Shown here piece after piece: positions 1 through 60,754 of a stretch of 60,754 nt of DNA. This DNA is from Enterobacteria phage JenP1. The position numbers and the translations under genes were made by a program. Under the pieces are notes generated by a model, which worked only from the letters and a program-made list of their open reading frames with translations, was not told the origin of the DNA and did not search any database. Location of the stretch: sequence record NC_029028.1. One strand, given 5' to 3'. Each line of letters starts with the position of its first letter. The stretch's first letter is position 1.

Positions 1-552
1 ATGGTAAAGCCTATTCTACCTTGGACACGTAGCATTGAATACGAAGCCGATCTCACTAAAGAAGAGATGGCTATACGTGACTCTGTCGTTGAAGAATATC
101 TGTTCGATTATGATTGGGTTAATGCGTGTAAACGTGTTGGAATGAGCTCCGCAATGGCGTTTGATTATGCCAAACGTTTTCAGGATGATAGCTATTGCCA
201 AAGACGAATCAAAGAACTTCAACAGCAGAAAGCAAGAAGTGCTGAACGTGACCGCAAATATGAAATAGAACAAGAGCGCCAGCGCATCATTGAAGGTCTT
301 AGATTTGAATCCACTTATCGTGGTCCTGGATCTTCTCAAGCTGCTCGTGTTGCTGCATATAAACAATTATGTAGCATCTTTGGATTTGAAGCTCCTAAGC
401 AACAGAAGATGGATGTCGGTGTATCTACTGGTGTTATGCTGGTTCCTATGGTTGGTTCTATGGACGATTGGGAAAGAGTTGCTGGGGAGTCTCAGACTAA
501 GCTGCAAGAGGATACTTTAAATGGACTCAATGATTCAGACACCGTCCACTAA
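1..552 (+). CDS. terminase small subunit (putative)
   Basis: 183-aa ORF immediately upstream of and overlapping the large terminase; charged, helix-rich; ATG at position 1 is served by a Shine-Dalgarno at the window end if the sequence is circular. Confidence 0.5.
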   Translation: MVKPILPWTRSIEYEADLTKEEMAIRDSVVEEYLFDYDWVNACKRVGMSSAMAFDYAKRFQDDSYCQRRIKELQQQKARSAERDRKYEIEQERQRIIEGLRFESTYRGPGSSQAARVAAYKQLCSIFGFEAPKQQKMDVGVSTGVMLVPMVGSMDDWERVAGESQTKLQEDTLNGLNDSDTVH

Positions 553-2119
553 GGTAGTATGGAAACCACATCCGGGATCTCAGGTACTGGCACTAAGTTG
601 TCCAGCAGATGAGATTTTATATCATGGTACTCGTGGCCCTGGAAAGACAGATGCTCAGTTGATGCGTTTTCGTCGTTATGTTGGCATGGGGTATGGTAAA
701 CACTGGCGCGGTATCATTTTTGACCGAGAATACAAAAACTTAGATGACTTAGTTGCAAAGTCACAGCGTTGGTTTCCTGAATTTAATGATGGTTGTAAAT
801 TCTTATCTTCCAAGTCAGATTATAAATGGGTATGGCCTAGCGGCGAAGAACTAATGTTCCGTGTTGCTAAAAAGCCTAAGGATTACTGGCTGTACCACGG
901 TCAGGAATTCCCATTTATTGGGTGGAACGAATTAACTAAATATCCGGATAGTGGACTTTACGAAGCAATGAAGTCCTGTAACCGTACATCCTTTGTTGCA
1001 GAAGAGAACCCGATAATTATTGACGGTGATGTGTATCAGCGAACTGGGCGTCTTGTTCTCGTTCAACCAGATCACGAGTACGCAATGCAGTTCATACTAC
1101 CACCTTTGCCGTTGCAGATCTTCTCTACGACTAACCCATTTGGAGTTGGACATAACTGGGTCAAGAAGTATTTTATTAACTCTTGTCCGTTGGGGTCAAT
1201 GAAGAAGGAAGTGACAAACGTCTTTAACCCGCGTACACAAAAACGGGAAGATGTAATCCGTACTCGCTGTCATATATTTGGTTCATACCGAGAGAACCGC
1301 AACTTGACACCTGAGTATGTTGCACAGCTTGTAAACATCGACGATCCTAACCTCCGCATGGCGTGGCTCGGTGGTAGCTGGGATATTACGTCCGGTGGAA
1401 TGTTCGACGACCTGTGGCGACAGAATATACATGTGGTCAAACCATTCCCGATACCTCACTCCTGGAGAATCGATAGATCATTTGACTGGGGCTCGAGTAA
1501 ACCATTCTCTGTCGGTTGGTGGGCAAGAAGTGATGGTAGTGATATCGTTTATCCAGATGGGCGTCGTGTACGAACTGTACGAGGTGACTTGTTTAGGATC
1601 ATGGAGTGGTATGGTACTAACGGGAAACCGAACGAAGGTTTAAGATTATTGGATTCTGAAATTGCTCGTGGTATCATCGTCAGGGAAATTGAAGCTGGTT
1701 TATACGGTCGCGTAGTTCCAGGCCCTGCTGATAACAGCATTTGGGACGTTAAGGACGGTAACAGTACCGCAGCAACAATGTCTAAACCAATAACTATCAA
1801 TGGTCGGTCTTATCCCGGTGTACAGTGGATTCGAAGTGATAAATCCCCTGGATCTCGTAAAGCAGGTTGGAAACGAATGCGGGAATATTTAGCTGCTTCA
1901 ATTCCGGATCCTAAGGTTGCCGCTTTACGTGAAAGACCTTCTATGTTTATTTTTGACAACTGTCACCACTTTATAGATCTTGTTCCAACTCTTGCCAGAG
2001 ACGAAGATGATCTTGATGATGTCGATACTGATTCTGAAGACCACATTGCTGACGAAGCTCGTTATCGCGTAGCCAACGAAGCACGTGGCGGCAGTATCGG
2101 TAAGACTGTGGGGACATAA
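521..2119 (+). CDS. terL: terminase large subunit
   Basis: 532 aa; Walker A-like GTRGPGKT near N-terminus; position before portal; C-terminal acidic nuclease-like region; start 521 or 530. Confidence 0.8.
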   Translation: MDSMIQTPSTKVVWKPHPGSQVLALSCPADEILYHGTRGPGKTDAQLMRFRRYVGMGYGKHWRGIIFDREYKNLDDLVAKSQRWFPEFNDGCKFLSSKSDYKWVWPSGEELMFRVAKKPKDYWLYHGQEFPFIGWNELTKYPDSGLYEAMKSCNRTSFVAEENPIIIDGDVYQRTGRLVLVQPDHEYAMQFILPPLPLQIFSTTNPFGVGHNWVKKYFINSCPLGSMKKEVTNVFNPRTQKREDVIRTRCHIFGSYRENRNLTPEYVAQLVNIDDPNLRMAWLGGSWDITSGGMFDDLWRQNIHVVKPFPIPHSWRIDRSFDWGSSKPFSVGWWARSDGSDIVYPDGRRVRTVRGDLFRIMEWYGTNGKPNEGLRLLDSEIARGIIVREIEAGLYGRVVPGPADNSIWDVKDGNSTAATMSKPITINGRSYPGVQWIRSDKSPGSRKAGWKRMREYLAASIPDPKVAALRERPSMFIFDNCHHFIDLVPTLARDEDDLDDVDTDSEDHIADEARYRVANEARGGSIGKTVGT

Positions 2120-2131
2120 GGAGTTCAACAG

Positions 2132-3658
2132 ATGGCCATTTCTTCGGTTCATCCTAAATATTTACAGTTTAGTGCATTATGGTTGAAGATGCGGGACTGT
2201 TTCCTTGGAGCTGACCACGTTAAGGCTCAAGGTACTTTGTATCTTCCACCGACACCTGCTATGCGTTATGACGGTATGAAACCAGGCGAAGATGGCTATA
2301 TCCGTTACAACGATTATAAAGACCGTGCAGTGTTCCCGGAGTATGTCGCCGATGCAGTAGTTAATCACAGTGGTATGCTTCATAGTAAGTCAGCTATTAT
2401 TCAGTTGCCTGCTGCAATGGAACCCCTTCGTCAATCTGCTACCAGCAAGCGCGAAGGTTTAGATCAGCTATTACGCCGCATAAACGAGCTACAGCTACGC
2501 GATGGTCGTCTTGGCCTTCTGTTGGAGCTGCCAGCGGGAAGTACCCGTGACACGCTGCCGTACATTGCGGTATACGAGGCGTTAAGTATACGAAACTGGG
2601 ACGACGGTGAGGATGATCTTGGTTCACTTAACCTTAACCTAGTTGTTCTGGATGAGTCCAAAGAAGTAATGGACAAGACTTCATTTGATTGGACTTATAA
2701 AGTTCAATATCGAGTTCTTGTTCTTGGAAGCGCCAATGTAGACGAACCGACAGATAGCGGTTACGTGTATGGGCAGTACATGACAGAACTACTTCCTGGT
2801 GAAGATGACGAACCAGAAGAGGTGAGCTCTGACGTTGTAGTCCCTCAATATAAAGGTACTCCGCTTGAGCAGATACCTTTCGTATTTTGTAACGCTATGG
2901 ACTTAGTCCCAGAACCAGATAAACCACCGCTACTTGCATTAGCAAACAGATGTATTTCCATTTATCAGGGTGAAGCTGATTATCGACAGGCTTTGTTTAT
3001 GCAGAGCCAGGATACGCTGGTTGTTCGTGGTGGTATTACGAACAGTGACGCAGTTGATGATAAAGCTCCTGTTCGTGTCGGTGCTGGTGCTCGTATTGAT
3101 GTATCTCCGGACGGTGATGCCAAATACATTGGTACTAACTCGCAAGGTCTACCGGAGCAACGTAAGGCACTTGAAGCTGATCATAAAGACGCTCAGACCC
3201 GCTCTGGGCATTTGACCAGTGCAGAAAGTGCTGCTCAAGAATCTGGTGATGCGCTGGAAACACGTCTTATCACTAAGACTGCTTCATTGGTCGGTATCGC
3301 TAAGACTGGTGCTGCTGCATTAGAAAAAATCCTTCGTATCTGTGCTATATGGATGGGTCTTGATCCTGAAGAAGTTAAAGTTATACCTAATCTTGACTTC
3401 AGCAAAGCTAACATTGAAGGTCAGGAACTGGTGCAGGTACAGACTGCTAAGAATCTTGGTGCTCCGTTGTGTGCTGAGTCTATGCACAACTGGTTGCAGG
3501 ATAAGGGAATGACCTCTTTGACGTTTGAAGAGGAGATGGAACGACTTGAGAAAGAGCGCGAAGAATATCCATTCCTCCTACCTCAAGTTAAGAATGATCA
3601 GAACCAAATCCAGCAAACAACTGGAAAACAGACGGGGAATGAAAATGCCGATAAGTAA
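2132..3658 (+). CDS. portal protein
   Basis: 508 aa ORF directly after terminase and before scaffold/capsid genes; size and position typical of portal. Confidence 0.7.
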   Translation: MAISSVHPKYLQFSALWLKMRDCFLGADHVKAQGTLYLPPTPAMRYDGMKPGEDGYIRYNDYKDRAVFPEYVADAVVNHSGMLHSKSAIIQLPAAMEPLRQSATSKREGLDQLLRRINELQLRDGRLGLLLELPAGSTRDTLPYIAVYEALSIRNWDDGEDDLGSLNLNLVVLDESKEVMDKTSFDWTYKVQYRVLVLGSANVDEPTDSGYVYGQYMTELLPGEDDEPEEVSSDVVVPQYKGTPLEQIPFVFCNAMDLVPEPDKPPLLALANRCISIYQGEADYRQALFMQSQDTLVVRGGITNSDAVDDKAPVRVGAGARIDVSPDGDAKYIGTNSQGLPEQRKALEADHKDAQTRSGHLTSAESAAQESGDALETRLITKTASLVGIAKTGAAALEKILRICAIWMGLDPEEVKVIPNLDFSKANIEGQELVQVQTAKNLGAPLCAESMHNWLQDKGMTSLTFEEEMERLEKEREEYPFLLPQVKNDQNQIQQTTGKQTGNENADK

Positions 3659-3789
3659 AGGTGTGAGTAAGAAAGTAAAAGACAAGAGTAAAAAATAGTT
3701 GCTTCATTCTTAATGATGTATTAGTCTTTATAGCGCGGTAGAACGGTCTATCGCGCTTTTTAGTGGAACGGTCCACAATGGAGAATTTT

Positions 3790-4668
3790 ATGAACAAGTA
3801 TCACATTCATCTAGCGGTAGCTTATTCTGCTGGCTTCTTCCAGTCCATGCCTCGTTTTGGTGCATTGGAACTTGAATATAATTCTGAAGACGAAATCCCG
3901 GAAAACGCGCGTGAGTATTATTCCCAAGAAGGCGATAAGTGGATCCTCACTGGTGTAAAGGGTGGCGGCAAACAGAATATTGACAGGCTGCAATCCGCAC
4001 TTGAAAAAGAACGCAACGATCATAAAGCGGTCAAGAGTAAGCTAAGTAAGCTGAACGGACGTGATATTGATGAGCTTTTACAGCGCGACGCTGAATACGA
4101 AGAGCTTAAATTGCGTGCGGATAAAGTTGATGATGAAAAGCTGGAGCAAATCATTAACGTGCGTATCCGTAACAAGTTGACTCCGCTTGAGCGTGAACGT
4201 GACGAGCTGAAAAACAAACTTTCTACATATGAGAAGCAAGTAGAAGAGTTGACCACAAAAGAGAAGAACCGCATCGTTAAGACCGCTCTGAGCAAGGCTG
4301 CAATGTCTGCTAAAGTGATCACGGAAGCTATTGACGACGTGGAACTGATTGGTTCTCGTTTGTTTGAGCTCACCGAAGACGGTCAGGTTGTGACACGCGA
4401 CGGTGTGGGCGTAACGCCAGGTATCACACCAGAAATGTGGTTACAGGACATTCAGGATAAGAAACCTCACTGGTTCCCTGGAAACGTCGGCGGTGGTGCT
4501 GGTGGTTCCCGTACTCCTGGCGCTGCCGGTAAGAACCCGTGGAGTGCTGAAGGTTGGAACCTTACTGAGCAGGGTAAAATTCTGCGTGAAAACCCTGAAA
4601 AAGCAGGCCGTTTGGCAGCCATGGCTGGCGTGGACTTGAAGCGTCCAGTACGTCCAGTTAAAAAATAA
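3790..4668 (+). CDS. scaffolding protein (putative)
   Basis: Lys/Glu-rich coiled-coil protein with Gly-rich C-terminus between portal and capsid genes; GGAG 6 nt upstream of ATG 3790 (alternative starts 3763/3778). Confidence 0.5.
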   Translation: MNKYHIHLAVAYSAGFFQSMPRFGALELEYNSEDEIPENAREYYSQEGDKWILTGVKGGGKQNIDRLQSALEKERNDHKAVKSKLSKLNGRDIDELLQRDAEYEELKLRADKVDDEKLEQIINVRIRNKLTPLERERDELKNKLSTYEKQVEELTTKEKNRIVKTALSKAAMSAKVITEAIDDVELIGSRLFELTEDGQVVTRDGVGVTPGITPEMWLQDIQDKKPHWFPGNVGGGAGGSRTPGAAGKNPWSAEGWNLTEQGKILRENPEKAGRLAAMAGVDLKRPVRPVKK

Positions 4669-4806
4669 TAAAATTTGTTGACACTCCCTCCGGTTGGTGT
4701 TAGTTTTACATCAACCGGAGCACGGGCTCCGATCAATCAAGGATTATTGGAGCCTCCCACGGCGGTAGAGTTCCAAAGTAAATCGATTAACTTTGCGGAG
4801 ACTACC

Positions 4807-5910
4807 ATGTCTAAAATTCTGTCAGCTCCGATGCTTAATTTGCGAGCTACCAATTCAATTCTTCTGTCTGCTGTTCGTCGCGGTGCGATCACTGAACTAG
4901 AAAACGTTATCGTTCCAGAAATCTTTGTACCATATGTACAGAACCGCACGACTGAAAAGTCCCGACTGATTCAGTCTGGTGCTATTGAGATCTCTGAACG
5001 TCTGAACGCTGCATTGATGGGTGAAGGTACTACCTTTAACCAGCGTTTCTTCAAAGACCTTGATCGTGACGAAGAAAACGTTTCAAGTGCAAGCGATTCA
5101 ACTGATTCTACTCCTGGTGGTATCAACTCCGGTCGTGAAATTCAGATCCGTCTGTCTCGTAACCATTCCTGGGGTTCTGCAGACCTGCTGGACAGCTTGA
5201 TCTCCCCTGACCCTCTGGATGCTATCATTAATCTGGTGGCAAGTTACCGTCAGAGTCGTCTGCAACGTGCATTCGTTGCGACTGTAAGTGGTGTGTTTGC
5301 TATGAACGCCGCTGCTCCGACTGGTTCCGGTGATAAGAAGTCTACTCACGTTCAGAACGATATGACACACGATATCTCTGGTTCAACTTTCACTGACGGT
5401 GTAACTAACTTCAACCCGGCTGGTGTTATCCTGGCTGCTGGTACTATGGGTGACTCCCTGAACGAGCTGTCCATGATGATGGTTCACAGTGTGGTTTACC
5501 AGCGTATGCAGCTCATGAACCTGATCGACTTCATTCCGGATGCTCGTGCTGAAGTGATGATCCCGACCTACATGGGTCGTGAAGTTATCGTTGATGATAT
5601 GATGCCTCACAATAGCGGTAAGTACGAAACCTGGCTGGTTGGTCGTGGTGCATTCCAGTTGGGTGTTGGTTCACCGAAAGTTCCTGTTGAAACTGAACGT
5701 AAACCTGCATCCTACAAAGGTGGTGGTTCTGAAATCCTGTTCCACCGCTGGGAAAACATCATTCACCCTGTCGGTCACGCATGGGTTGGTACTGCTGCTG
5801 AAGGTGGCCCGGATAACGCCGCTCTGAAGACTGCTACCAACTGGGCTCGTGTATTCCCTGAGCGTAAACAGATTAAGATTGCTCGTCTGATCACTCGCGA
5901 ACATGCTTAA
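4807..5910 (+). CDS. major capsid protein
   Basis: 367 aa ORF after scaffold gene, followed by a strong intrinsic terminator; GGAG upstream of ATG 4807 (ORF track starts at 4675). Confidence 0.7.
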   Translation: MSKILSAPMLNLRATNSILLSAVRRGAITELENVIVPEIFVPYVQNRTTEKSRLIQSGAIEISERLNAALMGEGTTFNQRFFKDLDRDEENVSSASDSTDSTPGGINSGREIQIRLSRNHSWGSADLLDSLISPDPLDAIINLVASYRQSRLQRAFVATVSGVFAMNAAAPTGSGDKKSTHVQNDMTHDISGSTFTDGVTNFNPAGVILAAGTMGDSLNELSMMMVHSVVYQRMQLMNLIDFIPDARAEVMIPTYMGREVIVDDMMPHNSGKYETWLVGRGAFQLGVGSPKVPVETERKPASYKGGGSEILFHRWENIIHPVGHAWVGTAAEGGPDNAALKTATNWARVFPERKQIKIARLITREHA

Positions 5911-5930
5911 TGCTTTAGCCATGTAATTAA

Positions 5931-5955
5931 AGGGGCCTATATGGTCCCTTTTTTG
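5931..5955 (+). terminator. intrinsic terminator after capsid gene
   Basis: hairpin AGGGGCC-tatat-GGTCCCT followed by TTTTTT. Confidence 0.6.
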
Positions 5956-5967
5956 TTAGGAGGAAAC

Positions 5968-6402
5968 ATGCGTTATCAACGTCACTCAAGACATCGTCGT
6001 TATGTACGCCACGAACGTCACGGTTCGGATGCAACACCTAAAGAGAAGATTAAGACTGTAGGTAAAGTCCAGTATTCAGCTGATGGTGAAAGCGGTTGGC
6101 AGGATACAATCCCTGCTGGTCTTATGAAAGTAAGTACACCACTGACTTTCTACATTCGTGCTAAAGAAGTAGATCCAGAGGATGATGGTTCTTATGTTTA
6201 TAAGTTCCAGATTGCTGCTGGAACTGGTGATGCGTTGTCCCTTCAAAATACGGGCGTCAACAAAGCAAAAATCTCTGGTACGGCTCCGGAAGGTATGCTG
6301 AGTAAGACGTTCAGTGTCAACTGTACAGTTGAAGACAGTTATGGGACAGAAGTTACGGGAACTGCATTAACGCAAGCCTGGTCTGCTGCTTCTGTAGTGT
6401 AA
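5968..6402 (+). CDS. hypothetical structural protein, Arg/His-rich N-terminus
   Basis: AGGAGG RBS then ATG 5968; beta-rich Ser/Thr/Gly composition suggests Ig-like decoration domain (guess). Confidence 0.4.
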   Translation: MRYQRHSRHRRYVRHERHGSDATPKEKIKTVGKVQYSADGESGWQDTIPAGLMKVSTPLTFYIRAKEVDPEDDGSYVYKFQIAAGTGDALSLQNTGVNKAKISGTAPEGMLSKTFSVNCTVEDSYGTEVTGTALTQAWSAASVV

Positions 6403-6427
6403 ACGTTAAATTGCTAGATGTTTTAAA

Positions 6428-6462
6428 GGGTGTTACACTTCGCTTGTAACACCTTTTATTTT
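6428..6462 (+). terminator. intrinsic terminator
   Basis: stem GGTGTTACA / TGTAACACC with 7-nt loop followed by TTTTATTTT. Confidence 0.6.
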
Positions 6463-6471
6463 GAGGAATGA

Positions 6472-7143
6472 ATGATGAAAGACAAGATCATTGAAGGGCT
6501 TCGTAAACTCAATGCTGAGAACGACAATCATTGGACTGCCGATGGTCTGCCTAAAATTGAAGCACTGAAGTTTACAGTTGGGCCGTCCGTCACGCGAGAA
6601 GATGTCAATTCTGTTGCGCCTGGGTTCACTCGTTCAAATCCTGTAATTGAGGACGTCGAACATGAAGAAAAGCATGACACTTCCTCATTGCAGGAAACCG
6701 AACAGACGGAAATTGTTGCAGATACCGACAATGCACAATATGAGTCCTTATCTAAGGTTGAAGCAGATAAGGAAACTGTTAACGGTAAATCAATTGTCAC
6801 TACGCGAGTAGCTTTCGACATTAACGCCAGTGACGCGGTTAAGGCAATGCTGAAAGATATCCCGGTTATTGACTTTGACACTGTTTCTGTGGAAGAGCTT
6901 AAAGAATATGAAAAAGTTCTTTCGGAACAAGTTAACGCAGACAACCAGATGTTATCTGCAATGCACGAACTTGTTGAAGCTCGTGCTAAACTGTACGCAA
7001 AAGTCAACACCGAAATTGAACGCCGTAAGCCTAAGACAGAGCTGGCTCACACGTTAGCATCTTTCCGCGACCAGATGGCTCAAGTACAACATGTGGTCAA
7101 TCAACCTCGTATGGTTGTTCGTAACGGTATCCGCACTCGTTAA
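6472..7143 (+). CDS. hypothetical protein (head module)
   Basis: 223 aa acidic ORF with GAGG RBS; no motif recognised. Confidence 0.45.
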   Translation: MMKDKIIEGLRKLNAENDNHWTADGLPKIEALKFTVGPSVTREDVNSVAPGFTRSNPVIEDVEHEEKHDTSSLQETEQTEIVADTDNAQYESLSKVEADKETVNGKSIVTTRVAFDINASDAVKAMLKDIPVIDFDTVSVEELKEYEKVLSEQVNADNQMLSAMHELVEARAKLYAKVNTEIERRKPKTELAHTLASFRDQMAQVQHVVNQPRMVVRNGIRTR

Positions 7144-7151
7144 GGTGACAT

Positions 7152-7481
7152 ATGGCATTTCGAACAGACAAAAAGTTCTTGTTTCATATGATGCAACGTA
7201 ACAGACGTCGTCGAGATGCCACGTTGAACCCTGTAAGCGGTGTCCTGGGGTGGGTAACGCCGCCCCCGTCGACAGGTGTGGTAGATACCGATTACGTTAT
7301 GACGTGGCAGAATGGTCAAACACCTTACGTTGTACAGGTCTTTAAAGATAAAGAATTGGTCTTACAGAATCAGCTTGATTTGCAGACCTTCACAATTAAC
7401 GAATCGTCTGATGCAAGGTACGATATTAAAATTATAAGTGCAGACGGTCAGATTCTTAATGCTACAATAGATATCGCTTGA
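7152..7481 (+). CDS. hypothetical protein
   Basis: 109 aa ORF tightly packed in head-tail module. Confidence 0.4.
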   Translation: MAFRTDKKFLFHMMQRNRRRRDATLNPVSGVLGWVTPPPSTGVVDTDYVMTWQNGQTPYVVQVFKDKELVLQNQLDLQTFTINESSDARYDIKIISADGQILNATIDIA

Positions 7482-7482
7482 G

Positions 7483-7992
7483 GTGCATATGACTATAACT
7501 ATCATTGTTGAAGATGGGTCTTGTGTGCCTAACGCAAATAGCTATATTGATGTTGAATATGCTACGCAGTATTTAGAAGACCGTGGAGTTACGGTTCCCG
7601 CAGAGGATAAGCTGAAACCTATGCTTATCAATGCGATGGATTTTATGGAGAGTCTTAACCGCTATAAGGGTAAGCGCACCAACCAAGATCAGGAACTACA
7701 GTTCCCGCGCAGCGGCTTATACAGCGACGGTGTAGAGATTCCAGGTAACACCATACCCGTAGCAATTAAGCGAGCACAGGCCCAACTGGTCGCGGATACG
7801 GTGCAGAGCGGTAAGCCGTTATTAAGTAACAGTACCAGTTATGCACTGAAAAAGCGTATTCTTGGACCGCTGACGCTTGAATACGCAGTTGGTCAAAGTG
7901 CTGTATTAGAAAGCGCGACACCACACCAGCGTTTCTGGGCTTTGATTAATGACTACCTGCGAAGCTCTAGCTCACAAGGAGTAATGAGATGA
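7483..7992 (+). CDS. head-tail connector/adaptor protein (putative)
   Basis: 169 aa, position between capsid and tail genes; resembles gp6-like connector proteins by size and context only. Confidence 0.4.
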   Translation: MHMTITIIVEDGSCVPNANSYIDVEYATQYLEDRGVTVPAEDKLKPMLINAMDFMESLNRYKGKRTNQDQELQFPRSGLYSDGVEIPGNTIPVAIKRAQAQLVADTVQSGKPLLSNSTSYALKKRILGPLTLEYAVGQSAVLESATPHQRFWALINDYLRSSSSQGVMR

Positions 7993-8363
7993 CAATTGCT
8001 TCAGAATTTATTGCAATGGCACATGAGATGTTGAACGACCAAGAAATTGGTTTTGATGGAACACTCATTGTTAAAGTAAAAGAAGATGGAAGTGAATCAA
8101 AGCCTTGGGCTCCGACTTTTAAAGAACAAGAAATACCACTGCGTTTGTTCTATGACGAGCAGTCAAAGACTAACGTAAACGGTAGTGTAGTTCTTCAAGG
8201 TGAAAAGGTCTTTATCACTTACGAACCGGACGGTATTAGTCTGGAAGATTGCATTGGTTTTAAATTTATTGACCACAAAGGGCGCTCGTTCGTTGTTAAT
8301 GCAGTTGAGCCTATCGGTGCGGGTGGAACTACAATCATTAGTTACGTTAAGGTTGGTTCCTAA
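7989..8363 (+). CDS. hypothetical head-tail protein
   Basis: 124 aa, 4-nt overlap with neighbours (translational coupling). Confidence 0.4.
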   Translation: MTIASEFIAMAHEMLNDQEIGFDGTLIVKVKEDGSESKPWAPTFKEQEIPLRLFYDEQSKTNVNGSVVLQGEKVFITYEPDGISLEDCIGFKFIDHKGRSFVVNAVEPIGAGGTTIISYVKVGS

Positions 8364-8782
8364 TGGCTAAGAAGAGCTTCCGTGATCAGTTTACCAGTGC
8401 TCAATTAAGAGCCATGCAAAAAGCCGCAGGTGAGGTAAAACAAAGACTTTATGGCTTCGTTAGTGCTGTTGTTGATGACACTCCTGTTAAGGACGGTGGA
8501 TTACGCGGAAGTTGGCAGATACAGAAATCACCCGACCTTATTGAGGACAATCTGCCGGAAGACCCGTCCGGAGCTGCTACGAAACAAAGATTGTTTACTA
8601 AAATAAGATATCTCCCAATCCATCAAGATTGGGATATTTATTTTGGTAACGGTAAACCTTATGCTCAAAAGATTGAATATGAGGGTTACAGTAAGCAGGC
8701 TCCGAACGGTATGTTGCGTAAGAACATCGCAAGAGGTGGACAGGCATTCAGTGGATTTAAACTTGGGAGCTTTGATAAATGA
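8363..8782 (+). CDS. head-tail joining protein, HK97 gp10-like (putative)
   Basis: 139 aa with DTPVKDGGLRGSW motif typical of gp10-like neck proteins. Confidence 0.5.
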   Translation: MAKKSFRDQFTSAQLRAMQKAAGEVKQRLYGFVSAVVDDTPVKDGGLRGSWQIQKSPDLIEDNLPEDPSGAATKQRLFTKIRYLPIHQDWDIYFGNGKPYAQKIEYEGYSKQAPNGMLRKNIARGGQAFSGFKLGSFDK

Positions 8783-9246
8783 TCCCGTATCCGTTTCAAT
8801 GGGTCGAAGATACCCTGAAATCACATTTAGTGAATAACTATACTGAAATGTCACACGCTATGGCGTGGAAGAACTTGACATTTGATGCCAGCGGCTTTAA
8901 AGTGTGGTTAAAGATCATCAATACCCCATCCAGTGAAGACCCTGTAACATTAGGCCCTTATGGCGATAATGAAATGCGTGGGTTCTTACAGATCGGTGTA
9001 TATTCACAGTTGAATACTGGTATTGAAGAATCTAATGCTGTTCTTGGACATGTGAGTAAAATCTTTAGTGTACCAAGACAGCTCCAGGCACCTGACGGCT
9101 GCATGTTAAGACTGACAAGAAAGACGTTTTCTCAAGGTGGGCAAACGTCAATTGCAGACTTCACTCGCGGTGGTGTTGAAGGTGTTTGGGATGCTCAATA
9201 TGTAACAATCTACTGGCTCGCACGTGAGCCTAAACAGAGGATATAA
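8779..9246 (+). CDS. tail completion/terminator protein (putative)
   Basis: 155 aa ORF immediately upstream of major tail protein. Confidence 0.4.
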   Translation: MIPYPFQWVEDTLKSHLVNNYTEMSHAMAWKNLTFDASGFKVWLKIINTPSSEDPVTLGPYGDNEMRGFLQIGVYSQLNTGIEESNAVLGHVSKIFSVPRQLQAPDGCMLRLTRKTFSQGGQTSIADFTRGGVEGVWDAQYVTIYWLAREPKQRI

Positions 9247-9248
9247 CG

Positions 9249-10430
9249 ATGGCTGAAGGTTCACGTTATAGTAGCTATTACATCAAAGAACAGACCTCCG
9301 GTGTCACTCCGTCTAGCGGAACTCTGAAGGTCTTTCGTGCTACTAAATCGGGTCTTGATATTAAAATCGCTACTCTGCAATCTGAAGAAATTCGAGATGA
9401 TGCGGAAGTGGCGGATTTCCGTCTTGGTGCTCGTCACGTAGAAGGTACAGCAACGGGTGAACTGTCTTATGAGACATTTGATGACCTGTTGGGTGGTGCA
9501 TTACGTGGTACGTTTGCGGGTGAAGTGTTGACCGCAAGCATTGAGCGCCAGTCTTTTACCTTTATTGACTATAACGCAGACATTCCTGACTTCCCGTATA
9601 CCATTTATCGCGGTTGTGAAGTTAACAGTCTTGCAATTACTGTAAGTGCTGAAGCTATCACCAGCGTGGAATTCGGTATCGTTGGTCGTACAATGGAACA
9701 GGCTGCTACCCTGCCGTCTGGTCTAAGTAAAGGTACTCGTACGACTACGTCACCTATGGATGGCTTCTCTGGTAAGCTGACTATGGGCGATGTGTCCGTC
9801 GATGTTATTACTGAGATGGCTATTAACATTGAGAACGGCATCGAGCCTCGCTTCGTTGTTGGTTCCAAGTTCTCTATTAAGCCAAGCTCTAAACGTCGTC
9901 AGATCAGTGGTACACTGACCGCCTACTACGAAGATAACAAACTGCGTAGTAAGTTCCTGAACGAACAGGAAAGTGACCTGACTATCGATATCCTGGACGG
10001 AACTACTGGTGCTGGTTATCGCTTCAGTATGCCTCGTATCAAGATTACGGAAGCTCCGCGTCCAATCGATGGTGAAGGCGATATCATGCTGAACATGAGT
10101 TATACTGGTCTGTTGGATCAGGAAGAAGGTTACAGCATTCGTATTACCAAACTTCCTCCGATGTCTTTCACTACGGATCTTACCGCCAATAAGACAATCA
10201 CTAAAGGCCAGGCGCTAACACTTTCAGTTGTGGTTAAAGGTGGTGCAGAACCTTATACCTACGTGTGGAAGAAAGGTGGTGTCGTTATTGGAGGTGCTAA
10301 TCAAGCGACATACACTAAGTCTAACGCACAAGAAGCGGATGCTGGTCAGTACGTGTGTGAAGTAACAGATTCACATGGTCGTACTATACCGAGCACACCT
10401 TGTCTTGTTGCTGTTAATCCTGGTGAGTAA
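9249..10430 (+). CDS. major tail protein with C-terminal Ig-like domain
   Basis: 393 aa; C-terminal ~90 aa has Ig-like signature (YVWKKGG...AGQYVCEVTD); followed by terminator then chaperone and tape measure. Confidence 0.65.
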   Translation: MAEGSRYSSYYIKEQTSGVTPSSGTLKVFRATKSGLDIKIATLQSEEIRDDAEVADFRLGARHVEGTATGELSYETFDDLLGGALRGTFAGEVLTASIERQSFTFIDYNADIPDFPYTIYRGCEVNSLAITVSAEAITSVEFGIVGRTMEQAATLPSGLSKGTRTTTSPMDGFSGKLTMGDVSVDVITEMAINIENGIEPRFVVGSKFSIKPSSKRRQISGTLTAYYEDNKLRSKFLNEQESDLTIDILDGTTGAGYRFSMPRIKITEAPRPIDGEGDIMLNMSYTGLLDQEEGYSIRITKLPPMSFTTDLTANKTITKGQALTLSVVVKGGAEPYTYVWKKGGVVIGGANQATYTKSNAQEADAGQYVCEVTDSHGRTIPSTPCLVAVNPGE

Positions 10431-10434
10431 TTGG

Positions 10435-10459
10435 AACGGGGTGTAAACCCCGTTTTATT
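10435..10459 (+). terminator. intrinsic terminator after major tail gene
   Basis: hairpin AACGGGG-tgtaaa-CCCCGTT followed by TTTATT. Confidence 0.6.
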
Positions 10460-10470
10460 AAGGAACGATT

Positions 10471-10899
10471 ATGTCTTCAGAAAACAAACAAGTATCTACT
10501 GAAGTTGCAAAGAAAGCTGTTGGTGCATCTTTCCGTGACTTTAACTTGAAAAAGAAATTAGAAAACGCTCCGCTGCTGCATTACCCGCTTGTTTTTCCAG
10601 GACAGGGCGATACAGGTCACTGGTTGAAAATTCGCAACCGCCATAGCGAAGAATTCCGTCAAGCAGATCTAAAAGCACAACGTCAGATTAGTGCGCTTGT
10701 CGTTGCTAACGGATCTTTTGAAAAGATTGATAAAGACATGCTCGATGATATCAATATGCGGGCGTTCTGTAAACTGGTTGCTTCGTGGAGCTTCGAAGAA
10801 GAATGCAACGAAGACAATCTTATTGAATTCTTTAATAATAACCCATTTGCATATGACGACATTAATCGTCTGGCAGCGCAAGATTCCCTTTTTTTCTAA
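10471..10899 (+). CDS. tail assembly chaperone (gpG-like)
   Basis: 142 aa acidic ORF directly upstream of tape measure gene; ends with slippery heptamer. Confidence 0.6.
   Translation: MSSENKQVSTEVAKKAVGASFRDFNLKKKLENAPLLHYPLVFPGQGDTGHWLKIRNRHSEEFRQADLKAQRQISALVVANGSFEKIDKDMLDDINMRAFCKLVASWSFEEECNEDNLIEFFNNNPFAYDDINRLAAQDSLFF
10890..10896 (+). promoter_or_regulatory. -1 programmed ribosomal frameshift slippery site T_TTT_TTC
   Basis: canonical X_XXY_YYZ heptamer at the last codons of the chaperone ORF; -1 frame is open from here to 11282. Confidence 0.55.
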
Positions 10900-11282
10900 G
10901 ATCCCGCGAAAAGTTAATTGATCACTTACTGCTCGAATGGCAATTGCACAGTTGTCCAGCGGGCAGTAAGACTCCAACAATTAAGCATCTCCAGCACGTT
11001 AAAAAAGTCACTGGTAAGACTCCCTCCTTACTAGCAAAGTACGAATCCAGCTCCGTACCGCACGAACTCAGATACATTTACAAGCTATTTCTTGACTTTT
11101 ATAATGGTGATAAATTCAGTTACAGCGAATTTAACGCCTGGCAAGATTATATAGGTGTAGAACTTGATTTTAGAGAGCGTGAACTAATTCGACAGATTTG
11201 TCTTGAACGACAAGCGTTTGATATTAGGCGTCAACAAGAACTTATAGAACACGCTCAATCAAATAATAAAGGAGGTAAATAA
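10896..11282 (+). CDS. tail assembly chaperone frameshift extension (gpT-like segment of G-T fusion)
   Basis: -1 frame open reading frame with no stop from slippery site to 11282, ending at tape measure start; ORF track begins it at a TTG at 10944. Confidence 0.5.
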   Translation, partial: LRSREKLIDHLLLEWQLHSCPAGSKTPTIKHLQHVKKVTGKTPSLLAKYESSSVPHELRYIYKLFLDFYNGDKFSYSEFNAWQDYIGVELDFRERELIRQICLERQAFDIRRQQELIEHAQSNNKGGK

Positions 11283-14200
11283 TGGCTGATGCAGCTGACA
11301 TCGTCATTAGAGTCCGTGCTGAAGGTATCCAGAATGCTGAAACAGCACTGCGACGCTTGCAAGCGGCAGGTGTAAGAGTTGAGACTGTCAGCTCGCGTAT
11401 GGAGAATGGTTTTCAACGTGCGGCTACAAGTGCTGAAGCATTCCATCATGCCATTAGTGCAATCTATACGGTAATGACTGTGACCACACTGACAACCTAC
11501 GTCGGTGGGCTTGCTAAGTTATCGGATGCGTGGCTTGACGTTACAAACAAACTGGCTAACGCCAACTCTGCAAACGAGCAGATGGTTGATATTCAAGAGC
11601 GCGTATTTGGTATCGCTCAGAGAACTCGTACGAGCTTAGAAGCTACGTCAACTCTTTATGCTCGTATGGAACGTTCACTGAACCAGTACGGTGTGACTGG
11701 TAAACAGGTCGCTCAGATCACTGAAACAATTAACAAGGCAATGATTGTTTCTGGTGCAACCACTGCGGAATCCACTGCCGCTATTATCCAGTTCTCGCAG
11801 GGTCTACAATCTGGTGTGTTACGTGGGGACGAATTCCGTTCTGTAATGGAACAGGCTCCGCGTCTCGGTAAGATGATCGCAGATGGTCTTGGTGTTGGTA
11901 CTGCTGGTCTTCGCCAGATGGCTAATACTGGACAGTTGACCGCTGACGTAGTCATTAACTCCATTTCTAAAGCTGCATCCACCATTGACGATGAGTTTGG
12001 TCGTACGATACCAACGTTCTCGCAGCGTATGGAGATCGCGAACAACAACTTAATTAAATTCGCGGGAACGTCAACCTCAGTACAAACTGTGGTCAATTCT
12101 ATGGGTGCTGTGATCGAAACTGCTACAGAGCACCTTACCTTGTTGTCAAATACGGCAATCGGTGTTGCTGCTATTGTCGGCGGTCGAATGATCACTGCTT
12201 TAGGTGCGCAGATTGCAGCATTCATAAAGCTCAATGCAATACAAGCAAGTAGCTCAGCTATAAACATTAAGACTATTGATGGTATCACACGATCCGCAGT
12301 AGCTCGTTATAACGAAGCACAAGCAACGTTAGCACAAGTTGCAGCCGAGCGCACCAAAATTCAGGCGGCATTGCAAGCCAACCAAACGTATTATAAAGGT
12401 ATAGCGACACTCAACGCATACATGCAGAATACGCGGCAGGTACGCGAAGCTACGGAAGCGGTTGCTATTGCCCAGACTACCATGCAGGCGCGTATGGCTG
12501 CCGCGACTGTAGCGTCCCGTGTGCTTACTGTTACCATGACTGGTCTGCGGACTGTGATGGGCTTGATGGGCGGACCTGTAGGTGTGGTCACTTTGGCTGC
12601 TGCCGCATGGTATATGTGGAGCCAGAACAGTAAACAAGCTGTTCAGGATGCACAGAACCTTGCATCCTCTCAGGATGACTTAAAGAACAAGTTAAAGGAA
12701 ACAACTCTTGAACAGCAACGAGCTCTCAGTGTTCAATTGCAGCGTGCAGCTATTACGCTGGATGAGCAGATTGCCGCTGAAAATACAGAGCTGGCTGAAT
12801 TAAAGAACCGTCTTAGCACTGTAACGCGCTATCAGGCTGAAGCAACTGAAGGTACTAGTGAGTATAACCGTCTCACTAAAGACCGTAAGGAGTTAGAAGG
12901 TGATATTGCAATCAAGATTGGTGAAATATCCGCTCTTGAGCAGAAAGCACAGCAAATTAAATCTAACTTAACGACCGTACTGAACAATTTAACTGCTGCT
13001 GTAATGGGTCATACCACGGCATTGAAGGCGGAAAATGAACAGTTAAATATTAATATCAGTTCTGCTGCTGGTCGTTCACAAGAGCTTGTGAGTGCAATAC
13101 AGGCCCAGAATAACGAGCTTGATGTTGCCCAGTTAAAAATGTCTGGTCAAGCAAGGCAGGCGAGTATCTTAAAAGACGCTCAAACTGCTCTTGGTAAGAA
13201 GTATAAAGAAAACGAAGCATTTATCAAGAACTATATTAGCGGTCATGCTGATGCAACTGCTGTATTAACCGATGAGCAGAGAGGGCTAGTCGAGTTTATC
13301 AACTTGTCTGGAAAGAACTATGACGCTCAGAAGAAGCTACATGACCAGCAAGAAAAAGAACGTCAAGGTAAACGTGACAATAAAGCTGCGGTACGTTACG
13401 CCGAGCAATGGGATAAGGCGTATGAGCGTGTCGAAGCTCGTGGTGCGACAGGACTACAACGTCTTAATTTACAGCAAGAAGCAGAAGTTCGTGCTATCCG
13501 TGATAAAGCTGAGAAAGCTAAAGCATCAGAAGAACAATTACAGAATGCGCTACTTGCTATTCAGCGCAAATATGATTTAAAACGTGCAGAACTGGCAGAG
13601 CAGTATAAACCAGGCGTTGCAATGGTGCGTTCTTATAAGGAAGCGCAGCAAGAGATAAATCAGCTACTCGAAGAAGGGTTGTTGACAGAAGAGCAAGCAT
13701 ATATTGCTAGATTAAATCTTCAGGCTGATTATTATACAAAACGTTCTCAAATGCAATCCGAGCTCAACCCTGCTGGTCGAGCGAAAGATGAAGAAGCCGC
13801 TAAACTTGCAGAACTGAAAGCTCAGTATGAAACAGCCATAGAGTTGGCTGAGGGCAACGAAGAACAGCTAACAGCAATCAAGGAGAATTATGAGCGTAAA
13901 CGTTATGAGATTCAATTAAAATATGCCGAACGGCAAATGATGGCACAGAACCAGACTGCGATGTCTTACATTGAAAGTCTAAGTTCTATAGCTGGTTCAA
14001 TGACCACAATTATGCAAGCTGCTGGAGATGAGTCTTCCACGACTTACAAGGCCATGTTTGCAATGTCTAAAGCCTTTAACATTGCACAAGCGTCTTTGAG
14101 TTTATCTAGTGCGCTTGCTCAGGTATTAGCGGATCCGACTGCTGTTACTCCAGCTCAGAAATTAGCTAACTATGCAACTATTGCAGCGGCCGGTGCAAGT

Positions 14201-14542
14201 CTGATATCCGCAATTAGTAGTGCCACTTTGACAGGTATGGCACATGATGGTATTTCCAATGTACCATCAGAGGGCACATGGTTGCTTAATAAAGGTGAAC
14301 GTGTATTAAGTCCTCAACAGAACGCGGATTTGACATCATTTATGAGACAACAATCTCAGGGCGGGACAAATTCAAGCGGCAATGTTACCATACAGCAACA
14401 TATCATAGTTCAAGGTAATGGAGACGCTGCTCTGAAACAAGCAATGCAGCAAGCGGCTCGAGATGGTGCAGAACAAGGTTATAACAAAGTTCTGCAAGAT
14501 TTCGCAAATCGTGGTTCTATTAGGAAAGTGGCTTTGGGGTAA
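11282..14542 (+). CDS. tape measure protein
   Basis: 1086 aa, Ala/Gln/Glu-rich helical, central hydrophobic segments, position after G/GT chaperone. Confidence 0.85.
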   Translation: MADAADIVIRVRAEGIQNAETALRRLQAAGVRVETVSSRMENGFQRAATSAEAFHHAISAIYTVMTVTTLTTYVGGLAKLSDAWLDVTNKLANANSANEQMVDIQERVFGIAQRTRTSLEATSTLYARMERSLNQYGVTGKQVAQITETINKAMIVSGATTAESTAAIIQFSQGLQSGVLRGDEFRSVMEQAPRLGKMIADGLGVGTAGLRQMANTGQLTADVVINSISKAASTIDDEFGRTIPTFSQRMEIANNNLIKFAGTSTSVQTVVNSMGAVIETATEHLTLLSNTAIGVAAIVGGRMITALGAQIAAFIKLNAIQASSSAINIKTIDGITRSAVARYNEAQATLAQVAAERTKIQAALQANQTYYKGIATLNAYMQNTRQVREATEAVAIAQTTMQARMAAATVASRVLTVTMTGLRTVMGLMGGPVGVVTLAAAAWYMWSQNSKQAVQDAQNLASSQDDLKNKLKETTLEQQRALSVQLQRAAITLDEQIAAENTELAELKNRLSTVTRYQAEATEGTSEYNRLTKDRKELEGDIAIKIGEISALEQKAQQIKSNLTTVLNNLTAAVMGHTTALKAENEQLNINISSAAGRSQELVSAIQAQNNELDVAQLKMSGQARQASILKDAQTALGKKYKENEAFIKNYISGHADATAVLTDEQRGLVEFINLSGKNYDAQKKLHDQQEKERQGKRDNKAAVRYAEQWDKAYERVEARGATGLQRLNLQQEAEVRAIRDKAEKAKASEEQLQNALLAIQRKYDLKRAELAEQYKPGVAMVRSYKEAQQEINQLLEEGLLTEEQAYIARLNLQADYYTKRSQMQSELNPAGRAKDEEAAKLAELKAQYETAIELAEGNEEQLTAIKENYERKRYEIQLKYAERQMMAQNQTAMSYIESLSSIAGSMTTIMQAAGDESSTTYKAMFAMSKAFNIAQASLSLSSALAQVLADPTAVTPAQKLANYATIAAAGASLISAISSATLTGMAHDGISNVPSEGTWLLNKGERVLSPQQNADLTSFMRQQSQGGTNSSGNVTIQQHIIVQGNGDAALKQAMQQAARDGAEQGYNKVLQDFANRGSIRKVALG

Positions 14543-14545
14543 TAA

Positions 14546-15136
14546 ATGGCAATATTAACGTGGCCTGAAGCATTAAGACCGTCAAATATGGAGTGGAAAT
14601 TAACTTCTAACTCCAAGGAATTTACAAGCCCCTTCACTGGGGCTTCACAAGTTGTATCCTGGCCAGGATCTAGATGGTCTATGAGCTTAAAATTTGAGAA
14701 TCTGGATGACTGGGAATCTAGGAAACTCGAAGTGCTTATTGCTAAACTAGACGGTATGGCTGGTATGATCAAAGTTGGAGACTTTGGTCGATGGGGAAGA
14801 CCTCCATTTGGAAAACCAGTTGTAAAAGGTTCAAATAATACTGGAACAGAATTACCTACTCGTGGTTGGGATGCTGGCAGACTCGTACTAAAAGAAGGTG
14901 ATTATATTACAGTTAATGATGAGCTTAAATTAGTAACGGAAGACGTATGGAGCGATGCTCAAGGTTTAGCAACAATAAAAATCTCACCGTTATTAAGAGA
15001 GATGCCGCCGGATGGTGCAACAATTGAAACTCAGAATCCATATGGTATATTCAGACTGAGTAGCAATGAAAACAGCGTAACAAGAGCTCCAGCGTTCAAC
15101 AATACAATCAACCTAGAGTTCAAGGAGACATTTTAA
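14546..15136 (+). CDS. minor tail protein (distal tail candidate)
   Basis: 196 aa ORF immediately after tape measure. Confidence 0.45.
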   Translation: MAILTWPEALRPSNMEWKLTSNSKEFTSPFTGASQVVSWPGSRWSMSLKFENLDDWESRKLEVLIAKLDGMAGMIKVGDFGRWGRPPFGKPVVKGSNNTGTELPTRGWDAGRLVLKEGDYITVNDELKLVTEDVWSDAQGLATIKISPLLREMPPDGATIETQNPYGIFRLSSNENSVTRAPAFNNTINLEFKETF

Positions 15137-15720
15137 TGATATTTAGCCCATTCAGTGAATCCGTGATGGAAGCGATGGACAAGGATGTGGTTACTATGGT
15201 GCTCGCTGTAGCAATTTATTTCGATAGTGGTACAACTAGAGTCCATTCTGGTACTGGCACTATTGTAATAGATGGTCAAACATTTCTTGGTGTCGGTACA
15301 TTGGGTCAAGTGGGTAGTGTTACAGAAGAAAATACTACCAGCTCTAGCACAATGAGCCTTACATTAAGTGGGCTTGATATGACGCTTGTTGGTCAGACAC
15401 TTAACGAAAATTGTATAGGTTCCAATGTGACAGTTTATGTTGGTGTGATGAATGAGCGAGGTCAAGTAGTAAGTGCTAACGTTCTGTTCGAAGGTTTTAT
15501 AAGTGACACCGCAATGCAAGCGGGAAACACTAATGCAATATCCTATGTCGTGTCAAACGTGTTTGAAAAATGGTCGACCGGATTACCGGATCGTTATACA
15601 GATGAAAGCCAACAACGATTACATCCAGGAGACCGCTTTTTCAGATATGTTGCACAAATGGCTGAACGTTCTATTTATTGGGGAAATAAAAAAGACGCTC
15701 CGGGGTTCCATTATGAATAA
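15136..15720 (+). CDS. minor tail protein
   Basis: 194 aa ORF in tail tip region. Confidence 0.45.
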   Translation: MIFSPFSESVMEAMDKDVVTMVLAVAIYFDSGTTRVHSGTGTIVIDGQTFLGVGTLGQVGSVTEENTTSSSTMSLTLSGLDMTLVGQTLNENCIGSNVTVYVGVMNERGQVVSANVLFEGFISDTAMQAGNTNAISYVVSNVFEKWSTGLPDRYTDESQQRLHPGDRFFRYVAQMAERSIYWGNKKDAPGFHYE

Positions 15721-16129
15721 GACACCAGGCTGGCAGACAAGATTGTTGACCACAGTTAAACAGCTTGAGACAGTCCCTTTTGAATGGGGGCAGAATGATT
15801 GTTGCATCTTTGCGGCTAAATGTATTGACGCTCAATATGGTACTGCTATTAGCCAAGATGTTGTTGGTAAGTACAATAGTGAAATTAGCTGCAAACGCTT
15901 TATGATTAGTCGAGTAAAAGACACGTCCTTACCTAAAGTGTTGGATTCCTTTTTACCAGTGCGAGTAGACCCAAGATTAGCTCAGAGGGGCGATGTTGTC
16001 ATGTTTAATACGGACAATGGATTGACAGCCGGTGTATTGTGGACAGGTTGTGTTTGGGCTATGGGCCCGAGTGGGGTCACTACATTTAAGCGTGCCGACA
16101 TAAAATTAATTGACGCATGGAGGGTTTAA
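15713..16129 (+). CDS. tail assembly protein (possible NlpC/P60-like, lambda K-like)
   Basis: ATG 15713 overlaps previous stop; Cys-containing motif GQNDCCIF; ORF track extends upstream to 15503, likely not coding. Confidence 0.35.
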   Translation: MNKTPGWQTRLLTTVKQLETVPFEWGQNDCCIFAAKCIDAQYGTAISQDVVGKYNSEISCKRFMISRVKDTSLPKVLDSFLPVRVDPRLAQRGDVVMFNTDNGLTAGVLWTGCVWAMGPSGVTTFKRADIKLIDAWRV

Positions 16130-16130
16130 T

Positions 16131-18755
16131 ATGCCACCAGCAATAATTGGAGCCGTTGTAGCTGTCGGTGCCGCTGTAGCTGGAGCCATAGGTGTTATCC
16201 CAGCTACAGTGGCACTTGTTGTGACTATTGCCGCTAGTACCGCTGGCGCATTATTGACTAAACCTAAGAGCTATGACTTTGGTTCTTATACGCCTCAGAG
16301 TGAACGTAAACAAGTTATCCGAGCTGCCGCTGCTGCAAGAACAGTTATATATGGGACTACAGTATCTAGTGGTGTTCTTGTATTTGCTGAAGAAGAACCG
16401 GGAGAACAGGACGAAGACGAAAAGTTGACTCTTGTTGTCGCGTTAGCTGGCCATGAACTGACTGAAGTAGGGCAAGTGTGGTTAGGTGACGACACAATTG
16501 AAAGCTACGCTGAAAATGCACAATACGAAGTCTTTAATAACCCGACAAAAGTAAGCCAGAAGATGCTAAAATCATGCCCTTCATGGAAAGAAGATATGAT
16601 TGGTAAAGGTATTTGCTGGTTAAGATTAAGTTTAAAATTTGATTCTGAAAAATTCCCGTCTGGTTTACCTAACGTTAAATGCCTTAAGAAAGGTCGAAAG
16701 GTATTGGATCCAAGATCTAAACAGATGGTGTTCACAGCTAATGCCGCTCTTATTATCTTAGATTACCTTCGTGTGTATTTAAAAAGAACAGACGATCAAA
16801 TTTACTGGGATCAATTCATTGAAGCTGCAAACATTTGCGACGAATATGTTGAAAACGTAGATGGATCATCCGAGCACAGATACACCATTAACGGAGAATT
16901 TGATATAGACGAAGCTCCAGCTAAAGTCTTGGAAGACATGTTGGATGCTTGTGGTGGCGAATTGACTTACATTGGCGGTAAGCACGGGATCTTAGTTGGT
17001 GCATATTATGGGCCTCCACAACACGTATTAGATGAGAGTTGTGTTGCAGGCGATATTAAAATTACACCTGAAACTTCGTTCAAGGATCGCACAAACACTA
17101 TCACTGGTAAATATGTAGATCCAAAACAGAACTATCAGGAAGCTGACTTCCCATCTGTTAGCATCAAAGAATACGTTGATGCAGATGGACAAGAAATTAC
17201 GGAAGACTACGACTATCGCTTTGTTACAAGCCCCTATCAAGCTCAACGTCTTGCAACATTGACACTACGTCGTAAGCGCATCGGTCGTTCTATGGAAATA
17301 CCATGTAACATGAAAGGTTACAAGTTCCGTCCTGGAATGTATATCTATGTGACGATTAAACAGCTTGGAATTGAAAGAGTTGAAATGCGAGTCACTCAAT
17401 GGCAGTTTGATCCACAAGGTGGCGTAACTCTGACATTGAGGCAAGACTTTGCTGAGTTGTGGGATGACGCAGTTGGTAAACCTGTAGAAAGACCAGACCT
17501 AGTTGAATTACCTACTGGTGGAGCTGTTCAACCGCAAAATCTGAAATACGAAGTTCTTGAAATTAGCGACGTAGTTCAGGGTGTTTTATCGTGGCAGAAT
17601 ATTGGCGCTGTAGCCTATAACAGTGTGGTTATTAAGAAAGGTGGTGTAACTGTATTGACAGTGCAAGTACCGGGGCAGAGCACGCGGCTTACTGGGCTTA
17701 TTCGGGGTACTTATACCGCACATGTGAAAGCCACTGCTTACACTGGTGCAACTAGCCCCGAAGGTTACTTGGAATTTAATATTCGAGCACCTTCGACCCC
17801 ATCTTCAGTAGAAGTAACTCAAGGTTATTTTTCAATAACTTTAAAACCAAAATCTGCAGATTTAGCTAACGTTAGTACACAGTATGATTTCTGGACTTCC
17901 GGTGAAACGAGACTTCCATCTGCTTCTGTAGATATTGTAGAAAAACAAGCGACTCGTGCTGGTATGGGTACAACATGGACTTCGGAAGGGTTGCTCAATG
18001 ACCACACTTATTACTGGTACGTGCGAGCAATTAATGCGTTCGGTTCATCAGCATTCATAGAAGTAGCTGCAAAATGCTTTACTGATGCTGCTGGTCTTAT
18101 CCCTCAGATTGACAAGGAATTCAAAGGTACAAACACTTATAAGGAGTTGATGTCCGAGATTGAAGGTGTCAGCGACGGGATTACATCTGTCAATGAAAGC
18201 CTTGTAGACGCAGAAAAGAGACTTAGCCAGAGTATTAACAGTGTTCAGGAGACTGTGAATGGTGTTAGTGCAACTGTGCAGCAAGTCAGTAAAGCTGTCG
18301 TAGACCTAGAAGGTAACGTTAACGCTCAATGGGGTGCTAAAGTTCAAGTTGACAACAAAGGTCAGAAATATGTTGCTGGTATTCAATTAGGTTTAGAGGG
18401 TTCCGGTGGAGCTGTTCAATCTTACTTCATGGTAAGCGCAAACAACTTCGCTGTATATAATCCCACTAACAGTACCGCTGATCTTGCATTTGCTGTCAAA
18501 AACGGTCAAGTGTATATGAAGGCAACGTTCATCGAGAACGGTTCCATAGATAACGCTAAGATCGGTAACTATATTCAATCTAATAACTTCTCTGCTGGCT
18601 ATAGCGGATGGAGATTAAGTAAAGATGGTACATTTGAAAACTACGGGACTCCTACAAGTGAAGGTGCAATGAAGTTCACTAACAGCACGATCAGTGTAAA
18701 AGATTCCAATGGTGTACTCCGTGTACAAATAGGTCGTATAACAGGATCTTGGTAA
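16131..18755 (+). CDS. tail tip host-specificity protein (lambda J-like core with gpI-like hydrophobic N-terminus)
   Basis: GGAGGG RBS before ATG 16131; Gly/Ala-rich hydrophobic N-terminus; C-terminal half matches remembered lambda J segments (HTYYWYVRAINAFGSSAFIE, KGQKYVAGIQLG). Confidence 0.6.
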   Translation: MPPAIIGAVVAVGAAVAGAIGVIPATVALVVTIAASTAGALLTKPKSYDFGSYTPQSERKQVIRAAAAARTVIYGTTVSSGVLVFAEEEPGEQDEDEKLTLVVALAGHELTEVGQVWLGDDTIESYAENAQYEVFNNPTKVSQKMLKSCPSWKEDMIGKGICWLRLSLKFDSEKFPSGLPNVKCLKKGRKVLDPRSKQMVFTANAALIILDYLRVYLKRTDDQIYWDQFIEAANICDEYVENVDGSSEHRYTINGEFDIDEAPAKVLEDMLDACGGELTYIGGKHGILVGAYYGPPQHVLDESCVAGDIKITPETSFKDRTNTITGKYVDPKQNYQEADFPSVSIKEYVDADGQEITEDYDYRFVTSPYQAQRLATLTLRRKRIGRSMEIPCNMKGYKFRPGMYIYVTIKQLGIERVEMRVTQWQFDPQGGVTLTLRQDFAELWDDAVGKPVERPDLVELPTGGAVQPQNLKYEVLEISDVVQGVLSWQNIGAVAYNSVVIKKGGVTVLTVQVPGQSTRLTGLIRGTYTAHVKATAYTGATSPEGYLEFNIRAPSTPSSVEVTQGYFSITLKPKSADLANVSTQYDFWTSGETRLPSASVDIVEKQATRAGMGTTWTSEGLLNDHTYYWYVRAINAFGSSAFIEVAAKCFTDAAGLIPQIDKEFKGTNTYKELMSEIEGVSDGITSVNESLVDAEKRLSQSINSVQETVNGVSATVQQVSKAVVDLEGNVNAQWGAKVQVDNKGQKYVAGIQLGLEGSGGAVQSYFMVSANNFAVYNPTNSTADLAFAVKNGQVYMKATFIENGSIDNAKIGNYIQSNNFSAGYSGWRLSKDGTFENYGTPTSEGAMKFTNSTISVKDSNGVLRVQIGRITGSW

Positions 18756-18758
18756 TTT

Positions 18759-18787
18759 AAATGTGCACACATAATGTGTGCACATTT
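18759..18787. terminator. 29-bp perfect palindrome, bidirectional terminator candidate
   Basis: AAATGTGCACACAT-a-ATGTGTGCACATTT between convergent genes, flanked by A/T runs. Confidence 0.55.
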
Positions 18788-18789
18788 AT

Positions 18790-19404
18790 CTAGTCATATT
18801 TCGATGTGTTAATAACTAGAACCGTGCGCGAATAAATCTTTTTAACATCTCGTGTAATATTTCCGGAATACCACTGGCCGTTATATATTTGGTTTCCAGT
18901 CGCACCTGTCATTGTCACATAAGTAGGCCTGTCATAGTCGGTTCGTCTGTAATTATACACTCCAACCATAGCAGGCATTATTGCACACGGATAACCCATG
19001 TTTATTGTAAATTGCGGATCGGAAATATTAACAAGTTGCGCATCCAAAGGCATCATCTCGCCATGATATACCATCTGACCAGACCTGTTATAAAAAGCAA
19101 CACCATATCCAGAATGTGGTAACACCATATCAGAAAATGCGTAAACTGTTATGACACCTGGGCTACCGTTAACTTGATGTAATCTTAATGCGTTGTAGCC
19201 GTTCCTTTGTTCGTGCATAAACATCATGTTCGCCTTTGCACCGCTTTTTATAAAGAAGAAACATGATTTGTTTGAAGGTATGGATGTTGTAAAAACAGAG
19301 TCCTTTGAAGTTCCCATCGTGCCTTTATTAATTAAGTTCTGAGGTGTGAATTCAGGGCTCAACCACACATTTCCATTCGGTTGAGCAATAGACATCCCAT
19401 ACAT
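18790..19404 (-). CDS. hypothetical protein (inverted cassette in tail module)
   Basis: 204 aa from ATG 19404 (ORF track 223 aa from 19461); GGGGG RBS; shares YG-A-YN-SG motif with upstream ORF. Confidence 0.4.
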   Translation of the reverse strand: MYGMSIAQPNGNVWLSPEFTPQNLINKGTMGTSKDSVFTTSIPSNKSCFFFIKSGAKANMMFMHEQRNGYNALRLHQVNGSPGVITVYAFSDMVLPHSGYGVAFYNRSGQMVYHGEMMPLDAQLVNISDPQFTINMGYPCAIMPAMVGVYNYRRTDYDRPTYVTMTGATGNQIYNGQWYSGNITRDVKKIYSRTVLVINTSKYD

Positions 19405-19406
19405 AA

Positions 19407-19688
19407 TTACCCCCAATAAGTATAAATATAAGATCCAAGGCCCGTATATAAGTTCGACCAACTAATTGTATTACCACTAACTACAACAGACGGAACTGGT
19501 AAGTCTATATAGTTATCGTTGTTAAAAGGAAATATAGACCAGACAGCCTTTAATGTCTTTCCAGGTGGTGGACTGTCGTATGTCTTAGAACCAGAAGATG
19601 CTGTGAATTTATCCAAAAAGAAGATTGGAGTTAAAATACCAGTGACATCTACACCTTTAGAATTGTATACAGCAAAACCGTATTTCAT
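19407..19688 (-). CDS. hypothetical protein (inverted cassette in tail module)
   Basis: 93 aa, opposite strand to flanking tail genes; motif YGFAVYNSKG similar to YGVAFYNRSG in the neighbour. Confidence 0.4.
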   Translation of the reverse strand: MKYGFAVYNSKGVDVTGILTPIFFLDKFTASSGSKTYDSPPPGKTLKAVWSIFPFNNDNYIDLPVPSVVVSGNTISWSNLYTGLGSYIYTYWG

Positions 19689-19840
19689 TTATCACTCCAA
19701 TAATCAAATGTTCAAATCTAATACTACAATAAAGCTGTTACACATTTATATTATATACCTAATGCACATCTGAATACTTGTTATTATACCTGTTTAATTT
19801 TACTATATGTATCTAGTATTCTCAATGTAAAGAGGCGAAC

Positions 19841-29409: not shown

Positions 29410-29890
29410 CGAACTTATTTCCTTTCGATCTGTTCTCGTGCTTTGGTAAATACTGTAAATTACACATTACATGAAGTCCACTTACCAACTCGCCAAGTAG
29501 AGGTATTATATGATCCACTTCATACCCATCTGGGCAATTTTCGTAGAATCGTTTAATCTCTTCTTTCTCTGACCATGCTGGAACTCTTAATAAACGTTGT
29601 GCTCTACAATAGGACGATATACTTCTACATAAATGTTTATTATCTTCATAGAATTGAGATTGTCTAATTCTATTTCTCTCTTTAACATCTGGTCTTTGAA
29701 AATAATCTCTGTTAGCTCTCCTGTATTTTTCAGGATTTTGTTGATAATATTTAATCTGGTCTTCGTTAGCACAAACTACACATCCACCAGTGACATGTCT
29801 TTCTGCTATATGACCTCTCTTACAAGGTTTACCAGTATAATAACGTTTTAGCCCCTTCTCTATAGCTTGTTTTCTAGATATAATGTGCAT
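29402..29890 (-). CDS. HNH endonuclease
   Basis: 162 aa; HNH core EVDHIIPL...GL...N.Q; N-terminal Cys/His cluster; AGGTGA RBS. Confidence 0.65.
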   Translation of the reverse strand: MHIISRKQAIEKGLKRYYTGKPCKRGHIAERHVTGGCVVCANEDQIKYYQQNPEKYRRANRDYFQRPDVKERNRIRQSQFYEDNKHLCRSISSYCRAQRLLRVPAWSEKEEIKRFYENCPDGYEVDHIIPLLGELVSGLHVMCNLQYLPKHENRSKGNKFDV

Positions 29891-29959
29891 TGTTCACCTA
29901 ACAAATAAGCGCCCGTAGGCGCTTATTATATTAAAGATAACGTATGATTCGCAAATCAG

Positions 29960-30559
29960 TTACTTTTTACACGCTTCAAGGAATTCTTTGCGCCAAATGT
30001 AACCGTTCTCAGTTTCCATACCGAAATCACCAATCGCAGTTGCGCCACGGAATGCTTTAGTAATAGTAGAGCTTCCGCATACCTGTTTAACACCGCGCGA
30101 CTCCATACACATATGCTTGGCGTCAATATAAACACACACAGCTTTCGGGTCCAAGTGCTCTACGATGGCATCCGCAATTTGGTTAGTTAGACGCTCTTGG
30201 ACTTGCAAACGACGAGCAAAAGCATCTACGACGCGAGACAGTTTAGAAAGCCCAACAATTTTCCCATTTGGTACATATCCCACAACAGCACGACCGATAA
30301 TGGGAGCCATATGATGCTCACAATGGCTATAAACTGGAATATCACGGACGATGACCATTTCATTACAGTTTTCCCCACCATCTTCAAAGGTCTTGAACAG
30401 AGATGCAATATCAGTATTGTAACCACCGAACCACGTCTCAAATGCTTTAGCAACACGTTCAGGTGTTTCTTCTAACCCTGGACGAAGAGGACCAAAATCA
30501 TTTTCTTCAATCTGACGAAGGATATTTTCAATGTGTTGCGCAATAACAAATTTATTCAT
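29960..30559 (-). CDS. folE: GTP cyclohydrolase I
   Basis: 199 aa; VRDIPVYSHCEHHMAPIIG and GLSKLSRVVDAFARRLQVQERLT closely match E. coli FolE motifs. Confidence 0.85.
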   Translation of the reverse strand: MNKFVIAQHIENILRQIEENDFGPLRPGLEETPERVAKAFETWFGGYNTDIASLFKTFEDGGENCNEMVIVRDIPVYSHCEHHMAPIIGRAVVGYVPNGKIVGLSKLSRVVDAFARRLQVQERLTNQIADAIVEHLDPKAVCVYIDAKHMCMESRGVKQVCGSSTITKAFRGATAIGDFGMETENGYIWRKEFLEACKK

Positions 30560-30585
30560 GGTTTACAGTTTCCTTGTGTGGTCAA

Positions 30586-31101
30586 TCATTTGCAATAGTT
30601 GACATGACATTTGGACGTTTCTTCAATGGTGCATTCTACCAGTTCAACACCATACTCGTCAAGAAGTTGTGGGCCGATTACGTCAACCATATATGCAGCT
30701 AAGTTTTCCGCAGTTGGGTTGAACGGTAAAGATACCAGCGAGTTGTCAAAGTCCCTTACATCACGACCCGTAGTTTCGTCACAAAGTTCACAATCAACTT
30801 GAAGAGCTTTAATCAAAGGATCTTCTTCCCAATGCAGGAATTTATGATCCCAGTTGTCTTCCAGCCATTGACAGAGTGTAGTTTTAACCACACTAAAGTC
30901 AATCACTCGCCCAACAGCGTCCAACTTTCCAGGCTTAGTTGCCATACTTGCTGGCGCTATGCCTGGGATTGTTTCAGGTTTCGGCGCAACTTTAAAATGG
31001 AACTTATAGTTGTGACCGTGAAGGTGGCGACATTTACTTTCATGCCCTACAACACGATGCCCAGCGCAAATCTCATGTGAACGAATGACAGTGTAACCCA
31101 T
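30586..31101 (-). CDS. queD: 6-carboxy-5,6,7,8-tetrahydropterin synthase
   Basis: 171 aa; AGHRV...CRHLHGHNYKF zinc-binding/catalytic motif characteristic of QueD/PTPS. Confidence 0.8.
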   Translation of the reverse strand: MGYTVIRSHEICAGHRVVGHESKCRHLHGHNYKFHFKVAPKPETIPGIAPASMATKPGKLDAVGRVIDFSVVKTTLCQWLEDNWDHKFLHWEEDPLIKALQVDCELCDETTGRDVRDFDNSLVSLPFNPTAENLAAYMVDVIGPQLLDEYGVELVECTIEETSKCHVNYCK

Positions 31102-31103
31102 TT

Positions 31104-32519
31104 TTATTCCTCGTTTTCGTATTTAATAACTTCTTGTGCGTTATTAATATTAAACGCAGTCTGGCGCATCATGCAAGGGCCGCAAGTACCACAATGCAAA
31201 TCCCCGTTACGGTAACAGCTCCAGGTATGCTCAAGCGGGGCCCCTAAACGCAGACCTGTAGCGACAATTTCGTGCTTCATTAAGTTACCTACTGGCATGA
31301 GCACTTCAACGCGCTTACCGTCACCTACAGCGAACGGTAACACTTGATTAAAGCGGTTAATAAACTCAGGCTCATTATCGGGGTAGGCTCCAGCTTCTTC
31401 TAAATTGTTACCAAGAACAATATAGTCAAAACCGTTAGCTTCTGCGTATGCAGTAGCAACAGAAAGCATTACAAGGTTACGAGCTGGAACCCATTCATGC
31501 GCGAACTCAGCGCCTTCTTCACCGCCAGCAATTGCAGCATCTTGATCAAATAATGGGCTATCTTTCTTATCATAAATTGGGATTGGAAATTCAATTAATG
31601 GAACTTCCATCACCTCCGCAATCTTACGAATAGCATACAGCTCATTAGTTTCTGCACGACAACCATATTGGAAGTTAATCAGAGTAACATCTAAACCATT
31701 GGACTTACACATTTGAGCTGCTACTGTGCTGTCCATACCACCACTGGCAACAACTAACGCGCGTTGAGTCTGCTTATTTGGAATAAGATCAACTTCATTG
31801 CATACATCAGTCGATGTGACCACATTGCAGGTGTAAGGTTTCAGCATTTGCTTAATAGCACGGGTTGGTAGCATATCCTCCTGGCTGGCAAAATACATAC
31901 CCGTCTGAGTCTTACCAATCCAAATTGGACGGTAATTACATGCTGCAAACACATACCCAGGAAGTGAATCATGTGTCGCAAGGATCGCGAAGCTACCTTT
32001 CAATTTGCGAACAACTTCATGAAACACACTGTACAGGTAATTAAAGTCAGACAAACACATTTCATCTGCTGAAAGTGTACATTCTGCTAACTGTTCGACA
32101 ATCGCAGCACTATCAATCTTAGTCTGTAGTGCATAGGTACGAAGGTCTTTATCGTTCGCAATAGTACCGTTATGAACAATAGTCCAACCATCCATATGAT
32201 AAGGTTGCTGATCCCACTCATTCTTGTCAACGACCCACTCTGTAGTCGGTTCAGCGCGAGCGTTACCAATCATTGTGAAGCTACCGATAGCTCCAGCATG
32301 AGATGCAATGCGCCCAACTTTAACAAGACGTTCCAGGGATGTTTCCTTACCGACACTAACGATACGTTGCGGGTGCATACTGTGGTCACCATGCGTAAAG
32401 CGTACACCAAGACCATCACGACCACGATTGATACTAGCTTTAATGAGATCGTTGATATCGTTACGAATGATAAGACTTTCAGGTTGACCGTTAGTAATAA
32501 CACCAAAGATAGAGCACAT
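31104..32519 (-). CDS. gat-queC: glutamine amidotransferase (class II)-QueC fusion (Gat-QueC type)
   Basis: N-terminus MCSIFG like asparagine synthetase class II GATase; C-terminal QueC motifs VVASGGMDST, FQYGCRAE, VPARN, CYRNG...CGTCGPC; ATG 32519 (ORF track starts upstream at 32567). Confidence 0.75.
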   Translation of the reverse strand: MCSIFGVITNGQPESLIIRNDINDLIKASINRGRDGLGVRFTHGDHSMHPQRIVSVGKETSLERLVKVGRIASHAGAIGSFTMIGNARAEPTTEWVVDKNEWDQQPYHMDGWTIVHNGTIANDKDLRTYALQTKIDSAAIVEQLAECTLSADEMCLSDFNYLYSVFHEVVRKLKGSFAILATHDSLPGYVFAACNYRPIWIGKTQTGMYFASQEDMLPTRAIKQMLKPYTCNVVTSTDVCNEVDLIPNKQTQRALVVASGGMDSTVAAQMCKSNGLDVTLINFQYGCRAETNELYAIRKIAEVMEVPLIEFPIPIYDKKDSPLFDQDAAIAGGEEGAEFAHEWVPARNLVMLSVATAYAEANGFDYIVLGNNLEEAGAYPDNEPEFINRFNQVLPFAVGDGKRVEVLMPVGNLMKHEIVATGLRLGAPLEHTWSCYRNGDLHCGTCGPCMMRQTAFNINNAQEVIKYENEE

Positions 32520-32520
32520 A

Positions 32521-33282
32521 TTATTTACCTTCTTTAACCATTTCAATTTCACGCTCAACGGATACAATAATGTCGTTGAGGTCTTCTAGCAAGTCTTTAT
32601 GACCTCGCTCACCAGCACACAGCACTTTCTTCAGTGCATGTTGCATGGGCCCACTGGTTACATTGAATGCTTTAATTACGTCGTACACGTCAACCCATAC
32701 ATCAATTTCGATTGGGCTACCATTAATGTCATGGGATTCAAAAGTTTTAATTTTGCGCATATATTTATTTGGACGTGGAGCTTTAATCTCCTGGATACAA
32801 CCCTTGTCGATAAACGTTTCTTTAATGAATACTTCAGGATTGCCTTCTTTGTCACGGTCAACGTTAAAGACATTCATAAGTAGATCGTCCATGATACTGG
32901 TTAATTTCTGAGTAGACGTTGTGTGCTTCACGGTATTCGCTTCCGCTTCTTCTGGCACTTTCTGGCTTCTTCTGGCAGAAGCATTGATTCGCCATTTGTA
33001 AAGTGCATTGCGTGGAGGTGTTACATGCGTGTTGTAGACAGTCTTTAAGTTCATAAGATCGTGTCCATCCATACCTTCAACAAAGACAGTGAGTGCAGGA
33101 CAACTATCGTTCAAAACATCCACTACATATCCTTCTCGAATTACAGATGCAAGAGCTGCATGGGACGCGGCCTGAGAAACTGTGGTTACATAATGTTTTA
33201 CAAATCCGTCTTCATCAAACAGACACTGGTTCAACACATTTTCTGGAACGATTTCACCGAGTAATTGAACGTACTTATTCAT
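32521..33282 (-). CDS. hypothetical protein embedded in 7-deazaguanine cluster
   Basis: 253 aa ORF between queE and gat-queC, translationally coupled to gat-queC; no motif recognised. Confidence 0.45.
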   Translation of the reverse strand: MNKYVQLLGEIVPENVLNQCLFDEDGFVKHYVTTVSQAASHAALASVIREGYVVDVLNDSCPALTVFVEGMDGHDLMNLKTVYNTHVTPPRNALYKWRINASARRSQKVPEEAEANTVKHTTSTQKLTSIMDDLLMNVFNVDRDKEGNPEVFIKETFIDKGCIQEIKAPRPNKYMRKIKTFESHDINGSPIEIDVWVDVYDVIKAFNVTSGPMQHALKKVLCAGERGHKDLLEDLNDIIVSVEREIEMVKEGK

Positions 33283-33394
33283 AATGATTTACCTTATCAG
33301 TTGAACATACCATGTCTTCTAGCGCGTTGACCGTCACCGGCATAATGATCATTAGCCACAGCAATCATCCACGCGTTTTTGAATATGTATAACT

Positions 33395-34102
33395 TCACTC
33401 TACACCTAAATACTTGTGAACCTGTAATTGCACGATGTAATTATGCTTCATTGCATATTTAACGACAGCTTGAGCGTTTGCTTTATTAGCATCGTCGTCC
33501 TGTTCATCCATAGGTTGAAGATAAATTTTACCTTTAAAGTGTACAGGCGGACGTGCGATAAATGGTGTCGCACGGTGATCCAGTGCCTGCAACGGTAATC
33601 CATCTTCCTCGTTGACGTTTCCGCTTTTCATTACATATTTGAAAGCATCTGCTCGAGCGGAAACGCTAGGGTGAACCTTTGCTGCCTTAGGACTACATAC
33701 TACCACACAGTTATAGTTGAGTTCACGCGGGATGGGCATAGTTCCGTTAGTTTCAACCTGTACACGATAACCTTTCATATCGATAAGGTAGTTGATAAAA
33801 TTAACAACTTCGGGTTGACGGAAAGGTTCGCCGCCAGTAATGACAACTAATTTAGTCTTGGCTTCACCAGTGACACGGACAATCTCTTGCCAAATGTCAC
33901 CGTGATTCATCTTCTTACGATTGGACGTATAGTTTGTGTCACATCCTGGGCATTGCAGATTACAACCAGCTAATCGAACAAATACGGCGGGTTGACCACA
34001 AAATGGGCCTTCACCTTGAATGGTATGAAAAATGGAATGTACATCAAGAATACCACGTTCACGAACTAGCTTCTCAGGTTCCTGAGTATTAATAATTTTC
34101 AT
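33395..34102 (-). CDS. queE: 7-carboxy-7-deazaguanine synthase (radical SAM)
   Basis: 236 aa from ATG 34102; motif IQGEGPFCGQPAVFVRLAGCNLQCPGCDT matches QueE. Confidence 0.8.
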   Translation of the reverse strand: MKIINTQEPEKLVRERGILDVHSIFHTIQGEGPFCGQPAVFVRLAGCNLQCPGCDTNYTSNRKKMNHGDIWQEIVRVTGEAKTKLVVITGGEPFRQPEVVNFINYLIDMKGYRVQVETNGTMPIPRELNYNCVVVCSPKAAKVHPSVSARADAFKYVMKSGNVNEEDGLPLQALDHRATPFIARPPVHFKGKIYLQPMDEQDDDANKANAQAVVKYAMKHNYIVQLQVHKYLGVE

Positions 34103-34227
34103 ATGATTTCCAAATTTGGCTTGAGCCCAGTGGTGGGCGATAATGGCTTGTGCAAACATTTGAACCTCGGGGTAAGATAACAAAGGGGCAGTAAATGCCC
34201 CTTCTGAGTTTCCGAAGTATCTACAGA

Positions 34228-35052
34228 TTACTCTGCAGTTTTCTGAGACGGAATTTCTACGTTAGCGGCCGCTTGTGCAATATTAGCAGGTACTGGAACG
34301 GATACGCGACCAGTAATGCCCATGTATTTCTTCCAGCGAGCGTATTCCGCTTTAACGTTCGCTTCGTTCAGGCCTTTGTCCAGTGCAACAGGCAGAACGT
34401 AGCTGATCGGTGCAGTCTGACCCAGCTCCAGGGTGACAGCGTCAAAGATATCCCATGCAGCACGGCACAGAGTACCAACACCAGGCTTACGAATACCGTT
34501 CTGTTCAGGCTCTTTCTTAGCTTCGCGTTCTGCTGCTTTACGAGCACGCTCTTCGTCCTGCAGACGTTTCTTCTCAGCGCGTTGTGCGTCACGTTGCGCT
34601 TTTTCAGCGGCCTTAGTGGCTTCGCGGGCAGCGGATACACGACCTTTAACATCTTTCAGAGTGGATTCGATGGAAGAAACCAGATCTTCAGATGCTGCAA
34701 CGGCAGTTTTCAGCTGATCGTTGTCTTTAACTTTACGTGCGGCCGCTTTGACAGCTTTCAGACCTTCTTTAGCGGTCTTCAGCTGAGCTGTAACTACGCC
34801 TTCAACTGCTTTAACTTCGTCCAGCAATGAACCTTCGTTCAGGGTCGCGAACTGTTCTTTAACAGCGGACACAGCACCTTCGATCACATTGTAACCGGCA
34901 GTGGCTTCGTTCAATGCGGCGTCAACTTTAGCCTGCAATTCACGTGCTGCTTTTTCTTCAGCTTCACGTTTTTTCTTTGCTTCAGCTTCTTTTGCTGCTT
35001 TCTTTGCTGCTTCTTCTGCTTCCAGTTGTTCTGGAGTTTTCTCTTTAGCCAT
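34228..35052 (-). CDS. highly charged Lys/Ala/Glu-rich coiled-coil protein with conserved C-terminal domain, unknown function
   Basis: 274 aa; near-consensus promoter upstream; first gene of the operon leading into queE. Confidence 0.5.
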   Translation of the reverse strand: MAKEKTPEQLEAEEAAKKAAKEAEAKKKREAEEKAARELQAKVDAALNEATAGYNVIEGAVSAVKEQFATLNEGSLLDEVKAVEGVVTAQLKTAKEGLKAVKAAARKVKDNDQLKTAVAASEDLVSSIESTLKDVKGRVSAAREATKAAEKAQRDAQRAEKKRLQDEERARKAAEREAKKEPEQNGIRKPGVGTLCRAAWDIFDAVTLELGQTAPISYVLPVALDKGLNEANVKAEYARWKKYMGITGRVSVPVPANIAQAAANVEIPSQKTAE

Positions 35053-35107
35053 GATTTAAATCCTCACAGTGTGGTTATTGGTTGTGAACTACGTTCTAAG
35101 TGGTTGC

Positions 35108-35136
35108 ACTATAACCCCTCTAAAAGAACTATGCAA
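35108..35136 (-). promoter_or_regulatory. sigma70-like promoter (TTGCAT-17-TATAGT) for leftward operon
   Basis: on minus strand: -35 TTGCAT, 17-bp spacer, -10 TATAGT, then GAGGA RBS and ATG at 35052. Confidence 0.45.
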
Positions 35137-35148
35137 TATTTTAGTTAA

Positions 35149-35871
35149 TTAATTTAAGCCACGTTCTTTTACCCAGACCCCTAATGTATTACTTGATGTA
35201 TTACGCTTCACACCTTGTGCCTCTAAACGATCCATCATTTGTTTTCTAAGCTGAAGGATTTCCTTCTTGTCATGAGGTTCACCAGCTTCTTTCCACATTT
35301 CGTCAGCAACAGCGAAAATAATATCGCGAGTGCCGGCTGTACGCGACGTTGCGGCACGTTTTTCGTTTGCCGGTGTGCTAGTACCTTGCCGCTCTCTTGT
35401 CGGTGTCCATACCCCTTGTATGCCCATATTTGTTTGTACGGTTGGGCCGTCAATGATGGTGGATTCCAATGAACTATCATTCCGTACTTGAATATTAGGC
35501 TCCTCCCCCAAATCTGGAACAGAGCTGCCTTCGCGGTACATGCACTCACCCTCTTTATTACTAGCAATTGCCCAGTCCGCTTGTTCAGCCACATCCGCAT
35601 CTATTACTGTCTCCGGTATTTCATTTAAAAAGTAATGGATGATCTTACTGATCATTTTCTTTGGATATAAAGCACCTTGCTTATTACCCGTTAAGTTGAT
35701 GTACAAAAGTTGCATTTGCACATCATCAAACTCTTTATACAGTTCTTCAACTTCTAACGGAAGAACTACAGAACTTTCGCTACAGCATAGAATTCCATAC
35801 TCATGAAGACGTTGGAAGTTTGGATGCTTAGCTAATATCTGCATCCGATCGTAATCAATTAAGACGTACAT
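35149..35871 (-). CDS. hypothetical protein
   Basis: 240 aa from ATG 35871 (ORF track 35949); start abuts upstream stop. Confidence 0.4.
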   Translation of the reverse strand: MYVLIDYDRMQILAKHPNFQRLHEYGILCCSESSVVLPLEVEELYKEFDDVQMQLLYINLTGNKQGALYPKKMISKIIHYFLNEIPETVIDADVAEQADWAIASNKEGECMYREGSSVPDLGEEPNIQVRNDSSLESTIIDGPTVQTNMGIQGVWTPTRERQGTSTPANEKRAATSRTAGTRDIIFAVADEMWKEAGEPHDKKEILQLRKQMMDRLEAQGVKRNTSSNTLGVWVKERGLN

Positions 35872-35872
35872 G

Positions 35873-36112
35873 TTAATCCTTCCACCACTCGGGCCCACAA
35901 TACATTCCACGTAGTTCTTCACGCATGTAATTTTCAAACTCGTCTTCAATGTTGATTACTTGACTTTCGTGAAAAACTGCCACACCATGAATAAATCGTT
36001 TAGCTCTTTCCCCTTTAATTACACCGTAACCTAACTCCTCCCACTCTTTAAAAGTTTTCCATTCACCTTCTTCCGGTGAATGGTCGTCACTTCTAAACGT
36101 CATCTTTGCCAT
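35873..36112 (-). CDS. hypothetical small protein
   Basis: 79 aa from internal ATG 36112, directly after helicase stop. Confidence 0.35.
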   Translation of the reverse strand: MAKMTFRSDDHSPEEGEWKTFKEWEELGYGVIKGERAKRFIHGVAVFHESQVINIEDEFENYMREELRGMYCGPEWWKD

Positions 36113-36119
36113 ATAAGCC

Positions 36120-38123
36120 TCAAAATGGAATGTCGTCATCAAAATCTGGTGGTAGCTCTTTACCGTTACCAGTAAGAATAGGTTGATTAGACGTAGAATG
36201 CAATACTGTCGTACGGGAATCAGTCTGCTCATCTTCATCAAACTTATTCGTATAACTGCCACCAAACTGGGACAGACCATTCATTGCTGCGATTTGTACA
36301 ACCGGACGTTCGTTGGTTGCCTCTTTCTTACCGAACTCACTACCGTCATAACAACTATTCAACACTTCGGGGAACTTACCCTTCAAGTTGACATAAATGT
36401 GCGTCGGTACACGAAGCTGGCTGACCACATTGAGGGCTTCGTCAATGTTAGCTGGGATTGCCAGGCTGCAATGCTCACGCCACCAGTTACGCGCTTTCTT
36501 ACCCGCAAAGCCGGTATGGAACAGGCAGATATATTGTTGAATAGTTTGTGAGCCACAAAGATAATCGACACGAAGTGTTGGTGGCTTAGAACGGTCACCC
36601 CTGTTCTCGTGACGATAATAACTCACCATATCAACTTTCAACACTTCAGTAACTGGTAAATCATTCTTGATAATAGCTTTCGTACTTGCACTCGCCATCA
36701 GTTTCTTCTCAAAAGTAAACTCATGGCCGCAATAACCAGCACGACACGCTTTATTATTTGTAATGGTATAACCTAATCCTTGTAGATAGAGTATTTCTTC
36801 ATGAGACATGCTGCTTGTGTCGAATGGTTTTAACCCACCACAGAAGCGAACTGACGCATGGTTCCATGTCTTACATATTGGACATTCCTTAACAGGTGCA
36901 GCGGATTTTCCTTTCTGCCCTGGGCGCTTAGGAATGACCGGGTCATTAATAGGCCCAAGACGTCTTGTGTTACCTGCATAATCCAATACAAGACAGTTCT
37001 GTTTATGCGAAGCGGAGATAGCTTGCAAACGACCCTCTGTTGTGGTCAAATCAAAACCATCTGCATAATCAGGTCGCGTACCACGTCCAAGCATCTGAAC
37101 CCACAAACGGGAAGATTGAGATGGTCGCATACCAATTATCAAGTCAAGTCCAGGATGGTCGAAGCCTGTCGTTAATACGTTGTTGTTTGCTATTGCCTGC
37201 AAACGACCAGCTTTAAAATCAATAAGATACTGGTCACGCAAGGCTTTCGGTGTATCACCAGTTACAACTTCACAACTAATACCGCGCTCGTTGAGGTAGT
37301 CTTTGACATCTTTTGCATGGTCTACACCAGCACAAAAGATAAGCCAACTCATTCTATTCTCTTCTTCCGCAATACTAATCGCATCATCTAATAAATGGCG
37401 AGTTACATCAGGATCGTTTACAACCTTTTGAAGCTCACTTTCAATGAACTCACCTCCTCGAGTATGAACACCACTTACATCATACTCTTTCTTTGTTTTA
37501 CGTGGTACTAACGGAACAAGATAACCTTCATCGATGAACCAGTTGAAGCACTCTACGGTACACGCGTTAAATACGATTTCATCAAATAGAGCGTTAGGCG
37601 CATAATCATCTTTGATAATAGAACCAAAACCAAGACGCCAACTCGTAGCAGTAAGACCGATAATCTTTAGATATGGATTCTTTTCACGAATGTGCGCAAA
37701 GAACTTCTGATAACTTGTTTGCTGATTTGGACTAATAAGGTCACATTCGTCAACTATAATAATATCAACGTCCTCAAAGTATTTAGCTTGTTTTGCAACA
37801 GACTGAATACCCGCGAACGTTATCATTGCGTTCTTATCTTTGCGGCCCATACCAGCACTATAAATACCAGTCGGTGCTTCAGGCCACAATTTCTTGAATT
37901 TATCGTGGTTCTGGTCTATTAATTCTTTTACGTGAGTAATTACCATCATGCGGGTACTACCCCAATTATCATGAATTGTCTTTAATAGACCAGCAATTAC
38001 AAGGGACTTACCAGTCCCTGTAGGCAACAAGATAACAGGATTTCCTGACTTTTCACCATGCTTGATGAAATAGCGCAATGTACTATTTACAGCTTCTTGC
38101 TGATAATCACGTAGTTTGAACAT
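36120..38123 (-). CDS. SF2 DNA helicase with C-terminal zinc-finger region and SSB-like C-terminal tip
   Basis: Walker A LLPTGTGKS, DECD box, later helicase motifs; Cys clusters CPICK...C and CRAGYCGHEF; final residues DFDDDIPF. Confidence 0.7.
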   Translation of the reverse strand: MFKLRDYQQEAVNSTLRYFIKHGEKSGNPVILLPTGTGKSLVIAGLLKTIHDNWGSTRMMVITHVKELIDQNHDKFKKLWPEAPTGIYSAGMGRKDKNAMITFAGIQSVAKQAKYFEDVDIIIVDECDLISPNQQTSYQKFFAHIREKNPYLKIIGLTATSWRLGFGSIIKDDYAPNALFDEIVFNACTVECFNWFIDEGYLVPLVPRKTKKEYDVSGVHTRGGEFIESELQKVVNDPDVTRHLLDDAISIAEEENRMSWLIFCAGVDHAKDVKDYLNERGISCEVVTGDTPKALRDQYLIDFKAGRLQAIANNNVLTTGFDHPGLDLIIGMRPSQSSRLWVQMLGRGTRPDYADGFDLTTTEGRLQAISASHKQNCLVLDYAGNTRRLGPINDPVIPKRPGQKGKSAAPVKECPICKTWNHASVRFCGGLKPFDTSSMSHEEILYLQGLGYTITNNKACRAGYCGHEFTFEKKLMASASTKAIIKNDLPVTEVLKVDMVSYYRHENRGDRSKPPTLRVDYLCGSQTIQQYICLFHTGFAGKKARNWWREHCSLAIPANIDEALNVVSQLRVPTHIYVNLKGKFPEVLNSCYDGSEFGKKEATNERPVVQIAAMNGLSQFGGSYTNKFDEDEQTDSRTTVLHSTSNQPILTGNGKELPPDFDDDIPF

Positions 38124-39074
38124 TTACTCACCGTAATAATCTGCTGCTTCGTATTGACCACATGCTGCCATCTGGTCTTCCTTCGTTAACACACCTTCGG
38201 TTCCATCGGTGATGTATGCAGTAGCAGAAGCTACTTTAATTGCACATCTCCAGGTTCCATCTTCAAGCGGATAAGAGTGCTTACAGGTGCGGCAGTTAAC
38301 TTCAGGCATCTTATTGTTGTGACATACCGCCTTGTGGTCACACCATTTGCATTTATAGTAAGACTTACTTTCATTGATCTTAGGTGGTGGGCATTCTGCC
38401 AGTGCAATTACAAATCCACGGTCTTTGTAGCGTTCTGCGGTTTCTTTATCAAACGGTACAAGCTCTGCCCAAATCTCGTCCGTGTTCTTGTTGACTGCAA
38501 TATAAAGAGCGGCTGGGAGTCCATAATACAACATGTATTCCTGCATCTGAACATAGTGTTCCCATTTGGATTCCATCACACCATTAACGACAAGTTTCTT
38601 GAATGAATCGTTATTGTGCGTTTTCATCTCCGTTAAGATTGGTGTAGAAGGTTGTGGCATGTCAGGGCAACCAATGACAATACCATCTATCGCGGAGCCA
38701 AAGTGCCCGTTGAGATAGCTAACTCGATACTGGCTGCCATTTTCGTCTTGTTGGATGACTTGCATACCGGCGGTAAGTAGTAAGGCCACGAAGCGACCTT
38801 CTTCAAGATGCCCGCGATTGAATAGACGTAAGGTTTTACCGTTAAAGTGTGGTTTAGTTGCCCATCGCCATCCGTAGAAGATTGCTCTACTACATTCTTG
38901 CCCGATAAGACTAATCCCAAGATGCGAACGGAATCCGCCATCTCCCTCTCGATATGCGTCTTCAATATGCGGTAATACTTTTCCGAGCCATACTCTGTAA
39001 GCGGATCCTTGATCTCGTTCAATACAGTCATTGAATAACTCCATTGTCCTAGTAGCAGGATAAAAATGTGGCAT
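38124..39074 (-). CDS. PD-(D/E)xK nuclease, RecB-family/Cas4-like with C-terminal Cys cluster (putative exonuclease)
   Basis: motifs AIDGIV, LTEMK, QMQEYMLYY (QxxxY) and multiple C-terminal cysteines. Confidence 0.5.
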   Translation of the reverse strand: MPHFYPATRTMELFNDCIERDQGSAYRVWLGKVLPHIEDAYREGDGGFRSHLGISLIGQECSRAIFYGWRWATKPHFNGKTLRLFNRGHLEEGRFVALLLTAGMQVIQQDENGSQYRVSYLNGHFGSAIDGIVIGCPDMPQPSTPILTEMKTHNNDSFKKLVVNGVMESKWEHYVQMQEYMLYYGLPAALYIAVNKNTDEIWAELVPFDKETAERYKDRGFVIALAECPPPKINESKSYYKCKWCDHKAVCHNNKMPEVNCRTCKHSYPLEDGTWRCAIKVASATAYITDGTEGVLTKEDQMAACGQYEAADYYGE

Positions 39075-39090
39075 ATCATAATCCTATATA

Positions 39091-39117
39091 GAAAAATAAA
39101 GCTCCCGAAGGAGCTTT
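39091..39117 (-). terminator. intrinsic terminator/attenuator
   Basis: minus strand hairpin AAAGCTCC-ttcg-GGAGCTTT followed by ATTTTTC. Confidence 0.5.
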
Positions 39118-39136
39118 ATTATAACATGATTTTTAA

Positions 39137-40084
39137 TTACTGTGCAGCGTCATCGCCTTCAGTGGAACGTTTCCACGGTGGAGTCTTGGTCTGAGCTGCT
39201 TTAGCGATATCGTCCTGGACTTCTGGTTCTGCATGGTTAGCAGTACCAGTATTCTGAGCTTGAGTTTGTGGTTGCTCTGCTCCAGGTTGTACCTGCTGAG
39301 TTGCCCAGTTAGGTTGCTGCTGAGTCTGCTGCTGCGGTTGCTGCGCACCAGTAGCCCACGGTTGAGATTGTGCCGCACTGTTAAAATCAACTGTTCCAGA
39401 CTGCTGAGGTTGCTGCTGTTGCTGTACCGGCTGCTGCGGCTGTTGTTGCTGTTGTTGCTGTTGTTGCTGCTGGAACCCCTGAGTCTGAGGTTGCTGCTGC
39501 TGTTGCTGCTGTTGCTGCGGCTGCTGCCCAAATGCGCCCGGGAAACCCTGCTGCGGTTGCTGCTGTGGCTGCTGAGTACCACCGAACGCACCGCCACCAA
39601 ATGCTGGAGACTGTGCTGCCGCTGCCGGAGTTGATTTAGGCAGGTTAGCCATGTCCGCCTTAGTTGCGTATACAACACCTTCCATATTATCAATTGCTTG
39701 ATAAATCTGAGGTTCGTTGTTTGGCTCATAGCCAGGTTGCTGACGAACTTTCACTTTCAGGTTGAACGGAATACCGTGCAGTTGTTCGGTATCGTTCCAA
39801 ACTGGAACTTTAACAGCACGAGACAGCTCTGCCAGTTCTTCCATTGCAATCTGTACAGCGACAGGGTTTGCGTTCTTGACGTTGTAACCGCCAAACATCA
39901 CACGACCAGCAAAATCACCCTGCATAATCTTAAACTGAAGATTCAGACGCGCACCGCCTGGAGTTTTAGTCGGTTTGATCTCAGAGTTTACAATCTGAAC
40001 AACATACCAACCAGCGGGCATCAAGCTATTGTGTTGACGCTCTGCGTGTTGTCCAGCGTTAAATTGCATTCCTAAACCGGCCAT
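39137..40084 (-). CDS. DUF669-like putative ssDNA-binding protein with long poly-Gln linker
   Basis: N-terminal WYVVQIVNSEIKPTKTPGGARLNLQFKIMQGDFAGRVMFGGYNV resembles DUF669 family; central ~60-residue Q-rich tract; adjacent to Sak4-like ATPase. Confidence 0.5.
   Translation of the reverse strand: MAGLGMQFNAGQHAERQHNSLMPAGWYVVQIVNSEIKPTKTPGGARLNLQFKIMQGDFAGRVMFGGYNVKNANPVAVQIAMEELAELSRAVKVPVWNDTEQLHGIPFNLKVKVRQQPGYEPNNEPQIYQAIDNMEGVVYATKADMANLPKSTPAAAAQSPAFGGGAFGGTQQPQQQPQQGFPGAFGQQPQQQQQQQQQPQTQGFQQQQQQQQQQQPQQPVQQQQQPQQSGTVDFNSAAQSQPWATGAQQPQQQTQQQPNWATQQVQPGAEQPQTQAQNTGTANHAEPEVQDDIAKAAQTKTPPWKRSTEGDDAAQ
39395..39600 (-). repeat. CAG/CAA trinucleotide-rich tract encoding poly-glutamine
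   Basis: runs of CTGCTG/TTGCTG on plus strand giving Q runs on minus strand. Confidence 0.8.
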
Positions 40085-40830
40085 TATTGTACCCCTTTGA
40101 TTTTGTTAATGATTGCACCGAGATGTGGATATTCCATCTGTTCTAACGAACCAGAACGATCTTTACATACATTTGACAGATCTGGTCTGGTCAGCAGATA
40201 ACGAAAATCTGCTTGAGTATTTTGGTCTTTACCAACACTAATTTTGAACACTTCGTCAAAAAAGTATGGTAGTTCTGGACCTAATTTTGCACCAGGCATA
40301 GAAGGACCGTAAGACGTAATACCTGTCAACTCATCCTTGTTACGGGACATTTTAGCTGCCATGTACACGTTAAGTCCAGGGATATCTCGAAAAGCGCGAA
40401 CTAAAGTTTGCATCTTCTCAATAAGATCCCCATAAGCCTGACGCGGATCTTTCACAGTACGCTTCGCATTGTTAAGGCACTTTTCAGCAATCTCAGTAAG
40501 TGAATCCAGCGCAAGAGACTGAAAGCGCGGTAAACCATCTTCACCTACAGGATTGTTTGCAGGGTTAGTCGCCCAAACATAAGCCTGCTCTACATCCTGG
40601 ATATTTTCAACCGTGATGGTTGGAATATCGTAGCAGATATCTGGTCTGTTTTCACCAAATACACGAGCAATGTTATTTGGTGTTAAAGATAAGAGCCCAG
40701 ACTCCGCAGAAATCAGCAACGGTCTTGGAAGAGTTGCTGTAAGCATGGTTTTACCCATACCAGATTCACCATACACAAGCATCTTGACACCAGTGTCCAG
40801 AACTGCTTGAGCGGTAGTTGTAAATTGCAT
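40084..40830 (-). CDS. Sak4-like RecA-fold ATPase (single-strand annealing/recombination)
   Basis: Walker A VYGESGMGKT near N-terminus, ~250 aa, next to DUF669 gene. Confidence 0.55.
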   Translation of the reverse strand: MQFTTTAQAVLDTGVKMLVYGESGMGKTMLTATLPRPLLISAESGLLSLTPNNIARVFGENRPDICYDIPTITVENIQDVEQAYVWATNPANNPVGEDGLPRFQSLALDSLTEIAEKCLNNAKRTVKDPRQAYGDLIEKMQTLVRAFRDIPGLNVYMAAKMSRNKDELTGITSYGPSMPGAKLGPELPYFFDEVFKISVGKDQNTQADFRYLLTRPDLSNVCKDRSGSLEQMEYPHLGAIINKIKGVQ

Positions 40831-40894
40831 AAGTTACCTCTTGTGTGGTTACGGCTGCAATACTAGGACCCAATTACCCTGAATGCAAACGTGA

Positions 40895-41839
40895 TTATTC
40901 ACTAATATCCGTTGGATCACGGAAACTTTGATGCGTAGGAATACGCAATTTGTCCTTCATACCGTGAGCAAAGAATTTCCATTTAGAAATCTTCCCAATA
41001 AATTCATCGGGATGCTCAAAGTAATATTTACGTTCTTCATGCGTAAGACGACCAGCACCTACACGCATTTCTTGTCCAACTTCAATAAGATCTTCAAGAC
41101 CTTCCGGTACTGTAAGAACGCGAACATCAAACGAACCAACCATACCATTCGGTATCATATTAGCTTGGTGGCTTGAACGATACGTCTGCCCTAATTCATT
41201 AATCTGCGCTTCATTCTCGTTGGTGCAACCTTCGATAATACGAATGATCTCACCTTCACCATCAGTAAAACGTTTAATGCGGAGATAACCGCCTTCACGC
41301 TGCGTACTACGACCCCATTTATATTTCGCTTCAAGGTCACGAATGATTACACCTTCGTACCCCATATCAAGCCAAATATTTTCCCACTCCAGGAGTTCTT
41401 GTTCGTTGTTGACCACATACAGCGGCACAACCTTCACGTCCATTAACTCGCCGTTAGCGTGGCATTCGTCCACGTACTTCTTGAGCATGTCATAACGCTC
41501 TTTGTACGGCAGATGTGCAACGTTTGGTTCGCACAAATCGAATACATGCCACGTCCAAACGTATTCACCTTCAATTTTAGATGTTGCACTACTTGTCTTA
41601 CGACATAAGTCAAAGTCCGTCTCTTCTCCAACGGCAAGCTCACCGTCCATGCCATCGTAAATGGAAGATCCAAATACCTTTGCGACCTGCTTATTTGCAA
41701 AAGATTTAAGACTTCGTCCAACAAGCTCCCCGAACGGTTTCATCCCACGAACTCCGTCAATTTTAGGCATGACGCCTACGGGGTATTTCTGTTTAGCTGA
41801 ATCCCAATCTGTTGCTAGATAAGGTTTAAATCGAGCCAT
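40895..41839 (-). CDS. ATP-dependent DNA ligase
   Basis: adenylation motif KIDGVRG near N-terminus, ~314 aa. Confidence 0.75.
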   Translation of the reverse strand: MARFKPYLATDWDSAKQKYPVGVMPKIDGVRGMKPFGELVGRSLKSFANKQVAKVFGSSIYDGMDGELAVGEETDFDLCRKTSSATSKIEGEYVWTWHVFDLCEPNVAHLPYKERYDMLKKYVDECHANGELMDVKVVPLYVVNNEQELLEWENIWLDMGYEGVIIRDLEAKYKWGRSTQREGGYLRIKRFTDGEGEIIRIIEGCTNENEAQINELGQTYRSSHQANMIPNGMVGSFDVRVLTVPEGLEDLIEVGQEMRVGAGRLTHEERKYYFEHPDEFIGKISKWKFFAHGMKDKLRIPTHQSFRDPTDISE

Positions 41840-42416
41840 TGAAATTTACCTTTGTGTGTTCCCGAACAAGAAGTTTTAACTTCCTAACCCAAGATTGCTG
41901 TTTCTCAATGTTAACTTTCTTCGGTTTAGGAATAACGGATTTTGCTGTATCTACTTTCAATTTATCGTAGTCCATGCGACGTCTACCTGTTCGCATGTGC
42001 ATACCCGCAATTTCATCGCACTTGTCTTGTGCAAGGCTACGGGAATCCATCCTACCTGAATGACCTTTAACATGACGGAACTGGAAACTAAGTCTATTCT
42101 CAACAATAGTATCCATGAACCATTTATAAATTTGTTGCTCTTCTCCTCTTGGTGGACGTTTACCTTCGAACATATGGATAGCTGCTTTGCAATCCGTCTG
42201 GAACAATATAACGTCGTTTGTGTAGATAAGTCCAGCCTCTATACCGTGATATAAACCGTTAGCTACTGCAATACATTCAACTACGGTATTATCCGTGTGA
42301 CCATGTGCAGGGCCACCAAAAGCCTTCTTACCCCGTTTGGAGGCTACCCAAATTCCATAGCCTCCACATTTAGTACGGTGACAGAACGACGCATCCGATA
42401 TTATCGTGATGAGCAT
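41826..42416 (-). CDS. ribonuclease H
   Basis: ISDASF...GGYGI and FRHVKGHSG...DKCDEIA resemble RNase HI catalytic motifs. Confidence 0.65.
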   Translation of the reverse strand: MLITIISDASFCHRTKCGGYGIWVASKRGKKAFGGPAHGHTDNTVVECIAVANGLYHGIEAGLIYTNDVILFQTDCKAAIHMFEGKRPPRGEEQQIYKWFMDTIVENRLSFQFRHVKGHSGRMDSRSLAQDKCDEIAGMHMRTGRRRMDYDKLKVDTAKSVIPKPKKVNIEKQQSWVRKLKLLVREHTKVNFNGSI

Positions 42417-42842
42417 TCAACCCTTCTTAACAGCGATCTTAACCTGTGGAGAACCTGGAGTTGTGGTCACGCATTCGTCAAAGATCGCCAACTGTTCAGC
42501 TGTGAGCTTACGATATGCAGCCACACGGAGTTCTACTTTAGTTTCAGTAACTTCGTTGACATCCACACCAGCTTCAATAAGATCTGGTAAGATCTGACTA
42601 AAGATCGCCTTATCAACTTTACGCGTATAAGGTTGAGTAACAACAAGATCGTCACCTGTATCAAGTTTGATCTTATTAGTGTTTTCGTTAAGACCATCAG
42701 GAAAGAACACGCTAACCACACTTTGACGCAGTGCGCGTTCTTGCGCTTGCACTTTGGCTAATTCTTCTTTCTTAGAATACCAGTTATAAAGAAGTTCGTA
42801 TTTCTGCTCTTCAGTTAAGTTCATTTCTGGTAACTGGACCAT
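42417..42842 (-). CDS. hypothetical protein
   Basis: 141 aa ORF, no motif recognised. Confidence 0.4.
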   Translation of the reverse strand: MVQLPEMNLTEEQKYELLYNWYSKKEELAKVQAQERALRQSVVSVFFPDGLNENTNKIKLDTGDDLVVTQPYTRKVDKAIFSQILPDLIEAGVDVNEVTETKVELRVAAYRKLTAEQLAIFDECVTTTPGSPQVKIAVKKG

Positions 42843-42917
42843 GTTATTGCCCTCGTTGTTTGCTAATAGGGGTATAATACTTAGAATTAAATTCCTTGTA
42901 AATACCCCTAAATATGA

Positions 42918-43460
42918 TTACAACTTACCAGTAGAACCAAAACCCCCGCGGCCTGTTTCTTCTACAATACCAGAAACAATACGCGTACGAACCAACTCCA
43001 CAAGACGTGCCTGTGCAATACGTTCGCCAACCTGAACTGTGTAAGGTGCATAAGAGTCGTTGTGCAGACGTATTTTTAACTCATCTCGGTAATCGTGATC
43101 AATGATACCTGTACAGTTACCTAAACGAATCCCGTGTTTAAACCCATGACCGCTACGTGAATAGACTTCCATACCGTAACCATGAGGGATCTGCAGCTTA
43201 ATACCCGTGTTGAACGTGTACGCACGACCAGCATAGATTGTCACAGGTTCAGGTTCATCTGCGTAGATGTCGAAGCACATAGAACCAGGAGTAGCAAATC
43301 GTGGCATTTGAGCAGTGTCAGTAAGAAGCTCCACAATTAGCTGTTCCACAGTAATACCTTTCACAGCACCGTCTTCGACTACAATAGTACCTTTGACAGT
43401 TGCATCTTTAATAACATTAGACATATCGTCTTTCTTATTCATGTTTTTCACTCTCTTCAT
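42918..43460 (-). CDS. dut: dUTP diphosphatase
   Basis: motifs YSRSGHGFKHGIRLGN, GIIDHDYRDE, GERIAQ, GRGGFGSTG; start codon uncertain (several in-frame ATGs). Confidence 0.8.
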   Translation of the reverse strand: MKRVKNMNKKDDMSNVIKDATVKGTIVVEDGAVKGITVEQLIVELLTDTAQMPRFATPGSMCFDIYADEPEPVTIYAGRAYTFNTGIKLQIPHGYGMEVYSRSGHGFKHGIRLGNCTGIIDHDYRDELKIRLHNDSYAPYTVQVGERIAQARLVELVRTRIVSGIVEETGRGGFGSTGKL

Positions 43461-43590
43461 TAGTTAGACGTTGTTCCCATTGTTGCTTTAACTGATAATA
43501 ACGATAAGCATCCTCACCAGTTTCAGCTTCCCGTTGCATACGTTCACACCATTGAACGGGACTTTCCTCACAACTCACTTCTTACACCTC

Positions 43591-44052
43591 CTAAGCGTGA
43601 CCATTCCTCTTGATATATTCATAGGCATGTGATTTAAAGATTATCCGAAAATCTTCCAGGGATATTTCACATCTCGGCGGATCTTCGGGGTGATGTTTCG
43701 CTTCATCAGCGAAAAGCATGATAGGATTCATATACAGGACTACGCGCCAGGGCTTTTTATTCTGACGGTACATAAGAACTGGAAACTTGTCTGCTTCTAA
43801 TGCACTCTTAACACACTGTGCCCACCATGTGTTAATTGATAACTGTTCCTGGCGTTTAACTTCCACCGCATAGAAACAGGTATTTGTGATATCGCAACCA
43901 CCTACGGCACTCTGATTCTGGTTACGCTGCGCTATGGGCTTTTCTGGATAAGTCATTCCAAGAGCGGCGTAAATTTCTTCGTAGATATCATTAAAGAATT
44001 TACAAATCTCACGCTCGCCTGTCTGACCTTTAGTACGAGGATTAGCTCCCAT
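43591..44052 (-). CDS. putative PD-(D/E)xK-type endonuclease (resolvase-like), weak
   Basis: GGAG RBS before ATG 44052; acidic residues GCDIT...AVEVKRQE compatible with D...ExK; terminator hairpin immediately upstream. Confidence 0.3.
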   Translation of the reverse strand: MGANPRTKGQTGEREICKFFNDIYEEIYAALGMTYPEKPIAQRNQNQSAVGGCDITNTCFYAVEVKRQEQLSINTWWAQCVKSALEADKFPVLMYRQNKKPWRVVLYMNPIMLFADEAKHHPEDPPRCEISLEDFRIIFKSHAYEYIKRNGHA

Positions 44053-44071
44053 GTTATAAATCTCCATCTAA

Positions 44072-44100
44072 AAAATAGGGGGTACACAAGTACCCCCGAA
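44072..44100 (-). terminator. intrinsic terminator on minus strand
   Basis: minus strand GGGGGTAC-ttgt-GTACCCCC followed by TATTTTTT. Confidence 0.6.
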
Positions 44101-44238
44101 AGCGAAGCATATAATAGATAATAACATGTCAGCGAGAGACAGCCTTCGAAAAGGGGTAATCTACCAACCACTCTCGCAAATAATGTTAACCTGTTTACGT
44201 GTTTGATTACAATACACGAATTCGTCAGAATTCACAGG

Positions 44239-44514
44239 TCATACCGTACATTTTTGCCAATGGCCCATAGAAAATGACAGCGAAGTGCAAACAACTTCCA
44301 GCCCGTTATCATCACGTACCACAGGCAAAGCTAGGCCGCTACGGACATTGTGTACCGTGCGGTGAACTCTATACACAGAGTTATGCGTAAAGCGCCGCGT
44401 GTTCGCGTTTGTGCAGCGTAATAACGCTCCGATATGTACAAGTGGCGCAGGCATAGTAAAGCCAATCATCATGTCCTTTTCTTTCTTATTAGGCTGGCGT
44501 ACAGTTACATTCAT
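44239..44514 (-). CDS. hypothetical protein
   Basis: 91 aa; ATGA overlap with upstream small ORF. Confidence 0.4.
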   Translation of the reverse strand: MNVTVRQPNKKEKDMMIGFTMPAPLVHIGALLRCTNANTRRFTHNSVYRVHRTVHNVRSGLALPVVRDDNGLEVVCTSLSFSMGHWQKCTV

Positions 44515-44690
44515 TGTGTCGTCTCCTCATTTAAAGATTCCAGGCGCTCACCTAACAGAATGAGCGATTTAATTTGATGTGGCTTCTTGCCAAGATGTTC
44601 AGCAATGTGGTTATAAGTAAAACCTTTCTCCCGCATACGATAAGCAGTAATAGCGGCATTGCGATTGCGGATATCGGTTTTCTTACTCAT
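44511..44690 (-). CDS. small helix-turn-helix protein (not in ORF track, 59 aa)
   Basis: ATG 44690 to TGA 44511; MSKKTDIRNRNAAITAYRMREKGFTYNHIAEHLGKK... has HTH-like pattern. Confidence 0.4.
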   Translation of the reverse strand: MSKKTDIRNRNAAITAYRMREKGFTYNHIAEHLGKKPHQIKSLILLGERLESLNEETTQ

Positions 44691-44995
44691 GGTAAACTAA
44701 TTCTCCTTAATTTAGCTTCAATACGATTAATTAACATGGACATGCTACGATCTGCAATCATATGATGCGGTTCGTAGTAACCATATGCCCAATAGTTTAC
44801 CTCTTGCCCACAATGATTACAATTAATCTGTGACTCGCACACAGGCGAATAGTAACCATCAGCTTGAGCTACAACAGTCTCTGTAAACTCAGTGTGACCA
44901 CACTTTGGGCATCGTATACACTTCATTTCCTTGTCGTAGTTTGAGCGAAAAGTATAAGGCTTCCACCCCAACACCTTGTATATTTTACTAGGCAT
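44687..44995 (-). CDS. zinc-ribbon protein
   Basis: 102 aa with CIRCPKCGH and CNHCGQ Cys pairs. Confidence 0.45.
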   Translation of the reverse strand: MPSKIYKVLGWKPYTFRSNYDKEMKCIRCPKCGHTEFTETVVAQADGYYSPVCESQINCNHCGQEVNYWAYGYYEPHHMIADRSMSMLINRIEAKLRRISLP

Positions 44996-45219
44996 TAGTG
45001 TAGATTCTCTTTAGGTTGTTCTTCGCTCGTCATAAGACTTAACAAGACGCGGCACGTATTTGAGTTTCTCCAAGCTACCTCAATTTCATCTAACGAGGAT
45101 TCTGGTTTACATAAGCGATAGGCTTCCATGAAGGAATTCTGGGCTGCTTCAACGATTGCCAGAGACACCAACACTCTTTCGTCTATCATTGTCATCATTT
45201 CTTCACATTTATCACACAT
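44995..45219 (-). CDS. hypothetical protein
   Basis: 74 aa ORF in early array. Confidence 0.35.
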   Translation of the reverse strand: MCDKCEEMMTMIDERVLVSLAIVEAAQNSFMEAYRLCKPESSLDEIEVAWRNSNTCRVLLSLMTSEEQPKENLH

Positions 45220-45236
45220 ATTATTTCTCCAGTGTC

Positions 45237-45458
45237 TTAATCATCAATTAATGTGATATCATCCACAAAAAATAAGCTATCATTCTGGATACATTTACGT
45301 CGATTAATAATATCGTCGACATTGTAGTCCATCAAGGAAGGGTACTCGACCTCATCCTTCATACAAGGCCCATACACACTTAGACCTAACTCAGCCAAAT
45401 GCTGCATGAATCCTTCAAGAGATTTTTTAGTATAAATTGTCGTTTTTAATTTACCCAT
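45237..45458 (-). CDS. hypothetical protein
   Basis: 73 aa ORF in early array. Confidence 0.35.
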   Translation of the reverse strand: MGKLKTTIYTKKSLEGFMQHLAELGLSVYGPCMKDEVEYPSLMDYNVDDIINRRKCIQNDSLFFVDDITLIDD

Positions 45459-45494
45459 CGCCCACTCCTTAAATCTTTAATGACAAACTGGAAG

Positions 45495-45692
45495 TTAAAA
45501 GAACGTACCAGTAAGCACATACAGCACAGCGTCACGCAGTGTTGGTAACAAAGGTGAGCAGTTAGGAACGCTGTAGAATTTACGTGATCCCACTTTAACA
45601 CTCACTATTGTAATAGAACGTTTATTGCGCTCTACTGCGTAGAGACCACCACCAAGACGACGGACTTTATATAGAGGTTGATGCTTTTGCAT
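45495..45692 (-). CDS. hypothetical protein
   Basis: 65 aa ORF in early array. Confidence 0.35.
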   Translation of the reverse strand: MQKHQPLYKVRRLGGGLYAVERNKRSITIVSVKVGSRKFYSVPNCSPLLPTLRDAVLYVLTGTFF

Positions 45693-45709
45693 GTTTTAAC
45701 TCCTTTCGT

Positions 45710-45988
45710 TTATTTGCTAACACGTATGGCTCTACCTGTTAAGAAGGTGTATTCACAGTGCCGCATTAAGTCACGTTCTTCTATTACACTTCGTAACTGG
45801 CGTGACAGCGTTTCATAGTAAGGACGGGCCTCGTTCCTACTAATAGCTAAAGCATAGGCGAACAGTTGCTCCGAGTCAATACGATTAGACTTGATTCTTT
45901 TGATTGCTTGCTCAATTCCTGGGAACTCCTCATCCTGGTATAGAGCACCGTACACAATTTTAATAGCTGCTAGATTGTAACTGGACAT
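45710..45988 (-). CDS. hypothetical protein
   Basis: 92 aa ORF in early array. Confidence 0.35.
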   Translation of the reverse strand: MSSYNLAAIKIVYGALYQDEEFPGIEQAIKRIKSNRIDSEQLFAYALAISRNEARPYYETLSRQLRSVIEERDLMRHCEYTFLTGRAIRVSK

Positions 45989-46023
45989 TTGACCCTCGGA
46001 CGTAAAATAATTCTTGATACCTA

Positions 46024-46051
46024 TTGCATTCCTAAGGAAATGCTCTATAGT
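46024..46051 (+). promoter_or_regulatory. sigma70-like promoter (TTGCAT-16-TATAGT)
   Basis: near-consensus hexamers upstream of GGAGGAA RBS and ATG 46087. Confidence 0.45.
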
Positions 46052-46086
46052 ATGTATTATACAGTTTGTAAGCGGAGGAACACAAA

Positions 46087-46317
46087 ATGACTCACCAAGA
46101 TCTTATAAAAAGAAACATCAGAACTACAATGAACAAATCAGAGGAATTCTCACATAACTGTACCGATGGTACTCATAAAATTAGATATGAATATATGGGA
46201 TCCTCAACTGTGGTTACATTTGAGAAAGATGAGTATCACGTTGGAGATTTTTCAACACCAGATTACGACGAGATGTTTGAATACGTTGTATGTGGGTTCT
46301 TAAAATTGCACGAATAA
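46087..46317 (+). CDS. hypothetical protein, stand-alone transcription unit
   Basis: 76 aa; own promoter, strong RBS and terminator; opposite orientation to flanking genes. Confidence 0.5.
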   Translation: MTHQDLIKRNIRTTMNKSEEFSHNCTDGTHKIRYEYMGSSTVVTFEKDEYHVGDFSTPDYDEMFEYVVCGFLKLHE

Positions 46318-46321
46318 TATA

Positions 46322-46349
46322 ATGGGCGCATATAGCGCCCATTTTTTTT
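46322..46349 (+). terminator. intrinsic terminator
   Basis: stem ATGGGCGC / GCGCCCAT followed by TTTTTTTT. Confidence 0.65.
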
Positions 46350-48897
46350 ATAACTTAATAATCTTCTCCATACGTTCGATATCCACTAAATAACACTTCA
46401 TTCTCGGTGGTACAAAATCAGGACCGAATAAACTTGAGAAGTCCATAGGCCTCATTTCAGCAAGAACTTCCATAGACATCAGACCATAAATTGTATTGTC
46501 TATGACCTGCAATATGTTGTCGTTTCTTGTCTGCTTGAACGCTTTAAATTGCCTACAATAAGTACATAAATCACTCCGTGTAACTATAAACGAGTCCTTG
46601 AACATTGGGAATTTATCATACACATAAGCCTTCACTTCCCCGTCCAGGAATCTTTTTATAGTGGCAAGCATTATCTTCTCACGGCTTGTACTGTCTGTAG
46701 ACCCAATTTGCCCACTATTACGCTTCTCTAAGAAACGCTCGTTACCCTGATCAATAAAGGACTCAGCCCAACGATAATGTTCCATAGTAACAACAGGTCG
46801 TTCACTGTTATCCGCCACAGCAAGAAGAGAGGCGATACGCAATACCTTCAACGCCTTCCTTGTGTACATCTGACGAATTACTTCGTCTTGCACCTGCTCA
46901 CCATCATTGCCGCTGTTCAGGAACTTCGCAACAACATTATCAAGATTATCAAACGCTTCGTGTACCTCTGCTTCCATTTCAACATAACACGGAGCAGTCC
47001 CTGACATAATACGCACAGCTTGTTTATAGATAGCTCCAATAGTGCGTAGAATTGCTTCTGGATATTCCAGGAGCATACTTTTATTCATCAACGGTCTGTC
47101 AGCTGTACATTCCCATGCGATAATACGGGACATGAAGCCACTCGACATCATGCGGTCATCAACGTTCCCGTAAAATTCATCCGGTGTCGTTTCACCTGCA
47201 AAACTATACGCCTTGACCTTACCGCCAGCAGTCGTATTATCTTTACTAGAGTGCTTTGAACCACCAGAGAAAGCATAGAAATGCCCCTTGTCATAAAGGG
47301 AAAGCATTTCATCCATAATGTCTTTAGCTTTACCGACTTCCATCTTACCGTTACGGAAAAATGCACCGACTTCAGTCTTATAGTTGATGGATGAGCCACA
47401 AGACATAACGGACGTATCCATTATGACGTCCTTGCGCAATGCAGCGTCAGACGCATAGGTACTTGTATCCAAGACACGTTCGATACCAAATATCTGCTGA
47501 CCGTCTTGACCGCCATAATTGGATACTTGAGAAAGAATAGTTTCAATGTTGGAGCGAAACGCTTCTTTACCAATACCAGAACGTGCAATTAGTACAAAGT
47601 AGTTATTCAAACCACTTCGTGTAACTGTGTTCCACGCCTTACCGCACATACCACTAAATAAAGCAAGAGCAGACAGAATACTAATGTCTTTAATAGGCAA
47701 CAAGCTCGCTTTATACATATTACGCGCAACCTCGCCCATAAAGCCCGGAGGCCAAGCCAAACCGTCTGCCTGCTCTTCAGTGTAATTGCCATCTGTGGTC
47801 AACACTTCTTCTGGTGGGCGTTCTGGTGTAGTTGCTTGACGTAGTTTTTCCGTGCGCTCTATAGCTGCATTAACGTTATTCTGAACTATCTGCATAAGTC
47901 CCATAGATTTAACATGGGCATCATAGCGGTAGTTGCGAATCATTCTATCCAGGTGATACGGACGTTTGATTTTTTCACCAGGCAGACGACGGGAATCATC
48001 GTAACGACTACTCATTGGCGAATACATGAACAGACGTCTTACCTGGAAATTGTACTTACTCTTAAAGCAAAGAAAGTCAATTAATGCAAACTCTGCTTCA
48101 GACTGAGAAGGGAAACAACGTTCACCGATAGAAGTATCAACTTCTTCATCTCTCCAACGACCTTCCCATAGCTGCTTAAACAATGTTCCGTTTTCTTGTT
48201 CACACAACTGAATATAAACATCCTGGTCTTCCATTGCATATGGGTCGTTACTAAAATCTTCTTCAGTAAGTTCCAGCATTTGGAAGCCATCAGACTCATT
48301 AATCTCACTCATCTCAGACATAAGCTGATGAATGAGATTAGCGATATACCCTTCGCTTTCACTGCCTGGAGCACCAGACACAGTACGCGGAGTAATATCC
48401 CAGTGATCACCTGTACAGATAATAAAGCGATACTGTGAATACACTTCCACACCATCGCGGCGCTTACCAGCCTGAGGTATGGAATAAATCCATGTGTGCA
48501 ACCCATCACCGCTTCTGGAAATTTCCGTATAGCTATGGAACGATTCAACAATCTTCTTATATCGCTCACCAGCAACTTTCTTTTCCATTTCAGACATGGT
48601 ATCTTTAATGTCCATGTCGATACAACAGAACGGGTCACTTGAAAGTAGATAGAAACCTAAACGCAAGTTATGGCCAATCTCGTTATAATAACGAACGCAG
48701 CGTTCAGCATCTTCAAAAGACATAAGTAAATGCAGGTTAGACGGTTTCTTATCGTTGCCGTCTTTACGAAGTGGGACCATATCCCCTAAATCATCGTCCC
48801 ATACATAAGGTTGTTTTTCTGATGATGTACCTGGATGGAAACCGCAGACAGCCCACTGTTCGTATTGTTTAATTTCTTGAGGAAAAAGTTCCAGCAT
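46348..48897 (-). CDS. DNA primase-polymerase (AEP/Prim-Pol superfamily) with large C-terminal domain
   Basis: 849 aa; N-terminal motifs CIDMDIKD (DxD) and SRSGDGLHTW (sxH). Confidence 0.55.
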   Translation of the reverse strand: MLELFPQEIKQYEQWAVCGFHPGTSSEKQPYVWDDDLGDMVPLRKDGNDKKPSNLHLLMSFEDAERCVRYYNEIGHNLRLGFYLLSSDPFCCIDMDIKDTMSEMEKKVAGERYKKIVESFHSYTEISRSGDGLHTWIYSIPQAGKRRDGVEVYSQYRFIICTGDHWDITPRTVSGAPGSESEGYIANLIHQLMSEMSEINESDGFQMLELTEEDFSNDPYAMEDQDVYIQLCEQENGTLFKQLWEGRWRDEEVDTSIGERCFPSQSEAEFALIDFLCFKSKYNFQVRRLFMYSPMSSRYDDSRRLPGEKIKRPYHLDRMIRNYRYDAHVKSMGLMQIVQNNVNAAIERTEKLRQATTPERPPEEVLTTDGNYTEEQADGLAWPPGFMGEVARNMYKASLLPIKDISILSALALFSGMCGKAWNTVTRSGLNNYFVLIARSGIGKEAFRSNIETILSQVSNYGGQDGQQIFGIERVLDTSTYASDAALRKDVIMDTSVMSCGSSINYKTEVGAFFRNGKMEVGKAKDIMDEMLSLYDKGHFYAFSGGSKHSSKDNTTAGGKVKAYSFAGETTPDEFYGNVDDRMMSSGFMSRIIAWECTADRPLMNKSMLLEYPEAILRTIGAIYKQAVRIMSGTAPCYVEMEAEVHEAFDNLDNVVAKFLNSGNDGEQVQDEVIRQMYTRKALKVLRIASLLAVADNSERPVVTMEHYRWAESFIDQGNERFLEKRNSGQIGSTDSTSREKIMLATIKRFLDGEVKAYVYDKFPMFKDSFIVTRSDLCTYCRQFKAFKQTRNDNILQVIDNTIYGLMSMEVLAEMRPMDFSSLFGPDFVPPRMKCYLVDIERMEKIIKL

Positions 48898-48906
48898 GTT
48901 ATTACC

Positions 48907-49143
48907 TTAAAACGTAGCGGGATTAATTTCAAATAACGAACGTGATGGTACAACATCAAAGTTGACATCTACCAGCTTAAAAGAATTCGTGTAAACACAC
49001 CATGTACCAACTTTTTCATTAAAGACGGGCTTGTCATTATTAAATGCGTACACGCAACCATCAGAATCTGTTGCAATATATCTTGTGTCTTTTGGTACTT
49101 CTACATCTGAACCATAATAGTGAACGGTAATTAAATCTGACAT
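48907..49143 (-). CDS. hypothetical protein
   Basis: 78 aa ORF. Confidence 0.35.
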   Translation of the reverse strand: MSDLITVHYYGSDVEVPKDTRYIATDSDGCVYAFNNDKPVFNEKVGTWCVYTNSFKLVDVNFDVVPSRSLFEINPATF

Positions 49144-49216
49144 GTTATTCTCCTACGATCCATTAGGACACACATAGTATATACTGATGGATCGCAGGGG
49201 GCTAACCCCCTGCAAA

Positions 49217-49630
49217 TTATGGTACTAAGACCCAACGACAGGTGATAGGTTTACACATTATCTCTTCTTTAGAGATGTTTATACGATCCTTAAAAATAAT
49301 TCTTGGATAAAAATATTTCATATAGTTATCAGAAGCTACCTTATATTCTGTCTTTAATATACGAGCACTAACAACAAATTTTAAATCTTCCCAATCTTTC
49401 ATAGAGTCAGCAAAAGACAAGATACGCCCATTTCCACGGACTTTTGCTGAAGACTGAGAAGGCAACTTGTGGTTAATGTCACATGGTAGATCTAAGGATT
49501 TATCTTTAAAGAATTTACTTCCACCATTAAAAAATTTACTCACATCAAAAGAGCCAATTTCCAAAGTATGGATATTTTGACCTTTAATTGGTTCTTCAAA
49601 CTTAACATCGACAACGAGTTTGACTAACAT
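49217..49630 (-). CDS. hypothetical protein
   Basis: 137 aa ORF. Confidence 0.4.
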   Translation of the reverse strand: MLVKLVVDVKFEEPIKGQNIHTLEIGSFDVSKFFNGGSKFFKDKSLDLPCDINHKLPSQSSAKVRGNGRILSFADSMKDWEDLKFVVSARILKTEYKVASDNYMKYFYPRIIFKDRINISKEEIMCKPITCRWVLVP

Positions 49631-49644
49631 AACTTACCCTATAA

Positions 49645-49914
49645 TCACCATAAAATTTCTACACTTTCAGTATCCATCTGACTCAATGGTTGCTTGTATG
49701 AGATTGTATATCCAAATGATACCAGTTGTTCAGTCACCTTTCTCATTGCAGGACGTGCATTAGGACTACCAATTTCACTATATGGCTTTTCAAATAATTT
49801 AATATGATCCCTGCCATCTAGAGACGCTTTAGTAATCCATTTATCCAAATCATCAAGATATGCACTTGTATCCAAGTTTTCACTATTTGTACGAGCTTCT
49901 TGTGCTGTGATCAT
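49645..49914 (-). CDS. hypothetical protein
   Basis: 89 aa ORF. Confidence 0.35.
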   Translation of the reverse strand: MITAQEARTNSENLDTSAYLDDLDKWITKASLDGRDHIKLFEKPYSEIGSPNARPAMRKVTEQLVSFGYTISYKQPLSQMDTESVEILW

Positions 49915-49916
49915 AA

Positions 49917-50132
49917 TTATTGCTCCATAGCTTGTTTGATCAATGCGTCATAAATACATTTCGCACTAGACGCGTTCCACAGTTGTTCGTCTGTCTGAAC
50001 TTCCTGGCTCCATTGCTTGTCAAATAAACCTTCTTCATACGCGTCTTTAATACGCTCGCACAAAGTAAAGATGTCGGTCTGAAGAATATCAATTTCTTCT
50101 TGGGTTAACGCAACCTGGAGTTCTTTATTCAT
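49917..50132 (-). CDS. hypothetical protein
   Basis: ATG 50132 preceded by AAGGTGA RBS (ORF track 50162). Confidence 0.4.
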   Translation of the reverse strand: MNKELQVALTQEEIDILQTDIFTLCERIKDAYEEGLFDKQWSQEVQTDEQLWNASSAKCIYDALIKQAMEQ

Positions 50133-50568
50133 CTGTATCACCTTCTTTATTCTGTTGACCACATGCTGGTGTCCATTGTCCGTTCAATGTGCGCTTAAGA
50201 TCGTCCTTGCGCATACGTTCGAACCATTCAGTGTGGTCATGTGGATTGTCGTTCACTGGTAAAATGTTACCTGCGAAATATGTACGCATAGTGTGCAACA
50301 ATTCGTCGTCCACTTCGGACTCAATACTAACACACGTTTCTTTGAAATCCATACCTTCCAGGTCCACGTTATAACAGATATCGATTTCAATACCAGGCTC
50401 AGTTAATACCCAAAAACCATCGCCATTAATACATTCACACCAACGAGGCTCATTCTCAAACGCGGTTAAAGTACCGTCCTCGTCGACCGCAAGGTATTTC
50501 GCCCACACTGGAACAAACAATACTTCACCGAAGTATCGCACAGCCTTCTGAGTAAGATTAATTTGCAT
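50125..50568 (-). CDS. hypothetical acidic protein
   Basis: ATG 50568 preceded by GGGAGGTGA RBS. Confidence 0.4.
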   Translation of the reverse strand: MQINLTQKAVRYFGEVLFVPVWAKYLAVDEDGTLTAFENEPRWCECINGDGFWVLTEPGIEIDICYNVDLEGMDFKETCVSIESEVDDELLHTMRTYFAGNILPVNDNPHDHTEWFERMRKDDLKRTLNGQWTPACGQQNKEGDTDE

Positions 50569-50911
50569 GTTCACCTCCCGTTACCAGTTCCAAAGTCTCA
50601 CGAAGTAGACGTTCGACCTTCGATTTATTTTTGATAAGCTGATATTGCCGATCCACCACAAGCGCCTTCTCGCGGTTACGCATAAGGTATTCGAACGCAC
50701 TTTGAAAATCTTCGACATTACCCGTGTAACCTAAAGCCTTGGCGACGTGCGACACACGATGGAACAGAAAGTCCGCAAAGTCCATAATTTCCATCGCATT
50801 GACAATAGCGTCAAGTAAATCCGGATTTGTATTCGGGTCAACCTTTTTAGCTTGTTCAAGAAGTTGCACCTTTGCTTTATATAAAGGTGAATTGCTTACT
50901 GTTTGCATCAC
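50558..50911 (-). CDS. hypothetical protein
   Basis: 117 aa ORF. Confidence 0.4.
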   Translation of the reverse strand: MMQTVSNSPLYKAKVQLLEQAKKVDPNTNPDLLDAIVNAMEIMDFADFLFHRVSHVAKALGYTGNVEDFQSAFEYLMRNREKALVVDRQYQLIKNKSKVERLLRETLELVTGGEHAN

Positions 50912-51177
50912 TTCCTCCAGATATCACGCGATTCTTCAATACGGATGTTGTACCGTATAAGTTGTTGCATAACTTTATGCAGGTCATCCAGATGCTTCCT
51001 TAAACGAAGACGTTTCTTGATAGCCCACAGTTTCTTCATATCCGTCCGGTGAAGCTCCTCCCTTAAATACAATGAAAAGTCAGTCTGCTGATCTAAGATA
51101 AATTGGATACGCATCAAAGTATCTGACTTACGATAATCAGGATACCACTTAGGAAGCAGATCTTGTTCGCCAATCAT
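50908..51177 (-). CDS. hypothetical protein
   Basis: ATG 51177 with GGAGCG RBS, just after upstream stop (ORF track 51291 overlaps upstream gene). Confidence 0.4.
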   Translation of the reverse strand: MIGEQDLLPKWYPDYRKSDTLMRIQFILDQQTDFSLYLREELHRTDMKKLWAIKKRLRLRKHLDDLHKVMQQLIRYNIRIEESRDIWRK

Positions 51178-51178
51178 C

Positions 51179-51799
51179 TTACGCTCCAAACTGATCAATG
51201 TATTCAATGAGCTCTTGCAATTCTTGCTGTAACTGCACATTACCACTATTATTCGTCTGAAGTCTAACGAGGCGTTCTTTGATATGTGCAATGTGGTTAC
51301 TGCTCATCCGACGCTTCTGTACATCACACCAACGAACAACACCATCTTCAATATACGCACGACGCGCTTTACCACGCGGGTATCGCAACGGCCGAACTTC
51401 ACACTTATCGTCCACCCACTTAAAGCCCAGGATCATAACAGCGTTACCTTCCGTATCAGGACACACGTCAAAGCAACTGTTGAACCCTTTACTGCGCATA
51501 TATTCGTTCAGCGGAATCACACAATCCACCTCTAACAACCAGTATCCGAAGTAAATGTCAACAGTGAACATCATCCCTAACATCGGAGCCGACCAGCACA
51601 TATACATCCGCCCGTCATCCAACTTCTTGACCGCATTCGGCCGCAACACGAGGCCAGCCGCCTTCCACGCTTTGACCACATTACTTAGGCTGTCTTTGTG
51701 CTGTTCTAATATGGCTACCGCTTTGGCGTACATTTGTTCGTCATAACCGAACATTTCCTGTACGTGTGCGTGCGTTATTTCAATATTACGATTCCGCAT
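51179..51799 (-). CDS. hypothetical protein, first gene after leftward control region
   Basis: 206 aa ORF, no motif recognised. Confidence 0.45.
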   Translation of the reverse strand: MRNRNIEITHAHVQEMFGYDEQMYAKAVAILEQHKDSLSNVVKAWKAAGLVLRPNAVKKLDDGRMYMCWSAPMLGMMFTVDIYFGYWLLEVDCVIPLNEYMRSKGFNSCFDVCPDTEGNAVMILGFKWVDDKCEVRPLRYPRGKARRAYIEDGVVRWCDVQKRRMSSNHIAHIKERLVRLQTNNSGNVQLQQELQELIEYIDQFGA

Positions 51800-51859
51800 A
51801 ACCTCACCCTTGATAATAATAAATCGACTGATTTTGAAATTCAGTTGCCAAGTTTTAAT

Positions 51860-52010
51860 TTATGCAAAGTTTTTGCTATTTGCAACCGTGATATTTTGCG
51901 GTGTTTGTATGTGCAATGTTTTTGCTTTTGCAAAAATTACAGCAGTCTGAAGGTGAGAAATTGCAAATTTATAAAGATCGGTGAAAAAATGCACAATTTA
52001 TAAAGATCCA
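51860..52010. repeat. AT-rich region with direct repeats (AATTTATAAAGATC x2, TTGCAA-type motifs)
   Basis: two exact 14-mers at 51966-51979 and 51995-52008; multiple TTTGC/GCAAA elements. Confidence 0.6.
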
Positions 52011-52681
52011 GCAACATACGAACCAGTGAAGCGAAGTGTATGAAAAATAAGGGAAAATTTCGAGGGTTGGGAGGTTTGTATGAATTTATATTATTTATAA
52101 AGGGGTCCCGTAGGGGTCGTCAGTAGACAACTCAAAAATAAAAAAATCTTTATAAAATTTATATAAATACACACACATACACATTTTTACCTTATTTTTC
52201 ATGCACTTACCTCCTTTCATTTCGTTTATTAAGCGACTATATATGAGCAATATGACATATATTTGTTGCGCAACGACTGTGTGTTTTCTAACCAATCGAA
52301 AGATTACTTTATATACGTCCGCGCGTCTAACACAAAAGAAAAGTGGATTGCAAGTGATTTTTGCTGAGGTAACTCTCGAAGTGAAAGCGATTTGCGAGTT
52401 TGAAATTTTGTAGCCCGAAAACGATTCTATTTTATGGTATAAATGTCGGATTTTTCGGGCAAAGCCGGCTTTTCGGTGAGGTTGGGTGGCTGGGATCTGG
52501 GTAACGGGTAGCCCATAAATCGAAAATAGCCGCGAAAACGGGGCACGCAGCGCGATTAAATGGTTGGATCAGTGTAAGGGTGGCGGTGAGGGGCGAAAAT
52601 GCCGCAAATTGCCGCTTTTTAACGCTTAAATCTGGTGACATAATGTACTATTATTGATATGAAAATAGTTCGCGACAGAAT

Positions 52682-52711
52682 TTGCTATCAAGAATCGCGG
52701 GTTGGTATAAT
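52682..52711 (+). promoter_or_regulatory. sigma70-like promoter with extended -10 (TTGCTA-18-TGgTATAAT)
   Basis: consensus TATAAT at 52706-52711 with TG two bases upstream; followed by GGAGG RBS and ATG 52741. Confidence 0.45.
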
Positions 52712-52740
52712 GCACTTGTCAATAATAACGGGAGGTAACA

Positions 52741-53213
52741 TGGACTGGAGTAATTATTTTGAATATAAGGATGGTAAATTATTCTCTAAGGTAACTAGAG
52801 GGAAAGTAAAGGAAGGTGACGAAGTTGGCACGCTGGACGCGAACGGTTACAAGGTGTTTTCGTTCAAGGGCAGACGGTATTATGTGCATCGCGTTATATA
52901 TGAGATGCACTACGGTCCAATTCCGACCGGTATGGTGGTAGACCATATTTGGCGCAACCGTGCGGACAACCGAATTGAGAATATACGTGTGGTCACCAAG
53001 AGTGATAATGCAAAGAACGCAAAATTGTATAGTAATAATTCAAGCGGCGTGACAGGTGTAAGATGGGATAGTCAACTTGGCAAATATTACGCCTATATTA
53101 AAGCAGACGGTAAATTAAAAAGTTTGGGACTATTTGAAAGCAAAGAGGAAGCAATAAAAGCCCGTAAAGATGCAGAGGTCAAATATTGCTTCCATGAGAA
53201 TCACGGTAAATAG
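52741..53213 (+). CDS. HNH homing endonuclease with AP2-like DNA-binding domain
   Basis: YVHRVIYEMHYGPIP...VVDHI.RNRADNRIENIRVVT..N (HNH) then GVTGVRWD...GKYYAYI (AP2-like); ORF track starts at 52659. Confidence 0.65.
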
Positions 53214-53462
53214 TTATTTATTATCTAATAGTACAGCCCAGGTATTATCTGGAAGCGTACCAATTCCAAGCGGTTTAACTTGCTTGTCTTTTTGCTGCAT
53301 ATTGTAGTCGTCAATTAACTGCTGCGCGGCGAACATGGCGTTCGCTTTAGCGTCCAGAGCGTAGTCTATATCTTCCACCTTGCACATATTCAGACCGACA
53401 GCTTTGAAGCGAGTACCACGGGACATAGTTGGAGCCAGGGTCTTGACATGAATAGCTTGCAT
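53214..53462 (-). CDS. hypothetical protein
   Basis: 82 aa ORF. Confidence 0.35.
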   Translation of the reverse strand: MQAIHVKTLAPTMSRGTRFKAVGLNMCKVEDIDYALDAKANAMFAAQQLIDDYNMQQKDKQVKPLGIGTLPDNTWAVLLDNK

Positions 53463-53530
53463 AATAATTTCCTCAGTTAACTATGCGAAGTGCATATTAT
53501 TGCCCACTGTTACTATGGGCAATGTATATG

Positions 53531-53695
53531 TCACTCAGCGGACATATATTCTAACGCTTCTGATAGTGTAGCGAAGTGACCATCACTTACCAGATTAATA
53601 GCGTACTCAAGTTGATCGCGGGTTAGGTTGCGAAACTTGTTGCGGATGTGATAGCAACGACCGCGATAAATAAACTGGAAATAGTTGCGTTCCAT
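53531..53695 (-). CDS. hypothetical small protein
   Basis: ATG 53695 with AAGGTGA RBS (ORF track 53773 overlaps upstream gene). Confidence 0.35.
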   Translation of the reverse strand: MERNYFQFIYRGRCYHIRNKFRNLTRDQLEYAINLVSDGHFATLSEALEYMSAE

Positions 53696-53705
53696 AATTA
53701 TCACC

Positions 53706-53951
53706 TTATTGAATAATAAACGCGTAACCGCTCTGGTCCGGTAGCTCTCCACCAGCGAGGATCTCAAACTCAACGCCCGCTTTGGCGTTTAACTTTTTGA
53801 TAAGCTCTTCCGCTGCTGCGCGGTGGTTGCCTATGATGTCTAATCTATAATCCCAGCCAACGGTAACTTTACTGTTCCAACTTTTAGCGACAACGCGCGG
53901 TCCGAGAGTGTTAGTAGCAGCCAGGAATTTGGTGATGATAGCTTGAGCCAT
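53706..53951 (-). CDS. hypothetical protein
   Basis: 81 aa ORF. Confidence 0.4.
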   Translation of the reverse strand: MAQAIITKFLAATNTLGPRVVAKSWNSKVTVGWDYRLDIIGNHRAAAEELIKKLNAKAGVEFEILAGGELPDQSGYAFIIQ

Positions 53952-53956
53952 GATAA

Positions 53957-54142
53957 TTACTCCGGTAAAATTACAGTGACGTTAATATTTGCAATGCGAG
54001 CGCACTCGCGGAAACCTTTTACATACGCATCCATTTCGTCATAGGATGCGAAAGTTGCGTGCGGGACTGGACCACTGTTAATATTCACGCAATATTCGTA
54101 TTCTTCCAGGTCAACCCAGCAGTGTAGAACTATAGTTTCCAT
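53957..54142 (-). CDS. hypothetical small protein
   Basis: ATG 54142 with GGAGGG RBS (ORF track 54175). Confidence 0.4.
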   Translation of the reverse strand: METIVLHCWVDLEEYEYCVNINSGPVPHATFASYDEMDAYVKGFRECARIANINVTVILPE

Positions 54143-54220
54143 ATTATTTGCCCTCCGTATAGTACAGACCTGCAACTATTGGAGCGCCGAACACTAAGAA
54201 GGCCAATAAGTAGAACATAA

Positions 54221-54715
54221 TTAGTTGCCCCCTTTATTGTTGAGCGCGTGGAATTTACGCCATGCGTAGAATTCAATCGTTGCATTATTAATATTCCAAC
54301 CATTAGCTTTCGCAAGGTCACGGACGTTACCAATAGTTGGCACACCATTAGGCAACATATTATCCAGAGCGTTCCAAACGTCTGCGCATTTACCTTTAAT
54401 CGGCCGACGAACCCCGTTGCGCGTTTCGCTGCGTGCTTTACTTTTAGCGGGAGCGACCGGAGCTTGTTGTGTGGTCACTTCCACGACAGTCGCTTTATCA
54501 GCTTCAACCAGATCGTTAGCTGCCTTATTAACCGCGCTTTCGCTGAACCAGTAGCGGCCACCGTCTTCATGCGGCTCCTGGTGAATAAAGCTGTTAGCTG
54601 TCGCAGTGTCCACATCCAGAACCTTTTTCAAGGCACGGCGAGCGTTAGACATATTGGTGAAGAAGCGAGCATCTTTTGCTACGCGAGTGATAGTAGCCAT
54701 TGTGATTATCTCCAT
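54221..54715 (-). CDS. hypothetical protein
   Basis: 164 aa ORF. Confidence 0.4.
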   Translation of the reverse strand: MEIITMATITRVAKDARFFTNMSNARRALKKVLDVDTATANSFIHQEPHEDGGRYWFSESAVNKAANDLVEADKATVVEVTTQQAPVAPAKSKARSETRNGVRRPIKGKCADVWNALDNMLPNGVPTIGNVRDLAKANGWNINNATIEFYAWRKFHALNNKGGN

Positions 54716-54776
54716 GTTGTTCTAGCGGATTGCTAGTGGGAGCCCACTGTGACAATGGGCAACCATTAGCACGCTA

Positions 54777-55082
54777 TTATTGCTGGATAGCTTTAGCTAT
54801 CATTGTGATGAAGCAGAACACAGACCAAAGGCTATTCGCTTGGCATACTGGTCTACCGTACATTACGCTATAAGAGCTGACAGTGCCGTCCTCGTTAATG
54901 CGAATATATAACGCGGTGCTGGAATATTTTTCGTTGCCCGGGAGCATTACCAGATACTCGTCAAAACCCCAATCCCCTTCAACCTTTTCCGCAGTAAGGC
55001 CCAGTTGGTGCAGGCGCTTGCCGATAATACGTTTGGTGATCTGAGACTGGGACATGGAACGCGGTAAATAGATAATAGACAT
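54777..55082 (-). CDS. hypothetical protein
   Basis: ATG 55082 with AAGGGAG RBS (ORF track 55151). Confidence 0.4.
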   Translation of the reverse strand: MSIIYLPRSMSQSQITKRIIGKRLHQLGLTAEKVEGDWGFDEYLVMLPGNEKYSSTALYIRINEDGTVSSYSVMYGRPVCQANSLWSVFCFITMIAKAIQQ

Positions 55083-55175
55083 AATGCAATCTCCCTTCGG
55101 GTGAAGCGGGCGCGGAACCCGTGTCCCGCTTGAAAACCCCCTTAACCCCACGCGTTTATAATACGAATTTTAGAT

Positions 55176-55205
55176 GTTGGATGCAAGTAGCATCCAACAA
55201 TTTTT
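55176..55205 (+). terminator. terminator-like hairpin (plus-strand orientation)
   Basis: stem GTTGGATG / CATCCAAC followed by TTTTTATTATTTTTT. Confidence 0.35.
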
Positions 55206-55213
55206 ATTATTTT

Positions 55214-55522
55214 TTAGCCCGGTAGCTTACCAATATCCCCGTTGATAGCTAGATAGCTGGGAGCTATTTGGTTGCTAAAAATAACGCTGGTATATTGTGC
55301 ATCCGGTAAAATAAACACCTCTAAATAATCACACTGTAAAACTATTTCCTCCTCATCCATTTGTGTTGTTGTAAAGCCCACTGCGTTGGGCGCGTTAACT
55401 AGCGCGGTGGTGTGCTGCGCGGGCACCTGGTAACTAATATGCAGGCCGCTACCATAACCGTCCACGGCGTGCTGTGTGCTGTATTTGCGGATGGTGGTGT
55501 GCATAACGTGTAAAGTAACCAT
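55214..55522 (-). CDS. hypothetical protein, first gene of leftward early array
   Basis: 102 aa; RBS AAAGGGGG 7 nt upstream of ATG. Confidence 0.45.
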   Translation of the reverse strand: MVTLHVMHTTIRKYSTQHAVDGYGSGLHISYQVPAQHTTALVNAPNAVGFTTTQMDEEEIVLQCDYLEVFILPDAQYTSVIFSNQIAPSYLAINGDIGKLPG

Positions 55523-55798
55523 ATAAAACCCCCTTTTGGTATGTATACTTGCCCAACTAGTATGGTAGTTTAAAAAACGCTACCCCCTGGGCCCAATGGA
55601 GTAGCGTTACGCAACGCTTGCACGCTGCGTAAGTGCTGCGCGTGGGGGTGTACCCCCACACAGCACGGGTATTATAACGCATCCAGTGGATGTAAAAAAC
55701 TAGTATTCAAAAATAGTCTTGTAAATTTTTAAGTCCTACTATTAAAAGCAATCCGCATAGTAACCGACGCAACTATGCAAACGTATATAGCAACGATG

Positions 55799-55987
55799 TG
55801 TATAATAACAGACATTACTATATAGTCCGTTATGGTAGGCTGTGCCACTATCCATAGGTTATACTATGTGCATGTATATAGTAACGGATGTAATAATACT
55901 GGACATTACAGTATGGTGATGCAATAGATAGCACACTAATCTAATAAAAAATAATAACGCGTGTAATAATAAACAACGTTACAATAG
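55799..55987. repeat. three imperfect ~27-bp direct repeats (TGTAATAATA-n-GACATTAC-n-TAT) in divergent control region
   Basis: copies at about 55799-55825, 55889-55916, 55963-55987. Confidence 0.55.
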
Positions 55988-56350
55988 AACACACAACAGT
56001 CACATGACGTAACAATCACCTCACTGACGATCACGGGACGTTATAGTAACGCCGCGGGGCGGCTCTTAGATCTCTGCCAAGGATTCTTCGTTTGTAGATT
56101 ATCTCGTCACTAGACACTTTATATCCTCACCTCACATGTCCTATATTGTTCGTATAAAGTTAGTTCCGTATGTAAATACTCGAGAGACGATTTAAAACAT
56201 TCGGTTTGCCGGTATGCGTAACGGATTCTGCGGCACCATGAATTAAAGCACACGAGACGACTAACTGTGGTTATTAATTGTTGCGGTCACGTATGTTAAT
56301 CAACTTGCGTATCCTGTTATAGTTATTCCGTTAACGTTAAAGGGGGTTAT

Positions 56351-56713
56351 ATGAACGAGAATATAGTTAAAGCCTGGTCTATGTTAAGACCACAGCTAAA
56401 AGACGATCGCGTCGCTTTTACTTTGTGTCCGACTAACGAGTATCGCCGACAGCTTGAAGAAGTGTTGCGCGAAGATCCTGAGTTTGTTCGCTGTGTGCAA
56501 CTGTCGCGTGAGTCATCCGTAGTACAGTTCGATCGCTTCCACCTTCGTTTGGTTTCTCATCACAGAGCCTCGTATGAAGACACTGTTATTCGTACGAGCG
56601 GCTTCCATTGTGACATTGCAATTCTTGATTGCAAATTGGACATTGAGCAGAAACAAGATTTATATAATCTCGCTCATGAACGTCACGGTGAACTGTTAAT
56701 TGTGGAAGTGTAA
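56351..56713 (+). CDS. hypothetical protein, first gene of rightward array
   Basis: 120 aa; RBS AAGGGGG before ATG. Confidence 0.45.
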   Translation: MNENIVKAWSMLRPQLKDDRVAFTLCPTNEYRRQLEEVLREDPEFVRCVQLSRESSVVQFDRFHLRLVSHHRASYEDTVIRTSGFHCDIAILDCKLDIEQKQDLYNLAHERHGELLIVEV

Positions 56714-56715
56714 TA

Positions 56716-57054
56716 ATGGCCAAAGATATCGTTATTCCGAAAATGTATTGTCAGCTCCGTGATGCTTTGTTACAGAGCGGTTGGATTATTAGTCACAGCG
56801 ATGTAAATGACACTTATATTGTTCTTATACCACCTGAAGGGACGATATCCTGCATTCTGCACTATATGCCCGAAGCGAAGACGGTTTACCCGAACGGTTC
56901 ATTCTTGCTACGCTTGCGCTCCGATACATGGAAGATCCAGACGGATACCTGTGCAATTGACGAGAATACCAGTAAAGAGTTTATTCGTAAGCTGAAGCAG
57001 ATGAATAAAATTTACGAGCATGTTAAATTTGACTTATTTAAGGAAGTTTTCTAA
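56716..57054 (+). CDS. hypothetical protein
   Basis: 112 aa ORF. Confidence 0.4.
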   Translation: MAKDIVIPKMYCQLRDALLQSGWIISHSDVNDTYIVLIPPEGTISCILHYMPEAKTVYPNGSFLLRLRSDTWKIQTDTCAIDENTSKEFIRKLKQMNKIYEHVKFDLFKEVF

Positions 57055-57494
57055 TGATTACCATGAAAGACCGTATCACCCATAAAACTCAGCAAAGCAT
57101 GATGGCTTGCATTCCTACCTGCCTTGCTATGCTTCTTGACAAAGACCCTAAGCAGGTGGATGACGAGTTCACAACGGATTATATTCGTGGTTTTACTGAC
57201 GTGTCGAACTATCTGTATAAGCACGGTGTCTTTGCGCAACCACATATCACCGCTGGTATGCACCAGATTCGACCTGGGCGCTTGTATCTTGCCACTGTAC
57301 CCTCTTTGCAGTTACCTGGGCTTTTCCATCAGATCATTATCGACGCTCGTTTTGATGGTGTAACCGTATACGATCCAGCGAAAGGTCTGGAAGGGAAACA
57401 ATACTATTCCTATGACCACATTGCAGAGGATAATGAGTTGGCATATCCTCTGCGGTCTTTCCTGATTGATTACGAAATTATATTACCGGAGTGA
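57054..57494 (+). CDS. papain-fold cysteine peptidase domain protein (C39-like)
   Basis: 146 aa; Q...MACIPTCLAML (Gln/Cys region) and downstream H/D-P arrangement HQIIIDARFDGVTVYDP resemble C39 peptidase domain. Confidence 0.45.
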   Translation: MITMKDRITHKTQQSMMACIPTCLAMLLDKDPKQVDDEFTTDYIRGFTDVSNYLYKHGVFAQPHITAGMHQIRPGRLYLATVPSLQLPGLFHQIIIDARFDGVTVYDPAKGLEGKQYYSYDHIAEDNELAYPLRSFLIDYEIILPE

Positions 57495-57497
57495 TTT

Positions 57498-57860
57498 ATG
57501 AGCTTGCAACGTTTTGACAATGCAGAACTCGCGTGTGAATTTGCAAAGCGCAAGTTCGCTAAAACAGGTACGCCGCGATGCGTGCACGCGGCTGTAGCGC
57601 AAAATGGGGCGAAATACTGGTACGTCGGTACGGTAGCTCAGATCAAGCGAAGATTCGCGACTACGCCCGAAATGCGCCGGCTTGTATCTGCCGCACTTGT
57701 ACGAAACAGACACTTGGATAAAGAGGAAATTTATCGGTTTCTTAGAAATTATACTGGTAAAGGGAATAGATTCCAGGTCGCGGCGAACGAATTTAATATT
57801 GGTCTTTCAACTGCTTATAAAATTTATTATGAATATCGGAAGACGAGCTTCAACAAATAA
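57498..57860 (+). CDS. putative DNA-binding protein with C-terminal helix-turn-helix
   Basis: 120 aa; C-terminal FQVAANEFNIGLSTAYKIYYEYRK HTH-like. Confidence 0.4.
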   Translation: MSLQRFDNAELACEFAKRKFAKTGTPRCVHAAVAQNGAKYWYVGTVAQIKRRFATTPEMRRLVSAALVRNRHLDKEEIYRFLRNYTGKGNRFQVAANEFNIGLSTAYKIYYEYRKTSFNK

Positions 57861-58122
57861 AACATGTTTATTTGTATGTAACCACGGTGATGAAATCGTC
57901 GGCATTGAAGCTCATCGCTGTGGTTGGAATGTCATTAAACGTCTTGCGAATAAGAAGTTTAAGTTTCGTCGTAAAGGGCAAGAAGTAACAATCTCCGTGT
58001 TTCACATAGAGAAACCGGAGGTTGCCAAGCGGGCGATTGATACATGCGTCGCTAAGTATAACATCAAAGACCGTAAGATTTATCACAATGATATTATCGG
58101 TCTTATTCTTGGAGATAAATAA
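57829..58122 (+). CDS. hypothetical protein
   Basis: first in-frame ATG 57829 (ORF track 57682 overlaps upstream gene); ~97 aa. Confidence 0.3.
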   Translation: MNIGRRASTNKTCLFVCNHGDEIVGIEAHRCGWNVIKRLANKKFKFRRKGQEVTISVFHIEKPEVAKRAIDTCVAKYNIKDRKIYHNDIIGLILGDK

Positions 58123-58616
58123 TGACTGCAATTGCTTATCGCAATGGGATACTAGCTGTAGATCGTCAGGTTACATGGGGTAATGTTGCAACAACTACAA
58201 ATAAAGTTCATACTGTCAATATTCCAGGGATTGGACTGTGCCTTGTTGCAATGTCTGGTAAACTACGTCCTGTAGATGATATTGTAGAACATCTGAAAAC
58301 TACGGTTCGTGGTCGTAAAGAACCTTTCTCGGATTTAAATCCAGATTCCCGTTATGGTATTGCAGTGACGCAGGAACTTGTCGTGTATCCTATCTACGGG
58401 GATGGTAAATTAGGCCTACCGGACACCAACGAATTTATTGCCGAAGGTAGTGCGTTTGAGTTCTTGATGGGCACAATGGCGGCAGGTTGCACCGCCGAAG
58501 AAGCTGTACAATTGGCCTGCCAGTATTGTGATAGCTGTGGTCAGGGTGTCAACTTCTATGACGTAGCTTATACTCTTAAAATGGCTCAGTGTACAACCGA
58601 GGAGGAACCATTTTGA
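58122..58616 (+). CDS. HslV/proteasome beta-subunit-like Ntn-hydrolase (threonine peptidase fold)
   Basis: N-terminus MTAIAYRNGILAVDRQVTWGN parallels HslV [24 protein letters not shown]; Thr directly after Met; internal Lys and GSA motif in register. Confidence 0.55.
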   Translation: MTAIAYRNGILAVDRQVTWGNVATTTNKVHTVNIPGIGLCLVAMSGKLRPVDDIVEHLKTTVRGRKEPFSDLNPDSRYGIAVTQELVVYPIYGDGKLGLPDTNEFIAEGSAFEFLMGTMAAGCTAEEAVQLACQYCDSCGQGVNFYDVAYTLKMAQCTTEEEPF

Positions 58617-58804
58617 AGAAACCTAAGACTGGTCTGTTCCTTTGTATTGGTGGACCTTTTGACGGTAAGCGTATACGCTTAACAACATCAGATCTATATC
58701 CAAGTTCCTCCGTTTTCTCTGTTCCATCCTATAAAAATGGTGAGAAGGGGAAATACGTTTGGAATGATGAAATTCGAAATAGTGTAATCTGGAGAACATC
58801 ATGA
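58613..58804 (+). CDS. hypothetical small protein (TTG start?)
   Basis: ORF overlapping end of HslV-like gene. Confidence 0.3.
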   Translation: MKKPKTGLFLCIGGPFDGKRIRLTTSDLYPSSSVFSVPSYKNGEKGKYVWNDEIRNSVIWRTS

Positions 58805-59025
58805 GCGATCCTTCTAACGCACAATTAGCGGCTGCAAGAGTGTATATGCGCGGAGCTGCCGCTGAGATTGAGGTCTTGCCACAATTCGAGAAGCACGTAC
58901 AGCAACTCGAAGATAAATTCAAGGCCCTTAAAGACTTATGGGATAAGAAAGATGCTATAGCCTTTCTTCTTGCGATTCAATACTTGTCTATGGGAATTGG
59001 TGAGAAGGTATGTTCCTTAGAATAA
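58801..59025 (+). CDS. hypothetical small protein
   Basis: 74 aa ORF. Confidence 0.35.
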   Translation: MSDPSNAQLAAARVYMRGAAAEIEVLPQFEKHVQQLEDKFKALKDLWDKKDAIAFLLAIQYLSMGIGEKVCSLE

Positions 59026-59507
59026 TTAGTAAGGTTGCGCCTTGGATACTACTTGTCCTAATTGTTATTCTAGCCAACTGGGCTTATGACAATGCCATAG
59101 AAACAGCTAGAAAGGAGGGTTTCGATGCCGGTGTGTCGTACCAAAAAGAAACTCAGAAAGCGGTTGATTTCGAGGAGGAGAAACGAAGAGCATATGAGAA
59201 AGACGCTATCGAACGTCAGTACCAATCTCGCATTGAGTCTTTGGTTGCCGATCTTAATGATTATCGCGCTACTAATGACAGGTTGCACAACGAAATCGCA
59301 ACCATCCGTAAGTACCTCGGTGACGCTACCGGCCCTCAGCCCGACAGCAAGACAACCGCCCAGATCGCCCGTGTGCTCACCGAGCTGTATTCAGAAAGCG
59401 TCACAGAATACAGACAAGTGGCAGAAGAGGCTGAAAAGTATCGTCTTGCCGGCGAGCAGTGCGAACTACAGTATGATGCAATGCGAAATCCGCATAAAGA
59501 AAAGTGA
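59010..59507 (+). CDS. i-spanin (Rz-like) lysis protein
   Basis: N-terminal TM helix APWILLVLIVILANWA followed by charged coiled-coil periplasmic domain; o-spanin ORF overlaps in +1 frame. Confidence 0.65.
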   Translation: MFLRIISKVAPWILLVLIVILANWAYDNAIETARKEGFDAGVSYQKETQKAVDFEEEKRRAYEKDAIERQYQSRIESLVADLNDYRATNDRLHNEIATIRKYLGDATGPQPDSKTTAQIARVLTELYSESVTEYRQVAEEAEKYRLAGEQCELQYDAMRNPHKEK

Positions 59508-59538
59508 TAAAATACAAAGTCCTTGCCGGATTGCGTAA
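59194..59538 (+). CDS. o-spanin (Rz1-like) outer-membrane lipoprotein, overlapping i-spanin
   Basis: signal peptide ending in lipobox LLMTGC, Pro-rich mature region; start 59194 or 59257. Confidence 0.6.
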   Translation: MRKTLSNVSTNLALSLWLPILMIIALLMTGCTTKSQPSVSTSVTLPALSPTARQPPRSPVCSPSCIQKASQNTDKWQKRLKSIVLPASSANYSMMQCEIRIKKSDKIQSPCRIA

Positions 59539-59629
59539 CTAAACGTTCGATCTTAATTGCACATAATTGATTGTGTGCGTGTGATAATTCAACTATGCTC
59601 TATTCGGTTTAACTGAATGGAGCTTTTTT

Positions 59630-60064
59630 ATGACTGTGCAACCACGAGGCATCCGGAATAACAATCCTGGAAATATTCGTTGGGGGGATAATTGGAAAGG
59701 TCTTGTTCCAGAAGACAAACGAACTGACCGTTCTTTCTGTCAATTTATCGATGTAAAATACGGTATTCGCGCCATTGCGCGTATTCTACTAAACTACCGC
59801 AATCGCGAAGGGATGAAGCGCGTCGGTAATAAGGGAATTGACACTGTACGGGAAATTATTTCGCGCTGGGCTCCGCCGAATGAAAATAACACTGAAGCCT
59901 ATATTCAATCCGTGTCTAAGGCTTGTGGTGTTGGTGCAGAACAGCCGATTTCATTGACCGATGATAAGCTCATGTTGAAGATTGTGAAAGCGATTATCAA
60001 ACATGAGAACGGTGTACAACCTTATTCTGATGAAGTCTTGCTCGCGGGTATCCACATGGCATAG
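59630..60064 (+). CDS. hypothetical protein, candidate endolysin by position in lysis cassette
   Basis: 144 aa with conserved-looking RGIRNNNPGNIRWG N-terminal motif; between spanin and holin genes. Confidence 0.3.
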   Translation: MTVQPRGIRNNNPGNIRWGDNWKGLVPEDKRTDRSFCQFIDVKYGIRAIARILLNYRNREGMKRVGNKGIDTVREIISRWAPPNENNTEAYIQSVSKACGVGAEQPISLTDDKLMLKIVKAIIKHENGVQPYSDEVLLAGIHMA

Positions 60065-60077
60065 TAAGGGGTTACAA

Positions 60078-60386
60078 GTGTCGCCGAACTGGGATTGGAA
60101 TATAGTCTTTATTCTCACTGCCATCGCGATGGTAGGGGGTTCCCTTGGCTACGCTGCAAGAACCCATGATGCTAAAGAAAGGTTCAGACTCAGCGCCTTC
60201 ATTCAAGAGGGTGCTTTTTCTGCATTCTTTGGTTTCTTGATAGGTGTAATTAACGTGGAACATGGTGTCCCACTGGGACTCAGTGGGGCGTTCATAGGCG
60301 TGTTATCTTGGTCAGGTTCAAGAACCATGCTAAAGTTTCTACGGAGAAAAACGCAAGCATGTGACCGAGAAAAGGAAAGAGGTTAA
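60078..60386 (+). CDS. holin (putative, three TM segments)
   Basis: GTG 60078 preceded by AAGGGG; TM segments and charged C-terminus KFLRRKTQACDREKERG; start uncertain (ORF track 60003). Confidence 0.5.
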   Translation: MSPNWDWNIVFILTAIAMVGGSLGYAARTHDAKERFRLSAFIQEGAFSAFFGFLIGVINVEHGVPLGLSGAFIGVLSWSGSRTMLKFLRRKTQACDREKERG

Positions 60387-60388
60387 TT

Positions 60389-60625
60389 ATGCGTCACTTC
60401 ATCAATGATCTTCTTATATTGTGTAAGAAACCGCGATTGCTTTTCATCTATATGATGATTGGACTTGCACAAATTGGAGTCAGTGCTATCGCCATTGATC
60501 AGATGCACAAGAGACACAGGGTAAATATCCGACCTTCGACGCCACCTGTTTATGTGGTCAACAAGGTCGAACAAATCAGACAAGACATCCGGGAGATAAC
60601 GTACATTCCTAAAGCTGAAATGTAG
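60389..60625 (+). CDS. small membrane protein (possible antiholin/lysis regulator)
   Basis: 78 aa with single TM helix LLFIYMMIGLAQIGVSAIAI. Confidence 0.35.
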   Translation: MRHFINDLLILCKKPRLLFIYMMIGLAQIGVSAIAIDQMHKRHRVNIRPSTPPVYVVNKVEQIRQDIREITYIPKAEM

Positions 60626-60639
60626 ATTGGTTTATAAGT

Positions 60640-60680
60640 AAAGCCCGCTCCTTGAATTTATATCGAGCGGGCTTTTTATT
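60640..60680 (+). terminator. intrinsic terminator after lysis cassette
   Basis: 11-bp stem AAAGCCCGCTC / GAGCGGGCTTT followed by TTTTATT. Confidence 0.65.
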
Positions 60681-60697
60681 GACATTTACTATAACCC

Positions 60698-60726
60698 TTG
60701 CAATTACTTAATCCACCGCTTATATT
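60698..60726 (+). promoter_or_regulatory. sigma70-like promoter (TTGCAA-17-TATATT) followed by AGGAG RBS at window end
   Basis: -35 at 60698-60703, -10 at 60721-60726, AGGAG at 60743-60747 placed 7 nt before the ATG at position 1 if the ends are joined. Confidence 0.4.
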
Positions 60727-60754
60727 CGTGTCAAGAATCGACAGGAGTAATGTT

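Follow-up and report, generated by a model that had tools for sequence, protein, structure and literature searches.

A probable phage proteasome homolog lacking helix H2 and an ATPase partner gene, encoded 5' of the lysis genes of coliphage JenP1

The DNA analysed (hereafter the window) was the whole 60,754-nucleotide stretch of Enterobacteria phage JenP1 (NC_029028.1), a near-complete Nonagvirus coliphage genome (9g/JenK1-like, Queuovirinae) collinear with that of JenK1. The gene studied here (58122..58616, plus strand, stop codon included) is called the PPH gene, after the phage proteasome homolog family discussed below. It belongs to a co-directional, tightly packed gene string (56351..59507, plus strand) that was delimited using the open reading frames, PHROG and Pfam matches and synteny. 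The string is made up of two genes of unknown function, a C39/papain-like peptidase homolog, a gene for a protein of 120 aa, a small inserted ORF, the PPH gene, two small genes and, as the last gene, an Rz-like spanin. A consensus scan found no terminator-like site inside the string. The first terminator-like hairpin 3' of it (59597..59623, plus strand; a 12-bp stem followed by a T-run) is located between the spanin and endolysin genes; it was detected by the same type of scan, which returned no more such sites than expected from shuffled sequence. Past this hairpin follow the genes for endolysin and holin. The synteny around the PPH gene is kept in JenK1, BRET, HdK1 and Klebsiella phage vB_Kpn2-P2, and extends over Nonagvirus, Seuratvirus-like and Klebsiella relatives. 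Sigma-70-like sites were no commoner between positions 55000 and 60754 than in shuffled sequence (16 versus 13.0, sd 3.7) and the promoter scan therefore gave no expression timing.

The PPH gene product is a protein of 164 aa with the N-terminus MTAIAYRNGILAVDRQVTWGN, as given by the ORF list. A Shine-Dalgarno-like GGAG (58111..58114, plus strand) was read directly from the sequence 7 nt 5' of the ATG. This ATG is the first start available past an in-frame stop, so that a propeptide is not possible. Pairwise dN/dS values calculated against three Nonagvirus orthologs (BRET, JenK1 and HdK1) ranged from 0.05 to 0.25, which indicates that the gene is real and under purifying selection. The preliminary description of this DNA had reported an ORF of 164 aa at these positions, with a Met-Thr start in register with the HslV N-terminus. 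Both statements held, the first in the ORF list and the second in profile and sequence alignments.

Several features of the neighbouring DNA were recorded. An insertion of about 270 bp (57840-58118), which BRET, JenK1 and the rest of the Nonagvirus records lack, sits at precisely the point where an overlap (ATGA) normally joins the gene upstream to the PPH start. The inserted DNA carries an ORF (57829-58122, plus strand) for a possible protein of 97 aa, which ends as TAATG on the PPH start codon. Pfam and NCBIfam gave no significant match for it, and its sole similarity was a weak tblastn match (E=6e-6) in Klebsiella phage K9PH25C2. On the other side, an adjacent gene for 63 aa (58613-58804, plus strand; phrog_12090) has an apparent TTG start overlapping the PPH stop (TTGA), which suggests translational coupling. 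The same 4-nt overlap is present between JenK1 gp80 and gp81.

A second predicted peptidase is encoded in the string at 57054-57494 (plus strand). This protein of 146 aa belongs to phrog_4049 (function unknown), is called a papain-like or C39 cysteine peptidase in a few records and has Cys and His motifs in common with the CSP1C homolog; no sequence match was found in PDB. The family occurs in 168 phage records, including Ackermannviridae-size, Pseudomonas and Vibrio phages. An obligate pairing with PPH was rejected since PPH is found in 33 records versus these 168. The gene of about 120 aa located immediately upstream (57498-57860) is called a 'late transcriptional activator' in one Klebsiella phage record. 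It was also discarded as a conserved partner because its positional equivalents in vB_Kpn2-P2 and PEi21 are dissimilar to it. A non-coding segment of about 700 bp (55640-56350) separates the leftward gene block from the rightward string. It carries three copies of an element of about 36 nt (ATAGYAACG..TGTRTAATAA..AC.TTAC) at 55787-55822, 55878-55913 and 55951-55986, spaced by 73-91 nt, and the copies also stand in inverted-repeat relation to each other. They may act as a promoter, an operator or an origin. PADLOC gave no matches to its defence or anti-defence library.

The window was also searched for an ATPase able to serve the PPH protein. No HslU-like sequence was found in it, as E. coli HslU gave no tblastn match better than an E value of about 1, and canonical Walker-A motifs were present only in the large terminase and in a Sak4-like recombinase. 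No AAA+ unfoldase is listed in the collinear JenK1 annotation. These three analyses agree with the earlier statement that no HslU-like AAA+ partner is encoded in the window, and no ClpX-like ATPase was found there either. No AAA+ gene was found beside a PPH homolog in any of the phage or metagenomic contexts examined, those of distant homologs included.

Single-sequence searches with the PPH protein returned no match in Pfam, NCBIfam or PDB. The Pfam Proteasome model (PF00227) left it unmatched and matched only 3 of 49 relatives, weakly; no NCBIfam model matched it at E<=1. More sensitive comparisons placed it in the proteasome superfamily. In PHROGs it fell into phrog_1040, 'peptidase HslV family' (E=6.5e-36). 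A profile built from 49 homologs and compared with solved structures matched HslV (4hnz, E=2e-7), BPH (8e-5) and proteasome beta5 (about 2e-4). Alignment with E. coli HslV by hhalign gave a probability of 88% (E=3e-6) and started at residue 1. The AlphaFold2 model (pLDDT 94, pTM 0.88) has the proteasome-beta/HslV fold, with the alpha-beta-beta-alpha sandwich of Ntn hydrolases. By structure comparison this fold is roughly equidistant from HslV, proteasome beta5i and BPH; sequence and fold taken together, HslV is the best match by a small margin. Equivalents of Asp17, Lys33, Gly47 and Gly128-Ser129 are all present. On three counts (fold, catalytic residues and lack of an ATPase), the preliminary description is thus confirmed where it proposed an N-terminal-threonine hydrolase of the proteasome/HslV superfamily without a cognate ATPase. 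In BFVD, 40 viral predicted structures matched the PPH model at E<=1e-3, from which it follows that proteasome-like proteins are fairly common in phages. They probably span more than one published group. The matches include jumbo-phage proteins of 170-200 aa (Erwinia EamM-type, Ralstonia RP12) and Caulobacter phage proteins named 'Proteasome subunit beta' or 'Ntn hydrolase'.

The active site was examined in an alignment of 195 family members. Thr2, Asp14 and Lys28 of the PPH protein were superimposed on Thr1, Asp17 and Lys33 of E. coli HslV in both profile and sequence alignments. Thr2 (codon 58125..58127, plus strand), the predicted nucleophile after Met removal, is Thr in 92% and Ser in 7% of the members, i.e. 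Thr/Ser in 99%. Asp14 (58161..58163) and Lys28 (58203..58205) are each 98% conserved. Gly46 (58257..58259), aligned with HslV Gly48 and equivalent to the oxyanion-hole Gly47 of the proteasome, is 97% conserved. Gly109-Ser110 (58446..58451) corresponds to the Gly128-Ser129 motif of the proteasome and Gly123-Ser124 of HslV, Ser110 being aligned with HslV Ser124; Gly is conserved in 99% and Ser in 71% of the members. All these codons are on the plus strand. Apart from Ser110, the set remains 97-99% conserved in members with identity down to about 22%. The preliminary description had made its peptidase reading depend on the conservation of the N-terminal Thr and of the catalytic Lys in homologs, and both are conserved (98-99%). 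Its predicted exposure of an N-terminal Thr likewise agrees with the Met-Thr start and with the lack of an upstream in-frame start. A Met-Thr or Met-Ser start was found in 93% of the 205 family members collected. Position 139 is Cys, Ser or Thr in 84% of the members, and the next residue is Gly in 78%; we take this to be the position of proteasome Ser169-Gly170. An exhaustive search of representative sequences gave 604 clusters at E<=1e-3, nearly all of 140-165 aa and aligned from residue 1. The median length of the family was 153 aa, most members having 140-169 aa. A match of 1218 aa (P0070) was discarded as spurious, being a eukaryotic immunoglobulin-repeat protein.

The PPH protein also contains a set of four cysteines, Cys40 and C133-x2-C136-x2-C139 (codons 58239-58241, 58518-58520, 58527-58529 and 58536-58538). 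All four occur together in 30 of the 195 members, which form a Queuovirinae-like clade, whereas independent positions would give about 5. Judged from this sequence pattern, they may form a structural metal site.

The model was then compared with HslV over the helices flanking the sandwich. DSSP assigned helix H1 to residues 48-58, followed by coil up to the strand at 77-83, the whole block having a pLDDT of 92-97. A confident loop of 18 residues therefore stands where HslV has helix H2. This loop in place of H2 and the pore loop is encoded by codons 58-76 (58293..58349, plus strand), and the deletion of H2 is a mark of PPH. The same H2-less topology was obtained for a member of 141 aa (23% identity) that was modelled separately (pLDDT 95). 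The span from Gly46 to Gly109 is 63 residues, in the PPH protein as at the family median, versus 75 in HslV. In proteasome and HslVU structures, H1 and H2 form the face touching the alpha rings or HslU, and H3 and H4 make the ring-to-ring contacts. This role of H3/H4 has been confirmed (PMC8665760), and outside the catalytic residues no stretch of the 195-sequence alignment is better conserved than H3/H4 (G117-A132). It is the partner-facing side that has been lost in the PPH family. In E. coli HslV the pocket for the C-terminal tail of HslU consists of Phe54, Phe57, Ala79, Lys80 and Gln114 (PMC6429459). In the PPH protein, Phe54 is replaced by Asp52 and Phe57, conservatively, by Val55, and Ala79, Lys80 and Gln114 fall in gaps; these equivalences come from a low-identity alignment and are approximate. 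The HslV pore residues Arg86 and Arg89 (PMC5777263) also fall in gaps and Lys90 is replaced by Ser76, with the same approximation.

These differences bear on the proposal, made in the preliminary description, that the protein forms HslV-like rings which dock on host HslU, or on ClpX, as unfoldase and degrade host factors or time lysis. HslV is the closest match, although narrowly, the host E. coli has hslVU and the PPH gene stands 5' of the lysis cassette, all of which would suit such a role. The absence of H2, of Arg86/Arg89 and of most of the HslU-tail pocket residues nevertheless disfavours cooperation with host HslU, and the HslV-specific models gave no match. With E. coli HslV as query, tblastn missed the PPH gene entirely, even at E=10. 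As to ClpX, it docks through its IGF loops on ClpP, a protein of unrelated fold, which argues against a ClpX partnership. A further argument comes from BPH, a similar offshoot of HslV that did not bind HslU (PMC5777263). Docking on a host unfoldase is thus unlikely. Both the formation of a dodecamer and a part in lysis timing are speculative. The earlier reading was right at the superfamily level and wrong on the HslV-like mechanism, and the name HslV did not stand.

Sixteen phage records matched positions 57000-60000 at 90-94% identity, with PPH orthologs 87-94% identical at the protein level. These orthologs carry the RefSeq label 'peptidase HslV family'; one GenBank record uses 'proteasome subunit alpha type-2'. 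The 33 phage records containing PPH have mostly enterobacterial hosts, one being an Erythrobacter phage, and the metagenomic contexts of PPH homologs that were examined were all phage-like. Distant homologs are located among small early or replication genes, between tail genes (PEi21) or between portal and capsid genes. No recurrent partner gene was found among the distant phages examined. In two distant metagenomic lineages (P0046 and P0054) the homolog is part of the head module, with the portal gene on one side and the major capsid gene on the other, unlike the lysis-proximal position in JenP1; in one of them it is at 6001-6558 of the extracted locus. In the type phage 9g (NC_024146.1), a one-base deletion next to an A-run splits the PPH gene (extracted locus 301-794; alignment column 174), and RefSeq annotates nothing but the 83 C-terminal aa, as 'peptidase HslV family'. 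Either this frameshift arose from a sequencing error, or it hints that the phage can do without the gene under laboratory conditions. A profile scan of genome contigs yielded only a 615-bp, 97%-identical contig (NZ_MPDK01000107.1) from the assembly of Sulfoacidibacillus thermotolerans, an acidophilic Firmicute; almost certainly, this contig is phage DNA contaminating the assembly. Partial entries labelled 'Dyella japonica' and 'Enterobacter cloacae' (P0010 and P0042) may be similar contaminations.

The best explanation of these data, to which a probability of about 0.75 was given, is that the PPH protein is an HslU-independent N-terminal-threonine hydrolase, activated by Met removal in the host and co-transcribed with the genes 5' of the lysis cassette. 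Thr is permitted as second residue for methionine aminopeptidase, and E. coli HslV matures in the same way. Host methionine aminopeptidase would therefore remove Met1 and expose Thr2. The hydroxyl of Thr2 would act as nucleophile and its free amino group as base, assisted by Asp14, Lys28, the oxyanion hole at Gly46 and Gly109-Ser110, as in proteasome beta subunits. The enzyme would be an ATP-independent peptidase acting on unfolded, peptide-sized or specific substrates. Since H2 and the HslU-tail docking residues are lost and no AAA+ gene stands alongside in the phages examined, it most likely acts without HslU. As there is no propeptide, any control of its activity would have to act through assembly or substrate access. 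In Nonagvirus-type phages the gene would be co-transcribed with the string running into the spanin/endolysin/holin cassette.

A more specific role is proposed tentatively, as a doubtful extension of this mechanism: the PPH protein could be an autonomous, ATPase-independent viral threonine protease, or a transpeptidase similar to connectase, directed at a specific target of host or phage origin, whose late cleavage just before lysis-gene expression would tune lysis or disable a host stress or defence factor. If true, a viral proteasome homolog would for the first time have a function assigned to it, and the loss of H2 may have given the proteasome fold a new quaternary form. Taken by itself, the second variant states that the same active site performs a sequence-specific reaction, as a connectase-like transpeptidase or ligase or as a single-site processing enzyme for one phage or host protein. 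The two-helix S3/S4 insertion is absent from both models, the protein is far nearer to HslV and BPH than to connectase, and no conserved neighbour gene points to a dedicated substrate, all of which makes this variant improbable.

A protease of virion morphogenesis, acting on the prohead or scaffold, was also considered. The head-module homologs of the two metagenomic contigs speak for it, as do the JenK1 head module, which has a scaffolding protein and no annotated prohead protease, and, in JenP1, the location of the gene in a string that leads to the lysis genes and, after them, to the terminase. Against this, the gene position varies widely (early/replication genes, tail genes in PEi21, 5' of lysis genes) and 9g carries the frameshift described above. 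To our knowledge, the folds of the known prohead proteases resemble herpesvirus assemblin or ClpP and are not of the Ntn type. An association of PPH with the virion was rejected, as the 'structural/virion protein' labels of BRET and HdK1 sit on the endolysin gene and not on the PPH gene. Such a role is very unlikely. Finally, a protein without catalytic relevance that retains the fold as a decoy or in a structural role, for example to disturb host HslVU assembly, would fit with the inertness of BPH in vitro (PMC5777263) and with activity having been shown for no PPH, but hardly deserves consideration, because the 97-99% conservation of the catalytic set is hard to explain without catalysis and the HslU-docking surface that a decoy needs is missing.

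PPH also has a practical interest. PPH is well conserved in Nonagvirus coliphages infecting E. coli K-12, including FritzHoffmann and ChristophMerian of the BASEL collection. Nonagvirus therefore offers a genetically tractable system for the role of a minimal, ATPase-less proteasome homolog for a virus and for the effect of H2 loss on assembly. The value lies in the access that K-12 coliphages give to an uncharacterised viral homolog of the proteasome, and not in the surprise of finding it.

Among known systems, HslV assembles from two rings of six subunits into a dodecamer; it has helices H1-H4, H2 bearing the Arg86/Arg89/Lys90 pore cluster, and a cognate hslU. In contrast, the PPH protein has no H2, its gene has no hslU partner and the two proteins share 18-24% identity in structural and profile alignments. 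BPH is chromosomal, keeps H1-H4, has a long acidic pore loop and forms heptameric double rings (PMC5777263), whereas the PPH gene is phage-borne, H2 is absent and the corresponding loop (KTTVRGRKEPFSDLNPDS) is not acidic. BPH was inert in standard peptidase assays (PMC5777263). As it is the nearest ATPase-independent relative, an intact active site is no guarantee of a general peptidase. RPC also lacks H2 but has an additional C-terminal domain (PMC8665760). In the PPH protein the last core strand is followed by no more than a tail of about 20 residues (helix 148-160), which excludes RPC. AAH, also found in phage genomes, is not named among the homologs without a flanking helix, the exceptions being connectase and PPH/RPC (PMC8665760); it should therefore retain H1-H4, and the absence of H2 excludes it. 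Connectase, an archaeal proteasome-like protein ligase, is likewise a proteasome homolog in which flanking helices were lost, and it needs no ATPase. Its specificity comes from a two-helix S3/S4 insertion that is lacking in PPH (PMC8665760).

PPH was described in 2021 as a family of phage proteasome homologs (PMC8665760). In that work it is counted among the group I homologs, radiates from BPH/HslV, is phage-borne, has about 140 residues and showed no co-occurring AAA+; only PPH and RPC lack just H2, and propeptides are absent from all groups except the proteasome and HslV. No experimental work on PPH was found in the literature searched. The JenP1 protein very probably belongs to this family, an assignment based on the defining features given for PPH, whose reference sequence is WP_042125023.1 (PMC8665760). 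It is compact (164 aa) and without propeptide (93% of the family start with Met-Thr/Ser), lacks H2 according to DSSP of both models, is nearest to HslV/BPH as expected for group I, and is found in tailed phages or prophages of Proteobacteria without co-occurring AAA+. The impression of an unrecognised oddity given by the preliminary description did not hold, as the protein fits the published PPH and its orthologs are already annotated; the family, the active site and the lack of an ATPase partner were published before, and the finding adds nothing new on these points. With PPH as described, the protein shares the Thr1/Asp17/Lys33/Gly47 set, the Met-Thr start and the absence of both H2 and an extra C-terminal domain. 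It differs by its four-cysteine set, which is specific to its clade, and by its length, 164 aa instead of the quoted 140 or so, the surplus being accounted for by loops and by the clade-specific C-terminal helix 148-160, which is absent from the member of 141 aa.
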